Positions 1 to 64,000 of a stretch of 64,000 bases of DNA are shown here, one piece after another. The notes below the pieces were generated by a model. It did no database searches. It was given only the letters and a program-made list of their open reading frames with translations, and was not told the DNA's origin. Position 1 is the stretch's first letter; each line of letters opens with the position of its first letter. The stretch comes from Candidatus Bathyarchaeota archaeon (GTDB lineage: Archaea; Thermoproteota; Bathyarchaeia; Bathyarchaeales; Bathycorpusculaceae): NCBI GenBank assembly GCA_963720565.1, contig CAVRFW010000008.1:1-64000 (forward strand), read 5' to 3'. The position numbers and the translations under genes are program-made.

Positions 1-226
1 AGGAGATGAAATAAGTGAGCCCTAAAAGTGATGAATTGCCCGCATTGTGGGAAGCTTTTGCCGGGAGAATTCTGGCATGAGAAGAGTCAAGCCGAAGCTA
101 AGTAGTCATTAAGTGTCCCATCGGTGCGGAAGCAGTAGAAACTGGAAAGATGCTGGAAGACGTGCACGAAATCGGGGTCTATTCAACGATACTTTTGCCG
201 TAGACTGCGGGCGCAGGTTTTCATGA
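1..226 (+). pseudogene. Degenerate copy of the Zn-ribbon ORF at 1253-1462
   Basis: 1-223 aligns by eye with 1239-1453 (aggagatgaaata..., atgaa.tgcccgcattgtgg, tggcatga, ttaagtg, tattcaacg, actgcgg.cgcaggttttca) but has indels and an in-frame stop. Confidence 0.75.
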
Positions 227-324
227 ATCGTGTTGGGAGCTCCTTTAGACTCCTTCAGCGTCTTCTTTTTTTCTGTTGGGAAAGCATTAATAGTATGAAA
301 GTAAAATATTCTTACTGATGAATT

Positions 325-591
325 ATGACAGAAGAGCTTGAAGTAACCACAATGAGCGAAAAAGGGCAAGTTGTCATCCCTCAGTCGATACGAAAGGAAC
401 TTGGAATAAAGCCAAAAACCAAGTTTCTAGTTTACGGAAGAGGCGACACTGTCATAATGAAAAAGCTCGAGCTCCCTGACTTGAAGAAAGAATGGGAAGA
501 CATCTTCAAGCTGATGGACAAAAAAGAGCTCAAGATGTCTGACAACGAAATCCAGAAAGAAATAGCAGAGGCCAGAAAAGCAAACAGATGA
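325..591 (+). CDS. AbrB/MazE/SpoVT-family DNA-binding antitoxin
   Basis: MSEKGQVVIPQSIRKELGI is the AbrB swapped-hairpin signature; lies directly upstream of a PIN gene. Confidence 0.9.
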   Translation: MTEELEVTTMSEKGQVVIPQSIRKELGIKPKTKFLVYGRGDTVIMKKLELPDLKKEWEDIFKLMDKKELKMSDNEIQKEIAEARKANR

Positions 592-595
592 TCTG

Positions 596-1014
596 ATGCT
601 TCGAGTTGTCCTTGACACCAACGTTCTTGGTTAGTGCCATAATCTCTGATGGCAAGCCAAGAGAGCTCTTAAGGAAAGGAATCTCAAAAGAGTTCTGCAT
701 TGTAACCTCAGACTTGATTCTAAGAGAGCTTGGCATTGTCCTTCGCAGACCAAAATTCAAGACGGACGAGGATGAAATTCACAGAATTATTCTCGCTTTG
801 ATGCAATACAGCAGAAGTGGTTGAGGTAGTCTCGAAATTCAACCTGGTTAAAGAGGATCCAAAAGATGATATGGTTGTTGAGACGGCTTATGATGGAAAA
901 GCCGACTTTATTGTTTCTGGAGATAGCCATCTTTTGGCGCTGAATAGTTTTAGGGGAATTAAGATAGTTGGAGTCAAGCAAATGCTTTCCTGTCTTGAAG
1001 AAAAAACCAGGTAA
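596..1014 (+). pseudogene. PIN-domain (VapC-like) toxin with two +1 frameshifts
   Basis: ATG 596 gives MLRVVLDTNVL; the frame shifts near 629 to VSAIISDGKP...E and near 808 to ...DPKDDMVVETAYDGKADFIVSGDSHLL, restoring the PIN acidic motifs. Confidence 0.85.
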
Positions 1015-1024
1015 ATGAAACTCT

Positions 1025-1056
1025 ATTGACAGCTTCTTTATAAGCAGCCTGTCAAT
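1025..1056. promoter_or_regulatory. Palindrome ATTGACAG-N16-CTGTCAAT with a central TTTATAA
   Basis: Perfect 8-bp inverted arms around a TATA-like sequence, between the PIN gene and the next ORFs. Confidence 0.35.
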
Positions 1057-1252
1057 GCATTTCCAGCTTTCTTATAAGGGAAGTGATAGTGATCGAAAGA
1101 AAGATCTGGAATGGGAATCAAATCCCCGGTGCTTTTGCAAAGGTGGTGGATTCGGACGCCAGTGAAAGAGGGGATATTACCACTGACTCGTTTCTCCGCA
1201 GCTACTCTCCTTCTTTTTCTCTTTTAGAACGAGTTGGCAGGAGATGAAATAG

Positions 1253-1462
1253 GTGAACAAAAAGGTAATGAACTGCCCGCATTGTGGAAAGGTATTGCCT
1301 GGCGAGTTTTGGCATGAAGAAAGCCAGGGAGATAAGCCGATCGTTAAGTGCCCTCGATGTGGTAGCATCAGGAACCGAAAAGACGCAAAACGGTACACAC
1401 CATCTGGAGCTATTCAACGCTACTATTGTGTAAACTGCGGTCGCAGGTTTTCAAAACTTTGA
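1253..1462 (+). CDS. Small Zn-ribbon protein (three CxxC motifs; resembles InsA-like/integrase N-terminal Zn ribbons)
   Basis: CPHCG, CPRCGS...QRYYCVNCGRRFS. Confidence 0.7.
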   Translation: MNKKVMNCPHCGKVLPGEFWHEESQGDKPIVKCPRCGSIRNRKDAKRYTPSGAIQRYYCVNCGRRFSKL

Positions 1463-1629
1463 TCTGCTTTTACCTTCAATCTTTTCTTATTTTTATGTGG
1501 AGTCTCGCTCTCTGGTCTACACTGATGCGGTGACATCTTCAGTTTGGTTTATGATGCATAATCAGAGTTATTGTGTAAGAATATTAGCGTTAGTAGCGTC
1601 AGGCTGAAGCGCACTTTGCAGGATGGTTA

Positions 1630-1773
1630 ATGTGTCCTGTCTGTAAGAAGGAAACTCGTCACTACACCAAAGACACCCATGATAGTCCTGTTTCGAAGAT
1701 GCGCAGGATTTGGTGTGAGGATTGCCGTGTGGTTCAGATGCAGTTTAAACAAACAGACGGAAAATGGGAATAG
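1630..1773 (+). CDS. 47-aa Zn-finger microprotein
   Basis: Translated by hand: MCPVCKKETRHYTKDTHDSPVSKMRRIWCEDCRVVQMQFKQTDGKWE with two CxxC motifs; below the ORF-track cutoff. Confidence 0.5.
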   Translation: MCPVCKKETRHYTKDTHDSPVSKMRRIWCEDCRVVQMQFKQTDGKWE

Positions 1774-1844
1774 AGCACGCCTGATTCTGAACAGAGAAAC
1801 AACTCAAAACCTTGGAAAAAAATCAGACAAAGTTAAAGTAAAAG

Positions 1845-3242
1845 TTATCTAATAAAACCGTTTATCGCATTTGCCACTTCCCCAGGCTGATCAAAACAGT
1901 CAAAGTGACTCGCATTGGTAATCCATTTCAAGCTTAATTGTGGAGCAATTGTGTTTAATCCGTCAAAGGAGGATTTTGGCTGTGAGAAATCTTGATCCGC
2001 TTGCAACAGCAGAATCGGGAATGTCCAATTTTGGTTGATGAGACGATTGTTAGCATCGCGGTACTCTTGCTGATTCTGGGGCATAAAGTACAGTGGAACG
2101 TTCTGTGCTACACCCGGACGCGAAAACTCGTAAGTGACATACATTTTATCGACCTCACTGAACGGTTTGACTAATCGAGGAAGATAGACTGAATTAACGA
2201 ACCACTGTGCGTCTTGCATGAAAAGTGTTCCCATACGGGGACTCGTGAATAGGATAAATTGTGGATTATCGATTGTTGGAGAGAGATTCGCATTGATGGG
2301 CGTTCCTCCTGACATTCGAACAAATCCAAGGATACTGTCTGGATATTGCTCCACTAACACTTCCCCTACCAAGGTACCCCAATCATGGCCCACAACATAG
2401 AATTTCGTGATGTTCAAACTGTCCATCAGATCCACAGTCTCTTTGGCTATGTTTTTCAATTCATAATTATTGCCAGGGGTGATGGATTGACCGTATCCTT
2501 GCATGTCTACTGCTATTAGACGATAGCTCTGATTCATCAGAGGCAGTACGTATCGCCAGGTGTACCAGGACTCTGGTAGTCCGTGAAGGAAAAGAATTGC
2601 CGTTCCATTTGGATTTCCCGACTGCACGTAATGCCACTTTACTCCGTTCACAAATAGATTGAAATGATTGAACTGAGCATCAACTGCATCGTGCGCGGCT
2701 TGATTATTGGCAATGAAAGCCTCATTATTTGTTTTCGCTTGGGATGCACTGGCATTGAGGACGACACCGAATGCTCCATAAAAAGTTAGCAGAACAACAA
2801 GGTATAAGGCTAATGAAACCATCAAAGTCTTTTTGAATTTTATTGTGGTTGACCTAGAATTTTCGCTTCTCCGACTTAATCGATACGCGAAGAATATTCC
2901 GATTGCCATGTACACGACTAAAAGACCAAGAAAAACGAAGATGGGAGCCAAAATTGGGCGCAAAGCACGTATCTGTGATAGTGTGTAAATAAAATCGACA
3001 TCCAGTACTAGAAATATGCCGCCAAAGGCCAATCCCAACCATCCGACAAAGCGATTTGAGAATTTCGGAATTATGTTTGCTAATGCAACAAAAAGCCATA
3101 CCGTTGTCAAAGCCCACATCACCGCTTGGAGAGAAGGCAGAATTTCAACAAACAAACTAGTATAGATAGTAGCTGGAATTGCCAAACATAATGATCCAAA
3201 CAACCAGTATTGTCCAAATCCCATTCGAGAGAGCGTTTTCAT
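1845..3242 (-). CDS. Alpha/beta hydrolase (epoxide hydrolase-like) fused to an N-terminal multi-TM domain
   Basis: HGLPESW, DMQGYGQS, GHDWG nucleophile elbow, C-terminal ASHF; about 5 hydrophobic helices in the first ~165 aa. Confidence 0.85.
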   Translation of the reverse strand: MKTLSRMGFGQYWLFGSLCLAIPATIYTSLFVEILPSLQAVMWALTTVWLFVALANIIPKFSNRFVGWLGLAFGGIFLVLDVDFIYTLSQIRALRPILAPIFVFLGLLVVYMAIGIFFAYRLSRRSENSRSTTIKFKKTLMVSLALYLVVLLTFYGAFGVVLNASASQAKTNNEAFIANNQAAHDAVDAQFNHFNLFVNGVKWHYVQSGNPNGTAILFLHGLPESWYTWRYVLPLMNQSYRLIAVDMQGYGQSITPGNNYELKNIAKETVDLMDSLNITKFYVVGHDWGTLVGEVLVEQYPDSILGFVRMSGGTPINANLSPTIDNPQFILFTSPRMGTLFMQDAQWFVNSVYLPRLVKPFSEVDKMYVTYEFSRPGVAQNVPLYFMPQNQQEYRDANNRLINQNWTFPILLLQADQDFSQPKSSFDGLNTIAPQLSLKWITNASHFDCFDQPGEVANAINGFIR

Positions 3243-3790
3243 TTACATTCCTTCGGTTTCCTGTTTAAAATTAAAAGAAGTATGATATATTCGGGTTCGG
3301 GAACGGAAAAAATACGCGAGACGACTGCAAAATGATGCAGCGGTAACCGCAACAATACTGACCGTTATTACGTCGTAGAATAATTGTCCTGAAAAAAGCA
3401 ACGTTAACCCTATTGCACCGTAAAGCAGACTCCCATAATATTTGCCGATTGGATCGTAGATTTCTTTTGTGAGGGAAGCTGGTAATCATAAACTGCACAA
3501 ATGCAAAGAGTATTAGCGGCAATACCCAATAAGGATACAATTCTGCAGTCACAAAGATTCGGAACATGCCGATTATGAATATGAAATCGACTGTGGCATC
3601 AAAATATGCGCCAAACTTTGTACCCGACTTCATTTTTCGGGCTAGATAACCATCTAAGAAATCAGTACCTATTGCTAAAAGAAAAAGTGTATATGCGGCA
3701 AATGTGAAATCGAAGATAAAGGCGTATACTAGAAAAGGGAGAATAATTACCCGCACCAAACTTAATAATGAGGGTAAATACTCGAAACCT
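3243..3790 (-). CDS. CDP-alcohol phosphatidyltransferase family protein (frameshift near 3473; start uncertain)
   Basis: TDFLDGYLARK...GAYFDATVD signature; removing one base in the ggg run near 3473 gives a hydrophobic C-terminus (TKEIYDPIGKYYGSLLYGAIGLTLLF...) ending at 3243. Confidence 0.8.
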
Positions 3791-3805
3791 AAACTTGTGG
3801 CTGTT

Positions 3806-4405
3806 TTAGGTGATTTGTTGGGCTGCCTGTGTTGCAATTTCAGTTGCGCTTTTTCCTCCCTCGTTTGGAGCCATACTATAGAGAAGCAGGGATTCCACAA
3901 CGGTGCCATTATGCGCTTGTATTATGTTTTCCAGTGATTGCTTGCTTCCTTGCGCACTTCCGAGGCCTAAAGTCATAAGCACGGTTTGGATTTCGTTGAG
4001 GTTTCCAATTCTATCAAGCTGACGGACCGTTGGTTTGTCAGGGTCTGAGGCGTAGGTGTTGCTTGAAACTACCAGTAAACTGTATTTGGAGAGGTCTGTA
4101 GGTGCTTCTATGCTTGGTGTTGCAATTTCCACTCTCCAACCGCTTGAGACAAGGCCGTCTGCAAAGGCGTAGGTGACATCGTGTGAGAAGGAGCTTAGTC
4201 CAGGATGGTATAGTACCAGTGCGGTTTTGGTTCCTTGAGGATTTTTGACTACAAGGTCAGTTATGACGTCGTTGTTCATTCCAACGCTTGCATAGGCTAG
4301 AAGTGATGCTGCTGTGATTGTTAGCGCGAGAAGTGTGATTAGCAGGATTTTTTTCCATCTTTTTTGAGGCCAGAGTTTCTTAAAGTGTTGCATGGCAAAT
4401 ATCAT
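3806..4405 (-). CDS. Membrane-anchored flavodoxin-like protein
   Basis: N-terminal TM helix; ALVLYHPG...AFADGL...GWRVE...YSLLVVSSNTY flavodoxin-fold pattern. Confidence 0.6.
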   Translation of the reverse strand: MIFAMQHFKKLWPQKRWKKILLITLLALTITAASLLAYASVGMNNDVITDLVVKNPQGTKTALVLYHPGLSSFSHDVTYAFADGLVSSGWRVEIATPSIEAPTDLSKYSLLVVSSNTYASDPDKPTVRQLDRIGNLNEIQTVLMTLGLGSAQGSKQSLENIIQAHNGTVVESLLLYSMAPNEGGKSATEIATQAAQQIT

Positions 4406-4489
4406 GATTAATCAATTATATATATCTTTTTTATATATTATAAAAGCATATATAAGCCAATCGAATGTTACATTTAACAGATGTAAGCA

Positions 4490-5038
4490 ATGAAGGAAAA
4501 CACTACTGAATATGTCATCTTAGGAATCCTCCGAAATAAATCCAGAACAGGATACGACATCAACAAAGTAGTGAAAACACGCTTAGGCCCTTTTTGGGAC
4601 ATAAATTACAGCCAAATTTACCCAACATTACGAGAACTAGAAAAAGGCGGTGCAATAACAAAAAGAGTTGAAATCAATGAACGCGGACAAAACCGAAAAG
4701 TCTATTCAATAACTAACGAAGGCAAAAATAAACTAAAGGAGTGGCTACTAAAACCTGCCAAACCTGAAAAACACAAAATTGAATTAATGCTAAAAATTGG
4801 TTTTGGCGAACAAGTATCCAATACTGAGCTAATAAAGCAGGTTCAGGCGTTTAGGGAAAGACACGTGGCGCAACTTGAAAATGTCTACAGAATTGAGAAC
4901 GAACTAAAAGCTCAATTAGATCAAAATGAAGCAAACTACTTTATGTTACTTTCAGTAGAGTTAGGCGCAAAATTCCACCTTTCCGCTGTTGATTGGGCGG
5001 ACACAACAATAACAAAATTAAGGAGCCGGGATAAATGA
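4490..5038 (+). CDS. PadR-family transcriptional regulator
   Basis: ILGIL...TGYDI...FW..NYSQIYPTLRELE...RKVYSITNEGKNKLKEWL; divergent from the hydrolase operon. Confidence 0.92.
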   Translation: MKENTTEYVILGILRNKSRTGYDINKVVKTRLGPFWDINYSQIYPTLRELEKGGAITKRVEINERGQNRKVYSITNEGKNKLKEWLLKPAKPEKHKIELMLKIGFGEQVSNTELIKQVQAFRERHVAQLENVYRIENELKAQLDQNEANYFMLLSVELGAKFHLSAVDWADTTITKLRSRDK

Positions 5039-5460
5039 GCAGTACCCAACCTCCAAGCTTTAAGGGAAGGTACTTTGGCTTAGCCGTATTGGTTGGCGCT
5101 CAGTTAATTGTTGGCTTGATACATGTTGTTTTTGGGGTTTGGCTTCTTGTTGCCTCTAATGGCGTTTCATCTTTTATTTTCTCATTGGGGGATGTCTATT
5201 ATTTTTACACTTTTCTATATGGTTTGTTGACTTTGCTTTTTGCCGTTGGTGTGTGGTTTAAGAAGAACTGGGGTTGGTATGGAACTTTGGCAGTTAGCAT
5301 CTTTGTAATCGTTGCCGATTCATTAAAGATACTAGGTTTGCCTAGTGTGCCAGGTATCCCCATGTTTGCGGGTTTTGGCGAAATCCCATATAGTATCATA
5401 ATTGTCGTTTACTTGTTACAGAGCCACGTTAGAACAGATTACAAAAACAAACAAGGTTAA
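5035..5460 (+). CDS. Hypothetical 4-TM membrane protein
   Basis: Four hydrophobic segments; ATGA overlap with padR. Confidence 0.7.
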   Translation: MSSTQPPSFKGRYFGLAVLVGAQLIVGLIHVVFGVWLLVASNGVSSFIFSLGDVYYFYTFLYGLLTLLFAVGVWFKKNWGWYGTLAVSIFVIVADSLKILGLPSVPGIPMFAGFGEIPYSIIIVVYLLQSHVRTDYKNKQG

Positions 5461-5510
5461 AAAATAGTCAGACATTTTCACATCAAAAGTCGCTTTGGAA
5501 GGAAATTAGT

Positions 5511-5963
5511 ATGAACAAGGAAAAAGAGGAAAGAATTAGAGTTTTTCCAAAACAATTGGATAATAGTTTTCGAGGTAACAGAATTGCAGTTATAGTATTC
5601 GCATTAATTACGGTTTTCACTTTGGCGAGAAGTTGCATTCACATATTTGCCCCTGATGGTGGAGCGAGTAGTATAGCAGGAATAAACACGTCTGTTGAGG
5701 GGGGTTCTAACGTTATCTCGATGTTTGCGTTCTGGGGTTTGGCACAGCTTCTGATGGGGCTTGTTTATCTTGCAGTTTTCTTTCGCTATAAGAGTCTAAT
5801 CCCTTTCATGTACATGCTCATCATAATTGAGTACTCTGGGCGAGTTTTAATTGGTATGGTAAAACCTTTGATAGTTTCTCATACTCCGCCTGGAGCAATA
5901 GGTGACTATATTCTGATTCCCTTAGCAATAATGATGCTGATTTTATGTTTCAAGAGATCATGA
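5511..5963 (+). CDS. Hypothetical membrane protein
   Basis: About 4 TM segments, HIFAPDGGA motif. Confidence 0.7.
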   Translation: MNKEKEERIRVFPKQLDNSFRGNRIAVIVFALITVFTLARSCIHIFAPDGGASSIAGINTSVEGGSNVISMFAFWGLAQLLMGLVYLAVFFRYKSLIPFMYMLIIIEYSGRVLIGMVKPLIVSHTPPGAIGDYILIPLAIMMLILCFKRS

Positions 5964-6293
5964 AAGGAATGAACTCGGACTGTTTTCTTATCAACGAAGA
6001 TTTTATTCGAACTAAGTTGAAGTCTTTTGTGTTTGCGATATAATCGTAAAGCTTTTAACCGTTCAAATTAAAGGATCAAACATCGCAGTTTTCAACCAAT
6101 AGGTGACTATATTCTGATTCCCTTAGCAATAATGATGCTAATGTTATGTTTCAAGAGATCATGAAAGGAATAAACTCGGATTTTCTTATCAACGAAGATT
6201 TTATTCGAACTAAGTTGAAGTCTTTTGTGTATGCGATATAATCGTAAAGCTTTTAACCGTTCAAATTAAAGGATCAAACACACAGTTTTCAAC
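5896..6293. repeat. Imperfect tandem duplication, ~200-bp unit (5896-6096 and 6097-6293)
   Basis: Both units run caataggtgactatattctgattccc...cagttttcaac, with a few substitutions and indels. Confidence 0.95.
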
Positions 6294-6299
6294 TCCCTT

Positions 6300-6606
6300 G
6301 TACTTGCCACCAGCGCGCGCTTTGGGTCGATACTGGCTTTTTCCATAGGTGCTCTGCTATATTATATCATATTTTATCGAACGAAAACTAGTTCCTCGAT
6401 GGATATCGGTTTGGGGTCTTGCTGCTGCCATATTGACCATATTATCATTCGTTTTAGCCACGGTAGGCCTCATCGCTCCTGGTAGTACGGAAGAAACCGT
6501 TTTGGCTCTTCCAATGCTCCCGCAAGAAATGGTTCTTGCGGTATGGCTGATAGCTAAAGGATTCAATCCATCCGTAATTGCTTCCAAGTCTCCTCAAGTG
6601 GAATAG
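6300..6606 (+). pseudogene. 5'-truncated DUF4386-like membrane protein fragment
   Basis: ...IGALLYYIIFYRT/KLVPRWISVWG...QEMVLAVWLIAKGFN; no N-terminus, +1 shift in the A-run near 6385. Confidence 0.65.
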
Positions 6607-6718
6607 TTGAATAACCATGGAAACCCCAGCGTACCAGGAGTCATCTTGTTTTTATGATGAGGGGCGCACGCGCTCGGCGACAAGTGTTAAATAAAGGAAA
6701 AAGACATAAAGGCAAGTC

Positions 6719-7132
6719 ATGGGCGCCAATACTTCAAAGCCAAATTATGCTAGCTTAATTACCAAAATTCTGATAGTTCTGGTCATACTCAACATTGCTG
6801 GGGACGTTTTAGCTGCGGCGTTTTTTCTGTGGGACCCTTCCTTAGGTGAGTTGTCAGTATACGGCGGTTTGATTGCAAGTTTTGCGGGAAAAAATGGTGC
6901 CGTTATGATAACAAGCGCCATTCTTTTAGGCTACGCGGTGGTTTACGCTGTTTGTGTCTTTGGGTTGTTAAGTAAATTAAAGTGGGCACCGCCTCTGGTT
7001 ATTGCCGTTTCGGTAGTGAATCGAGCACTTGCTTTGGGGGTTATTTTTGAGCCAAACGTTGCTTGGCTAATCTGGTCAGCATGGAAACTCGTCATAATAG
7101 CTTTAGCTGGGTATCTTTGGCGCAAAACGTAA
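6719..7132 (+). CDS. Hypothetical 4-TM membrane protein
   Basis: Hydrophobic 137-aa ORF with ATG start. Confidence 0.65.
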   Translation: MGANTSKPNYASLITKILIVLVILNIAGDVLAAAFFLWDPSLGELSVYGGLIASFAGKNGAVMITSAILLGYAVVYAVCVFGLLSKLKWAPPLVIAVSVVNRALALGVIFEPNVAWLIWSAWKLVIIALAGYLWRKT

Positions 7133-7210
7133 TTTAACTTTTGGAGGCGCTCCCTGTTTGGGGAGAGTATCTAAACCGCCTCTTAGTTGACCATTTCGCC
7201 AATAATTCAA

Positions 7211-7614
7211 CTAAGCGGGCAAGCTATGCTGCAAAGTTATGACGACGTTTCCTTTTTTGTGTCCGGCTTCCACGTAGCGATGGGCCTCGGCAATCTGCTC
7301 CAAAGGATACGTTCTATCGATGACTGCTTTTAATTTGCCAGCTTCAATTAGACCGCTAAGTGTTGACAAATCGTTTGGCTCCATGCCCCCGTTTCCCCAA
7401 GTGGAGAGAAAAACGCCGTTTTCTGTCAGCGATCCCTTTGCTTTTGAACGCGAAATTTTGCCTACTGCATCAAAAACCAAGTCATACCTCTGACCATTTT
7501 TGGCGAAGTCTTCTTTGGTGTAATCAATCACAACATCCGTCCCTAAAGATTTGACCAACTCCAAATTAGCGGCGCTGCATACGCCGGTAACTTGTGCCCC
7601 GAAATATTTAGCAA
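7211..7614 (-). pseudogene. C-terminal fragment of an NAD(P)-dependent MDR/quinone-reductase-type alcohol dehydrogenase
   Basis: LAKYFGAQVTGVCSAANLELVKSLGTDVVIDY...VIDRTYPLEQIAEAHRYVEAGHKKGNVVI; the reading frame begins at the left TIR. Confidence 0.85.
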
Positions 7615-8097
7615 GCGCGCGGGCAGATTAAATAATTGGTGTAAAATGGTTATAATTCTTATTTTCGAATTTGGGGGCAGATTTGAGGCGCGCAGCTCTT
7701 CTTTGTTTCTTTGCAGTAACCGCCCTTCTCGAACCTGCAGAGGTGCCTCAGACGAGCGAACCGCAGAGTCGCCAGCGTCCCATGCGGGTTTTGAAGCGCA
7801 GTGGTCACTTGCTTTGCTGCTGTGGATGGAACATGATAGGCGAATTTAGGTCTTCCCAGACCGTTTGAAGCCATTTTCTCTTTGACGACAAGACCCCGAG
7901 CTGCCAGCCGAGTCAAGATGTTGCTGCAAAGTGTTATGGCTGAAACCCACTTCGCCCGGAAGCGCTTGTGAAGCTTCTGGGTTTGCCGTCTTTTTGGGCA
8001 GCCAAAACGCGTTCATCAGAGAAGCCCATTACGGGCTCAAATAAGCAAAAACGGACTTATAACCATTTTTAACCATTTATTTAATTCCCCCGCGCGC
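7615..8097. mobile_element. 483-bp element with 41-bp imperfect terminal inverted repeats
   Basis: 7615-7655 gcgcgcgggcagattaaataattggtgtaaaatggttataa vs reverse complement of 8057-8097 gcgcgcgggggaattaaataaatggttaaaaatggttataa (35/41 identical). Confidence 0.8.
7659..8029 (-). pseudogene. Winged-HTH protein with a C-terminal Cys4 motif (~122 aa; two +1 frameshifts)
   Basis: Reconstructed MGFSDERVLAAQKDGKPRSFT/ALPGEVGFSHNTLQQHL/RLAARGLVVKEK...GRPKFAY...LCRFEKGGYCKETKKSCAPQICPQIRK. Confidence 0.75.
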
Positions 8098-8102
8098 GCT
8101 AA

Positions 8103-8306
8103 ACCAATCTTTATGTTCTATCCCAGTTTCAGGGCCACAAAAACATCCAAAACACCCTCCTCTACACGCAGCTAATAGTCTTCAAGAGCGACGAATTCCA
8201 CTCAGCCACTGCAAAAACAGTAGAAGACGCTCAGAAGCTTGTTGAGGCAGGATTTGAGTACGTGTGTGATTTCGGCGAAGTCAAGCTATTCAGGAGACGG
8301 AAATGA
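8103..8306 (+). pseudogene. C-terminal remnant of a tyrosine recombinase/integrase
   Basis: GHKNIQNTLLYTQL (box II His and catalytic Tyr) then ...AKTVEDAQKLVEAGFEYVCDFGEVKLFRRRK*; ends 32 bp from the tRNA 3' end. Confidence 0.85.
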
Positions 8307-8338
8307 TGAGAACATCGCCAATGGGGCCTGGAGGAATG

Positions 8339-8417
8339 TGGTGGGGCCGCTGGGATTTGAACCCAGGATCGCATGCGCCCCAGGCATGTATCCTAATCCA
8401 TGCTAGACGACGGCCCC
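8339..8417 (-). tRNA. tRNA-Pro(GGG), CCA encoded
   Basis: GGGGCCG acceptor, anticodon arm CATGC-CTGGGGC-GCATG, T arm CTGGG-TTCAAAT-CCCAG, ends CGGCCCCACCA. Confidence 0.95.
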
Positions 8418-8613
8418 ATTGAGCTTAAGTCGCGACCACAGCCTTTCTCGGTTGAGATCGCACGTATAACACTTTCTTCTTTCTAAAAAGCTTGCTCCTT
8501 ATCATAGTACTCAATTTCATCAAGCCAACAATATGTTTCCTTGTCATACATGCACTATCGCCACGCTACTTTTTTATTCTAATCTTCAAACTAACTTTCA
8601 GGGGACGCATGAA

Positions 8614-9204
8614 ATGAAGGTCGTTGCATTCAACGGAAGTGCACGGAAAGACGGAAACACAGCATTGCTGATAAAGCGGGTACTTCAAGTTCTTGAATCT
8701 GAAGGATTCGAAACCGAAATGATTCAACTTGCAGGCGAACGAATCAGAGGCTGCAACGCATGCAGAACCTGCTACACAGCCAAGAACAAACGCTGCGTTA
8801 TAGAGGAGGATGACGTGAATTCCTATATACAGAAGATGGAGGATTCAGACGGCATAATCCTGGGATCACCAGTCTACTTCTCCATGATGTCACCCGAAAT
8901 GAAGGCGCTAATAGACAGGGCAGGCTACGTTGCACGCGCCAACTCGGACATTTTCAAACGAAAAGTGGGTGCAGCAGTAGTAGCCGTAAGAAGAGCAGGC
9001 GGAATCCCCACCTTCGAGGCTATAAACAATTTCTTCCTCATAAGTCAAATGATTATTCCCGGCTCATCCTACTGGAACATAGGAATAGGCTCCAAGAAGG
9101 GCGACGTGGAAAACGACGAAGAAGGAATGAAAACCATGGAAGACTTGGGAAAAAACATGGCCTGGCTATTAAAAAAACTAAAACATGGCCGGCAACGACG
9201 ATAG
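8614..9204 (+). CDS. Iron-sulfur flavoprotein / NADPH-dependent FMN reductase family
   Basis: MKVVAFNGSARKDGNT, CNACRTC...C, GSPVYF; ATG 8614 is preferred over 8533. Confidence 0.9.
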   Translation: MKVVAFNGSARKDGNTALLIKRVLQVLESEGFETEMIQLAGERIRGCNACRTCYTAKNKRCVIEEDDVNSYIQKMEDSDGIILGSPVYFSMMSPEMKALIDRAGYVARANSDIFKRKVGAAVVAVRRAGGIPTFEAINNFFLISQMIIPGSSYWNIGIGSKKGDVENDEEGMKTMEDLGKNMAWLLKKLKHGRQRR

Positions 9205-9495
9205 CCAAATTTGCATGCACTCGCTATGTCTTTCTAAAGATAATCCCTGATGTTCGACGTGCTTCTATATTATCTTATGTTCTAGCATGTATGCGAAAAG
9301 ATCTTTCCAAATTTTTAAAGAGTCAATTGTACAGAATCAAGAGGGATATGCTATGTAATAGCGGAATTCTCCCCATCCGAAGAACCAGTATAATATTTCA
9401 AAAAAATTGTGCCTATTCCCCGAAAATCTGAATATCCTCAGAAAAAGAGGAATGGAATATGCATCGGATAATTCTGTGCTATGCAGCTACATTGT

Positions 9496-11140
9496 TTAGC
9501 CCATTATCGCCTTCAAGTCTGCTTCAGCGGTCGTTATAGGCATGATATTGAACTTTTCAACCAGTACCTTCAGGATATTCGGCGTTATGAACGCTGGAAG
9601 ACTCGGTCCGAGCCGGATGTTCCTTATTCCCAAGTGAAGCAGCGAAAGCAAGACAGCAACAGCTTTCTGTTCGTACCAGGAAATCACAAGCGATAGAGGT
9701 AAATCATTAACCTGAACCTTGAAAGCGTCAGCCAACGCCAGAGCGACTTTCACAGCAGAATAGGCATCGTTACATTGGCCCATGTCTAGAAGCCTCGGAA
9801 TCTCGTCAATGGTACCCAAATCCTTGTCAAAGAAACGGAACTTTCCACAGGCCAGCGTCAGGATAATAGTGTCTTTCGGCGCTTTCTCAACGAATTCTGT
9901 GTAGTAGCTTCTGCCAGGCTTTGCACCATCGCAGCCGCCCACCAACAGGAAACGCTTTATGTGCCCTTTCTTTACAGCGTCTATGACTTTACCAGCTACA
10001 CTTAACACGGCATTTCTTCCGAACCCAACGGTTACATACTTACCCTCGACGTCCGCTGGGAACCCAGGCAACTCCAACGCCCTATTAATTACGGCAGAGA
10101 AGTCTTTGCCTTTAACATGGGGCGTTCCAGGCCAGCCAACCGGTCCCGAAGTGAAAATATTGCCCTTGTAATTCTCCATCGGCCTCTGTATGCAATTTGT
10201 TGTCATCAGTATAGCTCCTGGAAACGCTGCGAATTCTCTCTGCTGATTCTGCCATGCTGTCCCGTAGTGACCATAGAAATGAGGATATGCCTTCAGTTTT
10301 GGGTAACCGTGGGACGGAAGCATCTCTCCGTGAGTGTAGACGTAAATGCCCTTTCCTTGGCTTTGCTTCAAAACTTCTTCCAAATCGATCAGGTCATGTC
10401 CTGAAACCAAGATTGCCTTGCCCTTCTTGGCGCCAAGAGGCACTTTCGTGGGAACTGGGTGACCGTACGTTTCGGTGTTTCCAGCGTCTAAAAGCTCCAT
10501 TGCGCGGATGTTTATTTCACCGCATTTCAACACCAAACCCACGAAATCATCCACGCCAAGAGACTCGTCCAAAGCAGCAGCCAATCCGTGATGAACAAAA
10601 TCAAAGATTTTTGCGTCCTTCTTCCCAAGAAGGTAAGCGTGGTAAGTGTAGGCAGCCACACCCTTCAAACCGTAGGTCAGAAGCCAGTGGAGCGAGTGAA
10701 GATCAGGATCCTTTGCAGGATCAGATTTTATTCCCACAAGCTTTGCCCTGTCCTACTAAATCCTCTCTGGTTGTCCCCAGAACCAAGGCAACCGGTCCGC
10801 TGTTGAAACCAACAGTTGAGCCCGCTGCTTTAGTCTTCATTAGCAACATTTCCCGTAGTTCAGCGGCTTTTCTAATGTACACGACTAAGTCGTCAGCGTC
10901 GAAATTCACATTCGTCAATGTCGCAAAAAGGGCTTCGCAAGTGAAAATGGCAACTTGCTCTTCTTTCACACCGACCTTTTCGGCCTCTATGGCTAACTGC
11001 GAAACTCCCCTTAGCATGTAGACTAACAAGTCTTGAAGCGCAGCCACCTCAGGAGTCTTTCCACAGACTCCAACAATTGTGCACCCTTGACCTTTAGCCG
11101 TCTGCTCACATTGATAACAAAACATTTGTTCTTGACTCAT
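9496..11140 (-). CDS. hcp: Hybrid cluster protein (hydroxylamine reductase), split by a +1 frameshift near 10740
   Basis: MFCYQCEQTA...GVCGK, SGHDL, YTHGEM, MTTNC, GGCDG, TLACGK, GQCNDAYS, SWYEQKA; two overlapping ORFs. Confidence 0.93.
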
Positions 11141-11211
11141 TATTCAGCAACACCTAGCAAAATACTTCATCGTCAACACAAATAGATGTTTCCCTTAAAC
11201 TTGAGGGAAAA

Positions 11212-12360
11212 CTAAGTGGACGGCGAGGGTCTCGTTCCCAGAACAACAGTCACGTCTATTGTTTGATTGTCTCTGACCAAAGTTATGTTCAAACTCTCGC
11301 CGGGAAGAGTCTTCTCTTCAAGATAGCTCGCCAAGTTATCATTGTTCCTGATTGCGCTTCCATTCAAGGCAATTACAATATCGTCGGGACGTAGACTGCT
11401 TGCTGAAGGACCTCCCCCGACGACTGTTGCTATTCTCCAACCGTAAGTAACAGTCGAATCCATTTGCTGCGCAAGCTCATAACTCATATCTTGCCCTGTA
11501 ACCCCCAGGTAAGAGTGCCCACTGTAAGTACCGGTCGCTATGAGGGCGGATATCTCTCTAAGAATAGTGTTTGATGGAATAGCGAAGCCCAAGCCCTGAG
11601 AATCAGAAACAATCGCCGTTGTTATCCCCACGACGTTCCCGACAGCATTCAACAGTGGACCCCCAGAGTTGCCAGGATTAATAGGCGTACTTGTCTGTAT
11701 AATGTTGGCTATTGAGAAACCCCCAGCGTAGTCCTCAGTGATTGTCCTTCCAAGAGCACTCACAACACCCGTAGTCAAGGAACCCACCAGACCATAGGGG
11801 TTACCAATGGCTATGACTGACTCACCCACCCGCAACGTTGCAGAACTGACTATTTCCACAGGCTTAAATTCGCCCTGGGGAGCATCATTAACAGACAGAA
11901 CTGCCAAGTCAGCATACGGGTCAGTTCCTAGTATTGCCGCCGAGTAGCCATTTCCATTTGAAAAAGTAACGCTCAGGCTGGAAGTATCATGAACAACATG
12001 GTAATTGGTGATTACAACGTTTCTATCTGAATAGAAATAGACGAAACCTGAGCCCTGAACTTCTCCATCGCTCGTGGTTCCTTGAACCAAAACAATCGAC
12101 CCCCTCACGTTACTGTAAATATCCGCTAATGTATTGTCATTCTGATAAATCGTTATGTTTTGGTAAGTAACGTTCTGAGAGACCTGAAGCGTCGACAATT
12201 GACTTTGAAGAGCCACAACTTTATCATTCAAGGCGTTTATCTCGTTGAAGGTTATGAAGAAAATCACCATTCCGCCAACAAGCAAACCCGCGACAAACAA
12301 GAGCGCCATGAGGCTGACGGAAGCCTTTTTGCAACGCTTGAATGAAGGCATCATAACCAC
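11212..12360 (-). CDS. HtrA/DegP-like trypsin serine protease with PDZ domain, membrane-anchored
   Basis: ITNYHVV, DLAVL, INPGNSGGPL catalytic triad motifs; N-terminal TM plus coiled coil. Confidence 0.92.
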   Translation of the reverse strand: MVMMPSFKRCKKASVSLMALLFVAGLLVGGMVIFFITFNEINALNDKVVALQSQLSTLQVSQNVTYQNITIYQNDNTLADIYSNVRGSIVLVQGTTSDGEVQGSGFVYFYSDRNVVITNYHVVHDTSSLSVTFSNGNGYSAAILGTDPYADLAVLSVNDAPQGEFKPVEIVSSATLRVGESVIAIGNPYGLVGSLTTGVVSALGRTITEDYAGGFSIANIIQTSTPINPGNSGGPLLNAVGNVVGITTAIVSDSQGLGFAIPSNTILREISALIATGTYSGHSYLGVTGQDMSYELAQQMDSTVTYGWRIATVVGGGPSASSLRPDDIVIALNGSAIRNNDNLASYLEEKTLPGESLNITLVRDNQTIDVTVVLGTRPSPST

Positions 12361-12402
12361 TTCCTCTAAAGTGACTGATTACCGCCTGAAGATAAAACTT
12401 TT

Positions 12403-13401
12403 CTATTCTCTTCTGTCAATGATGTCTAATGCTTCCGGTCCTGTGCCGACAAGAACAATAGGCACTCCCGTTCGATCTTCAACTTCTTTTATGAACTGTT
12501 TTGCCTCATCGGGTAGGCTGTCAAATTTTCGTGCACCTTTACACTTGGGAAAAATGGTGTCAAGTTTCGTCAAAGCACCTTGCGTTGCACCATTTATCTT
12601 GGCGACTTTTCTGGCCAATTCAAAATCAAAAGGAGCTGAACGCCTATCGCGCCCTGTTCCAGCTGCAACCTCAAACCAGTCTTTCTTTATGGCTTCCTCT
12701 TTCGTCATTTCACCGGGTAGTGGCCCCGCCCCAACTCTGGTTATGAATGACTTATACACTATGAGCACATCGTCAACCCTTGTTGGACCAACTCCCGCTT
12801 CAGACGCAATCGCAGAAGCGCCAGTATCTCTCCCAGTCACATACGGGTAGCTTCCGTGATAGAGCGAAAGCATAAACCCTTGCGTTCCCTCGAGCAAAAC
12901 TTTCTTTCCCGCATCCAAACCGTCGTTAACTTCAGCAACGCCATCAGTTAGAAACGGTTTGAGCTCAGGCACATCCTTGGCGAGTTTGGCGGTTCTTCTC
13001 ACTCGCTCCTCAAGCGAAGGTCCAACACCCCAACCTGTCGTACCTATGCCCTTCAGATGAGCACTGGTTTTGTCTTGAATAGAGTGTTTCTCTTCAATGA
13101 TTGAAGCATTCTGGTCAACGCCCATTCTACCGTACACTCTGGTTAACTCTACCTCTTCAAGCAGTTTGCCAACGTGAACATTTGCACCCGCAGCAATCAA
13201 CAAACGACATTTGTCATATAGAAAAGCAGCCGGAACCATATGCAAAGCATACTTCTTTCCGTCTATCTCCACCGTGTGGGCTGCATTCACAGAACCAGTC
13301 CTCACACAGAAATCCACTTTGTCTTTAAGGGCAAGATAAGAAATTACTTTCCCTTTGCCTTCGTCTCCCCAAAAGGCTCCAACTATAACCGTACACGGCA
13401 T
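12403..13401 (-). CDS. purA: Adenylosuccinate synthetase (short archaeal type)
   Basis: WGDEGKGK, NAAHTV, GIGTTGWGVGP, LEGTQG, TRVGAGP. Confidence 0.96.
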   Translation of the reverse strand: MPCTVIVGAFWGDEGKGKVISYLALKDKVDFCVRTGSVNAAHTVEIDGKKYALHMVPAAFLYDKCRLLIAAGANVHVGKLLEEVELTRVYGRMGVDQNASIIEEKHSIQDKTSAHLKGIGTTGWGVGPSLEERVRRTAKLAKDVPELKPFLTDGVAEVNDGLDAGKKVLLEGTQGFMLSLYHGSYPYVTGRDTGASAIASEAGVGPTRVDDVLIVYKSFITRVGAGPLPGEMTKEEAIKKDWFEVAAGTGRDRRSAPFDFELARKVAKINGATQGALTKLDTIFPKCKGARKFDSLPDEAKQFIKEVEDRTGVPIVLVGTGPEALDIIDRRE

Positions 13402-13522
13402 CTCGCTTCACCGCTCAAAAGCTTCCTTAAGAATTATTTAACCTTGTCGACATTTTCATGGATAATACACGACAAAAATTGCCAATATGAGAAGATACTC
13501 ACGTGCGCGTGGAAACAAGATG

Positions 13523-13831
13523 CTATCGCTCGTAAAGTGACTTTATCGTGCCTGAGACCGCCACTACATGCACCGACGCTTTCGCCCCAGCCAAAAGAGT
13601 AATCGAGGCTAAGGAAGCACGAACCAAACTCAACGTTGAAAGCGCAGTACGAATAACGGCAGTTTTCCCTTCAACATCATACGCGATTAGAACTAAGCCA
13701 GCTTGGCTAGCTCCATATTCGCCATAGAGCTTTGCAATGGAAGCCCAGACTGCGTCAATGAACGCTCTTTCCAGCGGCATTTGTTCAGTTTCTATTTGTA
13801 ACGCCAAGTATCGTCGTTTGACACGTTTCAA
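13523..13831 (-). CDS. rnp2: RNase P protein Pop5/Rpp14
   Basis: KRRYL...LYGEYGAS...VSGTIKSL. Confidence 0.88.
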   Translation of the reverse strand: MKRVKRRYLALQIETEQMPLERAFIDAVWASIAKLYGEYGASQAGLVLIAYDVEGKTAVIRTALSTLSLVRASLASITLLAGAKASVHVVAVSGTIKSLYER

Positions 13832-14562
13832 CAGTCTCTACCTTCCTTAATTATGCGGATCCCAGGCGCAACGAACCCCGAGCTGAGTTTTCCCCGGTTG
13901 CGATCTACGATTGAGCACGGATTTTTCGAAACAGCATCCAATGCTTCTGAAGTACCTAAACCAGTTAACCCGGCTAATGCAGCCATTTCTCTGGGTCTGC
14001 GCAAAAGCCACTCATCTCCAACGCCGCTAGAAACAACGATAGGCACGTGAAACTCTATTGCAACTGCCGCTTCCCTCCGAAGATTCGAAAGCAGTCTAAT
14101 TCTTGAAGGACCTTCCAAGACCAGAAGCGGCTTAATATCAATCTCTAAAGCTGCCAAACTGTTGCTGGCTAATTCAGCCTCAGCCCTGTCAAAGAACCTT
14201 CTGCGAAAATCCAGCGAGGGAAAACTCAACAGGTCCACACGGTGATCTTTAGCCGCCTGTCTAGCAACTTCCTTGTTCTCACAAGCTACACAGACAACCT
14301 CGAATCTCCTCCGCAACTTTCTCAGCTGACGCATAAGATCATTCTGCGATTTTGGCCTCAAATCCACCCGCGAAACATAATCTACACCAGCATCCACGCA
14401 GCAAGCTCGAAGTTTCGAGATCTCAGTTTCAGGCGTCTCCGACCAGAACGGAACTGAAATAAGCTTGTATCCAAGCTCGGATGCCTTGCGTATTATTTGG
14501 GAAGAAGCCGCAGAGTCTTTTGCATTGACACACAAGTGTAAATCCGCGAAGACTCTCGTCAT
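13828..14562 (-). CDS. rnp3: RNase P protein Rpp30
   Basis: FADLH, AAKDHRVDLL, ALEI, PIVVSSG...LRRPRE; operon context. Confidence 0.88.
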   Translation of the reverse strand: MTRVFADLHLCVNAKDSAASSQIIRKASELGYKLISVPFWSETPETEISKLRACCVDAGVDYVSRVDLRPKSQNDLMRQLRKLRRRFEVVCVACENKEVARQAAKDHRVDLLSFPSLDFRRRFFDRAEAELASNSLAALEIDIKPLLVLEGPSRIRLLSNLRREAAVAIEFHVPIVVSSGVGDEWLLRRPREMAALAGLTGLGTSEALDAVSKNPCSIVDRNRGKLSSGFVAPGIRIIKEGRDC

Positions 14563-15005
14563 GGCAACAATCCTGCTTCCCTGCAAAGCGTTACGATTTC
14601 TTCCGACGTTTTATTTCTAAAATGGATTTTGAAGTGTATGGGATCATATGAGGCAAAACGCAACTCACCCCTAAACGCGGATTGTTTGTCAAATCTCAAG
14701 TAGAGGTTCCGCTTCTCCAAATGAAGCTCTATTTCGCTGCTCAACGTTTCTTTGTCTAAGGAGGTTAAGCTCAAAGCAATTTTTTTGATAACCGAGGGCA
14801 ACGCTTCTTTCTCAGCTAACCTGGCTTCAATAAGAGTGATAGGATTGCCATGATGCCCTGTCAAACTGGTCTTCTGAAAAACTGCATTCTCGGCAAGTTC
14901 AATCGGCAACGTGTTTCGTACTGCAATTAGAACCTTGTCGGGGTCTTCCGTCGCATGGGAAAAAACACGAACATCAATGTATCCTATCGGAGTCTTAGAA
15001 GACAC
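14559..15005 (-). CDS. Predicted RNA-binding protein (DUF54/exosome-operon associated)
   Basis: HATEDPDKV, GHHGNPI, LYLRFDKQSAF. Confidence 0.85.
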   Translation of the reverse strand: MSSKTPIGYIDVRVFSHATEDPDKVLIAVRNTLPIELAENAVFQKTSLTGHHGNPITLIEARLAEKEALPSVIKKIALSLTSLDKETLSSEIELHLEKRNLYLRFDKQSAFRGELRFASYDPIHFKIHFRNKTSEEIVTLCREAGLLP

Positions 15006-15038
15006 GCGTTAGCACCGCTCTTCTGTTAAGGGCGGTTG

Positions 15039-15308
15039 CTACTTTTTAGGTTTTTTCTTGCCCTTTTCTTGCTCTATGGGCTTGGGTTTTGGTACAGCTT
15101 TTACCTTGGCTTTCTGCTGTTCTGCGAAGGTTTTTAGTTCTGAGATGTTAGCGTCGTGTGCGGTTTTCCTGCGCGGGTCAACGCGTATTTCGAGCCTTTT
15201 TGCATCTGCCTTGTTCAATCCTGCCTTTTTCAACTCTTCAATGCTGAAGCCTTTGCCAATCCGTTGTTTCCCATCGGGCTTCCGGATTGAAGGCTTGATG
15301 TGATGCAT
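15039..15308 (-). CDS. rpl13e: Ribosomal protein eL13
   Basis: RIGKGFSIEELKKAGL...VDPRRKT. Confidence 0.88.
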   Translation of the reverse strand: MHHIKPSIRKPDGKQRIGKGFSIEELKKAGLNKADAKRLEIRVDPRRKTAHDANISELKTFAEQQKAKVKAVPKPKPIEQEKGKKKPKK

Positions 15309-15309
15309 T

Positions 15310-15891
15310 TTACCGTGCTCCCTTAGCGCCTTTTCGTCTGCTAGGGCGGACTTTTTCTGCACCTATGCCTTTCCTGCGTAAGCTACGAACTTTCTTGCCT
15401 GCACTGGTTAAGCTTCGAAAAACTCTGCCAGTATGCTGTTTCTCTGTTATCCAACCCACATCTTTGTCTGTTTTTATGACTGGATGATTTTTGTCAACGA
15501 GTATAACTTCGAACCACTTGTGGCGTCCATCTTCCCCAACCCAATAACTGTTTAAGACCTCAAGATTCGGGAATTTCTTGGCTGTTCGTTCTTCTGCGAT
15601 AAGCCTCAGGTTTTTTGCGGGTTTGAACTTCTTAACACCCATACGTTTCGGTCTACGTCCTGACCTAGGCCGTTCTTTTCTTAAACCGCCCCTTCTCACA
15701 CTGGTGCGAGCTACAACAAAGCCTTGCTTAGCCTTGTAGCCTAGTTTCCTTGCGCGGTCAAGCCTTGTTGGCCTTTCAATACGCACTACCGTACGTTGCT
15801 TTCGCCACTCGATTAATCGCAGCCGCATGAGCTCATCCAAAAATGATTTCTCTGGTTTAGCCCATTCTTCGGCCATGTATTTGTATGCCAT
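15310..15891 (-). CDS. rpl15e: Ribosomal protein eL15
   Basis: [42 protein letters not shown]. Confidence 0.97.
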
Positions 15892-15923
15892 TTTTCTTTT
15901 CCACCTTAACTGTTGAAAGTTTG

Positions 15924-15972
15924 CGGTTCAGCCTTTCGGCCACATCCCAGCGGACAAGGTTGTCCGCCAACC
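15924..15972 (-). promoter_or_regulatory. Candidate eL15 ribosomal-protein leader RNA
   Basis: CGGTT-[GGCGGACA ACCT TGTCCGCT]-GGGATGT-[GGCC GAAA GGCT]-G-AACCG forms a three-way junction ~30 nt upstream of rpl15e. Confidence 0.65.
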
Positions 15973-16204
15973 GTTCCAATGCTAGCTTCGCGGTTAAAAA
16001 TAAACCTTTTGAATCAGATTACAAATTTCCAGAAACACACTTTTAATTCCCAAAGCAATTTGAAGACAACGAAGAAAAAAGCTAATCGAACAGCCTTCAA
16101 CAGGTTTTCGCGCGTCCACAATTTTGCTCGAAGAGTCCTTTAGGCAAGTCTATGGAGTACATCTAGCCACACGTTACGCCAATTCTGACGGCCTCAGGTG
16201 ATTT

Positions 16205-16765
16205 TCAAGCTTTGCGGGTGACTATTGTCTCAGAGATATAATTGAAGATTCTTTGCTTCTTTTTCGGGTAAAGAAACCAGCCTAGCAACAAATCCAAAGG
16301 CAACAAGAAAGCTTTTCCAAGACTTTCCAAGGCAGCATTACCTAACCCCGCCTGGGAACCATCCAATCTCGTAACCCTTAACCGCATAACCATTTTTCCA
16401 AATGACTGACCATAAAAGCTCTCCATGAACATCCAATACAGAAACAACACAACACCGTTAAGGTTGAGGTTAAAGAAAGGAATCCAGCTAAGCCAACCAG
16501 GCAACGCAGATAAACTGTAGGGCGTCAACATGCCCAAGACACCTGTAATGGCTCCGATAATCACGACATCTATCAACCACGCAACAAAACGTTCCCACCA
16601 TAAAGCCAGTTTCGGCTCAGACGCACTTGGCGCCAGCGGCGCTACAGATTCAGCCGAGACTTCAACAGATGCTACAGGAGTTCCGCATATAGTGCAATAT
16701 TTCGCGTCATCTGGGATTGCAGCTCCACATTTCTTGCAAAACGGCATTACTAATCCTCGGTTCAA
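16205..16765 (-). CDS. RDD-family membrane protein with N-terminal zinc ribbon
   Basis: FCKKCG...YCTICG; WERFVAWLID, GQSFGK, KQRIFN. Confidence 0.88.
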   Translation of the reverse strand: MNRGLVMPFCKKCGAAIPDDAKYCTICGTPVASVEVSAESVAPLAPSASEPKLALWWERFVAWLIDVVIIGAITGVLGMLTPYSLSALPGWLSWIPFFNLNLNGVVLFLYWMFMESFYGQSFGKMVMRLRVTRLDGSQAGLGNAALESLGKAFLLPLDLLLGWFLYPKKKQRIFNYISETIVTRKA

Positions 16766-17005
16766 TAATACAATCTACAACTATTTCTTCTTTTCCAGTT
16801 CTCTCTGCCTAAGAAAAGACGTTGTTGCCGCCTAGGTTAGTTTTGGCCAGTCGTCTTTCAGATGAGGGATGTTGGCAGCACAGAGTGACAACGCGAGATG
16901 AACGTGAACGATAACATGAGGTTGCTTCGAGCTAAGTGATCTCAGTTATTCCGAGTCAAGACCTAAATGTTTAAAACTTCCTTGCAGCATTAAAAACGCG
17001 TTAGG

Positions 17006-17257
17006 GTGAACATTTTGGGAGAAACACTCAAAACTATCACATCAGAAGAGCTAAAACAGTTTGACGGAAAGGACGGCAAACCTGCGTACATCGCTTACAA
17101 AGGAAAAATCTACGATATCACGCAGAGCAAACTCTGGACCGACGGTGATCACATGGGCATGCATGCAGCGGGAAAAGATCTCACGGAAGAATTAGACTTT
17201 GCCCCTCACGGTGAAGAAACACTGGGAAGAGTAAAATTAGTCGGCAATCTAGGTTAG
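17006..17257 (+). CDS. Cytochrome b5-like heme/steroid-binding protein
   Basis: EELKQFDGKDGKPAYIAYKGKIYDIT...H...HAAGKDLT...APHG. Confidence 0.88.
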   Translation: MNILGETLKTITSEELKQFDGKDGKPAYIAYKGKIYDITQSKLWTDGDHMGMHAAGKDLTEELDFAPHGEETLGRVKLVGNLG

Positions 17258-17581
17258 GGATTACCTGAAAACACCACGTTTCCAAGAAATCCGTTGATCC
17301 TGCGCGGCTCCAAAGTCACAACAAACTCTTTTCAAAACCTAATTTTTCTGGTCCTCGAAGCTAGTCTAATCCATAATCCTATAGAAAATTTGAAAAGCTG
17401 ATTTCTACAAAGCCCCTTTCCGTTAACGAAAGTCTGCGGCTGAAAAAATGAAAGCAACGGGAACGGTTTATCCGCCCCAAAAGAACAACTATGACGACAC
17501 GGTATCGCCATGCCCTCGGTTTGCTTAATAAGGCTTAATAGCTGCTTCATGCCTTTTCCATTAGTAACCGTGTGATTTTCA

Positions 17582-18853
17582 ATGGTAGACGTTTGGCTTC
17601 CCTACGGCAAGAGCGACGTTTGCGTCAGAGTTCCTGCTAGAAACTTGCTAGGTTCAATCGAACCCAAAGAGACTGCAGGAGTTCAAGACTCGAAGGCTGA
17701 GGTTGAACGCGCTTTGAGAGAGGTTATAGGTTCAAAACGCCTGAGCGAAATCGCCAACAGCGAGAGTAAAGTGGCGATCGTAGTTGACGACATGACCAGA
17801 CACACGCCTACATCAATAATGATTTTGCCTGTGCTTTCGGAACTGCAAACGGCAGGCGTTAAGGACGAAAACATTACCGTTATCTTTGGTTGTGGCACAC
17901 ACCGCGCTGTCAAACAGGAAGAAGCTGTTAAGATAATTGGCGAGGAAGCTTTTCGTCGAGTTAAAACCGTCAGCCATGACTGCAAGGCGCAAGATTTAGT
18001 GTATGTGGGAACGACCAAAACTCATGGCAACAAAGTCTTCTTGAATCGCATTTTTGCTGAGGCAGACGTAAAGGTGCTATTGGGCGATGTTGGTTTTCAC
18101 TATTATGCTGGCTACGGAGGCGGACGCAAAAGCGTAATGCCCGCTATCTCGAGTGAAGAGACGATAAAACAGAACCATGCTATGCTCCTTAACTCAAACG
18201 CGCGCACCGGATTATTAGATGGAAATCCTGTTCATCAGGACATGACTGAAGCTGCAACACTGGCTAAAGTTGACTTCATATTGAACGTAGTAACCAACAG
18301 CAAAGATGAAATCGTCAAAGCCTTCGCCGGAGACGTACAGCAAGCTTTTGGCGAGGCTGTCAAACTTGTTGATGAAATGTACCGCGTGAAAGTAGACCGC
18401 AGAGCAGACATTGTTGTTGTCAGCCCAGGAGGCTATCCGTCAGATATTAACCTGTATCAAGCACACAAAGGATTGGACAATGCGCTTGAAGTGGTGAAAC
18501 GCGGAGGAGTCATAATTCTCGTTGCCGAGTGTGTAGAAGGACACGGAAACCAAGTGTTTTACGACTGGATGAAGCGTTTCAAAGACCTGAAAGAAGCGGA
18601 ACGCGAAATAAAGCGCAACTTTGCCATGGGCGGGCACAAGGCGTACTACCTGCTCAAGGCCCTTCAGAATCATCAAATCATTCTTGTTTCCTCGTTACCT
18701 GACTATTATGCTTCGAATATTTTCAGGCTTAAGACAGCAAGAGCGGTAAATGACGCTTTGGGAGAAGCTATGAAGCTGGCTGGATCTCAGGCAAGAGTTT
18801 GGACAATGCCTTATGGCAACTTTACTTTGCCAACGGTCCAATCCACAGACTAA
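17582..18853 (+). CDS. larA: Nickel-pincer-dependent lactate racemase family protein
   Basis: DDMTR, GCGTHR, SHD, FHYYAGYGGGRKS, NH, GGYPSDINLYQAHKG. Confidence 0.9.
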   Translation: MVDVWLPYGKSDVCVRVPARNLLGSIEPKETAGVQDSKAEVERALREVIGSKRLSEIANSESKVAIVVDDMTRHTPTSIMILPVLSELQTAGVKDENITVIFGCGTHRAVKQEEAVKIIGEEAFRRVKTVSHDCKAQDLVYVGTTKTHGNKVFLNRIFAEADVKVLLGDVGFHYYAGYGGGRKSVMPAISSEETIKQNHAMLLNSNARTGLLDGNPVHQDMTEAATLAKVDFILNVVTNSKDEIVKAFAGDVQQAFGEAVKLVDEMYRVKVDRRADIVVVSPGGYPSDINLYQAHKGLDNALEVVKRGGVIILVAECVEGHGNQVFYDWMKRFKDLKEAEREIKRNFAMGGHKAYYLLKALQNHQIILVSSLPDYYASNIFRLKTARAVNDALGEAMKLAGSQARVWTMPYGNFTLPTVQSTD

Positions 18854-18966
18854 ACCCGTCGATAGAACGCTTTTTTGAGCACAGATTCGAAAAACAATTA
18901 AGCATAATACAAATTGTAACGCAAACTTTAAGTTTGGTATAGAAATCTCGTTTAAGAGGCGAAAAG

Positions 18967-19443
18967 ATGCAACAAACCTTCAAGCTGCGCAAGTTCGTGC
19001 CTGATGATCTGCAGAGTGTGATTCAAATCAACCGAGTCTGCCTGCCTGAGAACTATACAGATTACTTCTTCATTGATCTCCACCAGCGATTCCCAGAAAC
19101 ATTCATCGTTGCGGAGGAAAACGGGACAATCGCAGGCTACATAATGTGCCGCATAGAGGTCGGGCTTTCGAACTTCGGTTTGACAGGATTGGTCAGAAAG
19201 GGGCATGTTGTGTCTATCGCAGTTTTGCCCCAAGGAAGACGCAAAGGCATAGCTACAGCGTTGATAAAAACAGCTATCGATGGTATGCGCTACTATAAAG
19301 CAAAGCAGTGCTTCTTGGAGGTCAGAGTAACAAACGGCTCAGGCGTATCACTTTACAAGAAACTAGGCTTTGACGTAAGCCGAACCGTAAACGGTTACTA
19401 TTCAGATGGCGAAGACGCATACGTGATGAGTAAAAAATTGTAA
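18967..19443 (+). CDS. Ard1/RimI-type N-alpha-acetyltransferase
   Basis: CLPENY, GYIMCRIE, GHVVSIAV, RRKGIA, LEVRVTN, YYSDGEDAY. Confidence 0.92.
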   Translation: MQQTFKLRKFVPDDLQSVIQINRVCLPENYTDYFFIDLHQRFPETFIVAEENGTIAGYIMCRIEVGLSNFGLTGLVRKGHVVSIAVLPQGRRKGIATALIKTAIDGMRYYKAKQCFLEVRVTNGSGVSLYKKLGFDVSRTVNGYYSDGEDAYVMSKKL

Positions 19444-19672
19444 GATATGTTTCCAAAGACCACATCGAAGAAATCATTTGGGCTGTTCTTTTGATTTTTT
19501 CCAGTTCTTCTTCCAACTCTCTAATCTTCTTCTTAAGCGCTTCATTCTCTTTCTCCAAAGCCCTAATCTTAGCCAAATCTTGTAAGTTTCGATGTTCTTT
19601 CTTTTCTTCATCGATTCTTTTGTCATCAACCCATGGCGGTGTCCCGCTGCTTCCCCAACCCAATTGTTCCAC
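19322..19672 (-). CDS. Hypothetical coiled-coil protein (3' end uncertain)
   Basis: Heptad pattern IRALEKENEALKKKIRELEEELEKIK; the ~120-nt overlap with ard1 makes the C-terminus doubtful. Confidence 0.45.
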   Translation of the reverse strand: MEQLGWGSSGTPPWVDDKRIDEEKKEHRNLQDLAKIRALEKENEALKKKIRELEEELEKIKRTAQMISSMWSLETYLTIFYSSRMRLRHLNSNRLRFGLRQSLVSCKVIRLSRLLL

Positions 19673-19776
19673 CTAACCACAATTGTGCCTCCAACATTTT
19701 AAAACATACCGCAAAAAAAGCTTTAGGCTGAAGGAGAGAACTGCAAAACGAAAAACAGTCACCACCATTCTTACCG

Positions 19777-21825
19777 TTATTGAGTCTCAGCCAACGCGGC
19801 CTTTGTGTAAGGCACAAACTCCCTAACAGTCTCAACGGAAGCTTTGCCAACTTTCTCACGATGCTCCTTTGGCAACTTTGAGGCTAGAACTCCCAAAATC
19901 CTTTTTAGAAGCTCTTTTCCCATCAAATCGCCTGGCGCCAGCATCAAGTACACGTTTGTTTTTGCCTTCACAGCATCAACCGGTCCTCCCATGAAAACCA
20001 CTTCTCCGTTTGCCAATACGCCGACTGCGAGCCTCAGCGACACGCCACGTGTCCAATTCCTTTTTCCAATCACTGCAAACGCTCCATGAGGCACATACTC
20101 ACCTGATGGCCCACTCTTGCTAAGCTGGTCAGGCCTAACCCAGTAAACATCAGCTGAACCAGTGTTTTCGCGCCAAGCTCGCGAATAGGCAGCGGCAAAC
20201 TCGGCAGATTCGCGTAGTGTTTGCTCACTCACCGGTTTACCTTCGGATTTTACCACAACAAAGGGGGCACCTGTAATTTCAGCATGAAACACAACATCAT
20301 CCTTTGCGGTGTGTCTTTTTATGAGCACCTCATTGCTGACCGTGTCTTTGCCTGCAACCACCAAGAACCCGTCTGAAGAGGTGAACCAGTGAAACTTTTC
20401 AAACCACTCCTTGGTTTTTACCTTGCGTTCAGCCAGCCTTTCCGCAGCTTCCGCGGGCTTGGCAAGTTTCAAAGTCTCAGCTTGGCCTATTTTTCGTTCG
20501 ATTTCAGCCAGTTTCCTGCGCGACTCTTTTAATGCGGTAAGCGCACCGGTTGACTTCTGCCTTGCTTTCTTGCCGCGTTCATAGTATTCCGCAGCATTCT
20601 CAAAGAGGGTTTTGCGGAGGCTCAAACTAAAATGCGAGTCATCCGAGCAAACGTTAAGTGCTTGGTTCCGTGCGTCAAAGGATTCGAAGCTAACTTCAGG
20701 TTTTCCGGAGGGAGTTTTAGCAGCTGAGATTTCAGAGAAGACGGCACTTAGGTTTTTGTCTTGTTGCTTCGCTTCTGCGAACTTGGTTAGAATAGATTGA
20801 ATCTCTCCGGAATGGGCGTATATAGTGTCACCAACGCGTCTGTCCTTGTCTACTCTGTCATCGTCTTCTCTCAATGCTTGTTCCTGAGCAACAATGACAC
20901 GTCTGAGTCTTTCAGCTTCTCGATTTAGTCTGTCGGTTTGGACACTTGCAACGGCCTTTTCAGTCGTAGTGACTAGCCCATAGAACTCGTCAAGAGCTAG
21001 ATTGAAACTGTCGTACTGCCGGGTTTTGTAGGCTTCGTAACGCTTCAGCCTGAAGGGTGCGACATCAAGAAAAGCTCCGTCTTCGGCCAAAACAATGTTG
21101 GACTCCGCTTTGGAGGTTGAGACGGCTGAAAGTAAACCCTGAAGATGCTCAAATACAGCGTCGAAATCACGGTCAGTCAAATCGTTACAGTGCTTGGCTT
21201 TGTCCACGCCAGCCCTCAGCAGTATTTCCTCCGCGTAGAACCCTCCCACTCCCAGAAAACGGGCAGTTGCCCTGACAACCTCAGCATCCCCGGCTTTTTT
21301 CAAAGCTTCTTCCAAAGCTTCCTTTGTTACTTTGAACGGGTTTTCGCCGGCTGAGGGAGGTAACTGGAATACTTCGTTACGCAGTATGTTTCGATCGCGC
21401 ATCCGCTTGAAAACCAGAGCCTGCAGTATCTCAGCTTTTTCACTTGTTAAGATTATGTTTCCTTCGCCGAAGAGCTCAAGAATTAACCTCAGCGTGCCCT
21501 CTTTTGTCTTAAACTGAACAGTGACTATACGTTCAAACTCGTGTTGAACTATGTCTGTTATCCAAGCACCGCGGAGGTATTTCCTCAACGCCATACAGAA
21601 AGCGGGCGGAACATGAGGACTCTCAGAGGAGTAGACGGTTAAATGCAAACGTCTACCAGCTTCCATGACAAGCCGGAGCGGAGCCAGACTAGTCTTATGC
21701 AACTTCAAGACGAGTGTTTTAGGATCAAGTTGGTAGACATTGTTTACTCGGGAATCCACTATAGCATCTTTCAATTCGCCAACAACGACAGCAACGTCGA
21801 AACTTGTGAATTCTTTCTTCGTCAA
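19777..21825 (-). CDS. rqcH: Archaeal Rqc2/RqcH (NFACT) ribosome rescue factor
   Basis: FTSFDV, FCMALRKYL, FERIV, ELFGEGNIIL, WFEKFHWF, VAGKD..SNE, FHAEITGAP. Confidence 0.93.
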   Translation of the reverse strand: MTKKEFTSFDVAVVVGELKDAIVDSRVNNVYQLDPKTLVLKLHKTSLAPLRLVMEAGRRLHLTVYSSESPHVPPAFCMALRKYLRGAWITDIVQHEFERIVTVQFKTKEGTLRLILELFGEGNIILTSEKAEILQALVFKRMRDRNILRNEVFQLPPSAGENPFKVTKEALEEALKKAGDAEVVRATARFLGVGGFYAEEILLRAGVDKAKHCNDLTDRDFDAVFEHLQGLLSAVSTSKAESNIVLAEDGAFLDVAPFRLKRYEAYKTRQYDSFNLALDEFYGLVTTTEKAVASVQTDRLNREAERLRRVIVAQEQALREDDDRVDKDRRVGDTIYAHSGEIQSILTKFAEAKQQDKNLSAVFSEISAAKTPSGKPEVSFESFDARNQALNVCSDDSHFSLSLRKTLFENAAEYYERGKKARQKSTGALTALKESRRKLAEIERKIGQAETLKLAKPAEAAERLAERKVKTKEWFEKFHWFTSSDGFLVVAGKDTVSNEVLIKRHTAKDDVVFHAEITGAPFVVVKSEGKPVSEQTLRESAEFAAAYSRAWRENTGSADVYWVRPDQLSKSGPSGEYVPHGAFAVIGKRNWTRGVSLRLAVGVLANGEVVFMGGPVDAVKAKTNVYLMLAPGDLMGKELLKRILGVLASKLPKEHREKVGKASVETVREFVPYTKAALAETQ

Positions 21826-22142
21826 AGCACTTCACTTGAATCTAGATAGATGCGGAGTATAAAAAATCCTTTTGCAATCCATCAAAAAACCATTCTCAAA
21901 ACCGGTTTCTTACCTCACACCAAACCGACTAGCAACAGGTCTTGCGGCTAATGCTGCTACTGCTCGCGAAAAAACAACTTTTGACGAGTCAATAAACAGC
22001 AGGACGGGTTCTTCTAGTCATGATGGAAGAGGCTCCCAAACCAGAGGCGAAATGCAGAGTTAATTTCGGAAAAACACTTCATAGCGACTAGGCAACTTTT
22101 TAATTAAGGTTCAAAATATACTCTGCAAGGATTGAAACACGC

Positions 22143-22430
22143 TTGAAACCACTCGTACTGCTTTATTGGATAAGGTTTGCACTTGGCGTAGTTGCAGGCT
22201 TAGTAAGTGCAATAGTAGCAACAATGTCTGACCCAGCGATGTTCACTACCTTCATGAATGGCATAACCATCGCGTTACTGGTCTACTTAATGTCTTACTA
22301 TGTTTTGAAAGCCAAATTCGCAGCCACAATTGAAAAGCAGTCAAAAATTATGACTATGGGCATATTCATGTACTTTCTAGCGTGGGCGGTCTTCTTCGTA
22401 CTTACCTATTCTTTTCTAAGTACACCTTAG
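22143..22430 (+). CDS. EMC6/Rab5ip-like small membrane protein
   Basis: YWIRFALGVVAG...GIFMYFLAWAVFFVLTY, 3 TM. Confidence 0.6.
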   Translation: MKPLVLLYWIRFALGVVAGLVSAIVATMSDPAMFTTFMNGITIALLVYLMSYYVLKAKFAATIEKQSKIMTMGIFMYFLAWAVFFVLTYSFLSTP

Positions 22431-22891
22431 GATTCTTGTTCTTGTGTTGCCTTCTGCAGAAAGTTCGCCATCGTAACCTGGCTCTTATCGCTTCTCAGAG
22501 TTTCAATCGTTTCCTTATCGGCAACTTTTTCGCTCTTTTGAGGAGACGGAACATCAATCCGCGTGAGTATGCGCATGCAGTCAGCCCAAGCAGAAAAGTA
22601 ACCCCGATCAAAATCCCCATGAAGCCCATTTCTCATATGATCTAGAAACTCGCGTCTATACTCGTGCAAAGCAACTTTGTCATTCAAATCCAACTTGGGA
22701 AAGAGTGCATACGAGTCATTATTGCTTCTACGCGCAAGGTACATTCCGCGCAAAGCTCTGAAGTACCCCCTGTTCCACTCAGTTTTCTGCATTTTCTGCT
22801 TAATGCGCTCCAACTCCCGTTCAGCTTCAGTAAACTGCCTGCTTACTATAAGTTGGAAATAACGAGTGACTAAGGCTTGAGATATAGGCAT
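22427..22891 (-). CDS. Hypothetical protein co-transcribed with radA
   Basis: 154-aa ORF starting 2 bp after the radA stop; repeated RGYF motif. Confidence 0.7.
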   Translation of the reverse strand: MPISQALVTRYFQLIVSRQFTEAERELERIKQKMQKTEWNRGYFRALRGMYLARRSNNDSYALFPKLDLNDKVALHEYRREFLDHMRNGLHGDFDRGYFSAWADCMRILTRIDVPSPQKSEKVADKETIETLRSDKSQVTMANFLQKATQEQES

Positions 22892-22893
22892 AC

Positions 22894-23925
22894 TTAACGT
22901 CCGCGACCTTTGCTTGCTTTCTCCTCTTCAGAGACATCTTCTATTCCGTTTTCAGTTACTTTAAGTATTTCCTCGCCTTCGGGCAAATATGGACTTGAAA
23001 CCAGCCTTGCAATGCGTATGGGACCACGCGATGCTCGCCTAAGATAGAGTCGCGTGTGACTCGTGTGCCCCACAATGTGACCGCCAATTGGTTGAACAGC
23101 ATCGCCGAAGAAAATGTCAGGCTTAGCCATGACTTGATTAGTAACGACTGCAACAGCGTTGAATGCTCTAGCCAGGCCGATGAGTTTGTGCATGTGTTTG
23201 TTCAGCTTCTGTTGCCTAGAGGCTAACATTTCTCTGCCTATGTACTCGCTTCTGAAATGAGCGGTCAAAGAATCAACGATAATGAGCTTCACATTGTTTG
23301 CCTTCAAGATTTCATCAGCATTCTCTAGAAGAAACATCTGATGATCCGATGTGTAAGCTTCAGCGTAGATAATGTTCTTAACAACTGCCTCCGGATCGAG
23401 CCCCAAATGCTTAGACATCTGCACGATACGTTCAAGTCTAAAAGTGTTCTCTGTGTCCACGTACAAAGCAGAGCCGCCAAGACCGCCACGCTCTGGAGGC
23501 AATTGAACATTTACGCAGAGTTGATGGCAAATCTGGCTCTTCCCACTACCGTATTCACCGTAAAACTCTGAGATGGTCTGCGTTTCCAAGCCACCATCCA
23601 AAATGTTATCCAATGCCTTGCTGCCCGTGGTTAAACGCAGGACATTCTGCCGCATTTTCATCAGTTCATCAGCGCGAATGAAATTAACTCCGATGGCTGA
23701 CCGTGCTGCTTCGATGATTGAGAAACCCTTCTTCTCGCCTACACCTATGGGTTCCAACTCGCGTGCAGTAGCCATGGCTAAAGACTCAACAGTGTGAAAA
23801 CCGAGCTCACGCAGCTTTTGGGCTGTGGCAGGTCCAACGCCTGGCAGGTCTTCAATAAATTCGTACTTCTTCTTGGTAGTTGTAGTCTCTTGATCTTGGC
23901 TTTCAACATCTGGGTCTTCTGACAA
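22894..23925 (-). CDS. radA: DNA repair and recombination protein RadA
   Basis: LPGVGPATA, GEYGSGKSQ Walker A, DTENTFR, IIVDS, TNQV, GGHIVGH. Confidence 0.97.
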   Translation of the reverse strand: MSEDPDVESQDQETTTTKKKYEFIEDLPGVGPATAQKLRELGFHTVESLAMATARELEPIGVGEKKGFSIIEAARSAIGVNFIRADELMKMRQNVLRLTTGSKALDNILDGGLETQTISEFYGEYGSGKSQICHQLCVNVQLPPERGGLGGSALYVDTENTFRLERIVQMSKHLGLDPEAVVKNIIYAEAYTSDHQMFLLENADEILKANNVKLIIVDSLTAHFRSEYIGREMLASRQQKLNKHMHKLIGLARAFNAVAVVTNQVMAKPDIFFGDAVQPIGGHIVGHTSHTRLYLRRASRGPIRIARLVSSPYLPEGEEILKVTENGIEDVSEEEKASKGRGR

Positions 23926-24149
23926 CTATCTCACGCTCGGAGAACAGTTAACAAAAGGCATATTTAAAACACGCGAAGCAGGAGACCTCGAGATACTTGG
24001 AGAGGTAGTTTAAAGTGAAACGCAATTTCACAGTCCTAGCCGAAATATGTCGCGACTTCATTTTGTATTTGTGAATAGTAATCTTGAATTTGGTTTTTCT
24101 CTTCGGAAAATTTAATATTAAATCGCAATAGTCAATACTGAGTTGGTTC

Positions 24150-24605
24150 ATGTTGGCTGAAAATATTTTCAAAAGCAAAGATAAAATTGCATCTTCGGGA
24201 ACAAAAATCCTAAGCATAGGAGTTGTGTTGCTAATATTCACTTTCATAAGTGCATTCGTATTCCTAACTGAAAACTTGCAGATACTTGCAACACAAAACA
24301 TGGCGCAGACTTTTGGTGAAGCTTTGGGCCCTTTGATTGCCACTTGTGTACGTGTAATGTATCTAGGAGTCATGGGCTGGATTGGTTCGCTAATAACAAT
24401 CCGGGGAATTACCATTATGAACAGTGCGCCTAAGGTAGAAGCAAGCGGGACTCAACCTCAAGAGGTTTTGCAGAAAACACAGCTTAAGCCTCAGCGGGTA
24501 CAAGAAAAAGCTAAGAGAGAAACGAAGGCAAAAGTTGATCCTGCTGAGCCAGAAATGGTTGTTATTCCGACGGAAGAAATGCAACAGCAAAAGAAACCTG
24601 CGTGA
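24150..24605 (+). CDS. Hypothetical membrane protein
   Basis: Two TM segments and a charged tail. Confidence 0.65.
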   Translation: MLAENIFKSKDKIASSGTKILSIGVVLLIFTFISAFVFLTENLQILATQNMAQTFGEALGPLIATCVRVMYLGVMGWIGSLITIRGITIMNSAPKVEASGTQPQEVLQKTQLKPQRVQEKAKRETKAKVDPAEPEMVVIPTEEMQQQKKPA

Positions 24606-24642
24606 GAAGTCCAACCAAAGCTTTCGTTAGAGAAGACCTGCG

Positions 24643-25431
24643 ATGAAAGTACCGATTCGAATGCTCGGGATAGCTACTGTTATCTTCTGGGTGTTCTTGG
24701 CAGCATTCATTGGTCTGGCAGCCTATTCAATCAAGGACTTAGGCCTCGATGTAGGAGAAACACAAGTCTCAACAACTCCGAACGGTGAGCTACTATTTTC
24801 TTTGCCCATTTTCATAGACAACAAAGGCTATTCTAGCCTCAATGATCTGAAAATAACAACGGTGTTCTTCGATGAAAGCGGTGCAGAAATCTCAAAAGCA
24901 TCCACCTCTGTACCCACGATTTCGCAAGGAGAAACTGCAATGATAACTCACAATGCAACGCTGAACGTGAATGCCCTACTCCTCAAAGGAGAGGAGTACT
25001 TGCTCGAAGACCAAAATCTCGCGGCTTCCGTTACCACTGGATTAACCCTTGCAGAGTTGCTTCCTGTTCAAATCTCAACCAACTTCACATATCCGTGGGG
25101 GGCACCTTTCTACAATTTCAGATTAAGCCAGCCATCAGTTGGGAGTTTTAACGTAACCCATTATAGCGTAGTCGTGCCCGTAAGTTTTGAAAATCACGCC
25201 GCTTTTGACCTGACGGGCAACATAAGAATTCAACTTTTCAGCAACGATGACAAGCTACTAAGCGAAACTCAGACAAGTTTCAATGCTCCGAGGCAAACAT
25301 CCTACGCTGATGAAGTAGAATTCCAAATTGGTGCGAATTCAGAATCATTGCTAAACCAGAATTGGCATTTCAACATTTACTTCTCCACTGCACTTTTCGA
25401 GTATGGACCCTTGGTGATTCCATATGGTTGA
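24643..25431 (+). CDS. Membrane-anchored protein with Ig/LEA-2-like beta domains
   Basis: N-terminal TM; two beta-rich repeats (IDNKGYSSL / FENHAAFDL). Confidence 0.6.
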   Translation: MKVPIRMLGIATVIFWVFLAAFIGLAAYSIKDLGLDVGETQVSTTPNGELLFSLPIFIDNKGYSSLNDLKITTVFFDESGAEISKASTSVPTISQGETAMITHNATLNVNALLLKGEEYLLEDQNLAASVTTGLTLAELLPVQISTNFTYPWGAPFYNFRLSQPSVGSFNVTHYSVVVPVSFENHAAFDLTGNIRIQLFSNDDKLLSETQTSFNAPRQTSYADEVEFQIGANSESLLNQNWHFNIYFSTALFEYGPLVIPYG

Positions 25432-25891
25432 GCAAAATAGAAAACCCCAAAACAAAGTCAAAGACATTTCATCAAGAGTAGCCATAGCAGCAGTGCGAGC
25501 CATACTCATGTACGTTTTGTTTATGCTCACGACGATGCTGCTAGCACCTCTTCTTGAATATATGCCAGGAATAATAGAAACGATTGAAACATTTGTCATA
25601 GTTTTCACCGTGTTCATGATTTTGGGCGATCTGACTAGAGGCACTATTTTTCACCATTTCCTCAACGTAGCAAGATCACTTTTCGTAATCGCCTATTTGG
25701 TTCTGTCAATCGGTGATGGTATGGTTGGTACCAGCTACGAAAGTTACACCATAACCCTAGACCTGACGATGTTCTACGCCTTTGCTGCTACGCTGAGCCT
25801 GTTAGGCTTGGCAAGGTCAATTCTGCAAACAATAAGCTATGTTAACGAGAGAACAGAAGCAGTCTATGCCCTGCAAGCTAAAACCAAGTAA
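25424..25891 (+). CDS. Hypothetical 4-TM membrane protein
   Basis: Hydrophobic ORF overlapping the upstream gene. Confidence 0.65.
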   Translation: MVEQNRKPQNKVKDISSRVAIAAVRAILMYVLFMLTTMLLAPLLEYMPGIIETIETFVIVFTVFMILGDLTRGTIFHHFLNVARSLFVIAYLVLSIGDGMVGTSYESYTITLDLTMFYAFAATLSLLGLARSILQTISYVNERTEAVYALQAKTK

Positions 25892-25910
25892 TTGGCAATT
25901 CTGCAATTTC

Positions 25911-27365
25911 TTATCTCTTTCCCAATAAAACACTAATTGTCTTCCTCGGATTTCTGATGCCGCGTAACACTTTGTCTCGGGTAAAAGTGGGGTTGACAAG
26001 GTTTGCTTGCGCACACAACTCGCGCAACTCGTTCGCCGTGAACTCCGGCGTCTCAATGAGCGGCTCAGCTGCCGCTAGAGCATCATCACTGAAACAATCC
26101 CTTAAGAAACCGCCCTTCTTAGCCTGCTCATAAAGTTCAGTTCCATGAATGGGTGTAGCTATGCTGAAGACGAAGCTCTCAGCGCCCAGTTGTCTGAGCT
26201 TGTAGGCAAAATCGATGGTTTGCTTAATTTCTTCTTTCGTTTCTCCTATAAGCCCTATAACAAAGAAACAGCCCACCTTAATTCCAACTTTCTTACAAAG
26301 GACTACTGCGCGTTCCACGCTTTTCAAGTCCAAATTCTTCTTGACAATTTGATCCACAACACGCTGAACACCAGATTCAGGAGCCACACGAATCTTCTTG
26401 CAGCCTGATTTTTTCATTTTTGTCAAAAGCTTTTCATCCAGCGTGTCCGCCCTAACACCGTTCGGGGTAAACCATTCAACGTGAAGCCCCCTTTTCACGA
26501 TTAAGTCACAGATTTTTTCCATTCGGTTCTTGTCAAACGTCATATTGTCATCTAAAAAATCAATCTGTTTAACATTATAGGTTTTGACGACCTGCTCTAT
26601 CTCGTCAACAACGTTCTCAGGGCTTCTGCCGCGCCATTTTCTACCCCACATTATGTGGTGGGTACAGAAGACACAGTTGTAAGGGCAACCTCTACTGGTG
26701 AAAATCATCGTCCAAGGTTTGCTGATTTCTCCTCTCAAAGGGTTTTCTTTCACGACTGCAGAATACGCGTCCATTGGAAGCAAGTGCCTCGAAGGAAACG
26801 GAAGAGAATCCAAGTCCTCTATAGGTTGGCGCGGCGAGGTAATGATTGGCACGCCGTTCTCGACAAAACCAATGCCTTCTACTGTCGTAAGGTCGTATGT
26901 TTCTCTTTCCAGTGCATCGACCAACTCAATCATCGTGTATTCTGGTTCGCCTATTACTACGAAATCAACATCGGGATTTGCAAGGCAATCTATAGGTCTC
27001 GCAGAGGGATGTTGCCCCTCCAACACCGTGGCGATGTCTTTGTTAATGCCTTTTACTAGTGAAGCAACCTCAAAAGCGGGCTTGATCCAACCGGAAAACG
27101 GAATTTCTATAATAACAATGTCGGGCAAACACTGCTTAACTCTGTGCGCTATTTCGGCATTGCTTAGACCAACTCGATATTTTGTTTCATCTGCTCGAAG
27201 ATTTCTCCAGCCCTCTGTGGGAGCGTCTATAATATAGACTTCGTGTTTTTTTTCAAGCACTGCAGCTATGTATGCTAATCCGATGGGGGGGACCACACTC
27301 GGTTTTCCCCATGCTTTGGGCTGAATACGAGGGGGATTAATCAAGCAAACGCGCAATTTTGCCAC
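25911..27365 (-). CDS. Cobalamin-binding radical SAM enzyme
   Basis: PPIGLAYIAA, EGQHPS, IGEPE; TSRGCPYNCVFC; APESG. Confidence 0.92.
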   Translation of the reverse strand: MAKLRVCLINPPRIQPKAWGKPSVVPPIGLAYIAAVLEKKHEVYIIDAPTEGWRNLRADETKYRVGLSNAEIAHRVKQCLPDIVIIEIPFSGWIKPAFEVASLVKGINKDIATVLEGQHPSARPIDCLANPDVDFVVIGEPEYTMIELVDALERETYDLTTVEGIGFVENGVPIITSPRQPIEDLDSLPFPSRHLLPMDAYSAVVKENPLRGEISKPWTMIFTSRGCPYNCVFCTHHIMWGRKWRGRSPENVVDEIEQVVKTYNVKQIDFLDDNMTFDKNRMEKICDLIVKRGLHVEWFTPNGVRADTLDEKLLTKMKKSGCKKIRVAPESGVQRVVDQIVKKNLDLKSVERAVVLCKKVGIKVGCFFVIGLIGETKEEIKQTIDFAYKLRQLGAESFVFSIATPIHGTELYEQAKKGGFLRDCFSDDALAAAEPLIETPEFTANELRELCAQANLVNPTFTRDKVLRGIRNPRKTISVLLGKR

Positions 27366-27561
27366 CTGTTACACGTGTTTTAAAAGCAGCGCAGGCTGAA
27401 ACAACCCAAAGAAGATGCCTTTTGCCGCTGAAAACCGTGTGAATCATGCCTAACGTACATTCCTAGGCGAAAATTAGTGAGACACTGCGATTAATACGTT
27501 TTGCAGACTGGAGACAAACACAGTGTTGTTTGTCTGGCTTTAGGAAAATTTGGAAAAAGGT

Positions 27562-30345
27562 CTATTTTCTGGTTCGTTTAATGTAAGCATACCCAAACAA
27601 GATAACGGAAATTGCAACTAGACCGATAGCTACCGCGTAGATGTATTCCAAGATCGGCTGGTTTTCTGTGGCGGCTGTAGCTTCCATAAAGATGGGTGTG
27701 CTGTATGCGGATGAGTAGTAACTCTTATCTGAATTCCATTGTGCGAGAACACTCCAGTTTCCAGCAACTTCAGGTGTGAAGGTGAAGTTGAATGCACCCT
27801 TACTAGAGGTAACGACTTGCAGGTCAGTAACCGAACCGTCAGGTTTAATCACGTGCACTATTATAGGCGCATCAGGATAGGCTGGTGAGAGATTGCCGAA
27901 CCCAGTCACTAATTCGCCCACTGTCGTCTGATGCTTAGTCAATTCGATGGTGAGGTTGCTAGTTTTTGAAGGAGCTTCCGCGAGGCAATAAACATTCCAG
28001 TCGTTGTTTCCAACGTATAATCTGCCTTCACCTGCTGTTGGGGAGGACCAACTGTTGGAACTTGTCTTAAAAACCGAGAGTTTGTCACCATCTGTGGCGT
28101 TCAAGACGTAGACGGAACGCTGATCGGTCACGACGTACAGCTTTCCGTCAGCGTAGGAGGGTGAAACGTAAAGCTCTTCTCCCAGATAAGTACTCCAAAC
28201 AGTTAAGCCAGTGTGAGCGTTAACACAGACTATTGAGTAATGGTCGACAATGAAGAGACTGCCGTCTTTGCAGACGGGGGAGCATACTATGAACTCTCCA
28301 GCACCAGAAGTCCTGTATGTCCATTCCACATTGCCGTTCACAGTGCTAATCCCGTAATACTCTTTGACGTTGGAGGACGCAAAGACCAGACCCTCTGCAA
28401 CTGTGGGAGACGCATGCATGTCAGTTCCCCCCGTGAGGATAACCTCATACGGAAGCTCTCTCTTCCATAGAAAACTGCCATCAATTGCGTTCAGCTTGTA
28501 AAGAGAACCAGAATCTGGCTCCTGCGAAACAGCATAAACAGCGTTATCAACAACCGCTGGAGAAGACGTGATGTAACCCCCGGTCTTATACGTCCAGACT
28601 ATGCTGCCATCGTCTGCATCTAAACAATAGACATTAGTGTCCAGCGATCCCACGTAGACCTTACCTCCGACTACAGTGGGAGATGAACGCAATGCTGGTG
28701 CAGCACCGAAATTAACCTGAATTTTACCTCCTGCGTTCCTCGACCAGACGAGACTACCGTCGTCAGCGTCGAGACAGTAAATGTTTCCATCGTCTGGACC
28801 TATGTACACTTTTCCATCAAATATTGCCGGTGAAGATTTAACGCGCTCGCCGGTTTGGAACTTCCAGATAAAACTGCCTGTCAGCGCGCTGACACAGTAG
28901 ATGTTCTTGTCGTGCGATCCGAAGTAGATTCGGCCGTCTGAGATGCTTGGTGAAGAAACAACAGCGCCAGAAGATGCAAAACTCCACTGCAAAGCAAGAT
29001 TTGTTGGACCTGATTGGCCAGCTGCTGAATGAGCTGAATCGTGCCGCCACATAGGCCACGAGTTGGTTCCGATTGCCCATATCTGATTAGTCGTTGCGTA
29101 CTCTTCTCCTGATTCAACATCGACAGAGGTTGTCACGTCACCGGGAATCAGGTACAAATTGCCATAGGCAACGGCAACTGATTCTCGCGGAGCAAAAGCC
29201 TCAACTGGAAGTTTCCATACAAGTTCCCCAGTGTAAGCGTCAAGGCATACGAACTCAGATTCGCTTTGCTGACCTGTATAGGAAGCGGTTTGCCCTGTTG
29301 TAGCGTAGATTTTGCCATCAGCGACAGTGGGATTTCCAGGAAATATCAGAGTTCCCGGTCCTGCATACTTCCAAACCAAATTCCCCGTGTTTACGTCAAG
29401 AGCATAGAGATGCCCGTCTTTGTTGAGCTCGTATACCATTCCATAAGCAACTGCGGGACCAATGCAGAAATAGCCATCTTGGGTTCCAGGGTTGAAAGTC
29501 CAAAGAATTTTGCCAGTGTCGGCATCGAAGCAATACAAAGAGTTGTCATGGGTGCCTCCCCTGAAGAATTTGCCCTGGTAGTAAGAACCGGAGAAAACCA
29601 TTGGAGTTTTTGTTTCTGTATCCCAGACAACACGGCCTGTTCTTGCGTCAAGCGCTACTTGATGTGGATCATATGATCCGGGGAACACTTTGCCATCTCC
29701 GTACTGCACTCCCGAACCGACTAATCCGCCCCCGGAAACGTATGTCTCCCATGCTTTCGTTGGGGGAGTTGATGGATTGGAAAAATCCCAGCCTTGAACG
29801 AAAGAACCAGTTTTAATGTAGAACATTTCTTCCTCTGGACTGTAGACGTTGGCAACAAAAAAAGCCGAAGGATTTGCAGAGAAAACATCGCTGGTCCATA
29901 AGACACGCCCGTTTTCTACGTCAAGACAACTATTCCCTATGACTAGACGCGTATCATCAATCTTGTACACTGATGGCCACGATCCAGGCGCGGGCACAGT
30001 AGTGTTCCATATGACGCCTCCTGTTTTCCTGTCGAGGGCGAAAACCTGAGTTTTTGTTGTGACAAATACTTTGCCACAAAACGCTGAGACGTAGCTCTGT
30101 ATTCCAGTAATGTTAGTTTTCCACAAGAAATCACTCGTTTCTGGGGCAGGTCCCGCTGAAAAACGTGAGAAAGATGAATCACCTTGAAGCTGCGGCCACT
30201 CATACTGGAGCAAGGCGCTGTAACCATCATCTCCGCCGTTTGAGGGCTTCAGGTTTCTGTTGAAGTATAGGTCCCTTACAAAAAGTGATCCGATTAGCAG
30301 AAGAACTAATGCAATAATGATAAGAAAAAGCTTCGAGAGCCTCAT
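27562..30345 (-). CDS. PQQ-type tandem beta-propeller surface protein with Ig-like domain and C-terminal anchor
   Basis: N-terminal hydrophobic segment, two domains starting WPQLQGD and WPMWRHD, repeated Y.LDA.TG..W blades, C-terminal TM then KRTRK. Confidence 0.88.
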   Translation of the reverse strand: MRLSKLFLIIIALVLLLIGSLFVRDLYFNRNLKPSNGGDDGYSALLQYEWPQLQGDSSFSRFSAGPAPETSDFLWKTNITGIQSYVSAFCGKVFVTTKTQVFALDRKTGGVIWNTTVPAPGSWPSVYKIDDTRLVIGNSCLDVENGRVLWTSDVFSANPSAFFVANVYSPEEEMFYIKTGSFVQGWDFSNPSTPPTKAWETYVSGGGLVGSGVQYGDGKVFPGSYDPHQVALDARTGRVVWDTETKTPMVFSGSYYQGKFFRGGTHDNSLYCFDADTGKILWTFNPGTQDGYFCIGPAVAYGMVYELNKDGHLYALDVNTGNLVWKYAGPGTLIFPGNPTVADGKIYATTGQTASYTGQQSESEFVCLDAYTGELVWKLPVEAFAPRESVAVAYGNLYLIPGDVTTSVDVESGEEYATTNQIWAIGTNSWPMWRHDSAHSAAGQSGPTNLALQWSFASSGAVVSSPSISDGRIYFGSHDKNIYCVSALTGSFIWKFQTGERVKSSPAIFDGKVYIGPDDGNIYCLDADDGSLVWSRNAGGKIQVNFGAAPALRSSPTVVGGKVYVGSLDTNVYCLDADDGSIVWTYKTGGYITSSPAVVDNAVYAVSQEPDSGSLYKLNAIDGSFLWKRELPYEVILTGGTDMHASPTVAEGLVFASSNVKEYYGISTVNGNVEWTYRTSGAGEFIVCSPVCKDGSLFIVDHYSIVCVNAHTGLTVWSTYLGEELYVSPSYADGKLYVVTDQRSVYVLNATDGDKLSVFKTSSNSWSSPTAGEGRLYVGNNDWNVYCLAEAPSKTSNLTIELTKHQTTVGELVTGFGNLSPAYPDAPIIVHVIKPDGSVTDLQVVTSSKGAFNFTFTPEVAGNWSVLAQWNSDKSYYSSAYSTPIFMEATAATENQPILEYIYAVAIGLVAISVILFGYAYIKRTRK

Positions 30346-30600
30346 TTCCTAGCCTCTGAGATTGAAGGATGAACAACAATCTGCATAGAGTTTGTTTTCC
30401 CCAGCATCTAGTGGTAAGATTCAATGCAACTATAAACCTTACGGAACATGACTAAGCCGATTCAGCCTCGAAAAAACAAGGAAGCATCTGCTAAAAAACT
30501 GAGAATGCGTAGCTAGAAAGAACGCATAATCTTTTTTAGGTTCGAGTAAACCTTAAACGTGAAGGGTTAACTGGCGAAGATAATCATAAGGTGATTTTGG

Positions 30601-31674
30601 TTGGCGAAGAAAGGTCCGTTGCTAATGACTTCTTGGAGGGCTACCGGCGCCTGCAACGCCCGTTGCAAGTACTGCAATGTCGATGCAACCGGAGCACATG
30701 CACCGCATGAGTTAAGCACCGAGGAAGCGTTGCACCTAGTGGATGAGGTTCACAGTTTCGGCGTCAAATGGTTCGGCATAAAAGGCGGCGAACCCCTCAT
30801 GCGAAAAGACATATTTGAGATAATTAATCACGCGAAAAGCCTCGGTCTAAACGTGTGTCTGCTAACTAACGGTTGCTTCGTAGACGGAGAAATTTACGAC
30901 AACTTGGTTAAGAACCAAGTTTGGACTTCTGTTAGCATAGACGGACCTGAAGAAATAAATGACCAATTGAGGGGTAAAGGTTCATACAAAAAAGCGTTGT
31001 CAGCCATCCAGAAATTGTCAGAAGGAAAAATCTTAAACGGATTAGCCGCTGCGATAACATCAATAAACTACAAGCATTTAGACCACGTAGCTGAATTAGC
31101 TGAAAAATACCACGCTAATTTTGTCTGGTTTAATCATCTGGTTCCCAGTGGAAGAGCCAAAGAAACGATGGATTTGACTCCGTCCCCAGAGCAATACGAG
31201 TGGGCTCTGAATCATATATGGGACTTAACAAAAAAATACGAAGACAAGTTTGAGATCCACGTGCACTGCCCACACTACGCACGAGTAGTAAAGCAAAGAA
31301 ACCCCAAAAACTTCGAGGAATGGTACGAACATAAATTTCACGGAAAATGCACATACTTCGCCTTTGGGGGATACATAAGCGTAACCGAAAACGGCGACCT
31401 AATCCCATGCTTTTACACAGACCTTACACCTTCAGAACCAATGATGCTAGGAAATGTCAGAGACAAAAGCCTAACCAAAGCATGGGAAGAAATGCAGAAA
31501 TCCAAGCATTACAGTAGCTTCAGAGATAGAAACAACTTGAAGGGGAAATGCGGAGTCTGCGAGTACCGAGAGATCTGCGGCGGATGCAGAAATCGAGCCT
31601 ATGCATACACAGGCGACATCTACGAATCTGACCCAGCATGCCCGTACATACCAGAAAGTCTCCGGAAAGAGTAA
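30601..31674 (+). CDS. Radical SAM/SPASM protein (AhbD/NirJ/PqqE-like)
   Basis: CNARCKYC, GGEPL, SPASM C...GDLIPC...CGVCEYREICGGCRNRAY...DPAC. Confidence 0.9.
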   Translation: MAKKGPLLMTSWRATGACNARCKYCNVDATGAHAPHELSTEEALHLVDEVHSFGVKWFGIKGGEPLMRKDIFEIINHAKSLGLNVCLLTNGCFVDGEIYDNLVKNQVWTSVSIDGPEEINDQLRGKGSYKKALSAIQKLSEGKILNGLAAAITSINYKHLDHVAELAEKYHANFVWFNHLVPSGRAKETMDLTPSPEQYEWALNHIWDLTKKYEDKFEIHVHCPHYARVVKQRNPKNFEEWYEHKFHGKCTYFAFGGYISVTENGDLIPCFYTDLTPSEPMMLGNVRDKSLTKAWEEMQKSKHYSSFRDRNNLKGKCGVCEYREICGGCRNRAYAYTGDIYESDPACPYIPESLRKE

Positions 31675-31823
31675 AAAAAACTTTTGTAGCAGTTAAATTT
31701 CACTTGAAAACAGTGCAATAGGAATTAAGAAGGAAGCAGCAGAAGAGAAGAAATTATTAGTTTTAAGGCGGTTAAAGGCTAGTAGAACGTGTTGGTTTAG
31801 ACTATGTTCTGGTTTGCTGCCGG

Positions 31824-34127
31824 ATGAATATTCAAAGTAGGCATACCGCGGGAGAGAGGAAAAGAGTGAGAGTCAAAGGAATTGTCTGCCTGGTACTAAC
31901 TATTTTGCTCTTAAGTGGAGCAAGTATCTTCTCTGCAACCAGTAAAATCAGCAACAGCATTTCTTCAGAAACTCAGTCTAGTATAGACTGGCCTATGTTT
32001 CACTATAACCTTTGCCACACGGGAAATTCGAACTCAAAAGGACCTGAGATAAATCAAACTTTGTGGAAGTTTAACACAGGTGGCCAAGTTGGATCGCCCG
32101 TCGTCTCTGGAGGTTTAGTTTACGTAGGTTCATATGACCGAAGAGTTTACGCATTCAACGCTTCCGACGGAACGATAAGATGGAATTACGTTACAGAAGG
32201 CATCGTGATTTCTCGCCCCGCTGTAATCGACGGAATTGTTTATGTTGGTTCAGAAGACAACAACCTCTACGCTTTGAATGCGTCTAGCGGCATGCGTATA
32301 TGGAACTACACAACGGGCTACTATGTGGATTCAGACCCGTTTCTCTATGATGGCAAAGTCTACTTTGGGTCAGAAGACGGAAACGTTTACGCCTTAGACG
32401 CTTTGTCGGGAGCTCACCGATGGAACTACGCCACGGGTGGTCCAATAATGCTTTCCTCAACGGTCGTTAGCGATGGCACGGTCTACATCGGTTCATTGGA
32501 CAGCAAAGTCTACGCCTTAAACGCAACAAATGGCAAACACATATGGAACTACACGACCGGGAACGAGGTAGTCTCTTCGCCAACTGTTGTAAAGGGCATA
32601 GTCTACGTGGGTTCATCAGATGGCAAAGTCTACGCCTTAAACGCAACAAATGGCAAACACATATGGAACTACACGACTGGCGATAGCGTGTTTTCTTCTC
32701 CTACCGTGGTTGCCGGTGTTGTTTATGTTGGATCGATTGATAACAGAGTTTACGCCTTAGACGCAACAAACGGTAAACACATATGGAACTACACGACGTC
32801 GGGCAGCGTTTCTTCCTCTCCGGTTGTTGCTAACGGAATTGTTTACATTGGTTCTATGGATAACAAGATTTACGCTTTGGATGCCTTCAACGGCGAGCTC
32901 GTTTGGAATTACGCAACCGGCGATTTCGTGATTTCTTGTGCCTCAGTTGCAGAGGGCATAGTGTACGCAGGTTCTTGGGATGGTAAGCTCTACGCTTTGA
33001 ACGCTTCCACCGGCGATCTTGAGTGGAATTACGCGACGGGCGGAAAAGTGGATTCCTCTCCAGCTGTCGCAGACGGAATAGTATATGTGGGCTCACATAA
33101 CGGTAAAGTGTACGCTCTTAACGCTTCCACCGGCATGATTGGCTTTGACTGGGAGCAACACAACGATGCAATATGGAGTTACACAACTGGAAGCTACATT
33201 CTGTTTTCTTCGCCAGCCGTTGCAGATGGAGTGGTTTATGTAGGCTCATATGACTACAAAGTCTACGCCCTAAACGTAACAACGGGAGCTTACTTGTGGT
33301 CTTATCCGACAGGCCGTCCCGTAGTGTCTTCCCCTGCAGTTGCTGATGGCATCGTTTACGTTGGCTCACAAGACCATAATATTTACGCCCTAAATGGTCT
33401 CAGCGGCGAACTATTGTGGAACTACACGACTGGAGATGTTATCATGGTTTCTTCCCCCGCCGTCGCCTACGGAAGAGTGTACATTGGCTCAAATGACTAC
33501 TATGTTTACGCGCTAAACGCTTCAAACGGAAACCTTGCCTGGAAATTTCCAACAGGAGGCTTTGTAGTTTCCTCGCCTGCCGTGGCGAACGGCTTAGTTT
33601 ATGTGGGATCATATGACCATACATTATATGCTTTGAATGCTTCCAGCGGAACTATGGTCTGGAAATACGCAACAAACGGCGAAATAGCATCTTCGCCAGG
33701 CATAGCCGATGGCGTAGTATATGTTGGCTCAGGAGACGACAACTTGTACGCTTTAGACGCTTCGACGGGCACAGTTGTTTGGAATTACGCAACAAACGGT
33801 GACGTTGCTTCTTCCCCTGCTATAGCAGACGGAATTGTATACGTTGGGTCCTATGATGGCGAGTTTTATGCCTTGAACGCTAGAACTGGCGCGTACTTAT
33901 GGAGTTACGATACTGGCGACATGGTAGTCTCTTCACCAGCCGTAGCCAACGGAACTGTTTATGTCGGTTCATATGACCACTTGATCTACGCGTTTGGTCC
34001 CTCAACCAGTGAACAGGGCAATACGGAACCTTTTCCGTGGACCGTGTTTTCACTGTTCTTAGGGGCGACCGCGTTGTCAGTTGTGCTGCTCGCCATAATA
34101 TTCTACAGAAGAAAACACCAAGAATAG
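31824..34127 (+). CDS. PQQ-type beta-propeller repeat surface protein (16 blades)
   Basis: 16 ~40-aa repeats W.Y.T....SSP.V..G.VYVGS.D..YALNA..G; signal-like N-terminus, C-terminal TM then RRK; many N-x-S/T sequons. Confidence 0.92.
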   Translation: MNIQSRHTAGERKRVRVKGIVCLVLTILLLSGASIFSATSKISNSISSETQSSIDWPMFHYNLCHTGNSNSKGPEINQTLWKFNTGGQVGSPVVSGGLVYVGSYDRRVYAFNASDGTIRWNYVTEGIVISRPAVIDGIVYVGSEDNNLYALNASSGMRIWNYTTGYYVDSDPFLYDGKVYFGSEDGNVYALDALSGAHRWNYATGGPIMLSSTVVSDGTVYIGSLDSKVYALNATNGKHIWNYTTGNEVVSSPTVVKGIVYVGSSDGKVYALNATNGKHIWNYTTGDSVFSSPTVVAGVVYVGSIDNRVYALDATNGKHIWNYTTSGSVSSSPVVANGIVYIGSMDNKIYALDAFNGELVWNYATGDFVISCASVAEGIVYAGSWDGKLYALNASTGDLEWNYATGGKVDSSPAVADGIVYVGSHNGKVYALNASTGMIGFDWEQHNDAIWSYTTGSYILFSSPAVADGVVYVGSYDYKVYALNVTTGAYLWSYPTGRPVVSSPAVADGIVYVGSQDHNIYALNGLSGELLWNYTTGDVIMVSSPAVAYGRVYIGSNDYYVYALNASNGNLAWKFPTGGFVVSSPAVANGLVYVGSYDHTLYALNASSGTMVWKYATNGEIASSPGIADGVVYVGSGDDNLYALDASTGTVVWNYATNGDVASSPAIADGIVYVGSYDGEFYALNARTGAYLWSYDTGDMVVSSPAVANGTVYVGSYDHLIYAFGPSTSEQGNTEPFPWTVFSLFLGATALSVVLLAIIFYRRKHQE

Positions 34128-34365
34128 TCTTAGAGCAATGTTTGCGTGCGGACATCCCGCGGGAAACTTGACGGTTTTTATGGCAAAACTATCGATCTGT
34201 CAAAACAGCCCCCCCAAAAAAACCAAAACATGTCTCGGGCATTGTTCGGTCAAAGCTTATTAGTTCGCAGAAAGTTAAAATTGCCCAGCGATGTTAAACA
34301 AAACCTCGTCAAAACGTAACAGGATAACTAATCTCGCTCTGAAAAATAAAGCCAGCTGATAAACT

Positions 34366-35772
34366 ATGGAAAAACCAAACAAGCCAAAGGTAGCACTTGT
34401 AAACACTCCGCTCATAGAGGGAATTGGTCACCACCCGCTTTTTCCTCCCCTGGGCTTAGCGTACATAGCAGCTGTGCTAGAGAAGAACGAGTTCGAAGTG
34501 AGAATAATTGATTGCCCAGTTTACGGAATAAACCATGATAAACTCAAGTCGGAACTAGCTTCTTTCAATCCCGCAATAGTTGGGGTTGGATCGATGACTC
34601 CGACAATAGAGTCAGCCCTGAAATCTGCCCGAGTAGCCAAGGAAGCATGCCCAGACACAATAGTCGTCATGGGTGGACCGCACGCTACCTTCATGGGTAG
34701 GCAGATTCTTTCCGACGAGCCAGCAGTAGATTTTATTGTTAGGGGTGAAGGGGAGGAAACACTGCTAGAACTGGCTCAAAAGTTACTTGCTAGGCGGTCC
34801 CTCGAGGAAGTCAAAGGCATAGTCTTCAGGAAAGATGGCCAGATTGCGGAGACGCTCGCTAGACCCTTCATTCAGGATCTGGACGCTTTGCCTCGTCCCG
34901 CTTACCACCTTCTGCCAATTGACATGTATCGCATTCATGGTCGAAAGCTACTCCCAATAATGAGCAGCAGGGGATGCCCTTTTCAATGCTCTTTCTGCGT
35001 TGCAAGCCAGATGTTTGGAGCTGGATTCAGGGGAAGAAGCCCAGAGAACGTGCTTGACGAGCTTGAGTGGTTGAGAGACGAGTACGGAGCCGAGGCAGTG
35101 ACTTTTCAAGATGACACCTTAACATTTAGCAGGCAAAGGATACTTGACATTTGTGATGGAATTTTAGAGAGGGACCTGAAGCTTGCCTGGGGTTGTGGAA
35201 CCAGAGCCGACGTCGTTACCAAAGAAGTCTTGGCCAAGATGAGAAAGGCACACTGCAACGAGGTGTGTTTCGGCGTAGAATCTGGCTGTCAAAGAATCCG
35301 CGACGCCCTTAAGAAGAAAGTCACAACTGAACAGTGCGAAAACGCAATCAAATGGGCAAAAGAAGCAGGCATATTCGTGACCGTTTCCGTGATTCTGGGA
35401 TATCCTGGAGAAACAAAAGAAACATTGGAGCAGACTCTTGATTTCGTCCGCAAGGTAGAACCTGATGATGTCTACTTATGTCACGCTACTCCCTATCCCG
35501 GAACAGAATTACGTGCCTTAGTGGAGAGAAACGGGTGGAAAATGGTTGAAGACTGGACTCTCTACAACACTATGAATCCTATCTTTGAAGACCCACTTTT
35601 GCCTGCGGAGGAGATTACGAAAATGAGAAAGGCTTTCTACAACAAGTTCTATTCTCCACAGTATGTCCTCCGCCAATTCGTAAAAGGTTACATTAAGGGT
35701 AATTTGTACAGTAAAATTATGGCGCGAACCTCTGCGAATTACTTGCTCTGGCGACTCAAATCCGGGGAATAA
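34366..35772 (+). CDS. Cobalamin-binding radical SAM enzyme
   Basis: PPLGLAYIAA, MGGPHAT, RGEGE, SSRGCPFQCSFC, FGVESG. Confidence 0.93.
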   Translation: MEKPNKPKVALVNTPLIEGIGHHPLFPPLGLAYIAAVLEKNEFEVRIIDCPVYGINHDKLKSELASFNPAIVGVGSMTPTIESALKSARVAKEACPDTIVVMGGPHATFMGRQILSDEPAVDFIVRGEGEETLLELAQKLLARRSLEEVKGIVFRKDGQIAETLARPFIQDLDALPRPAYHLLPIDMYRIHGRKLLPIMSSRGCPFQCSFCVASQMFGAGFRGRSPENVLDELEWLRDEYGAEAVTFQDDTLTFSRQRILDICDGILERDLKLAWGCGTRADVVTKEVLAKMRKAHCNEVCFGVESGCQRIRDALKKKVTTEQCENAIKWAKEAGIFVTVSVILGYPGETKETLEQTLDFVRKVEPDDVYLCHATPYPGTELRALVERNGWKMVEDWTLYNTMNPIFEDPLLPAEEITKMRKAFYNKFYSPQYVLRQFVKGYIKGNLYSKIMARTSANYLLWRLKSGE

Positions 35773-35924
35773 ACTTCGACATTTACGTCCGCAGCCCAGA
35801 AAATTTTCCGACCGAAAAAAAGGTAACCTCAACATCCAATCGAAAGAGCGAAAGAAAACGGGATCTGACGGAAACTTTATTACGTTATCGAACGGTTTCT
35901 AAACCTGCAAACTGAGGAAAGATA

Positions 35925-37226
35925 ATGGAAAAAGGTGTTCCTGAGGCAATCAAACCCGATGCTTACGATTCAAGGTCAAACTGGCCGCCGTACACATACC
36001 GCGATTACCCAGACATCAACCTTGAAACCTACGAGGCATTTATGGAATTTCTGACGACGGAAAACACATCGAAAAGACTGATGGAGTTACAACCGTGGAT
36101 ATCAATATGCGACTCCAGATGCGCTTTCTGCTATTTCCCGACCACAGCCACCACAAAAATACGGATAGAACCATACCTTGACACCTTGAAGAAAGAACTC
36201 GAAATGTACGCTAAAACAAAATACGTTAAAACGAGTGTTTTCGACGAAATCGTGCTCGGAGGAGGAACCCCCAGCGTGCTCGCCGCTGAGCAGATGATTG
36301 ACCTTATAGAATTCTGCAAAGCACGATTCAACATTAACGACGAGTACTTCATCAAAGTCACAGGCTCATCGAAGACACTAGCACTTGAGAAAATCAACAA
36401 ACTTGCCGCCTACGGCGTCTACCAGATGGACATGGGCGCACAAACCTTCGATGATAAACTTAGAAAGACAATGTGTTTACCTGACTCAACTGCCAGCGTT
36501 GAAAAAGCTATACGCCACGCCAAGAAACTGGGCTTATGCGTATGCGTGGACCTCATGTACAATCTTCCAGGCCAAACCATGCAAAGTTGGATAGACACAT
36601 TGAAGAAAGCCGTCGAATTGGATGTTGAGATCGACGCTTATTCATTGCATGTTGATCCGGGCACACCGCTTGAGAAAATGATCGAGAAAGGAGTGTCGCC
36701 TCCGCAGGGAGATGCTGAATACGAGAAGCAAATGTACCTTGCGGCATATAATCTATTGACTGAAGCAGGATACAAGGCCGTGGGACACGACCGTTACAGT
36801 CGAGTAGAATGGCACATGAGAGAAAACTGCCTGAACGGTTGGCCATGGGGGGGAATACTCACCACCGGAGCAGGCTGCTTCATGGGATACCTACAAAGAT
36901 TTTCGTATTCTAACTTAGAAGACATAAATCAGTACATGGAAACCGTCAAAACTGGAAAACTACCCATCAACAGACTATCAGAATCCACAGACGACGAGAT
37001 GATGCGAAGGGAAATGAGCAGGCTGTACTTGCGGCTGCCAGTAAGCAAGCAGGAGTTCATGGAGAAATTCGGGAGAATACCTGAGGAGGTTTTCCCGCAA
37101 CAACTTCAAAAACTAAAAGAGAAAGGCCTCATAGAAATTGACGACAAAGAAGTCAGGATAACAAAACTGGGCGAAGTCTGGAAAGGCAATATTGCCTGGG
37201 AGTTTGCGGAAAAGAACACGAACTGA
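35925..37226 (+). CDS. HemN-like (class C) radical SAM enzyme
   Basis: PWISICDSRCAFCYF, GGGTPS, MGAQTFD, DLMYNLPGQT, HemN-like C-terminus. Confidence 0.9.
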   Translation: MEKGVPEAIKPDAYDSRSNWPPYTYRDYPDINLETYEAFMEFLTTENTSKRLMELQPWISICDSRCAFCYFPTTATTKIRIEPYLDTLKKELEMYAKTKYVKTSVFDEIVLGGGTPSVLAAEQMIDLIEFCKARFNINDEYFIKVTGSSKTLALEKINKLAAYGVYQMDMGAQTFDDKLRKTMCLPDSTASVEKAIRHAKKLGLCVCVDLMYNLPGQTMQSWIDTLKKAVELDVEIDAYSLHVDPGTPLEKMIEKGVSPPQGDAEYEKQMYLAAYNLLTEAGYKAVGHDRYSRVEWHMRENCLNGWPWGGILTTGAGCFMGYLQRFSYSNLEDINQYMETVKTGKLPINRLSESTDDEMMRREMSRLYLRLPVSKQEFMEKFGRIPEEVFPQQLQKLKEKGLIEIDDKEVRITKLGEVWKGNIAWEFAEKNTN

Positions 37227-37385
37227 CAAATGCTGAATTTCGCATTCTGCCACGCTTTTCCGTTCAAAAGAACAAGAACAATCAGATTCATGATTTAACT
37301 GGTCTCTAAAAGATTAGTTCTGATGTTCAATGAAGTTTAGAAGCTGATTGATTTCTAAAAAAACTAAAAAAAGGGTAAGGTGATT

Positions 37386-38018
37386 TTAAGAGTGTCCGCC
37401 GCCGAGTCCGTACCAAGTGAAGACTTTAGCAATGACAGGTATTAGAATTCCAAGAATTACTTGTGGGAGCATCGTCAAGAAGAACGAGTATGCTGGATCT
37501 GCAGTAGCCATGTTTCGGCTTACTTCAATTGCCAACGCAATGTTAACCATGAACATAATTAGACCAGTGGCTATTGACGCGGTTAGACCTGCTCCTAGCA
37601 TTCGCTTGAGTTTGGTAGACTTGTTGTTCAAAGCGCCACCAACGTAGCCCATCAATATTCCAGTCACTATGTACACGATCAAGCTTGCATCTGCATAGAA
37701 GTTCACTGTCATTCCATATTGAAGGTAGGTGACAGTAGAGTAGCCAGCCATGCCAAGGTAGTAGAGTGTTCCCATTATGAAACCGGCAGCACCGCCTGCC
37801 CATTTGTTCCAAATCAAGCCCAAAAGCAAAGGAACACCGAAAAGAATCATTTGCGCGAAGCCGAATGTGAGTATGTGGGGTATTGGCGAGTCCATTGGCA
37901 AGTTAGTCACAAGAAAGCCTCGAATTACCGTTGCAAAAGCGACGATCACTAGACCAATAATTATTGGGAGAACAGCACCGTAGAGTATGTCAGACATTTT
38001 GAATTTTTCTGTTTCCAT
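37386..38018 (-). CDS. Polytopic membrane protein, possibly ECF S-component-like
   Basis: About 6 TM; LLGLIWNKWAGGAAGFIMG Gly-rich helix packing. Confidence 0.55.
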   Translation of the reverse strand: METEKFKMSDILYGAVLPIIIGLVIVAFATVIRGFLVTNLPMDSPIPHILTFGFAQMILFGVPLLLGLIWNKWAGGAAGFIMGTLYYLGMAGYSTVTYLQYGMTVNFYADASLIVYIVTGILMGYVGGALNNKSTKLKRMLGAGLTASIATGLIMFMVNIALAIEVSRNMATADPAYSFFLTMLPQVILGILIPVIAKVFTWYGLGGGHS

Positions 38019-38332
38019 CGATTTTCACCGTTTTCATATTACGCTTGCACATGTTAATAAATTTAATCCCCATATTCGAAAGCTCATTTCAGTTACACAA
38101 AATAACGCAACACTATTAGCAAGTATTGATTGCAGGCTATCCGTCGAGAGAATCGAATATGGAGGAAAGCAAATTTTCCATGCCTTCGTTTTATCTTGAA
38201 AAACAATATGACCGAATGCATACTAAGGATGCGCCCCTGAGGCCTCCCACTCAGACAATTCAGTCAGAAAGCACAGAATAATCGATACAAATAAATTTTT
38301 CACCACACTCAGAAATGTAGCTATCTCCAAAG

Positions 38333-39319
38333 GTGAAATGTATCCTAACCGCGCTGATGTCTTTTGCAGTTCTGGTCTTAGCCATTGCATTAGATGTTGT
38401 TCTTGGTGACCCTTCTCCAAACTATCCTGAAAAACTCGGTTTCAAACTGCACCCGACCGTGCTAATGGGCAGATTCACCAAAGCCCTTGAGCCCCACTTG
38501 AAAAGCGCAAACCCTAAGACAGCAAAAATAAAAGGTGCAATTTTAGCCTTGACGGTGATACTTGTCTTCACGGTTCCCGTTTTTCTCTGTTTGTGGGCTC
38601 TCTACGTATTCGCAGGCGTCTTCATTTATGCCTTGTTTGCCATCATCCTCTTGAAGTTTACCATATGCATAAAGCTTGAAACTGACTGGGCGAAAGCTGC
38701 TGCTAAAGCCATTCAACAGAATGACCTGGCTGAAGCAAGAAAGTACGGGCACTTCAGCCGAAGAGACAACAAAGACTTGACTGGCGCACAAATCAGTTCT
38801 GCAGTCATTGAATCCATGGCCGAAAACCTAATAGATTTCAAGCTAAGCCCCATTCTCAGTTACGCGTTTCTGGGGGTTACGGGCGCGTTTGCTTTCAGAG
38901 CTATCAACACGCTCGATGGCATGGTTGGCTTCAAAGACAGTGAGCACATTAACACTGGTTGGTTTAGCGCAAACCTAGACCACATAGTTAACTTCGTGCC
39001 TTCCCGCTTAACAGGCATCTTGATTGTTGCTGCCGCAGCGGTTCTAGGTGAAGACTACAAGAATGCCTGGGTGATTGCACGCCGTGACCATTCGAAAACC
39101 CAGAGTAGGAACCATGGTTGGCCTATGGCAGCTATGGCTGGAGCCTTGCGTGTCCAGTTGGAAAAACCAGGGCGGTATGTTCTTGGAGACCAGACTGATT
39201 TGCTTTCTTCTGACAAAATACTGCTCGCACTGAGAATCCGAAACGGTGCAATAATTCTCTGCATACTGCTAAGCCTGCCCATAATCTTGCTTACGCGATG
39301 GTGCTTCTTCCCTTTCTAG
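38333..39319 (+). CDS. cbiB: Adenosylcobinamide-phosphate synthase CbiB/CobD
   Basis: DVVLGDP, HPTVLMG, IESMAEN, RAINTLDGMVG, NFVPSRL, NHGWPMAAMAGAL. Confidence 0.93.
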   Translation: MKCILTALMSFAVLVLAIALDVVLGDPSPNYPEKLGFKLHPTVLMGRFTKALEPHLKSANPKTAKIKGAILALTVILVFTVPVFLCLWALYVFAGVFIYALFAIILLKFTICIKLETDWAKAAAKAIQQNDLAEARKYGHFSRRDNKDLTGAQISSAVIESMAENLIDFKLSPILSYAFLGVTGAFAFRAINTLDGMVGFKDSEHINTGWFSANLDHIVNFVPSRLTGILIVAAAAVLGEDYKNAWVIARRDHSKTQSRNHGWPMAAMAGALRVQLEKPGRYVLGDQTDLLSSDKILLALRIRNGAIILCILLSLPIILLTRWCFFPF

Positions 39320-39482
39320 ACAAGGCACTCGCTTTTAACGCCATAAAAGAAGAGAGTGCAAGAAGTATTTTGAAGCTGTTTTTCTCATTGATTTCGGTTT
39401 TCGCATTCTGTGTTTGGGCTACGAAACATTTAAGCCTCGAACGTTTGTGTATTTGTGGAATAATTAACATAAGTGACGAAGA

Positions 39483-40877
39483 ATGAAGCCGCATGTGACT
39501 CTAGTTAATCCAGCTGCTCCGAGCGGAGCTACAATGCATTTGCCTTTCGCGTTGCTGGGTTTGGGGTATCTGGCGGCGGTTTTGGAGAAGAATCAGTACA
39601 ATGTTGATGTGATTGACTGTCAGGTTCTCAAACTTTCAATGGAAGAATTCCGAACCGAGATAGGCAAACGGCAACCCGACATAGTCGGATTTACTTCGAC
39701 GACGCTCACCTACCAGTCTGCGATAAAGCTAACAAAGATAGCCAAAGAAGCCTGCCCAAATTGTGTGACAGCTTTGGGTGGACCTCATGTTACTTTCTGG
39801 GACGACAAAGCCTTAGATGAATGTCCAGAATTGGATATTGTCGTGAGGCGAGAGGGCGAAAACACGTTTTTGGAGATAGTTCAGAGAATAGAAGCCGGAA
39901 AGAGCTATCATGATGTGGTAGGCACAACTTGCAGAAAAAATGGTAAGATTGTAAGGAATCCGGATAGACCATACATAGAGAATTTGGATGAGCTTCCGTT
40001 CCCTGCGCGGCACCTCTGGCCTTTGGAGAGACTGAGAGAGTATGAGGATATTCTCTACTTGGCGATGAGCAGAGGCTGCGTCTTTTGGTGTGAATTCTGT
40101 GCGACAGTCAGAATGCATGGACGAAAATACCGCATGAGAAGCGCAAAAAACGTGGCGGACGAGTTAGAGTACCTTCACAAGACGTTCAACGTAGACAAGT
40201 TTACGTTTTGCGACGACGCATTCACCGTTGACCAAGCTAGAACTGAAGAATTGTGCAGGGAGATCATGAAAAGGGGATTGAAGATTCAGTGGAACTGCGG
40301 AACTCGAGTGGACATGATTACAAAGGAACTGCTTCTTAAGATGAAGGAGGCAGGTTGCATCTCCGTTTGGTTTGGGGTCGAATCAGGAACCCAGCAGGTT
40401 CTTGATTCCATGCACAAAGGAATTTCAACTGAACAAACGATTAGAAGCCTTGCGCTGGTTAGAGAGGCAGGGCTGAAACCGGTTCCGAACGTGATTCTCG
40501 GCTTCCCCGGAGAGACTAAGGAAACCGCCTGGAAAACCATAAAGTTTGTAGAGAAAATAAGCCCAGATGACGTGGGTTTTTATAATGTTGCAACGCCTTT
40601 TCCAGGAACACCACTGTACGATTTAGTCAAAGAGAAAGGGTGGCTGAAAGTAACTGACTTCGACAAATATGACACCACGACACCCATTTTTGAAACTCCC
40701 TGGCTCAGCATGAGCGAACTTGGAAAACTGCGAGAGGCAGCCTTTCACCATTTCTACCTGCGACCGGGCTATTTTGTCAATAATTTTCGAAAGCGCAGTT
40801 TCTGGACACTCTCAACAGCCCTCACGATTCTAGCCCATCTAAAAGGTTCATTACAACTAAAACTAAGACCTAACTAG
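39483..40877 (+). CDS. Cobalamin-binding radical SAM enzyme
   Basis: LGLGYLAA, GGPHVT, REGE, MSRGCVFWCEFC, FGVESG; paralog of 34366-35772. Confidence 0.93.
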   Translation: MKPHVTLVNPAAPSGATMHLPFALLGLGYLAAVLEKNQYNVDVIDCQVLKLSMEEFRTEIGKRQPDIVGFTSTTLTYQSAIKLTKIAKEACPNCVTALGGPHVTFWDDKALDECPELDIVVRREGENTFLEIVQRIEAGKSYHDVVGTTCRKNGKIVRNPDRPYIENLDELPFPARHLWPLERLREYEDILYLAMSRGCVFWCEFCATVRMHGRKYRMRSAKNVADELEYLHKTFNVDKFTFCDDAFTVDQARTEELCREIMKRGLKIQWNCGTRVDMITKELLLKMKEAGCISVWFGVESGTQQVLDSMHKGISTEQTIRSLALVREAGLKPVPNVILGFPGETKETAWKTIKFVEKISPDDVGFYNVATPFPGTPLYDLVKEKGWLKVTDFDKYDTTTPIFETPWLSMSELGKLREAAFHHFYLRPGYFVNNFRKRSFWTLSTALTILAHLKGSLQLKLRPN

Positions 40878-41144
40878 CCACACGGCAGATAGAAAAGACG
40901 CGTGGTTTTCTAAACCAAAGTTGACGACGAAAAGAGAGCACTTTTTTCAAAATAGTCTCTTTCAAAAATATGATCTGCCTTCAACTCCGCTTTGAAAACT
41001 GTTAGCACAGCCAAAACACTGCAAACAAACGTGAATCTGCTTCCAAGGGAACTATCTTTGAATGTATGTTAAATGCAGATTCGCTTGAGAAAATCTTATA
41101 AAACCCCCCAGACTAGATTGAAACCAGATTAAATCGAGGAGAAA

Positions 41145-42524
41145 TTGCAAAAAATGTCGAAACCAAAGGAATACGCTTCTATGACCAAAGACAAACTTAT
41201 GACATACACTTTTGGAGCTCTCATAGTACTCGCAGTAATTTCAGCTGTTATGTGGTCTCAAGTTACACCGATAGACGCATTGACCGGTCAACCACTCATG
41301 AACCTGGGACTCACTGTTGCCATTGTTTGCCTAATAGCTGTTGGAGTAGCAGTCGGAACAGACTTCTTCCTCTACAAAGTTGTATCTGACAGCCCTCTAA
41401 ACACCATGTCTGCAGCGGTCTTCGGCTTGATTGTTGCTCTCTCATACAGCCTTGGCATTCCCATAATGGCTCGTGTTGACGTTGATGCATCTGCGTTAGG
41501 AGTTGCGGCTGCACCAGGAGCATTCATCTATGTTGCTCTAATATCTTTCATCGGTCTGGTGCTTTTTAAGAAAGTATTCAGGGGACGCGTAAACCCAGCT
41601 GCAGCAGCAAAACTCATAGTCTTGCTACCATTCATAAACAGTGCGTTTCTAGCCAAGGAACACTTCGCCACATTGGAAGGGGGAGGACTAAGCATGCCTC
41701 TGCTGGCAGGGCCCATAGGCCGTGAAGTAATTGGAAATAACGGACTTATCTCGTTTGTTGAATACTTGCAGGGATGCTATGACCTTCCAAGCGCAACAAC
41801 TTATGCTGACTTTAACTGGCTAATGATTGTTCAGAAGTTTCACGGATGGGTTGGCGGCGCTTCAGGCATAGCTGTAATAATCGTCGGCATAGCTTTGTTC
41901 GTTCTTGCTCGCAGATTCATCAAATGGAGAATCACATTGACATACTTTGCATCTGTAGCTTTAATGGCATTGCTCATGGCAGTAGTTTACGGAGGAGCGA
42001 TCGACGTAAGGCTTCTGTTCTCACTATTCGTAGGCAGCTCAATATTTCTAGGATTCTTCATGGCAACCGACCCTGCAACCACGCCGCTAACGTATAAAGG
42101 ACAGCTCTTATTTGGCGTTGGAGTAGGCGTTTTAACAGTGCTGATTCAGACGTACATGAACTTCTTTGGCGGTTCGATTCTAGCATTGGTAATAATGAAC
42201 CTGTTTTCGCCGCTAATAGACAGAGTTGGAAAACTAAAGCCCAGAGTAGAGAAGAAAGAGCCAAAACTGCCCAAGGCAAAAACGTTTACCACCGTCAAGA
42301 CCTACGACTGTATGAAATGCGGTGCATGCCTGCGCGTTTGCTGCCACAATTTGAGCCCAATCTACATCAAGGAAGCATTTGACAAGATGAACGTCGAAAA
42401 AATGTCCAAACTCAATGCGGACTACTGTACAGGATGCGGACACTGCAGTTATGTATGCCCATCTAGAATCGACTTGAAGGGAAGCGTACTCAGAGCAAAA
42501 TCAATGTTGCGTGGAAGCGCATAA
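41145..42524 (+). CDS. RnfD/NqrB-family membrane protein fused to a C-terminal 2x[4Fe-4S] domain
   Basis: KKVFRGRVNPA, FFMATDPATTP, MNLFSPLID; C-terminal CMKCGACLRVC and CTGCGHCSYVCPSRI. Confidence 0.88.
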   Translation: MQKMSKPKEYASMTKDKLMTYTFGALIVLAVISAVMWSQVTPIDALTGQPLMNLGLTVAIVCLIAVGVAVGTDFFLYKVVSDSPLNTMSAAVFGLIVALSYSLGIPIMARVDVDASALGVAAAPGAFIYVALISFIGLVLFKKVFRGRVNPAAAAKLIVLLPFINSAFLAKEHFATLEGGGLSMPLLAGPIGREVIGNNGLISFVEYLQGCYDLPSATTYADFNWLMIVQKFHGWVGGASGIAVIIVGIALFVLARRFIKWRITLTYFASVALMALLMAVVYGGAIDVRLLFSLFVGSSIFLGFFMATDPATTPLTYKGQLLFGVGVGVLTVLIQTYMNFFGGSILALVIMNLFSPLIDRVGKLKPRVEKKEPKLPKAKTFTTVKTYDCMKCGACLRVCCHNLSPIYIKEAFDKMNVEKMSKLNADYCTGCGHCSYVCPSRIDLKGSVLRAKSMLRGSA

Positions 42525-42628
42525 GCAGTTAGATTCCACCATTTCCCCATCTCTTCTTTTCTCTTCTTAAGAGACTAGTTTGTCGTGTAGGCGCCCACTG
42601 GAACCTATGTGCACCAATCTGAATTGTG

Positions 42629-44215
42629 CTACACGGTTTTTTTCGAAAAGATGTTTCCGGCTACTATTGTCATCTCCACGTTGATGTTCGAAATTTGGTT
42701 TGGTGCAGTGGTAAGCGGATCATTTGATAGAACCGTCAAATCTGCCAGTTTGCCCGCTTCAATTGACCCTTTGCTGCTTTCTTCATTGGTTGAATATGCA
42801 GCGTCGACCGTGTACATGCGCAAAGCCTGTTCAATACTTAGCCGCTCTTCACGAAAATACTCTCTTAACACAGCGTCTTGCATCCCCAGAAGGGGATTAA
42901 GAGGCTCCATTGGACAGTCGGAGCCACCGATGACTCGTACGCCCTTCCCGATAAGGGTTTTCAGCGGATAAAGCCACCTAGCTCGCCGTGCACCTAGGCT
43001 GTCTGTAGCAGACCATACCGAGAATTCTGAGAGCATGACACGAGGTTGAACTGACACGATTACCTGCTGCTTTTCCATCCTATCAATAAGGGATTCATTA
43101 AGAACCGCGCCATGCTCAATGCGAAAACGAACGGTGTTACCATGCGATTTTGTGTTTCGTTCAATGGCGGTCAAGGCAACATCGATAGCCCTGTCACCTA
43201 CAGCGTGTATTACAGGCTGAAGCCCAGTTTCGAGTATTCTATATGTTGCGTTGATCAATTCATCTTGACTGCAAAGCAGTTTTCCGGTGTCGCCTGGTTT
43301 GTTCTGGTAGGGTTGAAGCAGCGCCGCGGTTTTCGAGGCTAAATACTCATCTGCTGAAAGCATTACGCCGCCAATTCGCAACCAAGGATTACCGATTATG
43401 TTAACCATTGCAGCCTCATCCAGCAGATTGACCGGAATTATCACGTATACTCGTATGGGAAGATTTCTGCTGGACCTCAGTTTCTTGACTATTGAAATCT
43501 CGTTCTCTGAAGAAAGCAGCCAATGTATGCTGGTAAGTCCGACTTCGGCCATCTTGTTGAGGGCTAATCTAGTGGCTTTCAAGAGTTCATCTTGGCGTGG
43601 TTCAGGCACTGCTTTCCAAGCTAAATCCGTCGCTGTGTCCCGCAGTATTCCTAAAGGTTTCCCCGTCTCAGGATCTTTGTCTATCACGCCACCTGCAGGC
43701 GCTACTGTCGACTCTGTTATTCCAGCTAACTCTAAACCCCTGCTGTTCACCGCACAGATCATGTCGCGTTCATGATAGAGAACCACGGGGTTGCTCGGAG
43801 AAGCAGTGTCAATTTCAGAGAGATGGGGAAAGCGCTTTTCTTTGAAGCATTTTTGGTTCCAACCGCGACCTAAGATCCACTGACCTACCGGAGTTTTCTT
43901 GACGCGTTCGCTGAGGCGACGCTGCATTTCTGCAACGGATTCCGCACCCCGCAAGTCAAGCCACATGAGGAAACGACCAAAATCCACAACATGAACGTGC
44001 GCATCAATAAACCCTGGGAATACTGTCTTTCCCTGGAGTTTGACGATTCGAGTTCTTTTTCCAATGAACTGGCCAACTTCAGCGTTCGTGCCAACCTTGA
44101 TGATTCTGTCCTTTTTTATGGCAATTGCTTCAGCAAGGGGCTGAGAATAGTTCATGGTTCGAACGTTCGCTTCAACGAGAGCCAAATCCGCTAACAAGGC
44201 TACCAATTTTCCCAA
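42629..44215 (-). CDS. Amidohydrolase 3 (YtcJ-like)
   Basis: PGFIDAHVH, GRGWN, HAVGD, RIEH, GSDCP, GKLADL. Confidence 0.92.
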   Translation of the reverse strand: MGKLVALLADLALVEANVRTMNYSQPLAEAIAIKKDRIIKVGTNAEVGQFIGKRTRIVKLQGKTVFPGFIDAHVHVVDFGRFLMWLDLRGAESVAEMQRRLSERVKKTPVGQWILGRGWNQKCFKEKRFPHLSEIDTASPSNPVVLYHERDMICAVNSRGLELAGITESTVAPAGGVIDKDPETGKPLGILRDTATDLAWKAVPEPRQDELLKATRLALNKMAEVGLTSIHWLLSSENEISIVKKLRSSRNLPIRVYVIIPVNLLDEAAMVNIIGNPWLRIGGVMLSADEYLASKTAALLQPYQNKPGDTGKLLCSQDELINATYRILETGLQPVIHAVGDRAIDVALTAIERNTKSHGNTVRFRIEHGAVLNESLIDRMEKQQVIVSVQPRVMLSEFSVWSATDSLGARRARWLYPLKTLIGKGVRVIGGSDCPMEPLNPLLGMQDAVLREYFREERLSIEQALRMYTVDAAYSTNEESSKGSIEAGKLADLTVLSNDPLTTAPNQISNINVEMTIVAGNIFSKKTV

Positions 44216-44416
44216 ATTCTCTATGCGACAAATCGCTATTAAGAATCTGACATAAAAAACCTTGCGTATAGCTTAAGCAACCGGAATGCGCACAGAATAT
44301 TCTAGAAGTAAGTTCAATCCGGTTTTGGCAGGTATATTTCTAATCACAATGTTTGGACATTAATTCCAATTCATAAGTGATAAATCAAGAATGGGTCGAC
44401 ATAACGACGATGAAAA

Positions 44417-44584
44417 ATGGAATATGACGTGGAAATTCCATGCTCCGCCTGCCAGCTTTGGGATCAAGAAAAGAAGAGTTTTTCCTGCGACCCAAACAGG
44501 TGCGAGAAACTTTCTCTTTGGTTGCTAAAGCATGCTCAAAACACGACGTTAGATTTGAACAAGACAGTCCAATATGTAGTGTAG
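44417..44584 (+). CDS. 55-aa Cys4 microprotein
   Basis: Translated by hand: MEYDVEIPCSACQLWDQEKKSFSCDPNRCEKLSLWLLKHAQNTTLDLNKTVQYVV. Confidence 0.5.
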   Translation: MEYDVEIPCSACQLWDQEKKSFSCDPNRCEKLSLWLLKHAQNTTLDLNKTVQYVV

Positions 44585-44710
44585 TGTCAACAAACGCTTT
44601 TCCAAGCGAACCCGTGTATTGTCCTAGTATCTTTTCTTGGGAGAAATATGTCGATATTGGAAATAACCGAAATTATAGTCACAGACAGAAAGCTACTCGG
44701 TTGAAATAGT

Positions 44711-44992
44711 ATGCAAGAACCGGGAAACGGACAATCGTCAGTTAGCCCACAGAGTTTCATGGAAATAAAGGATGCTTTAAGGAAGACTCTTCACGTTATG
44801 ATAGATCTTGATTTTGAGGATGGAAAACTGGACGGAGTGATAAACAGTTTTCTTGACGCCAAGAGATTTCAAATAAGCTTGACCTTTAACCTTAACCCGA
44901 ATGACGTTATTTTTGTTAGAAACCTGACTAGAAACGAAGTTACAGATGAAGTTCTGGAAAACATAAGAAGACTTAGAAACGGATTGAGCTGA
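44711..44992 (+). CDS. Hypothetical protein
   Basis: 93-aa ATG ORF with protein-like composition. Confidence 0.55.
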   Translation: MQEPGNGQSSVSPQSFMEIKDALRKTLHVMIDLDFEDGKLDGVINSFLDAKRFQISLTFNLNPNDVIFVRNLTRNEVTDEVLENIRRLRNGLS

Positions 44993-45206
44993 AGTCTCAC
45001 ACTCTCATTTTGAAGACGAAAGCAAAGCGCACTCAGCAATATTTCACATGGGGTGTGCTTAGCGTTCTAGACATCATTAACAGGTATACTCTGGATAAAT
45101 TGAGCGTGAGTTCTCCATTGCAATCAAAAAAGGGATATGAAGCGGAGTAGATTTCTGCTTTCGGTACGTTTCACGTTTAGCTAGAGGAGAAAGCCGGAGG
45201 TTACGT

Positions 45207-45569
45207 TTATGGAACAACAACCGTTGCCCGGAAATCATATCCGCCGTTTTGAGTTACTATGTATTTGGCCTGTGCGACACCAGCAGTATCAGTGAGTCCA
45301 GTTGCAAAATATGTAAACTCTCCACCGCTAAGTGAATAGTAGAAATCGACGCTAATGCCAGCTCCGACGGCAACGGCGTTGTTTGCGACTGCAGCGTTCA
45401 ATGTTATTTCACTACCTGCGACTGAAGAAGTTAGAACAGCTGCATATTGCATATCCACATGTACAACGTTGCTTTGGGCGTACAAAAGTCCATATGCAGT
45501 TAGGCTACTTCCAGCTAAGCAGAGAAATACGGCAACAATCAATAATGGTTTTCTATAGGTCTTCAACAA
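45207..45569 (-). CDS. Small secreted/membrane-anchored Ig-like protein
   Basis: GGAGGTG RBS, signal-like N-terminus, beta-rich T..TD..G.A pattern. Confidence 0.7.
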   Translation of the reverse strand: MLKTYRKPLLIVAVFLCLAGSSLTAYGLLYAQSNVVHVDMQYAAVLTSSVAGSEITLNAAVANNAVAVGAGISVDFYYSLSGGEFTYFATGLTDTAGVAQAKYIVTQNGGYDFRATVVVP

Positions 45570-45863
45570 GTTTTTTCACCTCCATCAGACGATAGTTCAA
45601 GTAACAACTTGGTCACGCGTGCCAGCTGTGAACGGGTTGAATATGATTTCTGGATAGCCCTATTGCCTCACAGAAAACAACAAGCCGGCGGTTGCGTGCA
45701 CGGGTGAGAAATCCCGCAAGGTATTCCCTGTCACTCAGATTCGTTCACCTTGAAAACAGTCCTTGTTGGAAGATAAGTGATTTATGAACCAAAAATAACT
45801 ATTCGGTATAAGGGAACGTCAAAATACGCGTCTATTACGGAGCTCCCACGGCTCGCCTTACCG

Positions 45864-47267
45864 TTACTTCTTGCTGAATCTGGGGGTTTTTTCCCACTTG
45901 GGTGTAGTTGTCAAATTCTTGACCAATGCGGATGTTACACAAGGAATCCAGTGGTATGTATAAGCAGCCGCTATAAACACGAGAGGTATTATTTGCCACC
46001 TTGGATACTCTTTCCTTTCTTTCCATAAACCATATCCAAAAAGAGGGGCAAACGAGAATCCATTCGACATCGTAAAGGCAAATGGAAAAAGATTGGCCAC
46101 TTCAATTATTCCCAATAGGCTTAATCCAGTCCAAGCCCAACATACAAAAACAAAAACCGGCAATATAACATGCACTAAATATATGGAGATGTCAAGTTTG
46201 GTTTTGAGACTAATTTTTGTCCGCCAGAAACTTGGGTTAAGAACAAAGCGGTTCAGAGTCTGAATTGTTCCCCAGGCCCAACGTTCTCTTTGACGAAACA
46301 TAGTAAGCAAAGTCTCCGTACCCTCTTGCGAGACGTCAGTGTTGTCGATGTAAACGTTTTTCCATTGGTTGGTTAGCAGACGGACCCCCAAATCCAAGTC
46401 TTCAGTCAAAGCTCCGTTGTTCCAATATTGTTTCTGATGCTCCACAGCAATAGTATCTAGAGCAGACGCTCTAACAAATTGACCGTTTCCTCCTAGTGCA
46501 ACAGATCCCGCAAAGTTTGTTCGAGCGAATTGTATGACTCTGGCGAAAGCCAAAAACTCTATGTCTTGCATTTTAGCAAGAAATGAAGTCTTGCAGTTTT
46601 TGATACGCACAAGTGTTTGAACACCTCCAACCTTAGGATCATTGAACTGAAACGAAACTTTCTTGAGCATATCAGGTTTGGGGCACGCATCGGAGTCAAA
46701 AACACCGATTATCCAGCGATGCCTGGGCGTGATTTCAATTCCACGCCAAGTGAGAAGAAAATCAGCAAATCCCAAATTCAACGCTACACTTTTTCCTCTA
46801 CCCCCGTTAAATGGTTGGACATTCATCAGTTTAAGCCCGGGATATTTTCTTTGGAGATCCTTCACTACCTTTTCAGTTTCATCTGTTGAACCGTCATTGA
46901 CAACTACGACTTCAAAAAGTTCAGGGGGATAATTCATGTTCAAAACGCGCTCTAGAGTTGCACGTATTACTTTCCCCTCGTTATGTGCAGGAACGACAAT
47001 ACTGAAGTAATGCCCGAAGTCTTCACCCTTCTTTGAATGCCCCCTGGCAATTATCGCTAACAAAAAGATGTTGTACAGAGTGCATGTTATAATGAAGTAA
47101 ATTGTCAAGAGAGTTGTGTCAATAACAAGACCGGGGATCATTAAACCTACAATTAAAGTTGCACCAATAATGAATAGGGGAATAAGAAAACTCACCCCCA
47201 AAGTCACTGTGACGTAGGCAAGTCGGTCGAGTATGCGTTTAGCAGAGTAGCGAGTTATTCTCTGCAA
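45864..47267 (-). CDS. Processive GT2 glycosyltransferase (cellulose/PNAG synthase-like)
   Basis: VPAHNE, NDGSTD, GKSVALN, FDSD, LTEDLD, QRERW, WEKTPR; flanking TMs. Confidence 0.92.
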   Translation of the reverse strand: MQRITRYSAKRILDRLAYVTVTLGVSFLIPLFIIGATLIVGLMIPGLVIDTTLLTIYFIITCTLYNIFLLAIIARGHSKKGEDFGHYFSIVVPAHNEGKVIRATLERVLNMNYPPELFEVVVVNDGSTDETEKVVKDLQRKYPGLKLMNVQPFNGGRGKSVALNLGFADFLLTWRGIEITPRHRWIIGVFDSDACPKPDMLKKVSFQFNDPKVGGVQTLVRIKNCKTSFLAKMQDIEFLAFARVIQFARTNFAGSVALGGNGQFVRASALDTIAVEHQKQYWNNGALTEDLDLGVRLLTNQWKNVYIDNTDVSQEGTETLLTMFRQRERWAWGTIQTLNRFVLNPSFWRTKISLKTKLDISIYLVHVILPVFVFVCWAWTGLSLLGIIEVANLFPFAFTMSNGFSFAPLFGYGLWKERKEYPRWQIIPLVFIAAAYTYHWIPCVTSALVKNLTTTPKWEKTPRFSKK

Positions 47268-48652
47268 GATACCACGCTTTCATCTTTTCCCGTTTCTGCG
47301 ATAAGTTCAAGGTCGTCATGTTCTGTGGCAACAGCTGGGTCTGGATTCAAGGTTTTTTCGTCTGCTACTGATGTTTTGAATTCAATCTTTCCCGCCGCTT
47401 TAATTGAACCATGAACTACAGAATCCGCACCAATTACGACGTTTCCACCAGAAACTATGTTGCCTTCAATCACTGTTTCAGATCCTACTATTATGTCACC
47501 TAGAGCTTTCAGTTTTCGTGACATTCGGCATCTGTCGCCGATTTTTAGAGTTCCCTTAACAACTAGCAATTCATTCACATTTGTTCCTGAGGGTATTTCT
47601 AAATCTCCAATTACTGCAGTCACGTTGTCGCCGACAGTAAAAACTTCAGCTTTGATATCGGCTGGAAAATTGGGGATTTCTTCACTCTCGGAAACGCCGT
47701 CTTTGTGAGGCTGATAATTATTAACTATCGGCGCCTTCTGTTGAACATCTTTAATTTCAATTGGGCTGACACTCACAGACTTCTGCGGAGGATTGCACGC
47801 GTTTTGCTTAGTGAATATTTGATCAGTTGGATAGTTTGGGTGAAACGATACGCTGGGTTCTCTCGATGTTTTGTTTGTGTCTTTCTGGCAGTATTTCACT
47901 AAAGCTGTCTTGCCGCTGACGCCGTCAATTTGTAGGGCGACCTCCTTTGAGGTCTTCGAGTCTTGAAATGTAAGCTCGTATATTGGTTTGTAGATTAAGG
48001 TACGTTCTGTGATCTCGAATACTTCTCTCATAATCTCTGCAATGTCTTTGGGTCTTTGAGCGATTTTTGCACGGAGAAATTCTATATCAGCTTCTGTTGA
48101 ATTGTTACATTTCCTGAAACTCAGGTTGGCGTTTTTCGGATGTTCCAGCTGATCTTCACAGGGAGCAAAAGAAAATGTTTCAGGTGAAACCTCTCTTCTG
48201 AATCTGTCAAGAACAAAATAGGTTTCTTTTTCGTAATGGACGATTTCTTCGCCTACGAGTTTTATGATTCTGGTTGGTTGATCACCTTCGCTTGAAGGTT
48301 CGCTCTTAAATTTTTTGCCGCCAACAAAAATCTCTCTGGTATTTTCCTCCACTTTAACGTTGCATACGTGTTGCCTACAATAATCAATTGAATAAGTTCC
48401 GCCGATGACAATATATGGCTCATAGTACTTCTCAAAGCCAACAAGCTGAACGGCTTCGGCATTTGGTCTTAGGAAACCGTAGTTTCTGAAGAGGGTTCTC
48501 TTCATTTGTTCGCCTTGGCTTCTAGCCATTCTGGAATCAATCCGAGACTTCAAGACTGCGGTCTTTGTGTCAACTACTTTTTGCGGCAGAACAGCTATCT
48601 CTGTCATTTTAACCCACTTCCATTCTGGTTTCCCCGATTGACTAATTAGCAC
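47255..48652 (-). CDS. Hypothetical protein with a C-terminal bactofilin-like/beta-helix domain
   Basis: C-terminal V.G.L.IG...GDIIVG..TVIEGNIVSGGNVVIGADSVVHGSIKA repeats; start may be the ATG at 48607. Confidence 0.7.
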   Translation of the reverse strand: MLISQSGKPEWKWVKMTEIAVLPQKVVDTKTAVLKSRIDSRMARSQGEQMKRTLFRNYGFLRPNAEAVQLVGFEKYYEPYIVIGGTYSIDYCRQHVCNVKVEENTREIFVGGKKFKSEPSSEGDQPTRIIKLVGEEIVHYEKETYFVLDRFRREVSPETFSFAPCEDQLEHPKNANLSFRKCNNSTEADIEFLRAKIAQRPKDIAEIMREVFEITERTLIYKPIYELTFQDSKTSKEVALQIDGVSGKTALVKYCQKDTNKTSREPSVSFHPNYPTDQIFTKQNACNPPQKSVSVSPIEIKDVQQKAPIVNNYQPHKDGVSESEEIPNFPADIKAEVFTVGDNVTAVIGDLEIPSGTNVNELLVVKGTLKIGDRCRMSRKLKALGDIIVGSETVIEGNIVSGGNVVIGADSVVHGSIKAAGKIEFKTSVADEKTLNPDPAVATEHDDLELIAETGKDESVVSCRE

Positions 48653-48819
48653 TTATGAATCAGTACTCCACATCTGGTTTTAGCATCCTTTTCTGAGATC
48701 AAAACATGCCATTCAGTTCACGTTCAGACTTTACAGAGCGAGAAAAAGGGCATAAATTGGAAAAAATGAATTAGTGAAGCGAGCATTTGCTCGTTTCTTC
48801 ACTTTTCGGGTTTCTTTCT

Positions 48820-49122
48820 TCACGGTTTAGAAGATTTTTGGTCCTCTGCGCCTCGAAGGTTTCTGTTGCCATGTGGGAATGTTGGAACAGTGTAGACTTC
48901 GGTGACGCCGGTCATGTCTTTTACCTTTTTCTGGACAAATTCAAGTGCTTGACCACTGTCTTCAGCGTTGATCCAAATACCAACGTCCCAAGCACCGAAA
49001 ATGTTCATAGTGTAGCAGAGGTCTACGCCGGAAACCGGTTTTTCAGAGAGATTGCGTATAGCGCCCAAAGTGTCCATTATCTTTCCTGGATTGAGTTTCA
49101 TCAGAACCAAATAGTCAGTCAT
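48820..49122 (-). CDS. Stand-alone Lrp/AsnC ligand-binding (ferredoxin-like) domain protein
   Basis: YLVLMKLNPG...NIFGAWDV...GVTEVYT; GGAGG RBS. Confidence 0.65.
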   Translation of the reverse strand: MTDYLVLMKLNPGKIMDTLGAIRNLSEKPVSGVDLCYTMNIFGAWDVGIWINAEDSGQALEFVQKKVKDMTGVTEVYTVPTFPHGNRNLRGAEDQKSSKP

Positions 49123-49259
49123 TTTCTTAGTTTTCCTCCCGTTTTTTGTTTGAATGCTGATTCTCGTCTGATTAACTTAACATTTATGAAGCATGAATAT
49201 TGATAAGCCGTCCAACTTGTCAAGAAGCCAGATGCAAGCCATTGCCGATTCTTACGGGT

Positions 49260-50219
49260 TCAATTGAGCGTCTTAATAATCGTCTCGGCGAACAGTCTTA
49301 GTCCATCTGTGCTTGGAAGGTCTCCGAAGAGCAACATGAAGAAGGTAACGCCCAGGTCAACATACTGTTGTATTGAACGAAGGCATTGCTCAGGGGTGCC
49401 CGCAAGATTTGTCTTCGCGAAGTCACTCATGGACATATTTCGGGGTTTTCGCTGAGAGAGGCTTTCATCCAATTCTCTTCGCTGTGACGCGATAAACACT
49501 TGACCTCCAGGCCAGCATGACTTCTCGATTTCCCGATGGTCCCGGCCTATGGCTTTGCAGTACTTCTGCAGAACTGCCAGTTTATGCTTGTACTGTTCTA
49601 TTGATGGCAAGTATCCCCAATCGTACCTGTCTGCGTGTTGTGCCGTTACCTTTAACGTCAGTTTTTCTCCCCCGCCAGCTATCGTTATTGGCGGATGTGG
49701 TTTCTGTACTGGCTTGGGTTCGCAAAAAGCCTCGTCTATTTTGTAGTGTTTTCCCGCATAACTTGTTTTTTCCTGAGTCCACATTTTCTTGAGTATTTCC
49801 ACGGATTCGTTAAGTTTGCTTGTCCTGTCGCTTGGTTTCGGGAAGGGTAATCCATAGGATACGTGCTCGGTTTGTTGGATGCCTGAGCCGATGCCTAGTT
49901 CTAACCTGCCTTGGGATATGTTGTCAATGGTTGCAGCCATCTTGGCAAGCAAAGCTGGGTGTCTGAAAGAATTGCAGGTCGCCATGGTTCCTAGTCTGAT
50001 AGTTCTGGTTTTGGAGGATAGAGCTGAGAGAGTAGTCCAGCATTCAAGGATAGGGCTGTCTTTGAACATTAAATGGTCGTCTATCCATAATGAGTGATAT
50101 CCAAGGCGTTCACATTCGAGGGCAATGTCCTGAATATAACTGAAGTGCTGCTGGGTCTGGGGTCCTTCATGACCGAAAGCATAAAAAGGAAGAAACACGC
50201 CGAACTTGAGTTCTCTCAA
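49260..50219 (-). CDS. LLM-class (probably F420-dependent) oxidoreductase
   Basis: WIDDH, LECWTTL, FRHPALLAKMAATIDNISQGRLELGIGSG, PKPVQKPHPPI. Confidence 0.9.
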   Translation of the reverse strand: MRELKFGVFLPFYAFGHEGPQTQQHFSYIQDIALECERLGYHSLWIDDHLMFKDSPILECWTTLSALSSKTRTIRLGTMATCNSFRHPALLAKMAATIDNISQGRLELGIGSGIQQTEHVSYGLPFPKPSDRTSKLNESVEILKKMWTQEKTSYAGKHYKIDEAFCEPKPVQKPHPPITIAGGGEKLTLKVTAQHADRYDWGYLPSIEQYKHKLAVLQKYCKAIGRDHREIEKSCWPGGQVFIASQRRELDESLSQRKPRNMSMSDFAKTNLAGTPEQCLRSIQQYVDLGVTFFMLLFGDLPSTDGLRLFAETIIKTLN

Positions 50220-50368
50220 CCGTTTCCCTAGTTAGAGTATTATGTGCAATATAATATTTAGTTGCAGAGCCCAGCCCATGGAAGAATACCGAGAATAGAC
50301 GTCTTCAAGAATAGACTTTTAACGGAATAGGATTTAAGAAAAAAGAAAGTTTGGAAAAAGAGAAAAGG

Positions 50369-51805
50369 TTAGGGCTGCCACTTTTCTATGAGATACTTCG
50401 GGATTTCTGAAGAGTCGCGTGGTCCCACTTGAACTTTCCAGCCGCTGAGCTCTTCGATTTCTCCGCTTATTCTTGAAGCTTTGCCGGGGATTATGAGTTT
50501 TCTGTGTTTCACTTTGCCTTCAATGCCTGTGGTTTTGATGGAGTCCGCGACTTTTTCTGCTGTCAATTTGCGTCCGGCGACTCCGCTGTCCACGGCTGAG
50601 CCTTCAGCGTCTACAACGATCAGGTAAGCGTTGAGTTTCGAGCTTTCAAGGTCTGAAGCTACCGTGTAGTAGGTTAAAGCAAAGTTTGTAGTGAAGAATA
50701 CCGGCGAGTTTTCGTCTGGCGTGCCGAACACTTTCAATCCTGGATCTACAGCAACTGGCTTTCTTGGGTCAGTGTAAATGTTTTGTCGAAGCACTGCGTT
50801 GGGGAGAAGTGACCATCCGTCTGCTCCATGCATGATTAAAACGTCTGCATAGCGGACGATGAGCATGCCTGCCAGGTATGCTTCGCGCCACTTGATGATT
50901 TCGTCTGCAGCGTCACCCTTGCCCACCCAAGCAACCATCGGAACGCCTAGTAATGGAAAACCGGCGAGTTCTTCGCCTGCCTTGCAGGCTGCTCGGCGGA
51001 GCATCGTGAAGTTGTTTAGTGTGTCAGCCATTCCTTCGTTGGCGAATGTTCCGGGGTCTAAGACTATGTCTTGTACTCCGTAGTCTTGGAGAGTTTGGGC
51101 TAACGTCACCAGCATGTCCAGGTCGTTTGGTGCCGAAGCTACTATTGGGCAGTTGTACATTAAGGCTAGTTCAGCCATTTCTTTCCAGTTTTCCATGTTT
51201 GCCGCGTACAATAGTGGTCTGGCTTTGGGCACTGCCATCAAACCTGCTTCAGCTATGATGGAGTTCAGAGTGCACAGTATTAGTGGGAGAGTCGTGTTTT
51301 CAGAGACTTTCTTGACGGTTGCCTTGAATTTTTCTGCGTCACCTGAGGTTGATCTGACCGCGATCATGTCCAGTTTTAGTATGTAGCCTATGTATTCGTA
51401 GCTGAATTTTTCCGTGTTCTTTATGCGCTTTAGAACTTCTTCTTCAGGCATCTCGTCTGTGACGTCAATTGCAATAGCGGTTGGATTGAAGTATGTGAAC
51501 TCGTGGCGGTACATGACGAGTTTGCCTCCAAGCTTGACGGCCTTCTCACCGACGCCAACGACTACTTCTTTTATTGCAGGTTTCAGCATTTCTTTTAGTT
51601 GTTTGTAAGCTTTCTCGTGTTCCTTCTTCAGCAAAGGCGGACACTGATCGATGTTTACTTCGCGGTTAACGATTTTTGTGGCGAAAGCCATACAGTTCTC
51701 TTGACCGCATTCTTTGCAGTTTGTCTTGGGAAGCAGTTTGTAAACGTCTATTGGACTGAGTTCTTTAACTCCGACTCTACCTTTTTTTCCACTCATTTCA
51801 TCCAC
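50369..51805 (-). CDS. cdhE: ACDS gamma subunit (corrinoid Fe-S protein, large)
   Basis: LPKTNCKECGQENCMAFA, RHE, NIYTDPRKP, TTNFALTY, VGPRDS. Confidence 0.96.
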   Translation of the reverse strand: MDEMSGKKGRVGVKELSPIDVYKLLPKTNCKECGQENCMAFATKIVNREVNIDQCPPLLKKEHEKAYKQLKEMLKPAIKEVVVGVGEKAVKLGGKLVMYRHEFTYFNPTAIAIDVTDEMPEEEVLKRIKNTEKFSYEYIGYILKLDMIAVRSTSGDAEKFKATVKKVSENTTLPLILCTLNSIIAEAGLMAVPKARPLLYAANMENWKEMAELALMYNCPIVASAPNDLDMLVTLAQTLQDYGVQDIVLDPGTFANEGMADTLNNFTMLRRAACKAGEELAGFPLLGVPMVAWVGKGDAADEIIKWREAYLAGMLIVRYADVLIMHGADGWSLLPNAVLRQNIYTDPRKPVAVDPGLKVFGTPDENSPVFFTTNFALTYYTVASDLESSKLNAYLIVVDAEGSAVDSGVAGRKLTAEKVADSIKTTGIEGKVKHRKLIIPGKASRISGEIEELSGWKVQVGPRDSSEIPKYLIEKWQP

Positions 51806-51810
51806 ATCCT

Positions 51811-53037
51811 CTATGGTTTTGCAGAAATCCAGTCAGCGAAGCTGCTAGCGTCAGCTTTCTTGCCGCTTACTAATTGACGGGTCACGTCTTTTAGTGTCTT
51901 CACTGCAGCTGGATGCATCATCATAAAGAGGTCTACACCTGCAAGCAGAAGTGTTAATGCAGTAGTGACTTCCCATAAGGGGCCTCTTAGCTCACGTGGT
52001 TCCCATTCGGAAGACATTTTCAGCCATGCCTCTCGTGCAGCCCAAGCGTTAGTTGTGCCAGAAGACATTGGATGTGCCAGTTCAGCATCACCCATCAATC
52101 CGCCTATTCTTGCCCTTTCCATGTTTGTGAAAGCGTAGTCTAAACCGTAGCCGAGAGCAGCCGTTGTCAAGTCCATAACTATGTCTTCTCTGCCTAGATA
52201 ATCATATAATCGCCTGTTAAGCTCGCGGGCTAAGTTCAAGTCCATTGGAGTGAAAGACAAAGCCACGTGCCCGTTTTTCTTCACGAATTTTGCGCAACGT
52301 TCGACATCCATGTCAGCAGTTAACGAACTAATTAGGAAACGCTCCCCAGCAAAGGTTTCAGTGATCTCTGCGAAAACAGCAGCGTCCTTTACTGGGTCAC
52401 CGCAACCGCCTATAACGAGCGGCACATCAACTGCTTGGGTGATTGCCTCAACAGTCTTCACAGCATCCTTGGGAGATGCATTCTTTAACAATGGATCAAT
52501 GCTGATTAGATGAACCGTTACCATGTCTGCTCCGAACTTATCAACTGCAAGTTTTGCCCAGGCTGCAGGATCTCCGACTACCTCCTTCACGTGCATCTTT
52601 ACAGCCTTGGACAATGGAACTTCCATGTCGAAGACGTCCAAGGTGACTACTGGAGGATGCGGCATTGTACTCTCAAACGAGTAGAAAGCAGGAGAGGTTT
52701 CACCGCCGATTGTGATTGATCTTCCGCGCGTTCCACCTTCACCTCTGGTGGCGCCCAGTTTTACTTCAGCGATTTTACCGGAATAAGTCTCGATAGGGTA
52801 AGCAAATTTTGTTGAGACAAGTTGTGCAGGTTTTCCCTTCAGGGCTGCGGCTCTTAGCTGAGGCATTAGTTGCCTCGGCAATGAGCCAGATTCGAGCCAT
52901 AGTTCTAGGTCTTTGACTTCTAGCTCGAAGTCTTCAAGCTCGATCTCCTGAGCCTTCGCGAGAAGGTCAAGAAGGTCTGGGCTGATTGCTAAGCCGGAGC
53001 CTTCGTCTTTCTTCTTTTTTTCGGCCACAGGCTTCAC
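51811..53037 (-). CDS. cdhD: ACDS delta subunit (corrinoid Fe-S protein, small)
   Basis: GATRGEGGTR, ALGYGLDY, NAWAAREAW, GPLWE, MMHP. Confidence 0.95.
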   Translation of the reverse strand: MKPVAEKKKKDEGSGLAISPDLLDLLAKAQEIELEDFELEVKDLELWLESGSLPRQLMPQLRAAALKGKPAQLVSTKFAYPIETYSGKIAEVKLGATRGEGGTRGRSITIGGETSPAFYSFESTMPHPPVVTLDVFDMEVPLSKAVKMHVKEVVGDPAAWAKLAVDKFGADMVTVHLISIDPLLKNASPKDAVKTVEAITQAVDVPLVIGGCGDPVKDAAVFAEITETFAGERFLISSLTADMDVERCAKFVKKNGHVALSFTPMDLNLARELNRRLYDYLGREDIVMDLTTAALGYGLDYAFTNMERARIGGLMGDAELAHPMSSGTTNAWAAREAWLKMSSEWEPRELRGPLWEVTTALTLLLAGVDLFMMMHPAAVKTLKDVTRQLVSGKKADASSFADWISAKP

Positions 53038-53038
53038 C

Positions 53039-54439
53039 TTAGTTTTTCTTCTCGCTTTTCGCCGTGCGGATTATGACTTTTTTGGCGTATATTTTTGCGT
53101 CCTTTAGGATTATCTTGAAACCGCCTGCCATTATTGGCAGAGTAGCTGCTGTTGCCACGGGCATCATTACGCCTTCCTCTTTTGCTTCTTCAGGTGCGGC
53201 CTCTTCAACTGCTGCTGTCTCGGCCCATCTTTTCACGACAGGGTGGTTCTTCTCTTTCAAGAAGGCCTTCAAGGAATCGATGTTTTGCGCGTCTTCCTCA
53301 GTAGCTATTTTGTCCACAACTTCTGCTGGTACGAATTCTTTTACGCGTTCCTTTACTTCTTTTGGCAACCAGACTACACGGTTCCATCCGTCGTCTGCTG
53401 CAAGGAACTTCTTTGAGCGCATATACTCGATTGACATTCCATGGAAACCGTCTATCTGCCGTCCGCCAGCCGTTGAGTCAGCGAGAGTCGAGAATGGCAG
53501 ACCGTTGACCGTCACACCTTTGAAGCTTCTGTTGACCACGCCAAAACCGTCGACTTCTGGAATGTAGAAAGCTACCGCTTCAAAGCAGCCGCATGAAGTG
53601 TGTGGATGGTCAAAAGCTGTGTAGAGCCAGACTTGGTTAACTTCGCCCAAAGTGCGTTTCTTGACAGTTTCGTTTATGCCTGAGAACTCGCCTTTTTCCG
53701 CGTTAATCAGTTGGCCTCTTTCAATGGCGAAAACTGGTCCTTTGGGATCTATTTGTGCTGATGCTCGGCCGTCAAACCAGCTGATTGCACCGCAATTGGA
53801 GTAGCGTTGAGGTGTGATGACACATACGTGGCTAGGAGCGAATGATTGGCATAGAACGCAACCGTAGAATTTGTCAACTTCCTCATCTTTGAGGCCTCTG
53901 GCTTTGGCGTCTCTTGTCTCGTAGGCTTGCATGGCTTCGGGATACATTTCTTGTACTTTGGCTGGGTCGGTGATGAAGGTTATCTGGACTTTTTCGATTA
54001 TTGGAAGTTCGCTCTTGAATAGTGTGTGAAGAACTTTGCCGATGTACTCGAAAGAGTTCAGGCCCTTCTGGAAGGCTTTCTTGCCTAAGCGCATCCAGAT
54101 GTCGTAGCGCTGGTTAAGGTGCATGAAGCCTTCGATGTAGTTCAGATAGCCGTGTATACGCCTTTCGATTACTCCTTCAAGCTGCGGGTCAAGCGTTGAT
54201 CCAGCGGCTTCTACTAGAATTCCAAGAGGTGAGACACTACCTTCTTTCATGTCTTTGATGTCAGGGCCGATTATCGTTACTTTTCCATCTTCAACTTCGT
54301 CTAGGGGTCTTACTTTGGCTAATTCGAATTTTTCTTTGACTGTTGGACCACCGAGTTCTACTTGCATGTCGTTTCTGCGGATGCGTTCGCCCTCGTATAT
54401 TACGCCAACATCTACTGGTATGTCTTTAAACATTGACAT
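53039..54439 (-). CDS. cdhC: ACDS beta subunit (acetyl-CoA synthase)
   Basis: YEGERIR, HLNQRYD, CVLCQSFAPSH, HTSCGCFE. Confidence 0.97.
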   Translation of the reverse strand: MSMFKDIPVDVGVIYEGERIRRNDMQVELGGPTVKEKFELAKVRPLDEVEDGKVTIIGPDIKDMKEGSVSPLGILVEAAGSTLDPQLEGVIERRIHGYLNYIEGFMHLNQRYDIWMRLGKKAFQKGLNSFEYIGKVLHTLFKSELPIIEKVQITFITDPAKVQEMYPEAMQAYETRDAKARGLKDEEVDKFYGCVLCQSFAPSHVCVITPQRYSNCGAISWFDGRASAQIDPKGPVFAIERGQLINAEKGEFSGINETVKKRTLGEVNQVWLYTAFDHPHTSCGCFEAVAFYIPEVDGFGVVNRSFKGVTVNGLPFSTLADSTAGGRQIDGFHGMSIEYMRSKKFLAADDGWNRVVWLPKEVKERVKEFVPAEVVDKIATEEDAQNIDSLKAFLKEKNHPVVKRWAETAAVEEAAPEEAKEEGVMMPVATAATLPIMAGGFKIILKDAKIYAKKVIIRTAKSEKKN

Positions 54440-54443
54440 TTTT

Positions 54444-54986
54444 TTATTGTCCTCCTTCAAACTTTGAAGTCATGACTGTGAGATTGTTCGCCCACTCTTC
54501 CAGAGAGGCATTTGGGAAAGACCAACTTGCGTGAGCGTGGAACAAGTTGTCCAGAGTTATGGTTTTGAGGTCTGGAGCGAAGTGTTTGAGCCCACAGATA
54601 ATCAGTCCCTCCATGTAGTAGGGCATACCTACGAACAATGCTAGGTCGTATGGTCCTTTGCCGTCTAGTCCTTGCCATTCTGGGTCTACAAGCCTGTTGC
54701 CTATGTCCATTGCGGACATGAAGCCAGCCGGGGTGTAGCCGCGTTTAAGGAATTCGCCTACCATGTGGGCTGTAGCGACGACTGGAACTTTGGATGCTCT
54801 TGCGAAGTCAATGAGGTATTCGATGAGCGGTTTGCCTTCCATGAATCTTTCAACTGCGTAGCTTCCGACCACGAGAATTGGGCGTTTGGCTCTTTTCACC
54901 ATGGCGACTACTATTTCTGGTTTCTGAATCGCGTTTGCTTTCTTTGTGGCTGCTATTTCGGCACATTGCCAGGGTTCACATGACAT
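54444..54986 (-). CDS. cdhB: ACDS epsilon subunit
   Basis: AKRPILVVG, WQGLDGKGPYDL, ASWSFPN. Confidence 0.94.
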   Translation of the reverse strand: MSCEPWQCAEIAATKKANAIQKPEIVVAMVKRAKRPILVVGSYAVERFMEGKPLIEYLIDFARASKVPVVATAHMVGEFLKRGYTPAGFMSAMDIGNRLVDPEWQGLDGKGPYDLALFVGMPYYMEGLIICGLKHFAPDLKTITLDNLFHAHASWSFPNASLEEWANNLTVMTSKFEGGQ

Positions 54987-54992
54987 TCATTA

Positions 54993-57341
54993 TCACTCCT
55001 TGATTTTTCTAATCATTCTTGGAAGCAAGGTCGGATCCGGAATCACGGTTTCTTTCCAGCCTTTTTCATCAAGTATCTTTGTTATTTCATCTTTCATGGT
55101 CATCGGCACATCTGCCATGGTGCGTACGAATCGGTGCACGTCTTCCGGCATGACTCCGTAGAGACGCTTGCTCAGGTCAATATAGTGTGAGAGTTTGATG
55201 CTGCGTCCTTTCCAGGTGTCGTTCGGTCTGATGCATAATTTCGCGATGGCAACCATGGCTTCTTCAGGCGTTTCAACGGTTTGGAACAAGTGTTCAGGTG
55301 CAGGACCGATGTTGACTTTGTCGCCTGTGCGGGCGTCGTAGACTTCCCAGTCTTCGGGCTTGTCTTCTCTGCCAAGGAGCATTCGGCGATATTTGCTGCC
55401 ATGTGGGCCGACTAGGACTGGAATTCCTAAGCGCCAGAATCCTGCTGCAATAGCTGCGGCTTTCTGTGAATATGCGCCCCATGCTAGACCTACTGCGCCA
55501 ACGCGGTTGTATATGTAATCTGCTATTTCTTCGTAGTTGCCTCGGAGGCTGCGTTTAGCGAAGATATTTGCCACTTTAATGGCTGCGCCTGCAATGTGCG
55601 CGTTGCTGACACAAGAACCCGTATTAAGTACGCCTCCAGCTTCGAAGCCACCAGGGAATTCCTCATAAAGACCCTGACCGTCCGAATTCTTATAGGAACC
55701 TGCTGACATGGCTGCACACCCTGAAGTAACTACGATGTAACGTCTTTTTGCAAACTCTCTGCATATGTCATAGACAGCCTTGCCGCCTTTCGGGTAGTTG
55801 CTGCATCCTACGACAGCAAGAATACCTGGGATTTCCCCGAGAACGATTGGGCTACCAACATTTCGGATTTCTGTGTCTTGAACAGCTCCGCGACCGCAAC
55901 GACACAAGTTCGTTTCTTCGGTCATTTGTTTTTCTCCAGCTTTCACAATGAAGCTGTGTATCATAAGTTCCTCTGGACATGCTTCTTCACAGCGTCCACA
56001 TCCGATACAGTATTCGTACAAGTCTGTCAGTTCAGCCATTGACCCCTCCGCTGCTGCTTTCAGGGCTTGCGGTATTTTGAGGTCTTGAGGACATGATCTT
56101 CGGCAAAGGTTACATTGTTTGCAGGTTTTGGCAAGGCTCTTGATTTCCTGAACTTCTGGGAGATTCTTGAATTTCTTGCGAATTGGCTCCATCTTTTGAG
56201 CGACTTTAACCGCAACCTCCCCAACTTTGTCTGGGTCAAGAATCAGGACACCAGGGACTTTGCCACTTACTAGGTCGGCAACTATTTCGTCTGCGGGGTC
56301 GTTTGTGCGATTCTTGAAGCCCATGCAGTTTTTCTCTGATGCAGCTATAACCGGGGCTCTAGCACGAGTTGCTTCGTCGGCAACATCTGTTCTGACGCAT
56401 TGCTCGTCCAAAACCACTACATCAGCAAAACCACTTCTCAAGAAACGCAGTTGCCAAGAGATTGGACCGACGATTCTTCCTCGGTTGTGGTATCTTGTGA
56501 TATCGTGCGCGGTGCAACACAAGCCAACAACCTCTATCTTATCATCTATTTTGTTGTCTCTTGCATAGTCAATAATTGCTATCGAGGGAACAACATTGTG
56601 ACCAATGCACATAACCACTGGCTTTGATTTGTCTACTGTTCCGATACCCAGTGAAACAAGAGGAGCTTCAGGTTCGGCTTTGGGAAAGCCAAGAGTGGAA
56701 ACCTGAGCGATATCGCCGACTTCCATTCCCACATGGTCAATCATACCAACATGGAATGCTTTTGATTCAAAATCTAAATTGTTACCTTCCTGCCCAGTGT
56801 GAGCAACAGCAACTGTCTGAGTAATTTGCTCTTCGGCGTATTCTAAGACTTCGTCCAAGTCTCCAAGGGTTTCAGGTTTTATGCCTGTAACAAGACGGGT
56901 TATGGGAGCTTCAACTTTCACGTTTAAGCCACCGATGTCCAAGGGATATCTTCGACCGTATTTGTCGATCAAGTGATGAAGCATGTGCCGAGCATGAGCC
57001 GTGTGAGTCGCGGCGCCAATGCAACAAGCTATGAGCACGATACGTGATGACTGGGCAGCCATGTCTAAGCCACAGGCGCCACGCTTTCCAGCTGTCAAAT
57101 CGCATTTGCCAAAAGTGCATAGACAGCACAAATCACAATCAGGCATGTAGAATGGTTTGTATCTGTTTAGGAGTTTTAAATCCCAATCTCTAAGGGTTGA
57201 GAGTGAAGGTTTAGGTGTGGGACCCATAGGTTCGGTCCAGCTGTCGTCGACAACTTTGCCGATGTTTAGTTCAAGATTTTTAATAAAACTAGTGTTGGTC
57301 TTCATTTCGCCTATTTTTACGCGCACATTTTTAGTGGTCAA
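54993..57341 (-). CDS. cdhA: ACDS alpha subunit (CO dehydrogenase)
   Basis: CDLCCLCTFGKC, HTAHARH, GHN, CCT, ferredoxin motifs, GSCVSNAH, WGAYSQKA. Confidence 0.97.
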   Translation of the reverse strand: MTTKNVRVKIGEMKTNTSFIKNLELNIGKVVDDSWTEPMGPTPKPSLSTLRDWDLKLLNRYKPFYMPDCDLCCLCTFGKCDLTAGKRGACGLDMAAQSSRIVLIACCIGAATHTAHARHMLHHLIDKYGRRYPLDIGGLNVKVEAPITRLVTGIKPETLGDLDEVLEYAEEQITQTVAVAHTGQEGNNLDFESKAFHVGMIDHVGMEVGDIAQVSTLGFPKAEPEAPLVSLGIGTVDKSKPVVMCIGHNVVPSIAIIDYARDNKIDDKIEVVGLCCTAHDITRYHNRGRIVGPISWQLRFLRSGFADVVVLDEQCVRTDVADEATRARAPVIAASEKNCMGFKNRTNDPADEIVADLVSGKVPGVLILDPDKVGEVAVKVAQKMEPIRKKFKNLPEVQEIKSLAKTCKQCNLCRRSCPQDLKIPQALKAAAEGSMAELTDLYEYCIGCGRCEEACPEELMIHSFIVKAGEKQMTEETNLCRCGRGAVQDTEIRNVGSPIVLGEIPGILAVVGCSNYPKGGKAVYDICREFAKRRYIVVTSGCAAMSAGSYKNSDGQGLYEEFPGGFEAGGVLNTGSCVSNAHIAGAAIKVANIFAKRSLRGNYEEIADYIYNRVGAVGLAWGAYSQKAAAIAAGFWRLGIPVLVGPHGSKYRRMLLGREDKPEDWEVYDARTGDKVNIGPAPEHLFQTVETPEEAMVAIAKLCIRPNDTWKGRSIKLSHYIDLSKRLYGVMPEDVHRFVRTMADVPMTMKDEITKILDEKGWKETVIPDPTLLPRMIRKIKE

Positions 57342-57484
57342 TATGGAACCTCCGTAAAGGTTTCGATTAGTACCAACAAGACAGTCTTTTTAAACTTTTC
57401 CAGAAGCCATAAACAAAAGCTATGATGGGTGAATCGAAAAGGAGTCTAAGTCGGAAGAATGTGAAAGTTGCAGACGCCTTGGAT

Positions 57485-58249
57485 TCACATATAGCCTGCG
57501 GCTTTCAAAATCTTTTTTACAGAAAGATACGCTGGGTTGTCAGAGGGCAGATCAAGCAAGGACTTGCCGGTAAGAACATAATCGTCTAGTTGCTCGTCGG
57601 CAAATATTTTTCCGAGATACTTGAACTTCAATTCGGTTTCTGCTTTGCTACCCAGATTTGCAGGGAATCTATAGCCACCTACGAGGTAGAAATTCTCAAA
57701 CGTCATATCAACCTCTTTGGCAATCCGGTGCGCTCGTCTAACGTGATCCAATGATTTCTTTGAGTGGTCTAGAATGTCAAGAATGTCATCGACTTTTGAT
57801 GTGATGCGCCTGTTAAGATGCTCAAGGCCGGCAGGGGAGTCAATCAAAACATACTTGTAGTTCTTGGTCAAAGATGCTAGTGCTCCTTTCAGGGCGGAGT
57901 TTGGCATGCAGTAGCAACCTTCGACCCATTTTGTGCCTACAGCTAGAAAATCGAAGTTGGGGCTTTCAAACAGACCGTTACTCCATATCTTGCTCTCTAT
58001 CCTTTCAGTTGGCGCTACTCCTACAGTTGTACCTCCTTGCTCGATGAACGTGGTCACAAGCAGTTCCGAAATGGTTTTTTTGCCCGCTTCTCTAAGGTCA
58101 ATTCCAACCATTTCAGCGAGATTCTGGTCGGGATCAGCATCTACCAGCAGTAGCGGAGAGTAACCAGCTTCAACAAAGCTCTTTGCAACCAAAGCTACGA
58201 AACTGGATTTCCCAGTTCCTCCCCTTCCGATTGTTACGATGGTTTTCAT
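57485..58249 (-). CDS. cooC: CooC/AcsF-type nickel-insertion ATPase
   Basis: GRGGTGKS, DADP, EGCYC, PAGLEHLNR. Confidence 0.9.
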   Translation of the reverse strand: MKTIVTIGRGGTGKSSFVALVAKSFVEAGYSPLLLVDADPDQNLAEMVGIDLREAGKKTISELLVTTFIEQGGTTVGVAPTERIESKIWSNGLFESPNFDFLAVGTKWVEGCYCMPNSALKGALASLTKNYKYVLIDSPAGLEHLNRRITSKVDDILDILDHSKKSLDHVRRAHRIAKEVDMTFENFYLVGGYRFPANLGSKAETELKFKYLGKIFADEQLDDYVLTGKSLLDLPSDNPAYLSVKKILKAAGYM

Positions 58250-58285
58250 TCAAACAACCTCTAATCATTATGTGCTAATTCAATT

Positions 58286-59065
58286 TTAGATGCTCTTTTT
58301 AATAAACGCCTCGCATAGCCCGTCGATGACTTCTACGGCTTCAATTTCTTTTTTCATAAGAGGTGTTTCTCCGCGCATATCCGCGTCAGTCACTCTTGGG
58401 TCAAATGGGATGAGAGTGAGGAGGGACAGACCGTTTTTCTCAGCGAAAGTGCGGATAGCGGTCTTCTGAGCTTCATTCATAACCCTATTCCCAACAAGAT
58501 AGAGCTGCTTCATTTCAGCCTTTGAGGCTAGGTCATAAATGTGCTTGGCAATCTCCAGAGATTTTAAATTTGAGTCAGCCACTATGAGCAAGGCGTCCAC
58601 CTGTTTTGCAGTACCTCGACCTATATGCTCCACGCCCGCTTCCAAATCTAAGACAACAGCTTCATTTCTGTCGACTATCAAATGGCGCAGGAGAGCTCTA
58701 ATAACAGCGTTTGGAGCGCACATACAACCCGATCCCATCGACTTCACCGTGCCCATTACAATCAAATTCACGCCAAAAGGAGTACTTACAGAATATTCGC
58801 GGACTATATCGTCAACTGTAAATGATAAGCGGTAAACTCCTGAATAGCCTGTGCTTGTCTTGGAGTCAACCAACTCTTTGTTTTCCGATATGGGTACTAT
58901 CTTACGGGCTTCTTCAGCGGATAAGCCCAAGGTTAAGGCAAGATTCGGTGAAGAATCAGCGTCTATTGCTATAGTTTTTAATCCTCTCTGAGCGAAACCG
59001 CGCGCAAGACCCGCTGCAATCAGGGTTTTGCCGACTCCACCCTTACCGGAAACTGCAATTTTCAT
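58286..59065 (-). CDS. cooC: CooC-type nickel-insertion ATPase
   Basis: GKGGVGKT, DADS, GSGCMC, DLEAGVEHIGRG. Confidence 0.92.
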   Translation of the reverse strand: MKIAVSGKGGVGKTLIAAGLARGFAQRGLKTIAIDADSSPNLALTLGLSAEEARKIVPISENKELVDSKTSTGYSGVYRLSFTVDDIVREYSVSTPFGVNLIVMGTVKSMGSGCMCAPNAVIRALLRHLIVDRNEAVVLDLEAGVEHIGRGTAKQVDALLIVADSNLKSLEIAKHIYDLASKAEMKQLYLVGNRVMNEAQKTAIRTFAEKNGLSLLTLIPFDPRVTDADMRGETPLMKKEIEAVEVIDGLCEAFIKKSI

Positions 59066-59431
59066 ACGTTCTCAACATGAAAAGGTTCTTTGTTAAGGTT
59101 TATTTACATTTCCATCTGAAGCAAAGACATGCTTTAGATTGATTTGTTCATTCTGAATTAGTTCTCTTCAACATCCTCTCAGGATTACTGAACCAGTTTC
59201 AGTCTGTTTCGATTATGTTCCAGTAACAGAACTTACATTCGAAAGCTATTCTCCCCAACGAGTCTGACCAGCTTTGTCAAATCAAGAGGTAGAGTTTTCA
59301 ATGTACTTATGATAATTAGAAGGCTTGTTTGGCAGCGAAGAAAAATGAGCAAGCAGAAATGGAAACCAACTTCATGCGGGCACAAACACTAGACAAGAAG
59401 GCAAACCCATTCGATTTGATTAAATCTTAAC

Positions 59432-60181
59432 CTACTCTATCAGCAGAAGAAGAAGCATCGGGACCACTCCACAAATGATAGAGGCCAGCTGCAATGCGGC
59501 TTTTTTTGGTTCAGGGGCGTCTTTGCGAATTTCCGGAATTAGATCCGACCCTGCGATATAGATGAAGTTACCCGCAGCAAAAGGTATCAATAATGGTACG
59601 AAACCTTCTATGGCTGAACCCACAACAAAGGCGATCATGGCACCAAGTATCGCCGTCAACGCAGTCAGGAAGTTGAACATCAATGCTTTTCTCTTATTGA
59701 ACCCACCATAAATCAGCACACCGAAGTCACCAAGTTCTTGAGGTATTTCATGGAATATAACGGCTATAGTTGTCGCTATTCCCAAGGGAATGCTGGCTAT
59801 GTAGCTGCCACCTACTATTAGCCCATCTATTAGATTGTGAACTGCATCTCCGAAGAGATTCATGTACGCAAAGGAATGCGGATGCTCTTCAGACGTTGGA
59901 ATATGGCAATGCCTCCACTGTAAAAAGCGTTCTACAGCAAAAGAAGAAAGAATGCCCAGAATGATAACGAGGGAGGAGGTAGTTTGGAAGCCAGTTTCCG
60001 CCATTGCCTCTGGAATGAGATGAAGGAAAACATCTCCAAGCAAGCCTCCGGCAGCGAAACTGACCAGGTAGATAAAGGCTTTTTTCAGCTTTTTATCAGC
60101 TAACCACATGGTCAGAACGCCAGCCATGGAAATGGTGCTGATAACTGTTACGCTTAATAGGCCTATTATCCAGGCTTCCAT
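59432..60181 (-). CDS. ZIP-family metal transporter
   Basis: FLHLIPE, HCH...HPH loop, HNLIDG, HEIPQE. Confidence 0.93.
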   Translation of the reverse strand: MEAWIIGLLSVTVISTISMAGVLTMWLADKKLKKAFIYLVSFAAGGLLGDVFLHLIPEAMAETGFQTTSSLVIILGILSSFAVERFLQWRHCHIPTSEEHPHSFAYMNLFGDAVHNLIDGLIVGGSYIASIPLGIATTIAVIFHEIPQELGDFGVLIYGGFNKRKALMFNFLTALTAILGAMIAFVVGSAIEGFVPLLIPFAAGNFIYIAGSDLIPEIRKDAPEPKKAALQLASIICGVVPMLLLLLIE

Positions 60182-60279
60182 TAATTATCACGAATAGCAA
60201 ACGCACGCGGAGTTATTAAGTCTTGCCAATTTCCTATTATATTATACATATTTAAGAGAGATATCTTAATAAGATAACT

Positions 60280-60666
60280 ATGAACATCTTGAGCGTTTCA
60301 ATTCCGAAAAGCCTGTTGGAGAAGGTTGACAACTACATAAGCGAGCAAGGTTTCGCGAATCGCTCTGAAATCATCAGACAAGCTCTAAGAGCCTACATGG
60401 CTGAAGGCCTAAAACTCGGTGAGCTCCAAGGAAAAATCACAGCTACAATAACAATCATCTATCAAAAAGGGGCTAGGGCAGGAAAGATACTGGACATTCA
60501 GCACAAGTACAGTAGTTTAGTCTTAACATTCCTTCACACACATGTGGAAGAAGCTTATTGCATCGAAATCATGGTAGTCAAAGGAGACGCCCAAGTCGTG
60601 AAAGCTTTCGTATCGGCCTTGAAGGCAAATAAACAAATCTCAGAGGTCAGAGTTACGCTTTTGTAA
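60280..60666 (+). CDS. NikR-like ribbon-helix-helix metal-responsive regulator
   Basis: LSVSIP...GFANRSEIIRQALR; IQH...FLHTH...C ligand pattern. Confidence 0.85.
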   Translation: MNILSVSIPKSLLEKVDNYISEQGFANRSEIIRQALRAYMAEGLKLGELQGKITATITIIYQKGARAGKILDIQHKYSSLVLTFLHTHVEEAYCIEIMVVKGDAQVVKAFVSALKANKQISEVRVTLL

Positions 60667-60924
60667 AGAAGCCACGACCAGAAAAAAGGGCTACATCGAA
60701 CAAACCTCGCTATGATTGAAGCCCATTGTTAATCTCAGAGTTGTATGCTGACAAAGGCTCAGCTTCTTAGGCTCAAAGAATTGACTATTTTTCGCGTAGA
60801 ACTTTAGGTTTGTACATGAGCTTGTGGAAAAAATAATGATAGAACCAAAATAGAGAGGCGTCGCACTCATGCAAAAGATATTTTAGTCCAGACCTATCTC
60901 ATCATTACCCAAGATGATGTCTCT

Positions 60925-61650
60925 ATGAAAATATTAAACGAGTTTGTTCCAACACGCAAATTTCTGAAGCTAGCGGAAGAAATCAACGGTCTGGTAGACG
61001 GATGGAACGTAACTGACAGCGCAGCTGGATTTCCAGCGCCCAGCGGCACAGTTGTAAGCTGCATTCTCAAGTCTAAGTACCCTGAAAAAATAGTCGTGCC
61101 GATATTCATACTGCACTACAAGGGTCCGGTTGAAGTGGGAGGCTTGGCTTTAGCGTCAGACATAATTGGTCTCGACGGTTTGGCAGTGACCATGGGTGAC
61201 AACCCGAAGTACGGAGAACCGATAAAAATGCTAAAGTCATCCGAAGAAGCCCGAGACTTCCTACGCACATCAGTGAAACTTAAGAATCTAAAGCTAGGCT
61301 GCTTGTTGACAGCACGACGATCTGTGGAAGAGACCCTAGAACGCGTAAGGGGCGCTTGGGACTTTATCTACTTCATGAGGCTAGAAGAAAAAACTTTTCC
61401 GATACTGGAGCAAGTCGCTAAGGAATGCAAACGACTAAACAAGCCAATATACTCTTACTTCCTGGTGGGAACGCCTAAGAACGTGGAAACTGTGAAGATG
61501 ATTGGTTGGCCAGTCACCACAACTATGGACAAAGTGGAAGAAACCGCTGCAAAATTGGACGGCCTCGTCGACGGCATAATAGCAACATGTGCTGGAGATG
61601 CTGAAGGCGACAAAGAGATGCTGCAAAAACTGCAGAAATTCAGAAAGTAG
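60925..61650 (+). CDS. Short methylenetetrahydrofolate reductase-like protein
   Basis: EFVP, NVTDSAAG, TMGDNP resemble MetF motifs; 241 aa. Confidence 0.55.
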   Translation: MKILNEFVPTRKFLKLAEEINGLVDGWNVTDSAAGFPAPSGTVVSCILKSKYPEKIVVPIFILHYKGPVEVGGLALASDIIGLDGLAVTMGDNPKYGEPIKMLKSSEEARDFLRTSVKLKNLKLGCLLTARRSVEETLERVRGAWDFIYFMRLEEKTFPILEQVAKECKRLNKPIYSYFLVGTPKNVETVKMIGWPVTTTMDKVEETAAKLDGLVDGIIATCAGDAEGDKEMLQKLQKFRK

Positions 61651-61942
61651 AACGAAACCTTAACAGTATCTTCATAAGCGGTTCATCTTTCCTTTTTTCT
61701 TCATAATTGTGCGATTCAAGATTTTTTGGGAATAGGCGAAGAATACGCTTTAGAAGCATATCTTGCGACAATACCACCATTTTTTCTGCGACCCGAACCG
61801 AAAACCACAGATACAGTTTCCCAGTGAATGCTAAAGCAAAACAGGATTAACATCAGGCGCAACATTCTTCTTCCAGTATTGCAACCCTAACCCTTATCAA
61901 ATGACTTAATCGTGAACTCATAACAAGAGAAGAGGGGTCTGA

Positions 61943-62707
61943 ATGAGATCTGTAAACGTAATAGCCGTCGAAAACTTACCTCTTATAAAGAAGGGAGATG
62001 ACATTGCTGGACAAATTTTTGACGCCGCTAGAAAGCAGAAAACGCCTATACAGGAAAAAGATGTTATAGTCATAACCCACGTTGCTGTTTCGAAATCAGA
62101 GGGAAACGTCGTCAATCTTGATGAAATTTCTCCGTCGGCGAGGGCAGAAGAAATAGCGCGTCAAACGGGGAAGGATCCAGCGTTGGTCGAGGTAATTCTG
62201 CGCGAAACCAAAGACATCGTACGTTTAGGAAATAACAGCCTCATCACAGAGACTAAGAGCGGAATTGTCTGTGCGAATGCCGGGGTAGACAAGTCCAATA
62301 TTGAGGGCGAAAGGAACGTGGTTTTGCTGCCTGAAAACCCTGACGCTTCTGCCCAGAGAATTAGACACGAAATCATGAGGCTATCAGGTTGTGACGTGGC
62401 GGTAATTGTTTCTGATACTCACGGGAGACCCTTGAGAATGGGAGAGATAAACGTTGCAATAGGAGTAGCCGGATTGAAGCCAATAAGGGATAGACGCGGA
62501 GAAAAAGACCTGTTCGGATATGTCATGAAGATAAAGCAAACTGCAGTGGCTGATGAATTAGCATCTGCCGCTGAACTTGTTATTGGACAAACAAACGAAG
62601 GGATACCCGCAGCAATCATAAGAGGATATGACTATCTCGCAGACGAAAACGTCTCAGCAAGGTCGCTCACAAGACCGAAAGAGAAAGACCTGTTCAGAAG
62701 AACTTGA
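61943..62707 (+). CDS. cofE: Coenzyme F420-0:L-glutamate ligase
   Basis: VSKSEG, CANAGVDKSN, SDTHGRPLR, DLFG, ADELAS. Confidence 0.95.
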   Translation: MRSVNVIAVENLPLIKKGDDIAGQIFDAARKQKTPIQEKDVIVITHVAVSKSEGNVVNLDEISPSARAEEIARQTGKDPALVEVILRETKDIVRLGNNSLITETKSGIVCANAGVDKSNIEGERNVVLLPENPDASAQRIRHEIMRLSGCDVAVIVSDTHGRPLRMGEINVAIGVAGLKPIRDRRGEKDLFGYVMKIKQTAVADELASAAELVIGQTNEGIPAAIIRGYDYLADENVSARSLTRPKEKDLFRRT

Positions 62708-62756
62708 CATGAAGACTGATAACTTGAAAAATAGCTAATTCTCCAAAAAGAAAAGC

Positions 62757-63435
62757 ATGTTGACAAATATCAAGGGGAACAACACGACAAAGGAAACAAC
62801 GAAATCGATCAAAAGAATCAGCGGTGATTTAGCTGAAGCTGGAAGAAGACTTCATCGGACAAGGATTAGTTATAGGAAATAGCGGAAACATCAGCGCTCG
62901 TATACCGGGCACAAATACTCTCTTGATAAAGCCTTCAGGAGTTAGCCTAGAATCGTTGAAACCGGAAGAACTAGTTGTCGTAGACCTTCAAGGAAACAAG
63001 GTTAAGGGAAAAGCAGCTGTTTCTAAGGAAACACCCATACATACTGCAATCTACAGAACTCGAGAAGATGTTCAAGCGGTGGTCCACACGCACCCACCTA
63101 CAGCTACAGCGTTCGGAATAGCGAAGATGGAAATTCTTCCACTACAGATCGAGATGTTCATCCAACTTCCAAATGGAGTCCCCATTATCCCTTTTGAAAC
63201 CCCAGGCTCAAAAGCGCTCGCGGAGAAAATTCAGAAGAAAATTGCGAATTACGACGCTTTGATTCTGGAGAACCATGGAATTGTGACGATTGGCTCAACC
63301 ATTGAAGCAGCTTGCAACTTGAACTTAATGGTTGAGGAGGCAGCAAAAATCCAGTTTCTGGTAATGTCTCTGGAAGGCAAGACCGAAATGAATCTGGCTT
63401 CGCTGAAGAAAAAATTCAAAAAACAGAATCTCTAA
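62757..63435 (+). CDS. Class II aldolase/adducin family protein (frameshift near 62860)
   Basis: GLVIGNSGNISAR, IKPSG, SKETPIH, HTH, LENHG; the N-terminal helix (DLAEAGRRLH) is in another frame. Confidence 0.88.
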
Positions 63436-63465
63436 GAATAGCACAGTATGGAAGACGGATAAAAT

Positions 63466-63795
63466 ATGGAAGCTAAAACCCCTAGAGAGTTTTTCGAGAA
63501 AATTCTGCCGGGAAGATTCAAACCGGATAAGGCAGCAGGTATCGAAGTGACCGTTCAGGTTAGTATCGTCGGAGAAAACGGAGGCGATTGGGTAGTTACA
63601 ATAAGTAACCAGCAGCTAGAAGTGAAAGAGGGAACGCATCCATCTCCCCAACTGCTAGTTAAAATGAAGGAGAAAGACTACCTAGATGTTGTTAACGACA
63701 AGATGAGTGGACAAAATGCCTTTTTCTCCGGCAAACTTCAACTCAAGGGCGACATTATGCTGGCGCTGAGATTGAAAGACATGGGATTTCTCTAG
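63466..63795 (+). CDS. SCP2 sterol/lipid-binding domain protein
   Basis: FKPDKAAG, GENGGDW, AFFSGKLQLKGDIMLA. Confidence 0.9.
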   Translation: MEAKTPREFFEKILPGRFKPDKAAGIEVTVQVSIVGENGGDWVVTISNQQLEVKEGTHPSPQLLVKMKEKDYLDVVNDKMSGQNAFFSGKLQLKGDIMLALRLKDMGFL

Positions 63796-64000
63796 AATTC
63801 AGGAGCGAACGCTTGCTAAGCAATGATTTTTCGCCTTAGACATCACTACGGACATGAAATGTATTACTCAGAAATTACAGCTTATAGAGGCTGCCTCCAG
63901 AATCCGTCACTTCTTAACTTTCGAACAATTTCTGAAGCTTACATCAAGGGGCCAATAACCAAACATAAAGAACAAGAAGCGCCTAATCTTCAAGGGATAC

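Follow-up and report, generated by a model that had tools for sequence, protein, structure and literature searches.

A probably undescribed family of transposase-less, gene-bearing mini-elements in Bathyarchaeia with apparently exchangeable insertion sequence ends

The element at the locus

In the 64,000-nucleotide stretch of the Candidatus Bathyarchaeota archaeon genome G000 that was analysed (the window), a short gene lies between inverted repeats, with no transposase, and the genes on both sides are cut. What is this element, and how could it move? The repeats (7615–7655 and 8057–8097, 41 bp each) match at 35 of 41 positions, the top score among 25,463,901 arm pairs in the window with a spacing of 300–700 bp, and the 12 highest-scoring arm pairs are all shifts of this one. 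Their GCGCGC tips and a tandem AAATGGT sub-repeat were found as the original prediction had described them. It had given the element 483 bp (7615–8097); the repeats do lie there, but the GC on the side of the truncated MDR (zinc-binding dehydrogenase) gene is target DNA. This GC (7615–7616) falls within an MDR codon and is common to an MDR paralog and to four contigs of sequencing run X2, which diverge from the window after 7616 and, like the paralog, continue into an intact MDR gene; the element proper is therefore 7617–8095 on the minus strand (479 bp, as against 477 bp in intact relatives).

The left outer end (7617–7636, plus strand, 20 bp) is a type A terminal repeat of an insertion sequence (IS) with DUF772 and DDE_Tnp_1 domains, and it matches the two termini of such an IS elsewhere in G000 (G000:C9:335349-336621, locus L077) at 17/20 and 18/20 positions. 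It is followed by a left inner repeat (7637–7655, plus strand) of two tandem 10-bp TGGT units, which is specific to the cassette and is the putative site of the encoded protein. The right inner repeat (8057–8075, minus strand) also has two tandem TGGT units, the second of which contains a TATA-like box 27 bp upstream of the ATG, and the right outer end (8076–8095, minus strand, 20 bp, type A) is identical to the ends of the same IS at 15/20 and 16/20 positions.

The single gene (7659–8029, minus strand) has its stop 3 bp inside the left repeat and specifies a protein, here called wHTH-Cys4, with winged helix-turn-helix motifs and the spacing C-x7-C-x6-C-x4-C. The position, stop, wHTH and cysteine spacing had been read correctly, but the length of about 122 aa belongs to intact relatives: the window copy is spread over three frames by two single-base insertions (+1 frameshifts near 7967 and 7911), called by alignment to an intact 477-bp homolog (L001, 122 aa). 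All three near-full copies in G000, the window copy and two others, are frameshifted. Genes of housekeeping type that look split by frameshifts occur elsewhere in the genome as well (window 9496–11140 and 3271–3909, G000:C5:348045-349002; presumably Hcp-like, CDP-alcohol transferase-like and ProRS-like genes), so it is possible that the assembly is indel-prone. Among contigs of relatives from sequencing runs none crossed the locus, and the listed indels miss both frameshift positions; the frameshifts may be errors or may mark a pseudogene.

Both flanking genes end at the repeats, as predicted. The MDR remnant (7211–7616, minus strand) corresponds to residues 179–312 of the 312-aa paralog, its N-terminal 178 codons being gone at the left tip, and the C-terminal remnant of a tyrosine integrase (8098–8306, plus strand) corresponds to a 422-aa homolog at L143 from about residue 353 onwards. 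The flanks thus derive from two different genes, each cut at GC, and adjacent deletion from the element tips therefore fits the arrangement. Downstream lies a tRNA-Pro(GGG) gene (8339–8417, minus strand), probably the attachment site of a decayed integrated element that hosts the mini-element. L143 shows a matching integrase-tRNA arrangement; a search of the contig for an att duplicate found none. In a contig of run X1 a type B outer end is joined to the interior of the window element at 7635. The region beside the integrase remnant (window 1–7600) looks accessory, with a hydrolase, a PadR-like regulator and membrane proteins; the gene at 325–591 is presumably AbrB-like, and that at 606–1014 a split PIN-like gene.

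The family and its gene

A query with the C-terminal open reading frame matched 76 loci in species-representative genomes, almost all of them assigned to Bathyarchaeia. Similar proteins are multicopy in this class, as the original prediction had suggested. Both ends were present at 42 of the 76 loci and in three G000 copies, 470–480 bp apart and with unrelated flanks; across the family, two-ended copies measure 424–571 bp. Single-copy homologs at a conserved locus were thus not what was found. Clustering at 90% left 807 relatives of the intact protein and clustering at 50% left 411, among which are generic HTH proteins. The gene is patchy and multicopy, occurring in 7 of 41 related genomes and, at E≤1e-10 and counted by eye, in 32 of 401 genomes of the class; matches had been returned in 339 of the 401, and those weaker than E 1e-10, mostly to generic wHTH proteins, were rejected. 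Outside the class, four among 401 genomes of the phylum carry the gene, mostly broken. Two weak matches in viral contigs were inspected, and neither belongs to the family.

The gene is under purifying selection as judged from intact genes only, with a median dN/dS of 0.21 in one set (109 usable of 465 pairs, 31 intact genes) and 0.22 in another (48 usable of 231 pairs; maximum 1.05, in one pair). The intact-ORF filter, which also discards a few open frames with an altered EKG motif, was passed by 31 of 47 two-ended GTDB copies; the C-R-F-E-K-G motif in the C-terminal part is invariant. In one element of 297 bp that lacks the gene, both inner repeats are still present and enclose an unrelated interior.

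Solo ends and derivatives that are truncated or lack the gene were seen at L138, G000:C13:64720-64876, G000:C4:26644-26750, G000:C9:330456-330585, G000:C10:23312-23439 and G000:C2:57279, some stopping at bare GC runs without a terminal repeat and resembling deletion footprints. Two mini-elements lie in or just after tRNA genes (L034:2792, L042:2824). At L160:1309-1848 a long wHTH-Cys4 homolog without terminal repeats is located two genes downstream of an integrase-like ORF and is possibly a source or domesticated form of the gene. Literature searches that covered openly accessible papers showed neither such a family nor a single cargo that uses the ends of more than one IS family. The family is real and probably undescribed, non-autonomous and gene-bearing.

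The wHTH-Cys4 protein was analysed using profile and structure searches. Residues 1–81 are predicted to fold as a winged helix (pLDDT 83.8), and a fold search with this prediction gave Z scores of 10–12 (best Z=12.0, rmsd 2.2, 77 residues aligned). Only HTH-type families were matched, all below cut-off (HTH_20, 26.2 against 27; Lrs14, 37.8 against 90; Sta1, 32.5 against 80), and no DDE, HUH, Tyr or Ser catalytic domain was detected in the gene, in agreement with the motifs read from the window. Searches of PDB, Pfam and the Atlas gave no match to the Cys4 tail, which the fold search barely probes. A resemblance of the tail to a CCCH zinc finger was considered and rejected, since its spacing, C-x7-C-x6-C-x4-C, differs from the required C-x7/8-C-x5-C-x3-H, and zf-CCCH_PAN3 matched 1 of 20 members (E=1.9). 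Among 889 candidates screened for fusion to a catalytic domain, a weak test, the one longer match is a frameshift read-through.

The recognition helix and the inner units vary together. At 80 loci, HN helices occur with TGG units (46 loci), R-x helices with AGA units (28) and unclassified helices with AGA units (3), with three ties and no cross combination, a link that amounts to one or two evolutionary changes and therefore not to independent replication. R-N-T helices occur with TGG units, and the inner units of both ends change together with the helix. The protein is thus likely to bind the inner units. At the upstream end, 42 of the 68 loci that could be scored have a TATA-like box 27 bp ahead of the start; the upstream unit presumably overlaps a TATA/BRE promoter, a sigma-70 promoter scan having been set aside as uninformative for archaea. 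Because the TATA-like box lies at this spacing within the upstream unit, autoregulation through a unit that overlaps the protein's own promoter is suggested. Downstream units are kept in every outer class, and from this, together with the gene-less element that retains both repeats, we infer binding of the protein at both ends, which would favour movement of the cassette. The prediction had offered, as one of two alternatives, that the element carries its own protein for binding the terminal repeats; this is probable in the narrower form given here, in which the inner repeats and the covariation with the helix point to the protein's sites.

Outer ends and partner insertion sequences

A mini-element end of the window's kind consists of GCGC plus 16 bp, which occurs in five subtypes (A–E), followed by tandem 10–11-bp units. 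Longer elements that share these outer ends and carry a catalytic gene do exist: full ISs were found for all subtypes, in 13 distinct copies of 1.06–1.28 kb with DUF772 and DDE domains, GCGC tips and GC flanks (L077, L067, L108, L111, L113, L115, L122, L124, L129, L133, L134, L032 and L038), the type A partner measuring 1.25–1.28 kb. The non-autonomous alternative of the original prediction is borne out by this match of the outer ends to a DDE IS. The L067 transposase contains PF05598 and PF01609 domains above cut-off. Transposases of this group (about 320 aa) fall below every NCBIfam cut-off, the nearest families being IS1182 (162.8, 168.2 and 67.9 bits against a cut-off of 270) and IS5 (IS5_4, 97–105 bits against 140), and the GCGC-tipped ISs are an unclassified IS group in Bathyarchaeia. 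The IS at G000:C9:335349-336621, the only partner found in the 89% complete genome G000, has an in-frame stop; a Pfam DDE_Tnp_1 search of that genome gave no match, and tblastn does recover the broken IS. In two of the seven genomes with the wHTH-Cys4 gene the query with a transposase of the GCGC type was unmatched.

The interior of the mini-element is unrelated to these ISs, the best match being 13 bp, and the inner units are present in none of 15 partner ISs. The mini-element is therefore not a simple deletion derivative of an IS. No two-ended unit was seen to have both an intact family transposase and the wHTH-Cys4 gene; the longer units at L045 and L053 are nested rearrangements. At L053:2990-3010 a similar-looking sequence within the wHTH gene is fused to a type D-like end.

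At the junctions, GC stands at both tips in 61 of 79 GCGC-tipped mini-elements and in 8 of 13 ISs, and direct repeats of greater length do not fit. The sequence next to the tips is GC, with weak preference for (T/G)(A/C)GC, and not the GCGC site that had been proposed as the target. A target GC fits at the MDR junction and at L042; L010, L019, L067 and L298 mismatch their homologs there, and the junctions at L034, L045 and L056 show GCGC only. The GC may be a 2-bp duplication, or the tips may lie one base further out. Flank searches with 45 mini-elements, 64 elements and 92 elements revealed no two-sided empty allele, and four genomes of the same genus gave no empty site.

Three further observations concern these ends. 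At L164, L166 and L198 (also L052 and L072) the GCGC tip is swapped for one common foreign sequence ending CATACCGTC, as if another element were to target the GCGC tips of mini-elements precisely. Longer GCGC-tipped units at L007:3860-5297 and L058:116-1786 have repeats that run on as GTTGAGACCGTGTGAAAA; they may represent a sixth subtype or, alternatively, ends into both of which an IS has inserted. Abutting ends of different family members share GCGC or GCGCGC (L032:3302, L045:1490, L056:1436, L010:147, L013:5090), which suggests insertion of family members at each other's tips.

Using divergent proteins as queries, 260 metagenome loci were obtained, and among the best 80, which were analysed, nine other end classes besides the GCGC types were found directly outside similar inner repeats. 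With further classes at L153 and L386, more than 10 classes of outer end are associated with the same gene and inner units. Duplications, counted at distinct loci with duplicates collapsed, were of 8 bp in the GGCTCTGTT class (4/6 loci), 6 bp in the CTGAAG class (3/6), 8, 8 and 6 bp in the GAGGGG class (3/4), 5 and 6 bp in the GGGGG class (2/4), 3 bp in the GAACTC class (2/4, short enough to arise by chance), 4 bp in the CAGATACTG class (1/1) and TA in the TAGTT class (1/1). The length of the duplication tracks the outer end class.

Partner ISs were matched for five classes, belonging to three unclassified IS1182/IS5-like groups, IS5 and an IS6-like group. Genome G014 has mini-elements together with their partner, an IS specifying a 293-aa transposase, and for one end class the partner is a 378-aa IS. 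In G093 an 806-bp IS5 (NCBIfam IS5, 225.1 bits against a cut-off of 110), with 42 end matches, accompanies a mini-element with the same ends, of the GAACTC class. The partner of the GGCTCTGTT class is a 700-bp IS6-like element with PF13610 above cut-off, its sole NCBIfam match being IS6 (80.1 against 125 bits), and the L168 class is tied to IS6-like elements through a similar GGCTCTGTT end. The exact end patterns of the L153 and L168 classes matched only mini-elements in 401 genomes, and the CTGAAG end was not seen as an end at five IS1634 loci. Classes for which no partner was found may be of the IS1634, IS630, IS982, IS903 and ISH3 types. A burst of the 806-bp IS5 and the 700-bp IS6-like element was observed in G093 (L349–L382), where none of four two-ended IS6-like copies had a duplication; the figure for mini-elements with similar ends is 4 of 6.

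On a tree of the protein the outer label is clustered and requires 18 changes, the minimum being 14, and on a second tree 10 changes against a minimum of 6. Intermediates are seen: hybrid ends occur in 3 of 79 mini-elements, the X1 contig combines a type B end with the window interior, and old and new ends are nested at L254, L281 and L302. As judged from these sequences, the outer ends are interchangeable among IS families, the gene and the inner repeats being constant.

Possible movement, rival explanations and known systems

The mobility of the mini-element is very probably IS-driven. The outer 16–27 bp of each end would reproduce the terminal repeat of an IS, whose transposase could therefore cut and insert the cassette in trans, a reaction to which the observed identity of the ends and the class-specific duplications point. 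Inside each outer end, two or three tandem 10–11-bp units of the cassette would be bound by the wHTH-Cys4 protein, with autoregulation as a consequence at the upstream set, which overlaps the promoter. Occupying both ends, the protein would raise the odds of mobilisation, most likely by pairing the ends of a DNA of less than 500 bp beside the transposase sites. The weakest step is that this pairing would be independent of the identity of the transposase; direct contact of the protein with such different transposases is less likely. A change of partner may come about when the cassette lands in or beside another IS end and loses the intervening DNA, one end at a time; hybrid and nested ends are seen, and the order of the switching events is conjectured from them. 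Taken whole, the model of a transposase-less cassette with modular ends and its own end-binding helper protein is rather more probable than its negation. Its strongest form, a transposase-agnostic IS parasite whose own protein binds and pairs the ends, so that any DDE transposase with a grafted repeat moves the cassette, is put forward tentatively, and transposase-agnostic pairing would account for the repeated switching between unrelated IS families. In that case the protein would act as a general end-bridging helper that is supplied by the passenger and not by the transposon.

Much of what the regulator-like gene shows could also be read as an ordinary passenger of a mobile insertion cassette, retained because it benefits the host or controls genes nearby; the inner repeat would then be no more than its operator, duplicated at the far end through homogenisation of the terminal repeats. 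The unit that overlaps a TATA-like box at a fixed spacing, the nearest models being the Lrs14 and Sta1 regulators (far below cut-off) and the homolog without terminal repeats at L160 all accord with this. A gene kept for its host would hardly be so patchy and multicopy with unrelated flanks (7/41 genomes, and 32/401 at E≤1e-10 by eye), and an operator copied by homogenisation sits badly with repeats found at both ends in every outer class, changing with the helix at both ends and retained by the gene-less derivative; we consider this explanation unlikely. The same binding could instead serve as a damper or shield, the protein limiting cutting or protecting the ends from other ISs or chromatin, so that copies survive longer and do not jump more. 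Family ends are often struck by other elements (L032, L045, L056, L164, L166), and end-binding repressors such as IS1 InsA and IS3 OrfA are known, but a pure inhibitor would scarcely have been kept through many swaps of partner with its sites always abutting that of the transposase, 16–27 bp from the tip, and this is the less probable of these two explanations.

That the protein itself cuts, the IS-like ends being incidental, is very improbable: duplication length tracks the outer end class and not the protein, the outer ends match real ISs, and the one longer form among 889 candidates is a read-through, against which stand an invariant C-R-F-E-K-G motif without a known match and the broken state of the partner in G000. 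Least credible of all is an internal-deletion derivative of an IS, with a chance open frame or the leftover accessory gene of a two-gene IS. The match of the outer 20 bp is what such a derivative would show, but the interior matches the IS over 13 bp at best, the gene is under purifying selection and no two-ended unit combines it with an intact family transposase.

A non-autonomous element usually depends on a single parent IS, whose ends define it. In the cassette model, what persists is the cargo gene together with its putative binding sites, and the IS ends are exchangeable and derive from several families. Transposases of prokaryotes are often inefficient in trans, and looping a short DNA is difficult. 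If the protein does help transposition, the mobilisation of tiny elements becomes directly testable, and the protein is a possible portable enhancer for archaeal mini-transposon tools. The family is also found at apparent deletion junctions, the window locus included.

Among known systems, En/Spm TnpA, the second proteins of PIF/Harbinger elements, IS1 InsA and IS3 OrfA are non-catalytic proteins that bind repeats near the ends and affect transposition. In those systems the autonomous element itself supplies the protein, for use with its own transposase, whereas the putative binder described here is carried by a non-autonomous element, and the partner ISs lack its sites. The protein resembles MarR, PadR, ArsR and Lrs14-type regulators in its predicted winged-helix fold and differs from them in that all family scores are below cut-off and the Cys4 tail is unmatched. 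Transporter ISs (tIS) carry their own transposase along with passengers, and there is no transposase inside the mini-element ends. The IS1182/IS5-like ISs, with DUF772 and DDE_Tnp_1 domains and terminal repeats of about 20 bp, are the partner and not the mini-element, and the GCGC group departs from IS1182 and IS5 proper in its transposases of about 320 aa with scores below cut-off, its GCGC tips and its GC flanks.

Archaeal MITEs, as outlined in PMC3852290, are under about 500 bp, resemble the autonomous partner over about 20 terminal bases and have duplications of the partner's type; they are generally without ORFs and are thought to be products of internal deletion. The mini-element shares with MITEs so described the size, the partner-like terminal repeats and the partner-type duplications, but it is filled by a selected gene that is unrelated to the IS. 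The closer likeness is to the mobile insertion cassette, characterised in PMC6199540 and PMC3129680 as IS inverted repeats enclosing a coding sequence and no transposase, moved in trans by the cognate transposase. The mini-element likewise has two IS-type repeats, no transposase and one coding sequence, and it presumably works in the same way, movement in trans being suggested by the class-specific duplication lengths. MIC231 of the Bacillus cereus group has IS231 ends and measures about 0.7–3 kb (PMC6199540). In that account MIC231 combines one IS end with different passengers, whereas the mini-element combines one gene with the ends of many IS groups; it is of 424–571 bp, its ends are those of archaeal IS1182/IS5-like, IS5 and IS6-like elements and not of IS231, and it adds at both ends repeats of its own, which vary with the protein.
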